A DNA stretch of 38,129 bases from a bacterium (GTDB lineage: Bacteria > Bacteroidota > Ignavibacteria > UBA10030). Below are positions 1 to 38,129 of this stretch, piece by piece; position 1 is the stretch's first letter, and the number at the start of each line of letters is the position of its first letter. A model generated the notes under the pieces. It ran no database searches and was not told the DNA's origin. It was given only the letters and a program-made list of their open reading frames with translations. The position numbers and the translations under genes were made by a program. The DNA lies in the NCBI GenBank assembly GCA_043803945.1, contig JAZDJN010000017.1, positions 1 to 38,129 on the forward strand. Reading direction: 5' to 3'.

Positions 1-34
1 GACAGCAGATCAGAAATCAAATGATTTCTTTGAT

Positions 35-137
35 CTGGATTCCCCGCCTGCCTGCCATACCTACCGGCAGGCAAGTAACAGGCCCACCTTGGCGTGCAGG
101 CAAGTCGGGCAGGCGTGTTGAAGCATCACGGAATGAC
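35..137. repeat. REP-like palindrome (CTGGATTCC...GTG-TTGAAGCAT-CAC-GGAATGAC) interrupted by nested CCTGCC/GGCAGG palindromes
   Basis: The outer arms CTGGATTCC (35-43) and GTGTTGAAGCATCACGGAATGAC (115-137) resemble the widespread GTCATTCC..GGAATCCAG repeat. Inside, CGCCTGCC (45-52) pairs with GGCAGGCG (108-115), and TGCCTGCC (49-56) pairs with GGCAGGCA (66-73). Confidence 0.65.
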
Positions 138-284
138 TTTGCATTTTCTTTTGGAAGCTGCCGTCTTTGACGGCGGTCATTCACAGCACCGCAGTGTGAG
201 AAAAACTTCTCCTCAGAGTTGATTTGCTGACTGAAGTTGGCTACATTCACCGGCGGGTTTTTTGCTGATCAGACGAGGACATTC

Positions 285-912
285 TTGGGCAAGAAAAAGA
301 CACACACCTCAAACTTCGGTTCAACCGGCCGATTCAGTCAAGATGCTTCCAAGTTTTACTCCAGCCGGCTCTATACCCGGTTTAGAAATACGCATCGCCA
401 AACCGGATCAGATAATCCGGTGCCGGAGAGTATTCTGAACCATGTTCAATGCAAAAGCAGCGAACAGATGAAGGAGCTGCCCAATCGCAGTATCCATATG
501 ATGATTACGTCACCCCCCCTACAATGTCTCAAAAACCTATGACGACGATTTAACGCTGGATGAGTATCGTGCGTTGCTGCGCCGGGTGATGGAGGAGACG
601 CATCGGGTTCTGGTGAGCGGCGGCCGCGCATGCATCAATGTCGCTAATGTAGGTAGAAAGCCCTATGTACCGCTCCATGCCTATATCATACAGGATATGC
701 TTGAAATCGGATTCCTGATGCGCGGTGAAATTATCTTGCATAAAGGATCGAGCGCAGGAACCTCCACAGCGTGGGGGAGTTGGAAATCTGCTTCAAATCC
801 AACACTGAGGGATGTCCACGAATATATTCTTCTCTTCTCTAAAGAATTCGTTCGGCACTGCGAGAGCATCAGTCGAATTTCATTTTTATCTTTGCATTGT
901 CATTTTGCGTAA
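285..912 (+). pseudogene. Site-specific DNA methyltransferase (N6/N4 MTase, beta-class), frameshifted and C-terminally truncated
   Basis: TTG at 285 follows GAGGA. The first frame reads ...IHMMITSPP, then an extra C in a C7 run (513-519) shifts the frame. The second frame continues YNVSKTYDDDL...GRACINVANVGRKPY...WGSWKSASNPTLRDVHEYIL. No HPAPFP or DPFxGSGT SAM-binding motif follows. Confidence 0.85.
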
Positions 913-1087
913 CGTGAGTTATTAACTGACAACACGCAGGTAGAAGAAGCTGTTTGGTTGAAGCGAATAATCTTGTTTTTGACCTCCCCTTTTTGGTCAA
1001 CCCCTATGGGGTGGTTTGGGGTTTGCTAATGAGAACCCAGATTGATTGATGATTTTCCTTTTTTGCGTAAGGTGAATTATTAAATCG
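902..1087. repeat. Two imperfect 23-bp direct repeats with TAA-N6-TTA (dif-like) geometry
   Basis: ATTTTGCGTAA-CGTGAG-TTATTAACTGA (902-929) and TTTTTGCGTAA-GGTGAA-TTATTAAATCG (1060-1087). The cores 903-925 and 1061-1083 match at 21 of 23 bases. Confidence 0.55.
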
Positions 1088-1155
1088 TATTATAGTGTCA
1101 AGTTAGTAAGCATCTATAAATTGTGAAAAAATGAAAATAGCATAACGAGGTCCGC

Positions 1156-2337
1156 ATGGTTACCTTTCGATGGTGTGGAATCATTCTTCTGCTTGTTGGG
1201 ATGACAACCTCAATGGTTGCCCAAAAAGATCCCGGGCAATGGAAACCGATTATTGACAAACTGAAAAATCATTATGCCCCTGACAGGCATCTTGCGACGT
1301 TTGAGATTACCGTTGTGCAGGATGGAAAGAACCTCATTGTTCGCGGTGAGGTCGACAATCTCAAAGCACATGATGAAGTCGTTGCTGAGTTAGACAAACT
1401 CGGAGCCGGAACGGTGCTCGACAGCATCGTTGTCTTACCCGATCAAAAATTGGGTGCAACGCGGTACGGCATTATTGCTGCCAGTGTGGCAAATATCCGG
1501 TCGGACCCCGGAAATGCGAGAGAACTCAGCACCCAATACCTGATGGGTACGGTGGTGAGCCTTCTCAAAAAAAGCGGCAGTTGGTACCGCGTGCAGGGGC
1601 CGGATAACTATCTTGGCTGGCTTGAAGGGCGTACAATGGAACTGACCGATGAGCAGGGAGTTGAACGATGGAAAGCGGTAGAGAAGGCCATTGTGACGGC
1701 ACACCTCACAATGATTCGGGAACGCCCCGATGCAAAGTCTTATCCGGTCAGCGATGCTGTCGCCGGGATGCTCTTGAAAAAAGGAGAGAAACAGGGCGGC
1801 TGGGTAAGAGTGGAAATTCCTGGTGGACGGAGTGGTTACATCTCCACCAATGAGTCTGAGGATTATACAACGTGGAAATCAAGCCGCCGCCTTACCTCCG
1901 AGAATATTGAGCATACAGCGCGCCTTTTTACCGGAGTTCCCTATCTCTGGGGGGGCACATCCTCAAAGGGTATGGATTGCTCGGGATTTACCAAAACGGT
2001 CTATCGGTTGAATGGACTCGAGCTTCTTCGCGATGCCGATCAACAAGCAGAGATGGGTGAGGAGGTGCAAGTGGGAGAGAAATTGCAGAATCTTAAGAAA
2101 GGCGATTTGCTCTTCTTCGGGCGTAAAGCGTCTGCCGAACGGCCGGAGAACATCTCGCATGTCGGAATCTATCTGGAGAACCAGGAATTTATTCACACAC
2201 CGACAGGTGCATGGGTTCAGACGAACAGCTTTGATCCCGCTACTCCGAATTATTCCGAATATCTCTTGAAAATTTTTGTACGGGCAAGAAGAATTATTGG
2301 AACAGCGCAAATTCCCGAGGTCAAATTATCGAAGTAA
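1156..2337 (+). CDS. Secreted NlpC/P60 (C40) peptidase with SH3b domains, YkfC-like gamma-D-glutamyl endopeptidase
   Basis: Signal peptide, SH3-like segments (ANIRSDPGNARELSTQYLMG), catalytic PYLWGG-TSSKGMDCSGF and ISHVGIY...FIH. Confidence 0.92.
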   Translation: MVTFRWCGIILLLVGMTTSMVAQKDPGQWKPIIDKLKNHYAPDRHLATFEITVVQDGKNLIVRGEVDNLKAHDEVVAELDKLGAGTVLDSIVVLPDQKLGATRYGIIAASVANIRSDPGNARELSTQYLMGTVVSLLKKSGSWYRVQGPDNYLGWLEGRTMELTDEQGVERWKAVEKAIVTAHLTMIRERPDAKSYPVSDAVAGMLLKKGEKQGGWVRVEIPGGRSGYISTNESEDYTTWKSSRRLTSENIEHTARLFTGVPYLWGGTSSKGMDCSGFTKTVYRLNGLELLRDADQQAEMGEEVQVGEKLQNLKKGDLLFFGRKASAERPENISHVGIYLENQEFIHTPTGAWVQTNSFDPATPNYSEYLLKIFVRARRIIGTAQIPEVKLSK

Positions 2338-2442
2338 TCAATGTGTGCGATGATTGTGTTTTTGGGGCACCGTCTCTGCTGGAGGCGTCCGAACTACACA
2401 TCCAGTATACCGGTCGGGGAAATCAAGAAATCGAATTGAGTA

Positions 2443-3594
2443 CTACTTTTTTCTTGCAGGCAGTTTCTTTACGCCGATTCCCGGACGGTTCATCAGAGTT
2501 ACTTTACCGTTCACAATTTTTGTTCCATCATACACATCATTGCTGATTAGTAATGCCCCGTCAAGGTCGGCCCAATCAGCCATCGGAGAGAGATGGGAGG
2601 CGGCGGAGATGGCACACGATGTTTCCGTCATGCATCCGATCATCACCTTCATTCCCAGCGACCGTGCAAGAACGATCATCTTGTGTGCTTCGCGCATCCC
2701 GGTACATTTCATCAGCTTGATATTCACTCCGTGATAGACACCATGTGCTTTCTTAACATCCGCTAACCGTTGCACTGCTTCGTCACCGATGGTGGGGAGG
2801 GGGCTTCGTTCGGTGAGCCAGGCCATATCATCCACATTCTCCTTGGGCATTGGCTGTTCGACAAAGACAACTCCCTTTTCCTTCAGCCAGTGAATCATCT
2901 CAAGGGCGAAGGAGCGGTCCTTCCAGCCCTGGTTCACATCGACACAGATTGGTGTATCTGTTACGGAACGGATCGTTTCGATCATCATCTTATCGGTATC
3001 ACGCCCTAACTTCACTTTCAGTATTTTGAATTCCTCCGCTTCTTTCGTTTTTTGCCGCACAACATCGGCTGTATCGATCCCGATGGTGAATGATGTAACC
3101 GGAGTCTTCTCTTTTTGAAATCCCCAGAGATTATACCATGGTTGGCCGCACAATTTTCCAATCAAATCGTGAAGGGCAATGTCAATGGAAGCTTTTGCTG
3201 CCGGATTGCCGGGAGCGATCGCATCGATATCGGCCAGGATAGTCTCAAGCTCAAACGGATTTTCGTAGGATTCAAGATGAACCTTGGAGAGAAAGTCCTG
3301 AACGCTCTGGTGCGATTCACCCAGGTAAGGAGGCATGGAGGCTTCTCCATAACCGACAACACCGTTGTATTCAATTTCGGTGAGGACGACTGGTGTTGTT
3401 GTGCGCGAGCCCGTTGCAATTGTAAAGACATGTTTCAATTCCAGTGTATAGGGCCGGTAGCGGAGTTTCATCCTGGCCCGATATTTCTTTGAGGTATAGG
3501 TCATTGCTGCATCTGCAATGGAAGAAGATGCCATCATAGCCGATGCTGTGAGAGCGGATGTTGTTTTGAAAAAGTCTCTGCGATTCTGATTCAT
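2443..3594 (-). CDS. Dipeptide (L-Ala-D/L-Glu) epimerase, enolase superfamily, with Tat signal
   Basis: N-terminal NRRDFFK twin-arginine motif; KVKLG, VDVNQGW, VEQP, GDEA, NIKLMK, GCMTET and DLDG motifs. Confidence 0.92.
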   Translation of the reverse strand: MNQNRRDFFKTTSALTASAMMASSSIADAAMTYTSKKYRARMKLRYRPYTLELKHVFTIATGSRTTTPVVLTEIEYNGVVGYGEASMPPYLGESHQSVQDFLSKVHLESYENPFELETILADIDAIAPGNPAAKASIDIALHDLIGKLCGQPWYNLWGFQKEKTPVTSFTIGIDTADVVRQKTKEAEEFKILKVKLGRDTDKMMIETIRSVTDTPICVDVNQGWKDRSFALEMIHWLKEKGVVFVEQPMPKENVDDMAWLTERSPLPTIGDEAVQRLADVKKAHGVYHGVNIKLMKCTGMREAHKMIVLARSLGMKVMIGCMTETSCAISAASHLSPMADWADLDGALLISNDVYDGTKIVNGKVTLMNRPGIGVKKLPARKK

Positions 3595-3761
3595 GGTTTT
3601 GTGATCCTCTTAGAAATAGGTAGTAGGAAGAAATTAGAGAAATCAAAGCTGAGAATCAAAATGTGTGGAGTGCGTCACAGCCTGAGAATTCACCGTTTCG
3701 TAACTTGCTTTCAAGCCATTGGCTTTGTATCTTACTTCTGCACTTCTCGGCGGACATTTTC

Positions 3762-4136
3762 ATGGCAAAACGAAAGAATATCTTAATTATCGATGATGAA
3801 GTATCTTGGCTCCATGCAGTCAGCCATACCTTGCGTGATCATGGATTTAAGGTCAAGGAGGCTATGAGCGCAATTGAGGCCCTCGACGTTCTCATTAAAT
3901 TCAAACCGGACCTCATTGTCAGCGACTTGAGGATGCCGGATATGAATGGTTTTGAGCTGCTGGATAAGATTCGACAAATGCCAAAAAATTTGACCACACC
4001 GGTTGTCTTCCTTTCTGCCATTGAAGATTTTGCTGCCAAGAAGGTGGCAAAAGATATGGGGGCGGCAGATTGTGTTGCCAAACCATACCATAAAGACGAA
4101 ATCCTCCCGCTGCTCTCAAAGTATCTTCCCCAGTAA
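3762..4136 (+). CDS. Single-domain response regulator (REC)
   Basis: ILIIDDE, DLIVSDLRMPDMNG, VFLSA and AKP motifs. ATG 3762 was chosen over the upstream ORF start. Confidence 0.92.
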   Translation: MAKRKNILIIDDEVSWLHAVSHTLRDHGFKVKEAMSAIEALDVLIKFKPDLIVSDLRMPDMNGFELLDKIRQMPKNLTTPVVFLSAIEDFAAKKVAKDMGAADCVAKPYHKDEILPLLSKYLPQ

Positions 4137-4225
4137 TCGTTTTTTCCAATCAACCGAGTAGTCCCTGAATCTCTGTAGCTGCGTTGCTTGCTATTTTTGC
4201 GGAGGGGTGGTACTTTGATTATACC

Positions 4226-6493
4226 ATGCCTCAAGTAAACGCTATGCATAAATTTTTTGAACGAATACGAAAATTCTTTGCTACACTAGGCCCTGTCGAA
4301 CAGGCTCAGGTCGTGGCCTCCACTGCCGTCGTTGTTGCTATGGTTACCATCGCGACGCTGCGTTGGGTCCAGCAAAGCCAGCCAATTGAGTGGTTCACTT
4401 TTTTCAGCGTACTGACAACCGGTATTTTCGGATTTATAATCGTGTTCTTTACATTGAGATACGGACGATTGCTTGAGTCGCAGAAACAGGAACTCCTGGC
4501 GCTCAATACGATTGCGAAAGCAGTGAATCGCTCAGTCGAGATTAATCGCTTGCTAAGCAATGCACTGAGCGAAGTGGTGCGTGTCCTCGAGGTCGATTAC
4601 GGATGGGTGTATCATGTCGAGTCGGGCAAGCTGGTTCTCAAATCGTTCCATGGCCTCGGCACTGAGGCCGCTTCGCTGATTCCAGCCAACCGTGATGTGG
4701 AGGATGGCGATCTTCTCTGGATTCGAACTCCGCAGATTCAACAATGGAGGCCCGAACAGTATCCTGCTTCGAATGAGCCGGATGAATGGAAAGAAATTAA
4801 GACGTGGGCTTCTGTTCCCTTAATGATCAAGGATCGATTGGCGGGTGTGATGATCGTGGCAAGCCGGAATGCGAGTGCGTTCAGCGCCAAACAACTCGAT
4901 CTGATGGGAGCATTTGCAAATCAGATCGGTGTCGCACTTGAGAATGCGGCCCTCTTCGATCAACTGCGTCGCTCAGAAGAGCGGTATATGGATCTCTTTG
5001 AACACTCCCCTGATATGTATCATATCATTAATCGGGAAGGTCTTATTATCAGTTGCAATCAGACAGAAGCCGATCGGCTGGGGTATCGGAAGGATGAGCT
5101 GGTTGGCTGGTCGATGTTGAAGCTCTATCCCGAGCCTCATCATGATGCAGCCCGGCAGTTACTCACAGCGATTTTTGAGCGAGGGATGGAATTTTCAGGG
5201 TTTGAAGAACAGATGATCGCGAAAGAAGGAATGCTGATCGATGTAAGCGTCAATACCTCTGTCATCTATGATGAAGGCCGCAAGCCGATGTTAATTCGTG
5301 TTGCCGCGCGAGATATTACAGAGAAGAAAAAACTGGAACAACAGATCCTGCATGCCCAACGGATCGATAGTATTGGCAATCTTGCAGGTGGCGTAGCGCA
5401 TGATTTCAATAACATCCTCACTTCGATCCTTGGCTCTACGGCGATCATGAAGCGAAAGATGCAGAAAAGGAATCAATGGTATCACTTTGCAGACATCATC
5501 GACACGGCGGCAAAGCGTGGCGCCGGACTCACGCGGCAGTTGTTAACGTTTGCACGGAAAAGTACTGTGCAGGTGCGCCCGGTCGTTGTGAGTGATATTC
5601 TGGAAGAAACAATCAACCTGTTCGAACGGGGTGTCGATAAAACAATTCAGGTGAACCGGAAATTCAGCGAAGAGGTCAGTATCATCAATGGCGATGATGG
5701 GCAGCTTCAACAGGCTATTCTGAATTTGCTCATCAATGCCCGCGATGCGATGCCGGTTGGGGGGACGATTTCCGTTGAAACAATCAATCGAACCCTTGAA
5801 GGCCGTCGTACAGCGGAAAACGACAGTGAGCAGACGGGCCGGTTTGTGATGATCTCCATTTCCGATACGGGAATCGGGATAAAGCGTGATGTCCAGGAAC
5901 GGATCTTCGAACCCTTTTTCACAACCAAAGATCAGGGGAAGGGGACGGGACTCGGTTTGCCGGTTGTGTACGGAGTTGTGAAATCGCACAACGGATTTAT
6001 TACCGTACAGAGCCAACCGGGATTGGGTTCGAGGTTTACCCTCCACTTTCCATTGATCCCGGAAACAGAGAAGATCAATGCATCGCGAGTGAGGAAAAAG
6101 CTCCTGAAGGGAAATGAACATTTGTTGGTCATCGACGATGATGCCAGTGTCGGTGACATTATCAAGGGAATGGCTTCGGATCTGGGATATGATATCACAA
6201 TTGCGCGGAGCGGAAAAGAAGCGCTGAAGGTGTTAAAGAAAAAGAAAATGATAAAGCTCGCGATTCTGGATATGAATATGCCGGAAATGGGCGGAAGAGA
6301 AACGTTTCTCAAATTGAAAAAACAGTTTCCTCATCTTCGTGTACTGGTGTCAACCGGTTACAGCGACACCACACTTGAAGGCACACCGATGCGTGAGGCA
6401 GTCGATGGGATTATCCAGAAGCCATACCAGATTGAGGAACTCTCCATCGCCATCCGTGAGGCGCTCGACGGGACAAAAATTTCAAAGAAGTAA
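4226..6493 (+). CDS. Hybrid sensor histidine kinase (2 TM-GAF-PAS-HisKA-HATPase-REC)
   Basis: Two hydrophobic segments, GAF (ASVPLMIKDRLAGV), PAS, H-box VAHDFNNIL, NLLINARDAM, DTGIGI, GTGLGL and a C-terminal REC (VIDDD, LDMNMP). The start could be 4226 or 4244. Confidence 0.92.
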   Translation: MPQVNAMHKFFERIRKFFATLGPVEQAQVVASTAVVVAMVTIATLRWVQQSQPIEWFTFFSVLTTGIFGFIIVFFTLRYGRLLESQKQELLALNTIAKAVNRSVEINRLLSNALSEVVRVLEVDYGWVYHVESGKLVLKSFHGLGTEAASLIPANRDVEDGDLLWIRTPQIQQWRPEQYPASNEPDEWKEIKTWASVPLMIKDRLAGVMIVASRNASAFSAKQLDLMGAFANQIGVALENAALFDQLRRSEERYMDLFEHSPDMYHIINREGLIISCNQTEADRLGYRKDELVGWSMLKLYPEPHHDAARQLLTAIFERGMEFSGFEEQMIAKEGMLIDVSVNTSVIYDEGRKPMLIRVAARDITEKKKLEQQILHAQRIDSIGNLAGGVAHDFNNILTSILGSTAIMKRKMQKRNQWYHFADIIDTAAKRGAGLTRQLLTFARKSTVQVRPVVVSDILEETINLFERGVDKTIQVNRKFSEEVSIINGDDGQLQQAILNLLINARDAMPVGGTISVETINRTLEGRRTAENDSEQTGRFVMISISDTGIGIKRDVQERIFEPFFTTKDQGKGTGLGLPVVYGVVKSHNGFITVQSQPGLGSRFTLHFPLIPETEKINASRVRKKLLKGNEHLLVIDDDASVGDIIKGMASDLGYDITIARSGKEALKVLKKKKMIKLAILDMNMPEMGGRETFLKLKKQFPHLRVLVSTGYSDTTLEGTPMREAVDGIIQKPYQIEELSIAIREALDGTKISKK

Positions 6494-6808
6494 GAACATT
6501 GCCCTTCGAAGGGAATCTTGCAAGTCGGGAAAATTATCACTACCATTTTTTCAATCTATCACGTGCATGAAGCCCTGGCTGAACCAGGGCACCGCTTGAG
6601 GCGAGATCCTCTCACTCGAGGCAGGCGCAGTTCTTGAGAGTGTAACCTTACGGCTTCCGACGTGATACGATGTGGATGGTTCAAGCAACGCACACTCTTG
6701 AATAGTGCTTTGTCGCAAGATTCCTTCACAGCATATAGATTGGCAACGAGGAACGTTCGGCAAGACATCGAGATCCTTCATGAATTTCTGCACGCTGTAA
6801 ATGTCGAT

Positions 6809-7621
6809 ATGAGTATGAGTCTTGATTCTTTTGGAAATCAGTTGAAGTCGTATCGGCTTGAGAAGCATGTTTCGCTTCAGGAAGTCTCTGCCAAGACCAA
6901 AATCAGCTTGAGGTTACTGGAAGCGATGGAGGGTGGTCAATTTTCATTGCTTCCGCAACCGTATATCCGTGCATTTATCCGGGAATATGCTCATGCAGTC
7001 GAAGCGGACTCCGAAGAATTGTTGAGGCAGTACGATGCTGGCATGGCTGGACCAAAACTCCCGGCGGTAAAACCGGCAGCTCCATCGGAAACGGTACCAG
7101 AGGCTCCGGGAGAAATTCAGCCTCAGGGGCCAACTACAGGACCGCACTCACAACTCTGGAACAGGATTATTACAGGTGTGATAGTGTTGATTCCGATCGC
7201 CATTATCTCACTGATTCTTCTCCAGCGAGGAGATCCCGAGCCGGAACCGGTAAAAGAAATTCCGTTCGATAGAGCTGTGGAAGAAAATGAGGCAAGAATC
7301 TCCGAGGCGAATAAACCGGGTACGGTGCAACAGCAAACAATCTCTCAACCTGTTCCGGGGGATAGCCTGCGGCTTGAAATTGCTACCACAGATTCGGTCT
7401 GGATGTCTCTCACGATCGATAATATCCGCAGAGGAGAATATTTGTTCCCACCCAACTTCACACGCAGTTGGTCTGGCAAAGACCAGTTCGTTGTCTCTGT
7501 TGGGAATGCAGGGGCGGCTCTGTTTCGACTTAATGGCAAAGAGATTGGACCGCTGGGAAAACCAGGGGCGATTGCACGCAGTGTCCTGATCACCGCAAGA
7601 GGAATTCTGCTTCCCGAGTAA
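6809..7621 (+). CDS. rodZ: RodZ-like protein (HTH_25 - TM - DUF4115)
   Basis: FGNQLKSYRLEKHVSLQEVSAKTKI...YIRAFIREYA HTH, a single TM, and C-terminal VGNAGA..LNGKEIGPLGKPG. Confidence 0.8.
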   Translation: MSMSLDSFGNQLKSYRLEKHVSLQEVSAKTKISLRLLEAMEGGQFSLLPQPYIRAFIREYAHAVEADSEELLRQYDAGMAGPKLPAVKPAAPSETVPEAPGEIQPQGPTTGPHSQLWNRIITGVIVLIPIAIISLILLQRGDPEPEPVKEIPFDRAVEENEARISEANKPGTVQQQTISQPVPGDSLRLEIATTDSVWMSLTIDNIRRGEYLFPPNFTRSWSGKDQFVVSVGNAGAALFRLNGKEIGPLGKPGAIARSVLITARGILLPE

Positions 7622-9685
<2,064 letters not shown>

Positions 9686-9703
9686 CGATAGTAAAGGTCA
9701 GGC

Positions 9704-10243
9704 ATGCTCGAGTCATTTCGATTACAGATGGGAATTCACTATGCACGTCTTCGTTTCCACGTCGGCCGCGAACCCCTGGTCGATTTTACCGATGTCGTCA
9801 CGAGGGCGCGGCGTGCCGTTGTCTTTCTCCCTGAGATGCCAAATCAGCTCAACATACTGAGTGACGTGAATCAGTACCTCATCGACCGTTTTCATGCCGA
9901 TAAGCTGATGTTTGTAGGACGGCGTGAAATTCTCTCCTCGATGAGGGAGAGTCGAAAAATTGAAACTCTGGGATTCAGTTCGCAGGAATTGAACTACTGG
10001 TACGTTCCCCGTGGCGAGTTGCGCCAAAAGATGAAAAAGAGTACATTCGACATGGCACTTGATCTGAATATTTCCTTTGCGTTTCCGAGCGCATTTCTCT
10101 GCCGCGAGTCTCTCGCACCTCTTCGGATCGGATTCGTAAAGGATCATGCCGATGACTTCTATAATTTTCAGGTGAAGACGAATCGGGCAAACAACCTCAA
10201 TCAAGCCTATACAAGTTTGCTCCGGTGTTTGGAAATGTTTTAA
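9704..10243 (+). CDS. Conserved hypothetical protein (DUF6913-like / GT9 N-terminal-like)
   Basis: 179-aa ORF between ligA and the STAS gene; FDMALDLN...APLRIGF resembles GT-B fold segments. Confidence 0.7.
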   Translation: MLESFRLQMGIHYARLRFHVGREPLVDFTDVVTRARRAVVFLPEMPNQLNILSDVNQYLIDRFHADKLMFVGRREILSSMRESRKIETLGFSSQELNYWYVPRGELRQKMKKSTFDMALDLNISFAFPSAFLCRESLAPLRIGFVKDHADDFYNFQVKTNRANNLNQAYTSLLRCLEMF

Positions 10244-10299
10244 TTTCGTATATTGGTGTTGTGCAATTTGAGCTGTCAGTGAAGTAGGAGGAGGATTGT

Positions 10300-10632
10300 A
10301 TGCAGTTTGAAGTGAAAAAAAATGGTGAAGCAACCGTTCTGAAAATCAAGGAGCGGAAATTGGATGCAAGTGTCTCCCCCGAATTAAAGGGAGAGTTTTT
10401 GATCTTGTGTGGTCCCAAGACCAAGAACCTTGTCATCGATATGAGCGATGTCGAGTTCTGTGACAGCAGCGGGCTGAGTGCCCTCCTTATTGCAGAGAGG
10501 AAGATGAGAGAACATGGCGGTGTCGTGAAACTCGCTTCCCTGCAAAAGAAAGTGCTCTCGCTCATGAGAATCTCCCGCCTCGATCGCGCATTCCGCATCC
10601 ATGACACCGTTGCAAAAGCGGTGAAGGCATAG
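10300..10632 (+). CDS. STAS-domain anti-sigma factor antagonist
   Basis: LDAS..PELK and VIDMSDVEFCDSSGLSAL (phosphorylatable Ser); strong RBS GGAGGAGG. Confidence 0.93.
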   Translation: MQFEVKKNGEATVLKIKERKLDASVSPELKGEFLILCGPKTKNLVIDMSDVEFCDSSGLSALLIAERKMREHGGVVKLASLQKKVLSLMRISRLDRAFRIHDTVAKAVKA

Positions 10633-10697
10633 TCCCGGACTATTCTGAGTTGGGGAAAACACACCGACAGTGTTTTCCCTCAATGGATGAGAACCTG

Positions 10698-12164
10698 ATG
10701 GGTTTTACTTTCCTCGATTATCTCATTGTTGCTGCCTATCTTCTTGGAGTCACAATCACCGGTGTGATCATTGCTGGCAAGCAGAAGACATCCAAGGACT
10801 ACTTCCTCGGCGGAAAGGAAATGTCCTGGTGGTCTGTCGGTTTCTCCATCGTTGCCAGTGAGACGAGCACCCTCACCTTCATCAGCATTCCCGGGCTTGC
10901 CTACAAAACCGATATGCATTTCCTGCAGCTCGTTATAGGATACTTCATTGGACGATTGATTGTGAGTATGGTGTTTATCCCTGCCTACTATCAGGGCGAT
11001 CTGGAAACGGCATACGATTTTCTCGGAAAGCGGTTCGGGATGTCGCTCCGTAAATTTACCTCCTCCGTCTTCATTATCACACGGGTTCTTGCTTCAGGCG
11101 TCCGCCTGTTTGCCACAGCAATTCCGGTTCATCTGATCACTGGATTTGATTATTCAACCAGCATTCTCATCATCGGAATCTTCACCCTGCTCTACACCTA
11201 TCTCGGCGGATTGAAAGCGGTGGTCGCAATGGATGTTGTGCAGCTATTCATCTACCTGAGCGGCGCCGTTGTCTCAATGATCATCATCCTGCACCATCTC
11301 CCCAATGGATTTTCTGATGTCATCACCTTTGCTACTCGGGAGGGAATGAATAAATTTGAAATTTTCAACCTCAATTGGGGAACTGACATCCTCAATTTCC
11401 TCGCCACACCCTATACGCTCATCGGAGGAATACTCGGCGGAACGTTCCTGACGATGGCTTCACATGGTACAGATCAACTCCTTGTCCAACGCTTGCTCGG
11501 CTGCAAATCAAAGTGGGATAGCCAGCGGGCATTAATGCTCGATGCCACCATCATCGTTCTTCAATTTGCATTCTTCCTTATTTTGGGACTCTGCCTCTAC
11601 AGCTTTTATGGGGGTGTACCGTATCAGCAGATGGGGCTCTCTTCGTCCGATGAAATATTTCCAAAGTTTATCATTGAGAATCTTCCCAGTGGCATTGCCG
11701 GCCTTGTGGTTGCGGGTGTGCTCGCGTCGGCCATGGGGACACTCTCTTCTTCGATCAGTTCTCTCGCCTCATCCACGTATCTCGACCTTTTTAAACTGAC
11801 AGAGCGCGGAAAAACATTGAATGGGAAAGGGGAAATGCGATGGTCAAAGATTTTTACACTTCTCTGGGGTATTGTCCTGATCGGCGGTGCAATGTTATTC
11901 ACCGACACGAAAAATCCAGTGATTGAAATCGGATTGAAGATTGCTTCGTTTACCTATGGCGGGCTGTTGGGAACATTTTTCCTCGGGATATTATTCAAGA
12001 AAACAAACGAGACCGATGCAACGGTTGGCTTCGTTATTGGATTACTGACGATGGTCATCATTCTGAATTACACCACCATCGATTATACATGGCATACGTT
12101 CATTGGTTCCTGTTCAACGATCCTGGGCGGAAATTTAATGTGGATGATTCGGAGCAATCGATGA
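10698..12164 (+). CDS. Sodium:solute symporter (SSS family)
   Basis: DYFLGGK.MSWW, SIVASETSTLTFISIPG, YTYLGGLKAVV..DVVQ, GTDQLLVQRLL and about 13 TM segments. The start is uncertain (10683 or 10698). Confidence 0.93.
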   Translation: MGFTFLDYLIVAAYLLGVTITGVIIAGKQKTSKDYFLGGKEMSWWSVGFSIVASETSTLTFISIPGLAYKTDMHFLQLVIGYFIGRLIVSMVFIPAYYQGDLETAYDFLGKRFGMSLRKFTSSVFIITRVLASGVRLFATAIPVHLITGFDYSTSILIIGIFTLLYTYLGGLKAVVAMDVVQLFIYLSGAVVSMIIILHHLPNGFSDVITFATREGMNKFEIFNLNWGTDILNFLATPYTLIGGILGGTFLTMASHGTDQLLVQRLLGCKSKWDSQRALMLDATIIVLQFAFFLILGLCLYSFYGGVPYQQMGLSSSDEIFPKFIIENLPSGIAGLVVAGVLASAMGTLSSSISSLASSTYLDLFKLTERGKTLNGKGEMRWSKIFTLLWGIVLIGGAMLFTDTKNPVIEIGLKIASFTYGGLLGTFFLGILFKKTNETDATVGFVIGLLTMVIILNYTTIDYTWHTFIGSCSTILGGNLMWMIRSNR

Positions 12165-12201
12165 TCCAGTTCGATACCGTGAATGCGGATTGGTCTGATC
12201 G

Positions 12202-13137
12202 ATGAAAAAGCGAACGATACTCGTAGAGCAGCGGCCCCAGTCGGAGCTTGACCGCCAAATCGCCGACTACGGTACTCATCTCCAGGTTGAAAAAGGAGTT
12301 GCTCAACACACGCTCGCTTCCTATCGATTCGATCTTCAAAAGTATCATACCTTTCTTGACAGTGTCTCAATTACTTCCGCGCAACGGATCAAGGAACACC
12401 ATCTTTCCGATTTTCTCAAATTTCTCTTTCGCCGTCATCTCTCGCAGAGAAGCATCGCCCGGTGTATTTCTGCCGTGCGGGGTTTTCATCGGTTCCTTGT
12501 GGGTGAGGGGATTCACCACAACGATCCAACGGAGTATCTCGATTTGCCAAAGCGATCGCGCACCCTGCCTCAAGTATTGAACATTGTAGAGGTAGATCGG
12601 ATTCTGAATCAGCCGGATAACGGGAAACCGCTCGGACTGCGTGATCGGGCATTATTGGAGGTACTCTATGCCACAGGCATCAGAGTTTCCGAACTAATAA
12701 CGCTGAAGCAGGCCAATGTGTTGTTTGATGATGAATTAATCATTGTCTTTGGCAAGGGTTCAAAAGAACGGATGGTGCCGATCGGCAAATCGGCACAGGA
12801 ATGGGTGAAACGATATCAACAGGAAGTGAGAGTTTCATTGGCAAGAAAGGGGAAATCGCAGGATGTGCTCTTTCTCAATGCACGCGGAGGGGCGCTCTCC
12901 CGTGCTGCTGTGCGCGACATGGTCGATAAATATGCACAGGCAGCGGGAATCGAGAAACCTGTGCATCCCCACACCTTCCGGCATTCCTTTGCCACCCATT
13001 TGCTGGAAGGAGGAGCAGATCTCCGTGCAGTACAGGAGATGCTGGGCCACGCCGACATATCAACAACTCAAATATATACTCATGTCGATCGAGAATATCT
13101 GAAAGAAGTTCATCGCACATTTCATCCCAGAGGATGA
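12202..13137 (+). CDS. xerD: Site-specific tyrosine recombinase XerD
   Basis: RDRALLEVLYATGIRVSEL, GKGSKER, HPHTFRHSFATHLLEGGADLRAVQEMLGH, TTQIYTHV and terminal HPR. Confidence 0.93.
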   Translation: MKKRTILVEQRPQSELDRQIADYGTHLQVEKGVAQHTLASYRFDLQKYHTFLDSVSITSAQRIKEHHLSDFLKFLFRRHLSQRSIARCISAVRGFHRFLVGEGIHHNDPTEYLDLPKRSRTLPQVLNIVEVDRILNQPDNGKPLGLRDRALLEVLYATGIRVSELITLKQANVLFDDELIIVFGKGSKERMVPIGKSAQEWVKRYQQEVRVSLARKGKSQDVLFLNARGGALSRAAVRDMVDKYAQAAGIEKPVHPHTFRHSFATHLLEGGADLRAVQEMLGHADISTTQIYTHVDREYLKEVHRTFHPRG

Positions 13138-13212
13138 AGATCGGAAGCTTGCAATTCATTCCCGCGGACACTATCTTCATATGCAACGCCGATAGTAAGA
13201 AAGGAGCAAATC

Positions 13213-13920
13213 ATGACTCGCACCCTGCTCAACAAAGTATTCCTGGGGATTCTCATAGGGCTGCTTTCGATGGATACAGCCTGCAAAAAAACCGAGAGTA
13301 ATCCCGTTACTTCCGAAAACGACCTCCCGACCGCAAATCTTTTTCCCTGGTCTCCGGGACGGCTCTTTGTTTACTCAGCGTACGATCTTGACACCACGAA
13401 CAGTCAGAAAGTTTCCAGTTCGGTACACAAAGAGGTCACCTACGTCCAGAGTACGGCAAACTATCAGGGAAAGAACGCTCTCCGTCTTATCGATTCGATC
13501 TATTCTCCTTCAGGAACACTTACCACGATCGATACTGCTTATATTGCACTTGAGTCAATCGACCTCTATGGATGGAATAGCGGATGGGTGGCCCTCTGCA
13601 AACGCTCTGCAGGATTGAATATCGAATACGATGCAGGCCAGGTTCAGGAAATAGTGATGGGAATTACATTAACCCTGAATGCAAAGGGAAAGATTTACCC
13701 GAAGGAAGATGTTAGCGTACCAATTGGTACGATGAAAGCGTTCAAGTCAGAGTTCCGTATCAATGTAAATATTGCCGGCATAGCGATCGATGCGCTTTCC
13801 TACTTCTATTTTGCAGATGGATATGGTTTGGTCAAATCGACAACCCCACCGCCGCGCGATCCATTGACAGGAAAAAAAACCGTCGGGACGGAATTAATCC
13901 TGGTCAGCAAGAATTTTTAA
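13213..13920 (+). CDS. Putative lipoprotein of unknown function
   Basis: RBS AAGGAG, signal peptide with TAC-KK lipobox-like site, C-terminal VSVPIGT.KAFK and YFADGYGLVK. Confidence 0.8.
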   Translation: MTRTLLNKVFLGILIGLLSMDTACKKTESNPVTSENDLPTANLFPWSPGRLFVYSAYDLDTTNSQKVSSSVHKEVTYVQSTANYQGKNALRLIDSIYSPSGTLTTIDTAYIALESIDLYGWNSGWVALCKRSAGLNIEYDAGQVQEIVMGITLTLNAKGKIYPKEDVSVPIGTMKAFKSEFRINVNIAGIAIDALSYFYFADGYGLVKSTTPPPRDPLTGKKTVGTELILVSKNF

Positions 13921-14141
13921 GCGAATTCCCGTTATTGGATTTTGTGTGCTGAACCGGCGAGCACCTCCCCTCTCCCTGTTGCAATTAAAAAAACCTCAAC
14001 AAGTGTGCCGAGGCGTGAAGAGCTTGAGTTTGTAGCGTTTTTTTGCTAAATATCTAATACGGAATGCTATACTCCGTATCATCCCAATGGCTTGCAGCAC
14101 TGCTTGTTCTAATCTATTCAATGGATTGAAAAGGTTATGTC

Positions 14142-15203
14142 GTGGAAGAGATAGCACACCGAAGATTGCTTATTCTGGCCGAAGGGCTTTTTGGTCCGGT
14201 CACTTCTAAAACTGCGAATGGTGCATTGGCATATTTACCAGAACAGGTTGTTGCGATAATCGATTCAACTAAAGCGGGAATGACTGTGCAGCAGATCCTC
14301 GGATTTGGCGGCGGGATCCCCGTTGTGCAAAACCTGAACGAAGGGATTCGGTATCACCCGACTCATCTTCTGATCGGAATTGCCCCGACGGGTGGACGGC
14401 TGCCTGAGGAGTGGCGAAGAACGTTGCGCGATGCAATCGGATGGAAACTCTCAATTATCAGCGGGCTTCATACAATTCTTTCGGATGATTCGGAACTTGT
14501 TGCACTGGCTCAGCGTCAGGGAATTGAATTGATCGATTTGCGGAAGATTCCTCCCGAATCGGAAATTGTTGCACGAGGCAGCTGGCGCGGGAGAAAGGCC
14601 AATGTTGTGCTCACCATTGGCACGGATTGTAATATCGGGAAGAAAACCACGATCATTGAATTGGATAAAGATTTTAAACGGCGCGGTCTGCGTTCAGATT
14701 ATATTGCCACCGGCCAGACCGGAATACTTATTCGCGGGCGGGGCATCGCTGTTGATTCGATCATCGGCGATTATATCGCCGGCAGCATCGAGCGGGAAAT
14801 TGATCGCTCCGTTGACGAAGGCTATGAGTATATTCTTGTCGAAGGCCAGGGCGCACTTACCCATATGGGATACTCCAGCGTATCGCTCGGCTTGCTCCAT
14901 GGCACAATGCCCGACGCGATGGTACTTTGCCACATGCCGGCCCGGAAAATAGATAAGTACGGACTTCCTCTGCCCGATCTGAAGAAGGTGATTCAGTTTC
15001 ATGAGGAGGCAGTAAAGTTTTTCAAGGAGACGAAAGTTGTGGCGATCGGATTAAATTCGATCGGCTTAACGGATGAAGAGTCGCTGAGCATTGGAGAGCA
15101 GATCACAAACGAAACGGGACTCCCCGCTGGTGATGCATTCCGCTTCGGCCCTCAGCGTATTTCCGAGGCGGTGTTGGCGTATTTTCGAACACGAACGAAT
15201 TGA
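14142..15203 (+). CDS. DUF1611 family protein (DgcN-like P-loop N-acetyltransferase)
   Basis: KTANG, IGIAPTGGRLP, ISGLH, GTDCNIGKKTT, ATGQTGI, VEGQG and LLHG..PD. Confidence 0.9.
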   Translation: MEEIAHRRLLILAEGLFGPVTSKTANGALAYLPEQVVAIIDSTKAGMTVQQILGFGGGIPVVQNLNEGIRYHPTHLLIGIAPTGGRLPEEWRRTLRDAIGWKLSIISGLHTILSDDSELVALAQRQGIELIDLRKIPPESEIVARGSWRGRKANVVLTIGTDCNIGKKTTIIELDKDFKRRGLRSDYIATGQTGILIRGRGIAVDSIIGDYIAGSIEREIDRSVDEGYEYILVEGQGALTHMGYSSVSLGLLHGTMPDAMVLCHMPARKIDKYGLPLPDLKKVIQFHEEAVKFFKETKVVAIGLNSIGLTDEESLSIGEQITNETGLPAGDAFRFGPQRISEAVLAYFRTRTN

Positions 15204-15218
15204 AAAAGGAGTAAGAGC

Positions 15219-16484
15219 GTGCAGCATTTTGAATATCGACAAAATCAGATGTATTGCGAGGATGTGCCTCTCCGTGAGCTGGCCGAAGAATTTGGGACTC
15301 CTCTTTATGTTTACAGCAAGAACCAGATACTCGATAACTATTGCCAGATCAGGTCCGCATTTGGTGCCGCTCAACATACCATCTGTTATGCATTTAAAGC
15401 CAACTCGAACCTTTCCATTCTGAAGATTCTGGCTGAAGAGGGAGCGGGAGCAGACGTTGTTTCGGCAGGAGAGTTATACCTGGCCCTCAAGGCAGGTTTT
15501 TCACCCGAGAAGATCGCCTTTGCGGGCGTTGGAAAACGGGAGGATGAAATTGAGTATGCACTGCGGGAACAGGTATACTCCATCAACGCTGAATCCATCC
15601 AGGAAATGCAATTGATCTCGTTGATCGCTATGCGGAATCAGACAAAGGCTCGAATCTCGATTCGCGTAAACCCCAACATCGATGCCCAGAGCCATCCGTA
15701 CATTTCCACCGGATTGCGCCAGCATAAGTTTGGTATTAGTGCGGAAGATCTTCTGCAGGTTTATCAATTTGCCGTTTCGTTACCCTCGGTTGAAGTGATT
15801 GGGGTACATACCCACATCGGCTCTCAGATTGTCAAGGTCGAGCCGTATGCGGAAACTGCAGCGTTCATTGCAGAGACCGTCAGGAAACTGCGGGAGGTTA
15901 ATATTCCTCTGCACCATATCGATTTCGGCGGCGGATTCGGTGTGCAATATGTGAATGCTATTGCCCATGAAGCGCTGCCGAAGGAAGATATGGCATTGAC
16001 CTATCCTGCGATGCATGAATTCATGCAGGCAGTATTACCTGTGCTGGAACCGCTCGGGTGTTCCATCTGGATGGAGCCGGGACGCTCCATCGTTGCCAAC
16101 GCTGGCGTTCTCCTGACGAAAATTCTCTATACGAAAGAGAATGGGGCGAAAAAATTTGTGATTGTCGATGCCGGCATGAACGATATGCTCCGGCCATCAC
16201 TCTACAACGCCCATCATCAAATTGTCCCACTCACGATTGAAACCTATGAACACGAACGGGTTGATGTCGTAGGGCCACTATGCGAGAGCGGGGATTTCTT
16301 TGCCAGGGATCGATTGCTCTCCAAGCCAAAGCGTAACGAGTTCCTCTCCCTCATGACTACCGGTGCCTACGGCTTTGTTAATACATCAAATTATAATTCT
16401 CGACTCCGGCCGGCTGAAATTCTTGTCAATGGGGACCGTGTGAGAGTGATCCGTGAGAGAGAAACCTTTGAAGACTTACTATAA
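15219..16484 (+). CDS. lysA: Diaminopimelate decarboxylase
   Basis: GTPLYVYS, YAFKAN (PLP lysine), HIGSQ, DFGGG, EPGR, GPLCESGD and GAYG..SNYN. Confidence 0.97.
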   Translation: MQHFEYRQNQMYCEDVPLRELAEEFGTPLYVYSKNQILDNYCQIRSAFGAAQHTICYAFKANSNLSILKILAEEGAGADVVSAGELYLALKAGFSPEKIAFAGVGKREDEIEYALREQVYSINAESIQEMQLISLIAMRNQTKARISIRVNPNIDAQSHPYISTGLRQHKFGISAEDLLQVYQFAVSLPSVEVIGVHTHIGSQIVKVEPYAETAAFIAETVRKLREVNIPLHHIDFGGGFGVQYVNAIAHEALPKEDMALTYPAMHEFMQAVLPVLEPLGCSIWMEPGRSIVANAGVLLTKILYTKENGAKKFVIVDAGMNDMLRPSLYNAHHQIVPLTIETYEHERVDVVGPLCESGDFFARDRLLSKPKRNEFLSLMTTGAYGFVNTSNYNSRLRPAEILVNGDRVRVIRERETFEDLL

Positions 16485-16506
16485 TTGAACGGGAGGGAGA
16501 ACGACC

Positions 16507-17499
16507 ATGAAATTGCAGGATGTCGCTATTGTCGGTGCAACCGGGCTTGTCGGTCGTGCGATGGTGAGAGTGCTGGAGGAGCGGAATTTTCCGGTCAATA
16601 AGCTTGTACTGCTCGCCTCGGAACGCTCGGCGGGAAAGGAAATTCCCTTCCATGGGAAATCAATCAGAGTGGAGAAACTCGATCCTGAAAAATTCAAGCA
16701 AATGGAGTTTGTTCTCTTTTCTGCCGGCGCGGCGATCAGCAAAGAGTATGCTCCTCTGGCAGTCAAGGCGGGTGCCGTGGTGATCGATAATAGCAGTGCC
16801 TTCCGTATGGATCAATTCGTACCACTTGCCGTTCCCGAAGTCAATCGAAGGGAGATCTTCAAACATAAAGGGATCATCGCCAATCCGAATTGCTCAACGA
16901 TTCAAATGGTGGTGGTGTTAAAACCGCTGCACGACCTCTTCAAGATCAAACGTGTTGTTGTGTCAACCTATCAATCAGTGACCGGAGCCGGAAATAAAGC
17001 CGTGCTCCAATTGCAGGATGAATTAGCAAATCGATTGCCACAAGAAAAGAAATTTCCCCATCCCATCGCCTACAACTGTCTGCCCCACATTGACATCTTT
17101 TTTGATGACGGCTACACGAAGGAAGAGGTGAAGATGATGGAAGAGACAAAGAAGATCATGGGAGAGAATATTAAAGTGACGGCGACCACTGTTCGCGTTC
17201 CGGTGATGGGAGGCCACAGTGAATCGGTGAATATCGAATTTGAAAAGCATTGCACCGTACAGGATGTGAAGGCAGCGCTCGCCAAAGCACCGGGGATCAT
17301 TCTCCAGGATGATCCGATGAATAACATCTATCCGATGCCCATTAATTCTCATGATCGGGATGAGGTCTTTGTGGGCAGAATCAGACAGGATGAGACCGTA
17401 AAGCATGGTATCAATCTCTGGATCGTTGCGGACAATATCCGTAAGGGTGCTGCAACAAATGCCGTGCAAATTGCCGAAGCACTCGTGCTGGGACGTTAA
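16507..17499 (+). CDS. asd: Aspartate-semialdehyde dehydrogenase
   Basis: VGATGLVG, DNSSAFRM, ANPNCST, YQSVTGAG, RVPV..GHSE and DNIRKGAATNAVQIAE. Confidence 0.97.
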   Translation: MKLQDVAIVGATGLVGRAMVRVLEERNFPVNKLVLLASERSAGKEIPFHGKSIRVEKLDPEKFKQMEFVLFSAGAAISKEYAPLAVKAGAVVIDNSSAFRMDQFVPLAVPEVNRREIFKHKGIIANPNCSTIQMVVVLKPLHDLFKIKRVVVSTYQSVTGAGNKAVLQLQDELANRLPQEKKFPHPIAYNCLPHIDIFFDDGYTKEEVKMMEETKKIMGENIKVTATTVRVPVMGGHSESVNIEFEKHCTVQDVKAALAKAPGIILQDDPMNNIYPMPINSHDRDEVFVGRIRQDETVKHGINLWIVADNIRKGAATNAVQIAEALVLGR

Positions 17500-17516
17500 G
17501 AGAGCCAAACGAAGCC

Positions 17517-19373
17517 ATGACGATTGAATTTCGAAAACGAATTCGACAAGGACCATTGCTTTGCGACGGAGCTATGGGTACGCTTCTCGATCTGTATGAG
17601 TACGATGAACTTCCCCATGATCTTCAGAACATCAAAAATCCTGACATTGTTGAACGAGTTCATCGGGAGTATATTGATGCAGGTGCCGACCTCATTGAGA
17701 CGAATACATTCTCTGCAAATCGCTATCGGCTTCTGGAGTATCACCTGGAGGATCGTCTTGAGGAAATCAATCGACGCGGAGTGGAAATTGCACAGCGTGC
17801 GGCCGGCGGCCGTGTCTACATTGCCGGTGCTGTTGGACCGACTGGAAAACTGCTTGAACCGATTGGCAAGGTAAAACTCAGGGAAGCCCGAAGCGCCTTC
17901 AAAGAGCAGATGGAAATTCTGGTGAAAGCCGGAGTCGATCTGCTCATGCTTGAGACCTTTGTCAGTCTTAACGAGTTGGATGAAGCGATCGATGCGGCGC
18001 GGGAGGTGTCCGATCTGCCGATTGTTGCCCAGAAAGCGTTTCCTGAAGATGGCTCTATTCTCTCTGGATCATTCCCTCTCGAAGTGGTTGAACATTTACT
18101 CAGCAAAGGCGTCGATGTTATCGGCGCGAATTGTACGGTGGGGCCGCAGCGTATGTTCAGCCTTATCCGAAGCATGTATAAAGATGGAGTGGTTCTTTCT
18201 GCGCAACCGGCGGCGGGAATACCAACATTACTGAATGGCCGCGCTGTGTATCATACGGGACCAGAATATCTTGCAACCTATGCAAAGGAGCTCGTTCAGG
18301 CCGGTGTTACGTTAATTGGTGCGTGTTGTGGATCCACACCGGCTCATATCCGCGCGATGCGTGCAGTGCTCAATACAGTCCAGCAACAGGAACTGTCGCG
18401 TGGAACGCTCCCCCTGCAGAGTCTTCAAGAAACTTCACCATCGGTTGCTCTTCAACCAAGCATTGAGATTAAGACCGCTCCGCGGGAAAAAGAGCAATCA
18501 CGCTTTGCACAAGCGGTGGGGAAGCGCTTTATGACGTCGGTGGAACTGGATATTCCCCGCGGTGTCGATATATCCTCAGTGTTGGAAGGCGCCCGCTATT
18601 TACACCGACACGGTATCGATGCTATTAATATTACCGATGGCGCCCGTGCGCGGCTGAGAATGAGTCCGATTGCAATTTCTGCCCTTGTTCAGCGCCACGT
18701 TGGCATTGAAACTATGACCCACATGACAACGCGGGATCGGAATCTCATCGGATTGCAGGCGGAACTTCTCGGTGCTCATGCACTGGGAATCCGGAATATT
18801 CTCTGTGTCACTGGCGATCCGGCAAAGGTAGGAGATTATCCTCACGCCACATCTGTATTCGATATCGACTCCATCGGGCTCATTCGAGCACTTCATGCTA
18901 TGAATGAAGGGAAGGATTTGATGGGGAATACCATCGAGGGCGAGACTTCATTTACCATTGCATGTGCCGCCAATCCGAAAGCGGACAATAGGGATGGTGA
19001 GGTGGAGAGGCTCGAGAGAAAAATTGCCGCCGGGGCAAATATCATTTTTACTCAGCCGATCTATGAGTTGCGCACACTGGAACAATTTTTACGGCGCATC
19101 GAACAGTGGAAAATTCCGGTGATGGTGGGAATACTGCCCTTGCGAAGTTATCGCCATGCTGAATTTCTCCATCACGAAATTCCCGGTATGAATATTCCAG
19201 AAACGATCCGCGAAGCACTTCGTTCGGCTGGACCAACCGCCGCATCAAAAGGTGTCGAGCTTGCCCGTCAATTTCTCCACGAGGCACGAACGCTTATTGC
19301 AGGTGCCTATCTTATGCCCCCGTTTAAAAAATATGAGGTAGTCCCTAAAATTCTGGAGAGCCTCAAAGACTGA
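17517..19373 (+). CDS. yitJ: Bifunctional homocysteine S-methyltransferase / methylenetetrahydrofolate reductase
   Basis: DGAMGT, ETNTF, GANC and GACCGS zinc ligands, followed by an MTHFR domain (NITDGARARLRMS, RDRN, VTGDP, TQPIY). Confidence 0.93.
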   Translation: MTIEFRKRIRQGPLLCDGAMGTLLDLYEYDELPHDLQNIKNPDIVERVHREYIDAGADLIETNTFSANRYRLLEYHLEDRLEEINRRGVEIAQRAAGGRVYIAGAVGPTGKLLEPIGKVKLREARSAFKEQMEILVKAGVDLLMLETFVSLNELDEAIDAAREVSDLPIVAQKAFPEDGSILSGSFPLEVVEHLLSKGVDVIGANCTVGPQRMFSLIRSMYKDGVVLSAQPAAGIPTLLNGRAVYHTGPEYLATYAKELVQAGVTLIGACCGSTPAHIRAMRAVLNTVQQQELSRGTLPLQSLQETSPSVALQPSIEIKTAPREKEQSRFAQAVGKRFMTSVELDIPRGVDISSVLEGARYLHRHGIDAINITDGARARLRMSPIAISALVQRHVGIETMTHMTTRDRNLIGLQAELLGAHALGIRNILCVTGDPAKVGDYPHATSVFDIDSIGLIRALHAMNEGKDLMGNTIEGETSFTIACAANPKADNRDGEVERLERKIAAGANIIFTQPIYELRTLEQFLRRIEQWKIPVMVGILPLRSYRHAEFLHHEIPGMNIPETIREALRSAGPTAASKGVELARQFLHEARTLIAGAYLMPPFKKYEVVPKILESLKD

Positions 19374-19468
19374 TCTGTGCACCGATCGATTTCCAGACCG
19401 GCCCTATTGACTATAATTCTTGCTTATTCAAATCCTTTTTGCGAATATTGACGCAGGAGGGATACAAG

Positions 19469-22078
19469 GTGCGCTCAACTTCATATTGGAGATTATTGGG
19501 GCTTCTAGTGTGGACAACACTCCTGTCTCAATATTTCCTTTTCTCCCAATCGATCACGCCGAACACACTTCAAGCCCGCCGCACAGGTGAACCAATTAAA
19601 ATCGATGGTAAGTTGACTGAAGCTCTCTGGCAAGTGTCGGGGGAACGCCACTTGATTCAGCGGGAGCCGCTGGAAGGGTTACCGGCATCGGAAAGAACTG
19701 ACGTATGGATTGCTTACGACGATCGTGCGCTTTATATTGCAACTCGTTTATTTGATTCCCATCCGGATTCCATCGTGGGCAGACTTGCCCGGCGGGATGA
19801 AGACTCTGAATCGGACCAGTTTGGCATTGGCATCGATGCTGCTTCTGACAAACGAACTGCGAAATATTTTATTGTCAATCCCGTAGGATCGATAAGGGAC
19901 GGCAGCATCTCCAATGACACTGAAACAGATGATAGCTGGGATGGTATTTGGGAGGTCGCAGTACAAAGTGATGAACATGGCTGGACTGTAGAATTTTGTA
20001 TCCCGTTTTCACAGCTTCGCTTTCCTCCTCGATCTGAATACCGCTGGGGAATTGAATTATTCCGTCGCATCCAGCGAAAGAATGAAGAGTCCTATCTTGT
20101 GCTCCACCCGCGAAACGATGCCATGCGGGTCTCTCGGTGGTTTGAATTAACCGGCATCGCAGGAATTACACCTCCTTCCCGGATCGAAGTGTTGCCTTAC
20201 GCGACTGTGAGTGGAAGATATATCGAGCAACCCGCGGTCGATAAATTTAATGCCGGAAGAAAGGATCCCTATGAGATGGGCCGGATCTATCCCGTCAATA
20301 TCGGAGTTGATGGAAAGATGGGGCTCTCTGGAGATGTGACACTCGATCTCTCGATTAATCCCGACTTCGCGCAGGTGGAAGTCGATCCGGCTGTCGTGAA
20401 TCTTACCGCATATGAATTCCAGTATCAGGAAAAGCGTCCGTTCTTTATAGAAGGATCCGGCATTCTCCGGTTTGGCCGCGGCGGAGCTGTGTCGCTACAG
20501 GATTTCAATTGGTCCGATCCGAATTTCTTTTACAGCCGGAGAATCGGGAGAGCGCCGCAGGGTACGATTACCCACGGGGGATTTGTCGATGTTCCTGATC
20601 GTACAACAATTCTGGGGGCAGGAAAAGTGAGCGGAAAAATTACAGACTCATGGTCCTTTGCAGCATTAAGTGCCGTCACCGATCGTGAGTATGGAAGAAT
20701 TGATTCCGCAGGAGTGGAGTTCAACGAGGAGATTGAGCCGAAAGCGCTCTATGGAGTGGTGCGAACGCTGCGGGAATTTAATGGAGCACGTCAAGCGCTG
20801 GGATTTCTCGGAACGTTTATCGAGCGCGATCTCCAAACCTCCTCGTTGGAAAAGATCCTGAATGACGGGGCCGTATCGCTGGGTATTGACGGTTGGAGTT
20901 TTCTGGATGAAGCGAATGACTGGGTTTTCACAGGCTGGGCTGGCGTTTCTTCTGTCTCGGGATCGAAAGAACGGATGCTGCTGCTTCAACAATCCCCGCA
21001 GCATTATTTTCAACGGCCTGATGCAAACTATGTCGAGGTGGATTCATCAAGCACTTCATTACAGGGATGGTCGGGGAGAGTGTGGCTCGATAAGGTGAGG
21101 GGGAACTGGCTCTTTAATGCAGCGATTGGTGCCATCAGTCCCGCATTCGAAACCAACGATGTCGGTTTTATGAAGAATGCAGATTATATCAATGGACACC
21201 TCTTCGTGGGATACCAGTGGTTTGATGTTGATCGAGTGTTTCGCTATAAAGCCATTACTGCGGCTGCGATCCAGGAATACAATTTTGGCGGAGAGAATAT
21301 CGGCAGGTCATTTCGTCTTAATTTCAACACTCAATTCAGTAACTTCTGGCGGGCCTATTGTATGGCCGCCTACAATGTTGAAAGTGTTGATGATAAGCGG
21401 ACACGAGGCGGCCCATTGGTCAAATCACTCAACAGCCGTTATGGTTTTTTGACGGTGATGAGCGATTCCCGGCAATCGCTGTATGGGTCATTTACGCTTC
21501 AGGGAACGAGAGGGGAATCGGGTGGATGGTACCATCTTATGAATTTGAGCCTCTATTGGAAACCGCTTAAAACAGTTGTTCTCAGCGGAGGTCTGGAGTT
21601 CATGAGGAATTTCAATGTGGCACAATACCTGTTTGCATATAATGATCCGGGAGCAGCCGCAACATATGGCAAACGATATATCTTTGGGGTACTCGACCAG
21701 AAACAAATCTCCTCAACGATCCGTGTCAATTGCACATTTACGCCGACACTCAGCCTTCAAGTTTACCTCCAGCCATTGATTTCCGTTGGTGCGTATCAAA
21801 GCCTGCGCGAACTAGGGCAACCGAGGACATTTTTATTTACCCCTTACACTCTTTATCCGCCGGATCAGTTTAACTTCAACTATAAATCGCTTCGGACTAA
21901 TGTAGTACTCCGCTGGGAGTATGTTCCGGGTTCGACGTTTTATGTTGTGTGGACTCATAGCAAACTGGATTATGAAAAGAGCGGTGTATTCGATCCTGTG
22001 CATGATGTCACTACTCTTTTTCGTGACAGACCCGATAATGTTATTGCATTGAAACTTACCTACTGGCTCGGCCAATAA
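19469..22078 (+). CDS. CBM9-like + DUF5916 outer-membrane protein
   Basis: GTG after AGGAGG, signal peptide, IKIDGKLTE..W, INPDFAQVEVD, EKRPFFIEG, FYSRRIG and C-terminal KLTYW. Confidence 0.88.
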   Translation: MRSTSYWRLLGLLVWTTLLSQYFLFSQSITPNTLQARRTGEPIKIDGKLTEALWQVSGERHLIQREPLEGLPASERTDVWIAYDDRALYIATRLFDSHPDSIVGRLARRDEDSESDQFGIGIDAASDKRTAKYFIVNPVGSIRDGSISNDTETDDSWDGIWEVAVQSDEHGWTVEFCIPFSQLRFPPRSEYRWGIELFRRIQRKNEESYLVLHPRNDAMRVSRWFELTGIAGITPPSRIEVLPYATVSGRYIEQPAVDKFNAGRKDPYEMGRIYPVNIGVDGKMGLSGDVTLDLSINPDFAQVEVDPAVVNLTAYEFQYQEKRPFFIEGSGILRFGRGGAVSLQDFNWSDPNFFYSRRIGRAPQGTITHGGFVDVPDRTTILGAGKVSGKITDSWSFAALSAVTDREYGRIDSAGVEFNEEIEPKALYGVVRTLREFNGARQALGFLGTFIERDLQTSSLEKILNDGAVSLGIDGWSFLDEANDWVFTGWAGVSSVSGSKERMLLLQQSPQHYFQRPDANYVEVDSSSTSLQGWSGRVWLDKVRGNWLFNAAIGAISPAFETNDVGFMKNADYINGHLFVGYQWFDVDRVFRYKAITAAAIQEYNFGGENIGRSFRLNFNTQFSNFWRAYCMAAYNVESVDDKRTRGGPLVKSLNSRYGFLTVMSDSRQSLYGSFTLQGTRGESGGWYHLMNLSLYWKPLKTVVLSGGLEFMRNFNVAQYLFAYNDPGAAATYGKRYIFGVLDQKQISSTIRVNCTFTPTLSLQVYLQPLISVGAYQSLRELGQPRTFLFTPYTLYPPDQFNFNYKSLRTNVVLRWEYVPGSTFYVVWTHSKLDYEKSGVFDPVHDVTTLFRDRPDNVIALKLTYWLGQ

Positions 22079-22108
22079 AAAACCCTCACTCTTACTGGAA
22101 TGAGGGTT
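22077..22108 (-). terminator. Intrinsic terminator between convergent genes
   Basis: Stem AACCCTCA (22081-88)/TGAGGGTT (22101-08) with an A-run on the left, which reads as a U-tract on the minus strand. Confidence 0.6.
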
Positions 22109-22145
22109 GAGAATAAACTCCGTTCTGGTCGGAGACCGGTTGAGT

Positions 22146-24968
22146 TCAGTTTTTCCCCTTCTTTCTGATAATAGCGGCTTTATACCGTGCGTCCATCGCA
22201 ATTTTAAAGAAATCCGGATCGAGGATTTGTTGGATAACATACTGGAGTTCGACCGCTTTTGCGAGTGACGCGATTGCTTTCAGAGTATCATTATTAATGG
22301 TGGAGACTCGTGCCTGGTAATAACAAAGATAAGCAGAAGTGGGTGACAGTTTCAGAGCTTCATCAAGTGATCTTACCGCTTCTTTTGCTCTGCCAAGTCG
22401 TGCCTGAACCAGGGCGTGAGTACCCTGGAGCAACGCGAACGATTCCAGCAATTCCTTACTCGTGGTCGATGCAAGCGTTCTTCGATCCTTAAAGATTATA
22501 TCGACGGCGAGCTTATCCCCCTGCAGGAGAACTGCTTCGGCGTCGAGAGATTTGCCCGCACTTTGCAATGCTTGTCCCCATTGGTAGTACAGTTCAATTT
22601 TTCGAATATCAGGTGCACGGTCAATATATTGCTGGCAGAATCGAACTGCATTGGTCTCCTGATCTGCGCCGACCCAGGCACTCATTCGGTATCTGGCATT
22701 GATGAGGGAGTCTTTGGCTCCATTGCTCACGGCCAGATTATAAAATTTTAGGGCTTCGGTGTAATTCCGTTTGTAGTGTTGTGCCAGTCCCTGCACGATA
22801 TACGATTTTGGATTATAGGGGTCGATTTTAACAGCTCGTGCAGCTCGCTCGCTTGCTTTTTCTAAATCACCCGAGAGCAGGTAGAGATAAATTTGTTCAC
22901 GGATGCATTCGGGATTACTCGGTTCGAGTGCAAGGCCTTTGGTAATCGACTCCCCGGCAATATCCCAGAAATGATTATGCCGTGCGATTTTCGTTTGAAG
23001 AAGGTGAACATCGGCAAGATTCTTTGTTAATGCTGTTGCCCGTTCATAAAAAACATAGGCAGAATCCAGGAGTGCCGGTTCGCTTTCTCCTCCAAGTTCG
23101 TACTTCTGTATGAGTCCCAATCCATACGACGCATAAATAGTAGCGTATCCGGATGCCGCTTGGTGAAGATTCATCAGGATGATAAGTGCTTCATCGGTGG
23201 ATTCAATTGTCCCCAGGTTGAGCAACATTTGCGCTTTCCAGTATTTCTCAAACATTTCGAGACTGGATATTTTCTTTCCGGGGGAAATTGTAAGGTCCAT
23301 GCCGAACTCTTTCATAATGTCCAGGGCGACCGTTCCTGCAATCGGTTCAAAATCCGAAAGGCCCTTGCCATCGAAATCCTTTTCCCAGACAATCCGATCG
23401 GTTGCGACTTCGATAAGCTTGACATGGAGAAGGAATATCTCACCGTCCTGCCGGAATGTGCCGGTCACCAGTTCGTCCGCGTTCAGTGCCTGGCCGAGCT
23501 CAGCGGTTGTCGTGAGTTTCGGTGATAACTTAGAAGTGCTTGTTACTGAAATAATATGGAGATCGGCTATCTGGGCAAGCTGTTTCCCGATCGTTGCGGT
23601 AAGCGCATACCCCAGGATACCCTCCTGCCCTTGTTTTTCGTTTTTAAAAGGCAGCATCGCGATGGTTGATGTACTTGAGAGTACATTTTCCTGGAGGAAA
23701 GGAATAGCGATGATAACACCGATGATAGCGGCAACTGCAACTGCTCCCACTCCGATATAAATCCAGATGCGCGATTTCTTTTTCTCTTCCGTTTTTCGTT
23801 GCAGTGAGATCGGCCGTGCCCGCAGCGTTTCCAGGGCTTCTTTTTGTTTCCTGACCATTTCCTCCTGCTCACGCTCAGCAGCTTCTCTCGCTTTTGCCGC
23901 TTCGAGATCCTTCGTCGCCTGAATTGCTTGTTTGATTTGTTCTTCTATCTGCTTGGCTTGTGCATTTTTCGGGTCGACCGTATACACTTGCTGAATGGAA
24001 TCGAATGCTTGATCGAATTGTTCCTTTTCAACAAACTGAAGAACAACCGCTAATTTTTCTTGAATCCTCTGATCCCGTTCTTCTTCCTTGCGTTTCCGAT
24101 CTTCCCGAAGGCGCCGCTTGCGCTCCTCTTCCTCACGCTTGGCTTTATCTTCTTCGATCTGGAGCGTTAACATCTGTGCATTGTAGTGAATGGTCACTAC
24201 ACGATACACTTGCTGAATATAATCTTCAGCTTTTTCCAGATTGCCGGCCTGGAATTCCGCTTCAGCCTGCTTGAAGAACTCATCTGCCTCTTTCCGTTTT
24301 CCATCCTCCCCAGCTTTTACCTTCGCCACTTCGACACGCTTTGCTTCCTCCTCTTCCTGCTTGGCGATTGTTTCTGCTTTGCGTTGCGATGGCCGCTGAC
24401 GGGCACTCTCGGATGCTTCGGAGAGTTCAGGTATGCTTTCCAGCAATACTTCATAGACTTCTACAGGTTCTGCGATGTTCTTCAATTCAATAGTGCCCAT
24501 CTCGTAGACGCGGAGATGCATCTTTTTCCGAACCTGTTTGTAAACATCTCCGGAGATACAAATTCGTGTCGGGTCGGTGATTGCTTCGATGCGCGCGGCG
24601 ATATTGACTCCATCGCCAAAGACATCATTCCCGACGACGGTAACTTCACCAAGGTGAATACCGATACGAATTTCTATCTTTTCAATTTCCCTTTTATTTT
24701 TATTGTATTCCCAAAAAGTTTCCTGTACTTCAATTGCACAGCGCAGGGCGTTGACAGCACTCGAGAAGTCCACCATAAACGAATCGCCAATAGACTTGAT
24801 CACCACACCGCCATGCTTGATGACAAGATCATTCACTTTCGCATCGTGGATTCTCAAAAGCTGAAGGCCGGCCTCTTCATTCTCTCCCATTTTCTTGGAG
24901 AAATCCCGGATATCGGTAAACATGATTGCGGCGAGCTTCCGGGTTCCTTCTTCTTCAGTAATTGGCAT
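22146..24968 (-). CDS. Class III adenylate/guanylate cyclase with charged helical/TPR linker, TM, TolB-N-like and TPR domains
   Basis: IMFTDIRDFS, KSIGDSF, RIGIHLG and DVFGDGVNIAAR; E/K/R-rich helices; TM IWIYIGVGAVAVAAIIGVII; TIAMLPFKN; TPR-like repeats. Confidence 0.9.
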   Translation of the reverse strand: MPITEEEGTRKLAAIMFTDIRDFSKKMGENEEAGLQLLRIHDAKVNDLVIKHGGVVIKSIGDSFMVDFSSAVNALRCAIEVQETFWEYNKNKREIEKIEIRIGIHLGEVTVVGNDVFGDGVNIAARIEAITDPTRICISGDVYKQVRKKMHLRVYEMGTIELKNIAEPVEVYEVLLESIPELSEASESARQRPSQRKAETIAKQEEEEAKRVEVAKVKAGEDGKRKEADEFFKQAEAEFQAGNLEKAEDYIQQVYRVVTIHYNAQMLTLQIEEDKAKREEEERKRRLREDRKRKEEERDQRIQEKLAVVLQFVEKEQFDQAFDSIQQVYTVDPKNAQAKQIEEQIKQAIQATKDLEAAKAREAAEREQEEMVRKQKEALETLRARPISLQRKTEEKKKSRIWIYIGVGAVAVAAIIGVIIAIPFLQENVLSSTSTIAMLPFKNEKQGQEGILGYALTATIGKQLAQIADLHIISVTSTSKLSPKLTTTAELGQALNADELVTGTFRQDGEIFLLHVKLIEVATDRIVWEKDFDGKGLSDFEPIAGTVALDIMKEFGMDLTISPGKKISSLEMFEKYWKAQMLLNLGTIESTDEALIILMNLHQAASGYATIYASYGLGLIQKYELGGESEPALLDSAYVFYERATALTKNLADVHLLQTKIARHNHFWDIAGESITKGLALEPSNPECIREQIYLYLLSGDLEKASERAARAVKIDPYNPKSYIVQGLAQHYKRNYTEALKFYNLAVSNGAKDSLINARYRMSAWVGADQETNAVRFCQQYIDRAPDIRKIELYYQWGQALQSAGKSLDAEAVLLQGDKLAVDIIFKDRRTLASTTSKELLESFALLQGTHALVQARLGRAKEAVRSLDEALKLSPTSAYLCYYQARVSTINNDTLKAIASLAKAVELQYVIQQILDPDFFKIAMDARYKAAIIRKKGKN

Positions 24969-25198
24969 ACTGTGTACCGGATTTAGTGGTCAAATTCGAA
25001 ATGTTCACGTTGGCGGAAAGAATGAATCTTATTTCCAACCGCTTCTATAGTCGGACCATGATCTGGTCAAGACCTCACAGAGAGGCGAAATACGGCTACC
25101 GGTGCAAGATATTCACTCGTTAGCGGAATGTCAACATCTCTCCCTCTAAATGTGCGAATGGAAAATCTTGCTCTTTTGCGGGAGATTCTGAAAGATTC

Positions 25199-27319
25199 CT
25201 ACAGCTTACAATAATATTTTTTCACGTACTCGGCGATCATTCGATTCGTATTATAGACAGGAATCAATGTCCTCATAGAGTGGCGAACTCGTTTCAACCA
25301 TTGAACCGGGATTCCATGGTCATTCCTTAAATAAAACTCCGGGATGATCTTCTCCTTCAGCACGCGGATGAGGCTCTGGAAATCCTTATCATCCTGAAAA
25401 TCGATATCGTGTTGGCGACTTTCATCGCCAATTGACCAGCCATTGCTGCCATTATATGCCTCCGGCCACCAGCCATCCAGCATACTGAGGTTTAAACCAC
25501 CGTGAATAAGAATCTTCTGACCGCTGGTGCCGCTGGCTTCGAGGGGGCGACGAGGAGTGTTCAGCCAGAGATCGGCGCCGGCAACAAGATGGCGGGCAAC
25601 ATTCATATCGTAGTTTTCGAGGAAAACGACTTTCCCCTGGAGCTGTGGATGGTGTGTAAATTCCCAGATAAGCTGTAGAAAACGTTTCCCCTCATTGTCA
25701 CGCGGATGAGCTTTCCCGGAAAAAGTCATCTGCACCGGCCGTTGAGGATCAGTAAAAAGAGGGATGATCTCCTCGAGATGCCGGAAGAGTAGTGTCGCGC
25801 GTTTATAGGTGGCAAAGCGCCGTGCAAAACAAATTGTCAAGGCATCCGGGGAAAGAAGTTGTTCCAGGGTGCTTAGACTCTCATGGCCGCTGCGGAGATA
25901 CTCGTCGCGTTTCCGGTGACGGACAAACTCAATGAGCAGCCGGCGTAACTCATAGCGCAATGCCCACAGTTCTTCATCAGTGGCCAATCCGTTCACCTCA
26001 ATGCCATGCCAGAATTTAGTATCCATGAGTTTGCTGGTCCAATCAATTCCGAGTCGCTTATTCCAGAACTCATGGGCTTTCCCGATAGCCCAGCTTGGCG
26101 TGTGAACGCCATTAGTGACATGGCCAATAGGAACATCCTCGACAGCCAGTGAAGGATAGAGGTCGCGCCACATCTCTCTGGAGACTTGACCATGAAGCTC
26201 GCTCACCCCGTTTGCTGCACGTGACATTTTGAGAGCAAGCACAGTCATCGTGAATTGCTCAGAAGGTTCCTGCGGATGCACACGGCCATAGGTCATTAAC
26301 TCTTCAAACGTAAGTCCGGTTTTACTCCAGAAATTTCCAAGCAGATGATGGATCATCTCAGGACTGAAACGGTCGTGACCGGCGGCGACCGGAGTGTGTG
26401 TAGTAAAAATGCATTGTGCCGTAACTGTGAGTTCAGATTCGGGCTTTGTTTTGCCGGAACGCAATTCCTCCTGCAATAATTCAAGTGTGAGGAACGCTGA
26501 ATGCCCTTCATTCATATGGTAGACCGATGGCTCGATCCCGAGCGAACGAAGCAGGCGCACGCCACCGATTCCAAGGACGATTTCCTGACCTATTCGTGTA
26601 TCGATGTTGCCGCCATAGACGTTTGCCGTCAGCCCCTGAAAATGATGTTCGTTTTCCGGCAGGTTGGTGTCTAAGAGATACAATATTGCACGTCCCACAC
26701 GCAGTTTCCACGCCTGGAACCGGACGATGCTATGACCGATCTCAACCGCGTTGAGCAACGGCGAACCATCAATATTCGTTACCAATTCAAGGGGAGAACG
26801 ATCGGGATGAAAAACCGGATAGTGCTCCTGTTGCCAGCCGTCAGGGCCGAGGCGTTGCTGGAAGTAGCCATTCCGATAAAACAGGCTGATACCAATGAAA
26901 GGAATGCCGAGGTCGCTCGCCGATTTTGTGTGATCTCCAGAAAGAACACCCAATCCGCCGGAATAAATCGGTAGTGATTCGTGCAATCCAAATTCTGCGC
27001 TGAAGTACGCCACAGGATTTTTTAATCGCGGGGAAAACTGACTCGCCCAGGTGATCTCTTCATTGAGATACGATTCAAACTCATCAAGGACTGTACGAAC
27101 CTTCCGTGCGAAATCAGGTTCATGGAGCCGTGCTTTCAATTCAGCGCGTGAGATTTCGGTAAGTACTTCGCAGGCATTATGATTGGAACGCTCCCATACC
27201 AGCGGCGAGAGTTCGTGAAAGATCTCCTGCGCCTGCGGGTTCCATGTCCACCATAAGTTTTTTGAAAGATCAATAAGTCGCTCGGCGAGTGGCCGGTGAT
27301 TCGGAGATGGTAAGTTCAT
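25199..27319 (-). CDS. glgP: Alpha-glucan (glycogen) phosphorylase
   Basis: AYFSAEFG, YSGGLGVL, HMNEGH, TNGVH, FARRFATYKR and EASGTSGQK. Confidence 0.96.
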   Translation of the reverse strand: MNLPSPNHRPLAERLIDLSKNLWWTWNPQAQEIFHELSPLVWERSNHNACEVLTEISRAELKARLHEPDFARKVRTVLDEFESYLNEEITWASQFSPRLKNPVAYFSAEFGLHESLPIYSGGLGVLSGDHTKSASDLGIPFIGISLFYRNGYFQQRLGPDGWQQEHYPVFHPDRSPLELVTNIDGSPLLNAVEIGHSIVRFQAWKLRVGRAILYLLDTNLPENEHHFQGLTANVYGGNIDTRIGQEIVLGIGGVRLLRSLGIEPSVYHMNEGHSAFLTLELLQEELRSGKTKPESELTVTAQCIFTTHTPVAAGHDRFSPEMIHHLLGNFWSKTGLTFEELMTYGRVHPQEPSEQFTMTVLALKMSRAANGVSELHGQVSREMWRDLYPSLAVEDVPIGHVTNGVHTPSWAIGKAHEFWNKRLGIDWTSKLMDTKFWHGIEVNGLATDEELWALRYELRRLLIEFVRHRKRDEYLRSGHESLSTLEQLLSPDALTICFARRFATYKRATLLFRHLEEIIPLFTDPQRPVQMTFSGKAHPRDNEGKRFLQLIWEFTHHPQLQGKVVFLENYDMNVARHLVAGADLWLNTPRRPLEASGTSGQKILIHGGLNLSMLDGWWPEAYNGSNGWSIGDESRQHDIDFQDDKDFQSLIRVLKEKIIPEFYLRNDHGIPVQWLKRVRHSMRTLIPVYNTNRMIAEYVKKYYCKL

Positions 27320-27429
27320 TCAGTGATATTCTTGGTCAATACATTCATTATAGAAACGGGGCATAGAATGCAAAAAAAAACCTTCAAAAGCCATACTCTT
27401 TTCTCTCCAAGGAATAAGCCGTGGAGTTT

Positions 27430-29685
27430 TCATTTCCAGCCTGAATATCGCAATCGCAGCGAATTGGAGATGACGCTGACTGAACTCATCGCCATGGCAA
27501 CGGCAGCCACCATTGGGTTGAGATAGCCAAGCGCTGCAATAGGAATGCCAATCAGGTTATAGACAAAAGCCCAGAAGAGATTCTGCTTGATTGTACGGAT
27601 TGTTCTTCTCGACAGATCGATCGCCTCGGCTATCCCGTGGAGATCATTCTTCATTAACGTAATGTCTGCAGATTCCATCGCCGTGTCGGTCCCTGATCCC
27701 ATGGCGATACTGACATCGGCTTGTGCGAGGGCAGGGCCATCATTAATGCCATCGCCGACCATGGCAACCCGTGCCTTCTGTCCTTGCAGTGATTTGACCT
27801 TGAGTGCTTTTTCCTGAGGCAGCACTCCTGCGATAACCTCATCGACACCGGATTGCCTGGCGATGAATTCCGCTGCGCGCGGATGATCCCCGGTTACCAT
27901 AATCGTTTTCAAGCCAAGTTCTTTCAAGCGGAGAATGGCGGCCCGTGAAGTTGGTTTGATGGAATCGGCTATGGCCAGTATTCCGGCCAGCGTTCCATCG
28001 ATAGAAACGCAGACTACCGTTTTCCCTTCATCAGAATGCTGTCCAATGTTCGACGATGCCTGGCCAATCGCCACAGCACGCTCATGCATCAGCAATTCAT
28101 TCCCGATCAGAATCTTTTTTCCGGCAACGATACCCTCGAGACCAAATCCCGGCAGTGCAGTAAAGGAGTCTACCCGCTGCACAATAATTTCTTGTCGGAG
28201 AGCGTATGTTCGTATGGCCTTACCCACAGGGTGTTCCGATTTCAATTCCAGCGTTGCACAGATATTGAGTATCTCTGAGGATTCAAATCCATTGAATGGA
28301 ATGACCTCAATAACCTGCAAAGCTCCTTTCGTGATAGTCCCTGTCTTATCGAACATCACTGTATCTATCATATGGGCGCGTTCCAGGCTTTCAGCATTGC
28401 GAATCAGAATTCCTTTCGTTGCTCCCAAGCCCGTTCCAACCATGATCGCTGTTGGTGTTGCCAGGCCGAGGGCACATGGGCACGCAATGATCAAAACGGC
28501 AATGAAATTCACAAGTGCTTCGTTGAACGGAAGTCCCCCGATGATAAGCCAGCCAAGTAGTGTGAGCAGGGCAATGCCTATGACTGAAGGAACGAAGATC
28601 GAGGCAATCCGGTCGGCAAGGGCTTGTATCGGTGCCTTGGAGCCCTGGGCTTCCTCCACCAGCTTGATGATGTGGGCAATGAGCGTGTCTTTTCCAACTG
28701 CCGATGCACGAAACTGAAAAGAGCCGTGAGTATTAAGTGTTCCACCGATGACTCTCTCCTCGGCCTTTTTTTCTACCGGAATACTTTCCCCGGTTACCAT
28801 GGATTCGTCGATGGAGGAATAACCGTTGAGAATAATTCCATCCACCGGAATTTTTTCACCCGGGCGCACGATCAGTACATCGCCAACTAAAACCTCGCCG
28901 ATAGGCAGTTGAAGTTCCTTCCCAGACCGCATCACTGAGGCTGTTTTCGGCTGCAAGTCAATCAGTGTTTTCATCGCCTCCGTGGTTCTATGCTTTGCAC
29001 GGGCCTCAAGCATCCGCCCAAGGAGGATCAAGACAATAATTGTAGAAGCGGTGTCATAATAGGTGTGCGGCAGTTCAGCGGTACTGCTGAGAAGTGCGGG
29101 GAACAGTGTCCCTGTAAGACTGTAGAGATAGGCAGCACCGGTACCTACTGCAACCAATGTGTTCATATCTGCAGTAAAGTGTTTGGTATTCTGCCAGGCA
29201 ATACGGAAAAATCGCCTTCCCGGGAAAAACAGTATTGGCGTGGTGAAAAGAAACAGGATCTTGTTTATTTCCTCCATGCTCAAGGGTACCGTATCATGAA
29301 ACCATGACTGCATGCTCACCATACCGATGAGAAAAACAGGTACGCCGAGAATCATACCGACGAAGAGATCCCGCTGCAATTCTTTGAACGCTGCATATTG
29401 ATGTGAGGATTCTGAGGCTATGCAAGGTTCAATGCTGCCCGAACGAGCTGGCGACGGAGGCGGAAGATGGAGCGTGTAACCGGCCTGTTCAACGGCCGAC
29501 GCGAGCTGTTCAAGAGAGGTCTTCGCTGGATCAAACGAGAGCGACACTTTCTCTGTGGCGAGATTAACCGCCGCGAGTTCAACACCGTCGATCTTCTTCA
29601 GTGTTTTCTCGACGCGTGCAACACAACTTGCACAGGTCATTCCCTCAACAGGTAGAATATGCTGCTCTCTGGATTGATCTGTCAT
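27430..29685 (-). CDS. copA: Cu(I)-type P1B ATPase
   Basis: [42 protein letters not shown] and MAMSSVSV. Confidence 0.95.
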
Positions 29686-29721
29686 AACAGTCCGACTGCC
29701 GCTGATGATCGATATTGCTCG

Positions 29722-29789
29722 CTATGCAGAGACAAGCTTGAATCCGGCTTCTTCAACAATCTTTCTAAGGTGAGTTCTTTTCTGATCAT
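29722..29789 (-). pseudogene. Internally deleted CopZ-like HMA chaperone remnant
   Basis: AAGGA RBS and ATG 29789 give MIRKELT (HMA-like N-terminus). A second frame gives LRKIVEEAGFKLVSA-TAG (HMA-like C-terminus; compare [10 protein letters not shown] in CopA). The GMxCxxC core is absent. Confidence 0.6.
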
Positions 29790-29883
29790 ATGATTTCCTT
29801 ATGGTTCTTTTTAACAGCTTTTCTTATCTCTTTAACAGAGATCTGGCCGCTATCGTTTCCATGTCGTCGATGAATATTCATTA

Positions 29884-29919
29884 AGAAATAGAAAAGCCAC
29901 CTTCTCGTATGAAGATGGC
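29884..29919 (-). terminator. Intrinsic terminator after ackA
   Basis: Minus strand reads GCCATCTTC-ATACGA-GAAGGTGGC followed by TTTTCTATTTCT. Confidence 0.7.
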
Positions 29920-29949
29920 CTCTTTCTAGAGCAATACTTAGGTTTTTCC

Positions 29950-31197
29950 TTACCAGCGTCGTGGTGCGTCCTTAACGCAACGTACGGTATCGCGGGCAAT
30001 GAGCAATTCTTCATTTGTCGGGATAACATAGACTTTCACCCTGCTGCTTGGAAGGCTGATATCGCCCTCCTTGCCCGGGGTGAATGAATAATTAACTGCG
30101 TCATCGATCTCAATGCCGAGTCGCTCCAGGCCAGCACAAATACGCTGCCTGATTTGTGGAGAGTTTTCTCCAATACCTCCTGTGAAAATTATCGCATCGG
30201 CTCCCCCCATCTCTGCCAGATAGGCGCCAATATATTTCTTTGCTTTATGACAGAACATATCAATGGCAAGTTTGGCGCGGCGGTCCTGATGCTCCCGTTC
30301 TTCTTCAAGCAGATCGCGCATATCGTTTGTCAGTCCTGAAACACCCAGTAGTCCCGATTGCTTGTTCAGCAAACCATCAATGTCGCTGATGGACATCGCT
30401 TCTTTGTGCATCAGATATTCCATTGCACCCGGATCCAGATCACCGCCACGCGTCCCCATCATTAATCCCTCCAATGGAGTAAGTCCCATTGAAGTATCAA
30501 ATGAATATCCATTTTTAATTGCACATGCCGAGCAACCGTTGCCCAGATGCATGGTAATGACATTGGTGGAATCAACATCCCTGCCTGTCAATTGCCGGTA
30601 ACGATAGGAGACATAGCGGTGCGAGGTGCCATGAAATCCATACCGCCTGATCTTGTGGCGGCGGTAGAGCTGGTACGGGATGGCATAGAGATACGATGAT
30701 TCCGGCATGGTGGAGTGGAACGATGTATCAAACACGGCAACCAGGGGAACGCCGGCGCCAAAGAGATCGCGAGAAGCGTAAATACCTTTCAAGTTTGCCG
30801 GATTATGAAGCGGGGCTAGATCAATGCAATCTTCAATCCCGCGAATGACTTTCTCATCAATGACTATTGATCGGGTAAATTTCTCGGCGCCATGAACACA
30901 CCGGTGGCCTACAGCATGAATGTCTGCCAGCGATTGAATGCCGGTAATCTGTGCATCAGTGGAAATGATCCACCGCAGCACGTGATCCAATGCCGCGCGA
31001 TGGTCTTTCAAGGGTGAGGCTTGTTTCAGCGGTGTCCGCCCGGCTGCCTGATAGGTGATCGTAGCCTGACTGCCAATCCGCTCAATGAGGCCTTTGGCTT
31101 TCATCCTGTCAGCATTCTGTTCAATGAGGTCGAGATCAGTCTCGATGATCTGGAATTTTAGAGATGAGCTTCCGCAATTGAGGACGAGTATGTTCAT
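29950..31197 (-). CDS. ackA: Acetate kinase
   Basis: ILVLNCGSSSLKFQ, GHRCVHG, LAPLHNP, RYGFHGTSH, HLGNG, FTGGIGEN and IPTNEE. Confidence 0.97.
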   Translation of the reverse strand: MNILVLNCGSSSLKFQIIETDLDLIEQNADRMKAKGLIERIGSQATITYQAAGRTPLKQASPLKDHRAALDHVLRWIISTDAQITGIQSLADIHAVGHRCVHGAEKFTRSIVIDEKVIRGIEDCIDLAPLHNPANLKGIYASRDLFGAGVPLVAVFDTSFHSTMPESSYLYAIPYQLYRRHKIRRYGFHGTSHRYVSYRYRQLTGRDVDSTNVITMHLGNGCSACAIKNGYSFDTSMGLTPLEGLMMGTRGGDLDPGAMEYLMHKEAMSISDIDGLLNKQSGLLGVSGLTNDMRDLLEEEREHQDRRAKLAIDMFCHKAKKYIGAYLAEMGGADAIIFTGGIGENSPQIRQRICAGLERLGIEIDDAVNYSFTPGKEGDISLPSSRVKVYVIPTNEELLIARDTVRCVKDAPRRW

Positions 31198-31448
31198 GGC
31201 TAGTCTTGTCGTTCGTTATGATGATGGGGAAATAATCTTCTGTGCTTGTGTTCTGTTAACGTACTATTTTGTTGCTGGAAACTCAAGCTGCTGTATTTTG
31301 GTTTTCCCTTTTTTACGGTATCTTCTCAAGAATGAAACGCTGTCATCAACTCAGGCAAATGGAACGATGACGAAATATTATCAAAGTTGACACTAAGCAC
31401 AGGACCACGGGATTTTCCAGGAATTCACTGAACTATCCCTGCGAATCA

Positions 31449-32462
31449 ATGAAAAAATTCACCCTGAAACAACTTCCGACCGATCATCTTCATCTTGTTC
31501 ATCCACAGCAATTCAAGATTGACTACAAGAAAGAATTGAATCCGGCGCAGTATGAAGCTGTCACGTCGGTGAACGGTCCTCATCTGATTATCGCCGGAGC
31601 GGGAACAGGAAAAACTCGGACGGTTGTGTATCGTGTGGCCTATTTAGTTGAGCTGGGAATAAAGCCGGATTCCATATTACTCCTAACATTTACACGCAAG
31701 GCCGCCAATGAAATGATGCGCCGGGCCTCCATCGTGCTCGACAGCCGATGCGAACAAATCGCCGGCGGTACCTTTCATTCCTTTGCAAGCTCCATCCTGC
31801 GGAAGTACGCCAACCAACTCGGATTCGATCGCAATTATACAATTCTTGATCAGACCGACGCTGAAGACGTGATCAACCTTATCCGAACCCGAATGAAATT
31901 TGACACGAAGGAAAAGCGTTTTCCCAGAAAGGAAGCGCTCTATGATCTCTACAGCCGCTCGGTCAATACTCTCGTTTCAGTCAGGGAAATTCTGACGGTC
32001 GACTATCCGCATTACCTTGAACAGGAATCCGACATTCTTTCGGTCCATTCGATGTATGTGCAGTACAAGCGACAGCACAATCTCATGGACTACGACGACC
32101 TGCTTGTCCATCTTGCGTCGCTTCTGCAGCAGCATGAATCCATTCGCGCAACGCTCTCTCAACGCTATAAATATATCATGGTTGATGAATACCAGGATAC
32201 CAACAGCGTGCAGGCTAAGCTGGTGAAATTACTCGCCTACAAGCATCAGAATGTCATGGTCGTCGGAGACGATGCGCAATGTATTTATTCGTTTCGCGGT
32301 TCAACGATACGAAATATCCTTACATTCGAAAAAGTATTTCCAGGGTGTAGAGTGATTACGCTGGAGGAAAATTTCCGGAGTACGCAGCCGATCCTCAACC
32401 TGGCAAATGAGATTTTAAAACGGGCGTCGATTGAGCTGGTACATGATGGGGGTGAGAAGTGA
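31449..32462 (+). CDS. uvrD: UvrD/PcrA-family helicase, N-terminal half (domains 1A/1B), ending inside an insert
   Basis: LNPAQ, AGAGTGKT, LTFTRKAA, TFHS, VDEYQD, VGDDAQCIYSFRG and ENFRST, then LANEILKRA followed by an atypical tail SIELVHDGGEK*. Confidence 0.9.
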   Translation: MKKFTLKQLPTDHLHLVHPQQFKIDYKKELNPAQYEAVTSVNGPHLIIAGAGTGKTRTVVYRVAYLVELGIKPDSILLLTFTRKAANEMMRRASIVLDSRCEQIAGGTFHSFASSILRKYANQLGFDRNYTILDQTDAEDVINLIRTRMKFDTKEKRFPRKEALYDLYSRSVNTLVSVREILTVDYPHYLEQESDILSVHSMYVQYKRQHNLMDYDDLLVHLASLLQQHESIRATLSQRYKYIMVDEYQDTNSVQAKLVKLLAYKHQNVMVVGDDAQCIYSFRGSTIRNILTFEKVFPGCRVITLEENFRSTQPILNLANEILKRASIELVHDGGEK

Positions 32463-32698
32463 GAAGAGAGAAGTATGTAGAAGGTCGACGGTAAACAGAA
32501 GGCGGGAGAAAGAGAAGGGGAGAGTGAGAGCGTAAGAGGGTATGAGGGTAAGGTTGTATGAGAATTGATGAAAGGTGGTTGAGGATTTGAGATTGAAAGT
32601 GAAAATAAGAAAAACAGAGAAGAGGGAAAGGGTTCGAGATTCTATGGATGGAAAGCTACAATCAACAATCGAAAATCGTAAATCGGCAATCGCCAATG
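32427..32698. repeat. Purine-rich insert made of degenerate 7-mer and 8-mer tandem repeats
   Basis: 145 of 180 nt are purines in 32451-32630, with only 6 C. Units include GTGAGAA x2/GAGAGAA, the octamers AGAGTGAG/AGCGTAAG/AGGGTATG/AGGGTAAG, and AATCNNN x5 (32660-32694). Boundaries are approximate. Confidence 0.8.
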
Positions 32699-33718
32699 TA
32701 CTATAAGGAACTCTATACCAGGAAAACCGGTGGAAATCTGCCGCAGCTTGTATGCGCTGAAAACGAGAATATGCAGTCGCGGTTTGTTGTGCAGAAAATT
32801 CTCGAGCTGCGTGAACAGGGAATAGCTCTGGAAGAAATGGCGGTGTTGTTCCGATCCTCATTTCTCTCCTTCGATCTGGAAATTGAATTAACTAAAGCGA
32901 ATATCCCGTTTGTCAAGTTTGGCGGATTCAAGTTCATCGAAACGGCCCATGTAAAGGATATGATTGCCTACCTGCGTGTACTGGAAAATCCGTTGGATAT
33001 CGTTTCGTGGAATCGGATTCTCCTGCTGGTGGACGGAGTCGGGCCAAGGACCGCCGAAAAGATTATCCTCGATATTCAAAACAGGCGTATTCAAAGCCCG
33101 GGCGGCAATCGTGGAAATCCGCCCTCGACAAAATTCTGGATTCAATTCCAGGGCTATTCGGAGCATGTACAGAAACTCTTCTCGGTGCTTCACGATGTCG
33201 CTTCATCGACTGTACCGCCCGCTGAGAAAACCTATCAGGTTCTGAGCTACTATGAACCGATTCTTCGTGCACGGTATGATGATCATCAGAAGCGAAAAAA
33301 GGACCTGGAGATGTTTCAGAACATCTCCGAACGGTATAAGGATCTTGGCACTCTCCTGACCGATCTGGCGCTTGAACCGCCGAACGAAAGTATCGTGGAT
33401 GTGCAATCCCCGGGGCCGGAGAGAGAGTTCCTGACACTATCGACAATTCACAGTGCGAAAGGTCTCGAGTGGAATACTGTATTTGTGATCTACGCATTGG
33501 AAGGACGTTTTCCAGCGATGCGTGCAGTGGCAACCGCCGAAGATGTCGAAGAAGAACGACGCCTGATGTATGTCGCATGCACACGCGCCAAAGAGAACCT
33601 CGTCATCACCTATCCAATGAATATTTATGATCGCGAGTCAGGATTAATCCTGACAAAACCATCCCGCTTCATTGAGGGCATCGGGGAAAATCTTTTAGAG
33701 CCATGGGTGATAGAATAG
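32648..33718 (+). CDS. uvrD: UvrD/PcrA-family helicase, C-terminal half (domains 2A/2B)
   Basis: After a repeat-derived leader MESYNQQSKIVNRQSPM come YYKELYTRKTGG, AVLFRS, GVGPRT, LSTIHSAKGLEW, EEERRLMYVACTRAK and PSRFI. An alternative ATG is at 32696. Confidence 0.88.
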   Translation: MESYNQQSKIVNRQSPMYYKELYTRKTGGNLPQLVCAENENMQSRFVVQKILELREQGIALEEMAVLFRSSFLSFDLEIELTKANIPFVKFGGFKFIETAHVKDMIAYLRVLENPLDIVSWNRILLLVDGVGPRTAEKIILDIQNRRIQSPGGNRGNPPSTKFWIQFQGYSEHVQKLFSVLHDVASSTVPPAEKTYQVLSYYEPILRARYDDHQKRKKDLEMFQNISERYKDLGTLLTDLALEPPNESIVDVQSPGPEREFLTLSTIHSAKGLEWNTVFVIYALEGRFPAMRAVATAEDVEEERRLMYVACTRAKENLVITYPMNIYDRESGLILTKPSRFIEGIGENLLEPWVIE

Positions 33719-33730
33719 AAAGGAACGAGC

Positions 33731-33988
33731 TTGATCTCTCTTGATCGAAATGAAAATCTCTACGGCCCTGCACCGAAATGCTTCGAAGCATTGCAGAGCG
33801 TGGGAATTGAAGATCAGGTAAAGGAAGCTCTCCAGCAATTCTTAGAGCGGCGTGAAATGAGAATTAAGTTTTTCACAGAGCCGGAGTTCGCCGATTGTGT
33901 ACGCATTACGCTGGGCACAGAAGATCACAATCGAATGCTGCTTGCGGCGTTGTCCGATTTCTTTACTCCCGGGGATGGACGTTCATGA
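33731..33988 (+). pseudogene. In-frame internally deleted class I/II PLP aminotransferase (HisC/CobD-like)
   Basis: The N-terminal LDRNENLYGPAP is fused directly to the C-terminal DCVRITLGTEDHNRMLL. It is 85 aa against the usual ~350 and has no PLP-lysine region. Confidence 0.8.
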
Positions 33989-34746
33989 AGTGCATTATTC
34001 TTGCAGCAGGGGCTTCGAGGAGAATGCGCCCATTCACTGATGCCCAGCCGAAATGCTTATTGAAGATTGGCGGAACAACGCTCCTTGAACGGACTATCGA
34101 TAATGTTCTCGCAGCAGGTGTGGAAGAGTTCGGGATCGTTGTCGGGTACAGAAGAGAGCAGGTTCACCAATTTCTCAAGGAGAAATATCCGTTCCAGCGG
34201 ATTCGTTTCATCACGAATGCAAAATTCGAATCGACAAATAATGCCTATTCCCTTTTACTGGCCCGGGAATTTTATTTGAAAGATTTGACTGCGGATGGAT
34301 CGGGCCCGCCTTTACTCTTGCTCGACAGTGATATTCTCTTTCCCAAAGAATTGCTCTTTCCGCTCATCAAGGAGAGTAAAACGAGCTCGCTTGCGGTTCG
34401 CGTCGAAGGGGAGCATAACGATGAGGAGATTCGAGTGGCACTGAATCCCGGCGGAACGATCGCGGCCATTGGAAAGAATATTCCGCTTGCTCAATTCTAT
34501 GGAGAATCAATAGGCATAGAACTGTTTCACCCGAACGATGCACGTGCATTGTTTCAGGTTCTGGAACAACGAGTTCGAGCCGGGGTGGGAAGAACGGAAT
34601 TCTATGAAGCATCATTCCAGGTATTGATCGATCGTGGACACATGATAAAAGCGGTCGATGTCAGTGCCTTTAAGGCGATGGAAATTGATACTCCCAAAGA
34701 TTTCGAGGCAGCAAAGTCTCTCCTCGGTGTCAAAAACTATAAGTAA
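33985..34746 (+). CDS. NTP transferase, phosphocholine/inositol-phosphate cytidylyltransferase family
   Basis: MKCIILAAGASRRM, PKCLL, VVGY, TNNAYSL, LDSDI, GESIGI and EIDT..D. ATG 33985 overlaps the upstream TGA. Confidence 0.9.
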   Translation: MKCIILAAGASRRMRPFTDAQPKCLLKIGGTTLLERTIDNVLAAGVEEFGIVVGYRREQVHQFLKEKYPFQRIRFITNAKFESTNNAYSLLLAREFYLKDLTADGSGPPLLLLDSDILFPKELLFPLIKESKTSSLAVRVEGEHNDEEIRVALNPGGTIAAIGKNIPLAQFYGESIGIELFHPNDARALFQVLEQRVRAGVGRTEFYEASFQVLIDRGHMIKAVDVSAFKAMEIDTPKDFEAAKSLLGVKNYK

Positions 34747-34787
34747 ATGCTATAGTGAATTTGTGTAACCAGCGTAATCAGTGGTCC

Positions 34788-35648
34788 ATGGATTATAATT
34801 ACTCTACGACGGTCAAGTCCTCGCTTTCCGACGAGCTGATTAATACATACCTCCTCCGGCCAATCGCAGGGCTGGTGGTCAGAGCGTTGTATCACACTCC
34901 GGTGACACCAAACCAGGTGACATTGATTTCGACCTTCGTTGGCGTGGTGGCAGCAGCATTGTACTTTCCACGGGAAGCCTCCTGGACTGCAATAGCCGGT
35001 TTATGTGTGACAGTCAAGGACATTCTCGATTCGGCAGACGGGCAGCTTGCACGGGCGAAACAACAATACAGCAGGCGCGGGAGATTCCTTGACTCGATCG
35101 GTGACTTCCTCGTGAACGCGTGCCTTTTCGGAGTTTTTGGCTACATCCTGTTTCAGCAATTTCACACATTGGAAGTACTGGTACTGAGCTTGCTGGGATT
35201 TTGGGGAATCACGCTGCGTGTCTCCTACCATGTCTTCTATCAAGCTTTCTATCTTCATCTTGAAAAGAAGTATGAAGTGAACAGAGTAACAGAAACGATC
35301 ACCGACGAAGATCGGAAAGGGGATACCGTCACCTATTTGCTGCAACGGACATTCCAGTTCCTCTATGGCTGGCAGGACCGGTTGATGATTCGGGTTGATT
35401 ATTGGTGCAGAAGTGGATCAGATGCGTCGGAATATCTTCACGGATGGTACAGCAATCCAATCGGGCTGCGGCTCTCAGGTCTGATCGGGATCGGAACTGA
35501 ATTGTTTCTTCTGATGCTGTTTTCACTCTTCAATCAGATCAGGCTCTATTTGTATGTGAACCTCTTTCTTATGAATGGAATTCTTCTTATTTCTATACTG
35601 TATCGGAAGTTCTTCCTCCACAGATCACTTTTATCACGAGGTCAATAA
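34788..35648 (+). CDS. CDP-alcohol phosphatidyltransferase family protein
   Basis: TPNQVT and LDSADGQLAR....SRRGRFLDSIGD signature, with several TM segments. ATG 34788 is preferred because the upstream GTG extension is repeat-derived. Confidence 0.92.
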   Translation: MDYNYSTTVKSSLSDELINTYLLRPIAGLVVRALYHTPVTPNQVTLISTFVGVVAAALYFPREASWTAIAGLCVTVKDILDSADGQLARAKQQYSRRGRFLDSIGDFLVNACLFGVFGYILFQQFHTLEVLVLSLLGFWGITLRVSYHVFYQAFYLHLEKKYEVNRVTETITDEDRKGDTVTYLLQRTFQFLYGWQDRLMIRVDYWCRSGSDASEYLHGWYSNPIGLRLSGLIGIGTELFLLMLFSLFNQIRLYLYVNLFLMNGILLISILYRKFFLHRSLLSRGQ

Positions 35649-37996
35649 TGAGAAGGCACTTACTCTTGAGTCTCTTATTTATGTTACCAATCGCACTCAT
35701 CGCTCAACTTCCCGGTCCGAAGGAGAACAGAATGCTGCTTCCGAACGGTTGGTGGCTTTCTCCTGCAGGAGAACAATTGCCACTGGGTGACTTTCCGATG
35801 AATGCCGCTCTCCACGAGAGTCAGCGGTATCTGGCCGTTACACAGAGCGGCCAGTCGAAAGCTGAACTTCTGCTCGTCGATCTGAAGCTGAAAAAGGTTG
35901 TGCAGCAAATCCGGTTGAAGGATAGCTGGCTTGGAATAAAATTTGTTGGATCGAAATTGTATGTCTCAGGTGGATATCAAAACTGTATCTACACGTTTCA
36001 ACTGGCGAAGGGGCAATTGATAACCGGCGATACACTCTATTTCGTAGATCGCTCAAAAAAGTACTCGGGTGCCGTTGCGGGATTGGATATGAGCAAGAAC
36101 ACCCTGGCTGTCGTCTTTCGGGAAGACAGCACATTGCGCTTCTTCGATCTGAAGAAAAAGCAGCAGGAAATCGTCAAGCTGGAAGGAATGCCCTATACAT
36201 GCCTCTTTCTTAACGATGGTTCTCTTGCAGTTTCACTCTGGAGTTCAAAAAAAGTTCAGGTCTTCATGAAAAGGAAGATGCTTTATGAAGTGGCAACAGG
36301 AGATCATCCGAATGAGATCACACTCAGCAAGAACCAGCAGTTTGCCTATATTGCCTGTGCGAATGATAATACGGTGACTGTAATCGATCTCCGGAAGCAG
36401 AAAGCAGTCGCTTCAATTGTAACGGCAATTCATCCGGATGCGCCCGAGGGGTCAACGACGAATTCGGTCGCCTTGACGCCCGATCAGAACTATCTCATTG
36501 CCGCGAATGCCGACAACAACTCGCTTGCTGTCATCGGTGTAAAGAAACCAGCGGAATCAAAACCTCTCGGTTTCATTCCCGTCGGTTGGTACCCGACGAA
36601 AGTTCTCGTCCTGAAGAATAACACCATCCTGGTTCTTAACGGAAAAGGAGGACGATCATTCGCCAATCCTAAAGAAGAGTATATCGGCAGCCTGATGGTG
36701 GGCTCGCTTTCTATAATTCCTATGCCGAGCGAGAAAAAGCTGGCACAGTATTCACAACAGGTTCTGAGCAATACACCGTACAAACATTCGGAGTTGCTGG
36801 AGCTGGCTTATAAGGGAGAAAACGCTATCCCGCGAAAGGTCGGCAATCCTTCTCCCATTAAATATGTCTTCTATATCATCAAAGAGAACCGGACGTACGA
36901 TCAGGTGTTCGGTGACATGCCGCAGGGCAACGGCGATACCTCACTTTGCCTGTTCGGAGAGGAAGTCAGCCCCAATCATCATAAGCTTGCCCGCGAGTTC
37001 GTGCTGATGGATAATTTTTACGTGAATGCAGAGGTCAGTGCAGATGGACATAACTGGTCTGTTGGCGGCTATGCCACGGACTTTATTGAAAAAACATGGC
37101 CGCCCCATTATGGCGGGCGGGGAGGGGAATATGTTTTTGAAGGAACGGAGCGTACCGGAAAACCCACGGCAGGCTACATCTGGAGTATGTGCAATAACAA
37201 GGGGGTGAGCTTCCGTTTGTATGGAGAGTATATCGATCCGGAGGAGAAAGACTCGCCGGCGAAACCACGCGATGCTGACGTTGGCAATAATTTTTCAAAA
37301 ACGTATCGCGGCTGGGATCTCGACTATTCCGATATCGAGCGGTATAAAGCGTGGGAGAAGGAGTTTACAGAATTCGAACGCACCGGGTCGCTCCCAAAAC
37401 TGAACATTCTCCATCTTCCCAATGACCATACCGCCGGTACGAAAAAAGGTGCATTGACCCCCAAAGCGTATGTTGCACAGAACGATTATGCTCTTGGACT
37501 GATTGTCGATCGGATCAGCCGCAGTCCGTTCTGGAAGGAAACCGCAATTTTCGTTGTCGAGGACGATGCACAGAATGGGCCTGACCATGTCGACGCACAC
37601 CGCTCAACAGCTCTTGTTATCTCTCCCTACATTAAACGAAACTCTGTCGATCATACACTCTACAGCACCACTTCGATGCTGCGAACGATGGAGTTGATCC
37701 TTGGATTGCCACCGATGAGCCAATTTGATGCAGCCGCCATACCGATGTATAATGCGTTCACGACAACGGCTGATCTCACACCGTATTCCGTCGAGCAGCC
37801 GCGTCACGACCTGAATGAAAAAAATCCCGACGGGAGTTATGGACAGGATCTCATGGAGAGAATGAATTTACGAAAGGTGGACGCCGCTCCAGATCGCTTG
37901 TTCAGTGAGATTATCTGGCGTGCAGTTAAAGGGACACCAATGCCCCCGCCGAAGTATTCGATCTTTTCCTTTGGTGCCGAAGAGGAGGATGAGTAG
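35648..37996 (+). CDS. Secreted YncE/YVTN beta-propeller + alkaline-phosphatase-superfamily phosphoesterase
   Basis: Signal peptide, LPNGW.LSPAG, ANADNN, GFIPVGWYPT, IKYVFYIIKENRTYDQV, SADGH, NDHT and EDDAQNGPDHVDAHRS. Confidence 0.92.
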   Translation: MRRHLLLSLLFMLPIALIAQLPGPKENRMLLPNGWWLSPAGEQLPLGDFPMNAALHESQRYLAVTQSGQSKAELLLVDLKLKKVVQQIRLKDSWLGIKFVGSKLYVSGGYQNCIYTFQLAKGQLITGDTLYFVDRSKKYSGAVAGLDMSKNTLAVVFREDSTLRFFDLKKKQQEIVKLEGMPYTCLFLNDGSLAVSLWSSKKVQVFMKRKMLYEVATGDHPNEITLSKNQQFAYIACANDNTVTVIDLRKQKAVASIVTAIHPDAPEGSTTNSVALTPDQNYLIAANADNNSLAVIGVKKPAESKPLGFIPVGWYPTKVLVLKNNTILVLNGKGGRSFANPKEEYIGSLMVGSLSIIPMPSEKKLAQYSQQVLSNTPYKHSELLELAYKGENAIPRKVGNPSPIKYVFYIIKENRTYDQVFGDMPQGNGDTSLCLFGEEVSPNHHKLAREFVLMDNFYVNAEVSADGHNWSVGGYATDFIEKTWPPHYGGRGGEYVFEGTERTGKPTAGYIWSMCNNKGVSFRLYGEYIDPEEKDSPAKPRDADVGNNFSKTYRGWDLDYSDIERYKAWEKEFTEFERTGSLPKLNILHLPNDHTAGTKKGALTPKAYVAQNDYALGLIVDRISRSPFWKETAIFVVEDDAQNGPDHVDAHRSTALVISPYIKRNSVDHTLYSTTSMLRTMELILGLPPMSQFDAAAIPMYNAFTTTADLTPYSVEQPRHDLNEKNPDGSYGQDLMERMNLRKVDAAPDRLFSEIIWRAVKGTPMPPPKYSIFSFGAEEEDE

Positions 37997-37998
37997 AG

Positions 37999-38129
37999 AT
38001 TTATTAACATGGATAGACAGGATGGACAGGATTATTTTAGATAGGGTTGGTAAGAATAATATCCTATTTATCCTGTAAATCGATGTCTACATATTTATTA
38101 ACATGGATAGACAGGATGGACAGGATTAT
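37999..38129. repeat. 37-bp direct repeat (period 94) whose spacer holds the inverted complement; 9-mer-based hairpin unit cut by the window end
   Basis: ATTTATTAACATGGATAGACAGGATGGACAGGATTAT occurs at 37999-38035 and 38093-38129. Segment 38007-38036 pairs imperfectly with 38055-38086. Confidence 0.85.

Follow-up and report, generated by a model that had tools for sequence, protein, structure and literature searches.

A UvrD/PcrA-like helicase of the Ignavibacteriales is probably encoded as two subunits that arose by ancient gene fission at the junction of its motor domains

PcrA, UvrD and Rep (structures 1PJR/3PJR, 2IS1-2IS6 and 1UAA) are single-chain SF1A helicases, whereas the helicase described here, which has the same fold families and all of the motor motifs, is encoded as two polypeptides that are cut at the 1A/2A junction. 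Natural nucleic-acid motor enzymes made of two subunits, as proposed here, are known among reverse gyrases: those of Nanoarchaeum equitans and Methanopyrus kandleri are naturally split, and their two subunits form an active heterodimer (PMC4117796). These enzymes are archaeal members of SF2, and their cuts separate the helicase module from the topoisomerase module or fall within the topoisomerase domain, not between the RecA-like lobes; the present pair is bacterial and belongs to SF1A. A full-text search, covering mostly titles and the beginnings of abstracts, listed no paper on a UvrD-family helicase that is divided between 1A and 2A, whether from Ignavibacteria or from any other group, and nothing published on a natural helicase motor with the cut between the two RecA-like lobes; PMC9318685 names UvrD only as a tree marker.

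The window (the whole stretch of 38,129 nucleotides that was analyzed) carries the two halves of the helicase one after the other, together with the following features:

31449..32462, + strand: gene of the putative N-terminal helicase subunit, 337 amino acids followed by a TGA stop (open reading frame list); motor domain 1A and insert domain 1B, with Walker A (GAGTGKT), DEYQD and GDDAQCIYSFRG (PF00580 and PcrA alignment).
32452..32552, + strand: purine-rich tandem arrays, GTGAGAA x3.3 at 32452-32474 and AGAGGGTA x3.2 at 32527-32552 (Tandem Repeats Finder).
32463..32695, + strand: intergenic spacer, 233 bases, 74% purine, with degenerate 7-8 base tandem arrays.
32658..32697, + strand: heptamer array ACAATCG x5.7, reaching the start codon of the C half (Tandem Repeats Finder).
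32696..33718, + strand: gene of the putative C-terminal helicase subunit, 340 amino acids and a stop, starting MYYKELYT (open reading frame list); motor domain 2A and insert domain 2B, with LFRS, TIHSAKGLEW and RRLMYVACTRAKENL (PF13361 and PcrA alignment).

Each gene has its own start and stop codon. The first open reading frame closes with GAG AAG TGA at 32454-32462 after a non-conserved tail (SIELVHDGGEK), the C half opens with ATG TAC TAT AAG at 32696-32707, and the two lie in different frames (offset 2). A hypothetical join of AAG to TAC would give 337 + 339 = 676 residues. There are only 19 C in the 239 bases of the stop-to-start stretch, of which 74% are purines. The original prediction had described the end of the first frame, the start, the frames, the 676-residue join and the scarcity of C, and was accurate on all of these.

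Pfam assigns the N half to PF00580 (E 5.8e-78) and the C half to PF13361 (E 6.7e-48), and the best PDB matches of both are PcrA (E 3e-58 and 1.3e-33, respectively). The N half matches PcrA over residues 11-301, and the alignment of the C half begins at residue 312 (to 647, collinear with the N half), which puts the cut where the two motor domains meet, as had been proposed for a UvrD-family helicase cut between 1A and 2A. Residues G50-T56 (GAGTGKT), D246-D250 (DEYQD) and G273-G284 of the N half, and F52-S54, T250-E258 and Y292-A298 of the C half, are invariant in 16 diverse split orthologues; we take them to be motifs I, II and III of domain 1A and motifs IV, V and VI of domain 2A. The pair thus has the two domains, the PcrA collinearity and the motor motifs of a UvrD/PcrA/Rep-type SF1A helicase, and departs from a usual, if not formally defining, trait of that class, a motor core on one polypeptide, since a stop at 32460-62 is followed by a separate start at 32696.

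The NCBIfam equivalogs for PcrA, UvrD and Rep (TIGR01073, TIGR01075 and TIGR01074) have cut-offs of 911-1144 bits, which were not reached: the best scores were 284.1 bits for the N half and 163 bits for the C half, and even their sum is under the equivalog cut-off (911 for PcrA). Elsewhere in the genome (C33) there is also a canonical UvrD/PcrA-like gene, whose frame has ~790 residues and which shows 39% identity. Because the scores are far under the equivalog cut-offs and a canonical gene is present, the split helicase is a paralogue distinct from canonical UvrD/PcrA.

The cut is a property of the order to which the window belongs. Orthologues of the N half (E<=1e-110) were found in 184 of its 277 genomes and the C half in 175. 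Of the 150 listed orthologue places, 148 show the cut, and only 2 (G027 and G035, both of family f4) have the two halves in one continuous frame, of 669 residues; three other long frames (G134, G197 and G097) were inspected, and in all of them a stop follows the N half. The same cut is also found in family f19 of a sister order. Both halves are lacking in families f9 (0/3) and f6 (0/4), and in f7 each is found in 16 of 55 genomes. Family tallies of the two halves are nearly equal; each is present in 144 of 210 high-quality genomes, which may not be the same genomes for both, and a number of genomes, for the most part fragmented, appear in the list of one half and not in that of the other.

In the other orders of the class, the orthologue is one frame, mostly of 657-790 residues, with 50-61% identity to the N half, while the uninterrupted f4 orthologues (L026 and L027; 669 residues) reach 70-71%. 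All of these belong to the same orthologous group as the split pair, but are single chains, of about 660-740 residues in the other orders. Five places outside the order have shorter frames, of 448-585 residues (G292, G325, G404, G366 and G493). The linker of the uninterrupted orthologues reads ..RAKEKYTKVLYT.. at the place where the window has stop, spacer and start; it matches the form xEKYxKxLxT that the original prediction had given for such helicases, and the alignment with uninterrupted orthologues that had been suggested for fixing the boundaries places the linker there. In the best tree, the intact f4 genes are nested in the split clade with a support of 87, but the data do not reject a topology that unites all split forms in a single clade (AU p 0.49). 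The history may thus have consisted of one fission or of several, or may include a re-fusion.

Among 11 close pairs, the N half has a dN/dS of 0.014-0.046 and the C half one of 0.012-0.079, so that the check proposed for each half gave low values in both, and both halves are under strong purifying selection across an order. These values, the recurrence of the cut throughout the order and the intact state of all motif residues argue against a recent knockout or an assembly error, that is, a dead helicase gene interrupted by junk, which we regard as refuted for the split itself and as extremely improbable overall. The point in its favor lies in the 233 bases themselves: no sequencing run of this organism was found, no RNA run with the window sequence was listed, and the only two DNA runs listed share 5-6% of its words, yield 0 contigs at a likeness of at least 99% and leave 32441-32657 almost uncovered.

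We then compared 77 distinct split junctions, with stop and frame counts taken over 89 split loci. At one extreme the halves overlap by 1 base (ATGA), and at the other 1244 bases separate them: the distance is -1 (the overlap) in 6 junctions, 0-30 bases in 14, 31-500 in 33 and more than 500 in 24. All three frame offsets are used (32, 31 and 26 loci), as are all three stop codons. In 75 of the 77 junctions there is a start codon (ATG in 67, GTG in 5, TTG in 3) at the place corresponding to 32696 or no more than 5 codons away, and the two others (L064 and L095) have no ATG, GTG or TTG near the expected start. The N-half tails of the split orthologues consist of 2-30 non-conserved residues, and the C half opens directly with conserved helicase residues. 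An intein or split intein was discarded on these grounds and because Pfam finds only helicase domains, with no Hint domain.

The stretches between the halves are unrelated in sequence and length among the relatives. A whole gene separates the halves in 8 of 8 inspected long-gap loci; the genes found in gaps include a homocysteine S-methyltransferase (PF02574, E 3e-59; L059) and a lipoprotein-like frame with no Pfam family (L083). Another gene, at locus L009, lies in the spacer with inverted heptamer arrays on both flanks and belongs to the protein family of 23S rRNA intervening sequences (PF05635, E 2.3e-34). In one genome (G039) a distance of 13.8 kb within a single contig separates the halves, and they are on different contigs in four others (G215, G216, G218 and G175) and in 5/5 genomes of f19. 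The junction behaves like a gene boundary. Variable stretches at the same site in related genomes, which the original prediction had suggested looking for, do exist over the full range of distances given above; the gap, which it took for a non-coding insert, is better viewed as an intergenic spacer between two genes. It had listed four outcomes as not separable from the sequence alone, and the comparative data do separate them: there is strong support for a two-subunit helicase restarting at an ATG, the conserved start being 32696. The in-frame ATG at 32648, proposed as another restart site, lies inside a repeat array and is not conserved.

The same comparison bears on translational bypassing, in which ribosomes would hop or shift frame from a take-off AAG at 32457-59 to a landing AAG at 32705-07 and so make a fused single chain. 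In T4 gene 60, the codon before the stop recurs downstream in another reading frame, across a gap of 50 bases. The window has a comparable arrangement, with AAG followed by TGA at 32457-62 and an in-frame AAG in the frame of the C half, a single matching codon of this kind being expected by chance; in addition, an 8-base pairing that includes one G-U pair is possible between TGGTACAT (32437-44) and ATGTACTA (32696-703) and could bring both ends of the gap together. The gap here measures 233 bases and, unlike a conserved, structured gap with one geometry, it varies among relatives in sequence, length and frame offset, and holds whole genes in some of them, and in others the halves are unlinked. 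The tail of the N half before the stop is not conserved, and the start codon kept at the head of the C half would not be needed for bypassing. The pairing of the two ends is possible, as had been pointed out, but its significance does not go beyond chance: the 281-base stretch folds with a z of +0.17, is equalled or surpassed in stability by 115 of 200 shuffles, and does not contain the pairing in its minimum-energy fold. On these grounds bypassing seems very unlikely.

It was also conceivable that the spacer is removed, either from RNA as an intron or intervening sequence or from DNA by developmental excision, to leave one gene. The intervening-sequence protein gene of L009, with its flanking inverted arrays, could be read in this way, as could the finding that, among 32 spacers of 40-500 bases from relatives, 18 are more stably folded than their shuffles (z below -2), a result that may reflect ordinary terminator or repeat content. 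The spacer of the window has no structure above chance in this comparison (z -0.16). No match at E<=1 was obtained with Rfam, intron families included, on either strand of 31000-34500, and a group I or group II intron or an rRNA-type intervening sequence was rejected on this result and on a structure no better than shuffles. Nor were a recombinase or a conserved boundary found; spacers are unrelated between genera, and halves that have genes between them or are unlinked cannot be rejoined by such a process. We thus give removal of the spacer hardly any weight.

A different question is whether the two halves, both functional, still make up one helicase, or have taken separate roles, for instance with other partners or as a stand-alone DNA-binding or regulatory protein. 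The unlinked state of the halves in f19 and in several f8 genomes, and presence lists that are not identical, would fit separate roles. Against this, family-level presence and absence of the halves track each other closely, dN/dS is equally low in both, and residues that serve only a composite ATP site are invariant on both sides (Walker A and B in the N half, motifs V and VI in the C half). The ATGA overlap seen in 6 junctions is, moreover, typical of coupled translation of partner subunits.

Structure prediction also speaks to this point. The N and C halves together gave a binding score of 0.76, as compared to 0.01 for the best control, and passed a mark that is reached by 116 of 157 solved complexes and by 2 of 215 mismatched pairs. 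At least 92% of the contacts were common to the prediction runs, with a partner pLDDT of at least 81. In the predicted interface, the N half contributes the regions around Walker A and motif III together with residues 304-323, and the C half contributes residues 1-16 and 288-300. We note that the pass may come from the likeness of the pair to solved single-chain PcrA/UvrD structures, on which the predictor could draw; it shows that likeness and not binding. Taken with the arguments above, it makes separate roles improbable, and we infer that the halves associate.

The explanation that we favor, with a probability of roughly 0.86, is an ancient gene fission that led to a two-subunit helicase whose ATP site is formed between the subunits; the split is neither a lesion nor a recoding site. 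In this scheme, the cut would date back to an ancestor of the Ignavibacteriales and would have fallen in the linker that joins the two RecA-like motor domains of a UvrD/PcrA-like SF1A helicase of ~670 residues. The residues of Walker A, Walker B and motif III would be on the N subunit (1A/1B), and motifs IV to VI on the C subunit (2A/2B). The two polypeptides would associate non-covalently, so that the 1A/2A interface would hold the ATP site and the DNA track, just as it does within one chain. Conservation, low dN/dS and parallel family tallies were all found as a two-subunit enzyme born of fission should have them; the association is a prediction, with a score that may reflect likeness to solved single-chain structures. 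In the window, the two genes are most likely co-transcribed, and the C subunit would be started independently at ATG 32696, after the 233-base spacer.

The spacer itself probably has no helicase-specific function and belongs to the purine-rich short-tandem-repeat intergenic tracts that are common in this genome. Its purine content departs strongly from that of the genome at large (mean 0.495, sd 0.051, over windows of 200 bases), but is not unique, with 44 purine-skewed tracts in the genome. The arrays on its 5' side are of a GTRAGAG type that recurs in other intergenic tracts, the matches being weak (79-86% over 35-68 bases). A census of period-7 arrays with a GAGAG core gave 101 against 101 in the control, which is invalid here as GAGAG reads the same when reversed, and a TAAGAG census gave 4 against 7 in the control. 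The CAATCGN family, to which the array at the C-half start belongs, is represented by 141 arrays of at least 3 copies, versus 24 in the reversed-genome control; an ATG opening at least 80 codons follows within 40 bases in only 23 of the 141. Since an nhmmer search of the genome with the spacer found only the spacer itself, it represents a compositional class of repeat rather than a conserved element.

Signals for separate expression of the C half were sought as well. The scan for terminator-like sites on the + strand found none. The sigma-70 scan was uninformative, with 5 sites against 3.1 expected, one of them in the spacer (32634-32662, 9/12 matches). The Bacteroidota-type -7 motif, with the consensus TAnnTTTG, is absent from the spacer of the window and occurs in 1 of 30 relatives' spacers (1.55 expected). 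In all, the region before the C half yielded neither a promoter nor a Shine-Dalgarno sequence nor a -7 motif. Direct repeats of heptamers that lie close before start codons, like the 5.7-copy array that adjoins the C-half start, are described as intergenic TAACTGA repeats of Beggiatoaceae, Cyanobacteria and some Bacteroidetes (PMC4679880); the unit differs from the CAATCGN found here.

A bolder form of the two-subunit reading, which we put forward tentatively and consider doubtful, is that the Ignavibacteriales helicase is an obligate heterodimeric SF1A enzyme with an ATP site that exists only when two separate, sometimes unlinked, subunits meet. Its activity would be set by the supply of each subunit, and lineage-specific spacers (heptamer arrays at the start codon here, hairpins or the 23S intervening-sequence protein gene elsewhere) would tune the ratio of C to N.

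What was first suspected to be a recoding site or a pseudogene leads to an annotation rule, according to which two "partial helicase" genes in Ignavibacteriales would be read as one enzyme. For helicase biochemistry, the pair would represent a motor cut between its RecA-like domains and maintained in this form by evolution, in which assembly of the ATP site and of the DNA track across 1A/2A could be studied, and the natural cut could guide split-helicase design. For genome evolution, the order offers an unusually complete fission series, from overlap through spacer and intervening gene to halves kilobases apart or unlinked, with an uninterrupted form that survives, or was regained, in one family.

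The coordinates and codons of the original prediction, for both open reading frames (ORFs) and for the gap between them, all proved correct when the sequence was rechecked. The two helicase ORFs are as follows.

31449-32462, + strand: ORF 1 (N half), 337 residues, ending in GAG AAG TGA
ATG 32648, or a further ATG at 32696 (MYYKELYT...), to 33718, + strand: ORF 2 (C half), open frame

Pfam searches identified PF00580 (UvrD-helicase) in the first ORF (E 5.8e-78) and PF13361 (UvrD_C) in the second (E 6.7e-48). When aligned to solved structures, the N half matches PcrA residues 11-301 and the C half residues 312-647, and the cut therefore lies where motor domains 1A and 2A meet. Domains and motifs place the protein in the UvrD/PcrA/Rep family; since its scores are below the UvrD/PcrA/Rep equivalog cut-offs, and a canonical UvrD-like gene is also present in the same genome, the split helicase is classified, from its sequence, as a UvrD-family paralogue. 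Just past the C half, an 85-residue ORF (33731-33988, + strand) has a head that resembles the start of a histidinol-phosphate-type aminotransferase, and its tail gives a weak match to the final 50 positions of the hisC model (TIGR01141, E 3e-05, 23 bits versus a cut-off of 277). This ORF is probably what remains of an aminotransferase gene after an internal deletion; downstream of it, 33895-35648 holds a nucleotidyltransferase-like and a membrane ORF.

In a six-frame search, the orthologue ended at the same point in almost all of 40 relatives, and the N half was found in 184 of the 277 genomes of the order (E<=1e-110). Among the 150 matches listed, of 150 + 35 order-wide N-half places, a 669-residue frame covering both halves occurs only in G027 and G035, two genomes of family f4. 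Other long frames, in genomes G134 (619 residues), G197 (640) and G097 (566), as well as that of G186 (495), all have a stop after the N half, with the C half resuming in another frame or beyond another gene. A class-wide sample gave a match in 158 of 251 genomes (E<=1e-95), and in other orders the orthologues (50-61% identity) are unbroken frames, in most cases 657-790 residues long. The exception outside the order is f19, a family of a sister order, in which the gene is also cut (match in 7/7 genomes, 62-65% identity). Frames of 448-585 residues were present at five places in other orders, and one more runs off its contig end.

We examined the junction at 100 loci of relatives, nine of which (L013, L040, L048, L062, L063, L065, L071, L097 and L106) were dropped with one half missing or partial at the locus end. 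The 91 loci kept comprised two intact and 89 split genes, the latter representing 77 distinct junctions. Measured from the N-half stop, the equivalent of position 32696 was at -1 (an ATGA overlap) in six junctions, 0-30 bases away in 14, 31-500 in 33 and more than 500 in 24. All three frame offsets (32, 31 and 26 loci) and all three kinds of stop codon are used among the split loci, and 75 of the 77 junctions carry a start codon at the 32696 equivalent or at most five codons upstream (ATG 67, GTG 5, TTG 3). The head of the C half reads M-YYKELYT in the window's family and M(x)RHKY[ST]K in others; N-half residues past ..ANEILKR.. are not conserved, and a comparison of the relatives' spacers found no common sequence. 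The original prediction had proposed looking for variable inserts at the same site in related genomes; the cut is shared almost throughout the order, with spacers that differ.

Gaps of 782-1244 bases were opened at eight loci (L083, L090, L075, L059, L086, L099, L064 and L066), and each is filled by a whole ORF on the same strand, represented by a homocysteine S-methyltransferase in L059 (PF02574, E 3e-59) and a lipoprotein-like ORF without a Pfam family in L083. In genome G039, 13.8 kb of a single contig lies between the halves; they are on different contigs in G215, G216, G218 and G175, as well as in five of five f19 genomes; in one of these, G286, the N-half contig runs more than 20 kb past the gene without a C half. 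Halves so far apart or unlinked must therefore be separate genes, and bypassing, splicing or excision cannot rejoin halves that are split by whole genes or unlinked.

Some relatives' spacers have features of their own. In one relative (G018, L009:1018-1488), the 465-base spacer encodes a member of the 23S rRNA intervening-sequence proteins (PF05635, E 2.3e-34). Inverted CAGAATN heptamer arrays on either side of this gene allow the spacer as a whole to fold into one long hairpin (z -3.1). Gene and arrays together look like a small cassette, mobile or IVS-like, inserted between the helicase genes. Of 32 distinct spacers of 40-500 bases, 18 have a fold far more stable than that of dinucleotide shuffles (z down to -7.0), and the well-folding ones, such as those of L067, L047, L042, L045 and L046, share no sequence; as the comparison was with shuffles, these folds may simply come from terminators or palindromic repeats of an ordinary kind. 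Genome G020 carries two whole split loci with identical scores in inverted orientation (C31:35573-37761, +, and 87566-89754, -), about 50 kb apart on one contig; either a large segment has been duplicated in inverted orientation, or the assembly is at fault.

The dN/dS check proposed for each half gave low values for both (N half, 0.014-0.046; C half, 0.012-0.079; 11 close pairs, amino acid identity 0.90-0.99). When the window is compared with the relatives nearest to it, synonymous sites prove saturated (pS 0.78-0.84; pN 0.11-0.14). Alignments of split orthologues, 16 in all and diverse, show no variation in the Walker A, DEYQD and motif III residues of the N half or in those of LFRS, TIHSAKGLEW and YVACTRA in the C half. 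The C half was found in 175/277 genomes of the order versus 184/277 for the N half, with parallel family tallies, and high-quality genomes gave 144/210 for each half, tallied on its own. Genomes that differ between the two lists are mostly fragmented assemblies or have the genes at contig ends.

Genomes with each half, by family of the order
Family; N half; C half
f1; 75/85; 74/85
f2; 7/11; 8/11
f3; 3/3; 3/3
f4; 2/3; 2/3
f5; 37/44; 32/44
f8; 43/68; 39/68
f7; 16/55; 16/55
f6; 0/4; 0/4
f9; 0/3; 0/3

In the window, 233 bases separate the N-half stop from ATG 32696, and the stop-to-start stretch is 74% purine, with 19 C in 239 bases. Rfam gave no match for the spacer. An 8-base pairing had been suggested to join the ends of the gap, but it is absent from the minimum-energy fold, and the spacer folds no better than shuffles (z +0.17).

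Tandem repeats at the spacer (Tandem Repeats Finder)
32452-32474; GTGAGAA, 3.3 copies
32527-32552; AGAGGGTA, 3.2 copies
32658-32697; ACAATCG, 5.7 copies, reaching into the C-half start codon

Against its own genome, the spacer gave six weak matches (79-86% over 35-68 bases). Period-7 arrays with an AATCG core (CAATCGN, at least 3 copies) number 141 in the genome versus 24 in a reversed-genome control, and 44 tracts of 200-550 bases reach at least 72% purine or pyrimidine on one strand over 200 bases (genome-wide purine fraction: mean 0.495, sd 0.051). No long open frame is present in 27 of 43 inspected tracts, which are mostly degenerate 7-8 base tandem repeats of GTRAGAG or GGGAATG type. With like arrays and skewed tracts elsewhere in the genome, the spacer is thus a local copy of a genome-wide, repeat-rich intergenic class and not a helicase-specific element. 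The nearest published parallel is the intergenic heptamer repeats of Beggiatoaceae, Cyanobacteria and some Bacteroidetes, which likewise lie directly before start codons (PMC4679880).

As to the surroundings of these repeats, an ATG opening at least 80 codons lies no more than 40 bases beyond 23 of the 141 arrays, and several abut a start codon directly, e.g. C19:23667, C48:8093 (-) and C51:25464 (-). Those of the skewed tracts that look non-coding often start near the upstream gene's stop codon and are often followed by NCGATTG arrays (e.g. C19:13050-13450, C12:32905-33166, C117:13950-14300, C42:32713-32949 and C114:26489-26747). At the window end, the 9-mer GGATAGACA forms two arrays of 2.4 copies each (38011-38032 and 38105-38126), 94 bases apart.

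Two conserved genes encode the helicase, and each has a stop and a start of its own. A scan of the window found no + strand terminator-like site between them, which makes co-transcription plausible. The two subunits would associate, with the ATP site forming between 1A and 2A. Structure prediction supports this reading, with a pair score of 0.76 versus 0.01 for the best of three controls, the mark used being reached by 116/157 solved complexes and 2/215 mismatched pairs. The runs had at least 92% of contacts in common, with partner pLDDT of at least 81, and the predicted contacts link N-half residues 48-53, 275-281 and 304-323 with C-half residues 1-16 and 288-300. Because single-chain PcrA and UvrD structures are solved, the pass may reflect that known fold; it indicates likeness, not binding.

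The N and C proteins were concatenated, and a quick maximum-likelihood tree was calculated from 77 distinct sequences (halves adjacent in 48, separated by a gene in 23 and unlinked in two from f19, with two intact from f4 and two intact outgroup sequences). All sequences of the order and f19 form one clade (support 100), inside which the intact f4 pair is nested (support 87). Forcing the 73 split forms into one group costs only 0.04 log-likelihood units (AU p 0.49), so that a single fission, with the ancestral state retained by f4, is not rejected by the protein tree. The linker may also have been cut more than once, or a re-fusion may have taken place, since f19 belongs to another order and f4 to that of the window.

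Naturally split motor enzymes include the reverse gyrases of N. equitans and M. kandleri, which are cut elsewhere than between the RecA-like lobes (PMC4117796). No account of a helicase divided between these two lobes came up in our literature search. The helicase locus is of value as a probable natural split motor and for its gene-fission series, which is resolved in detail.
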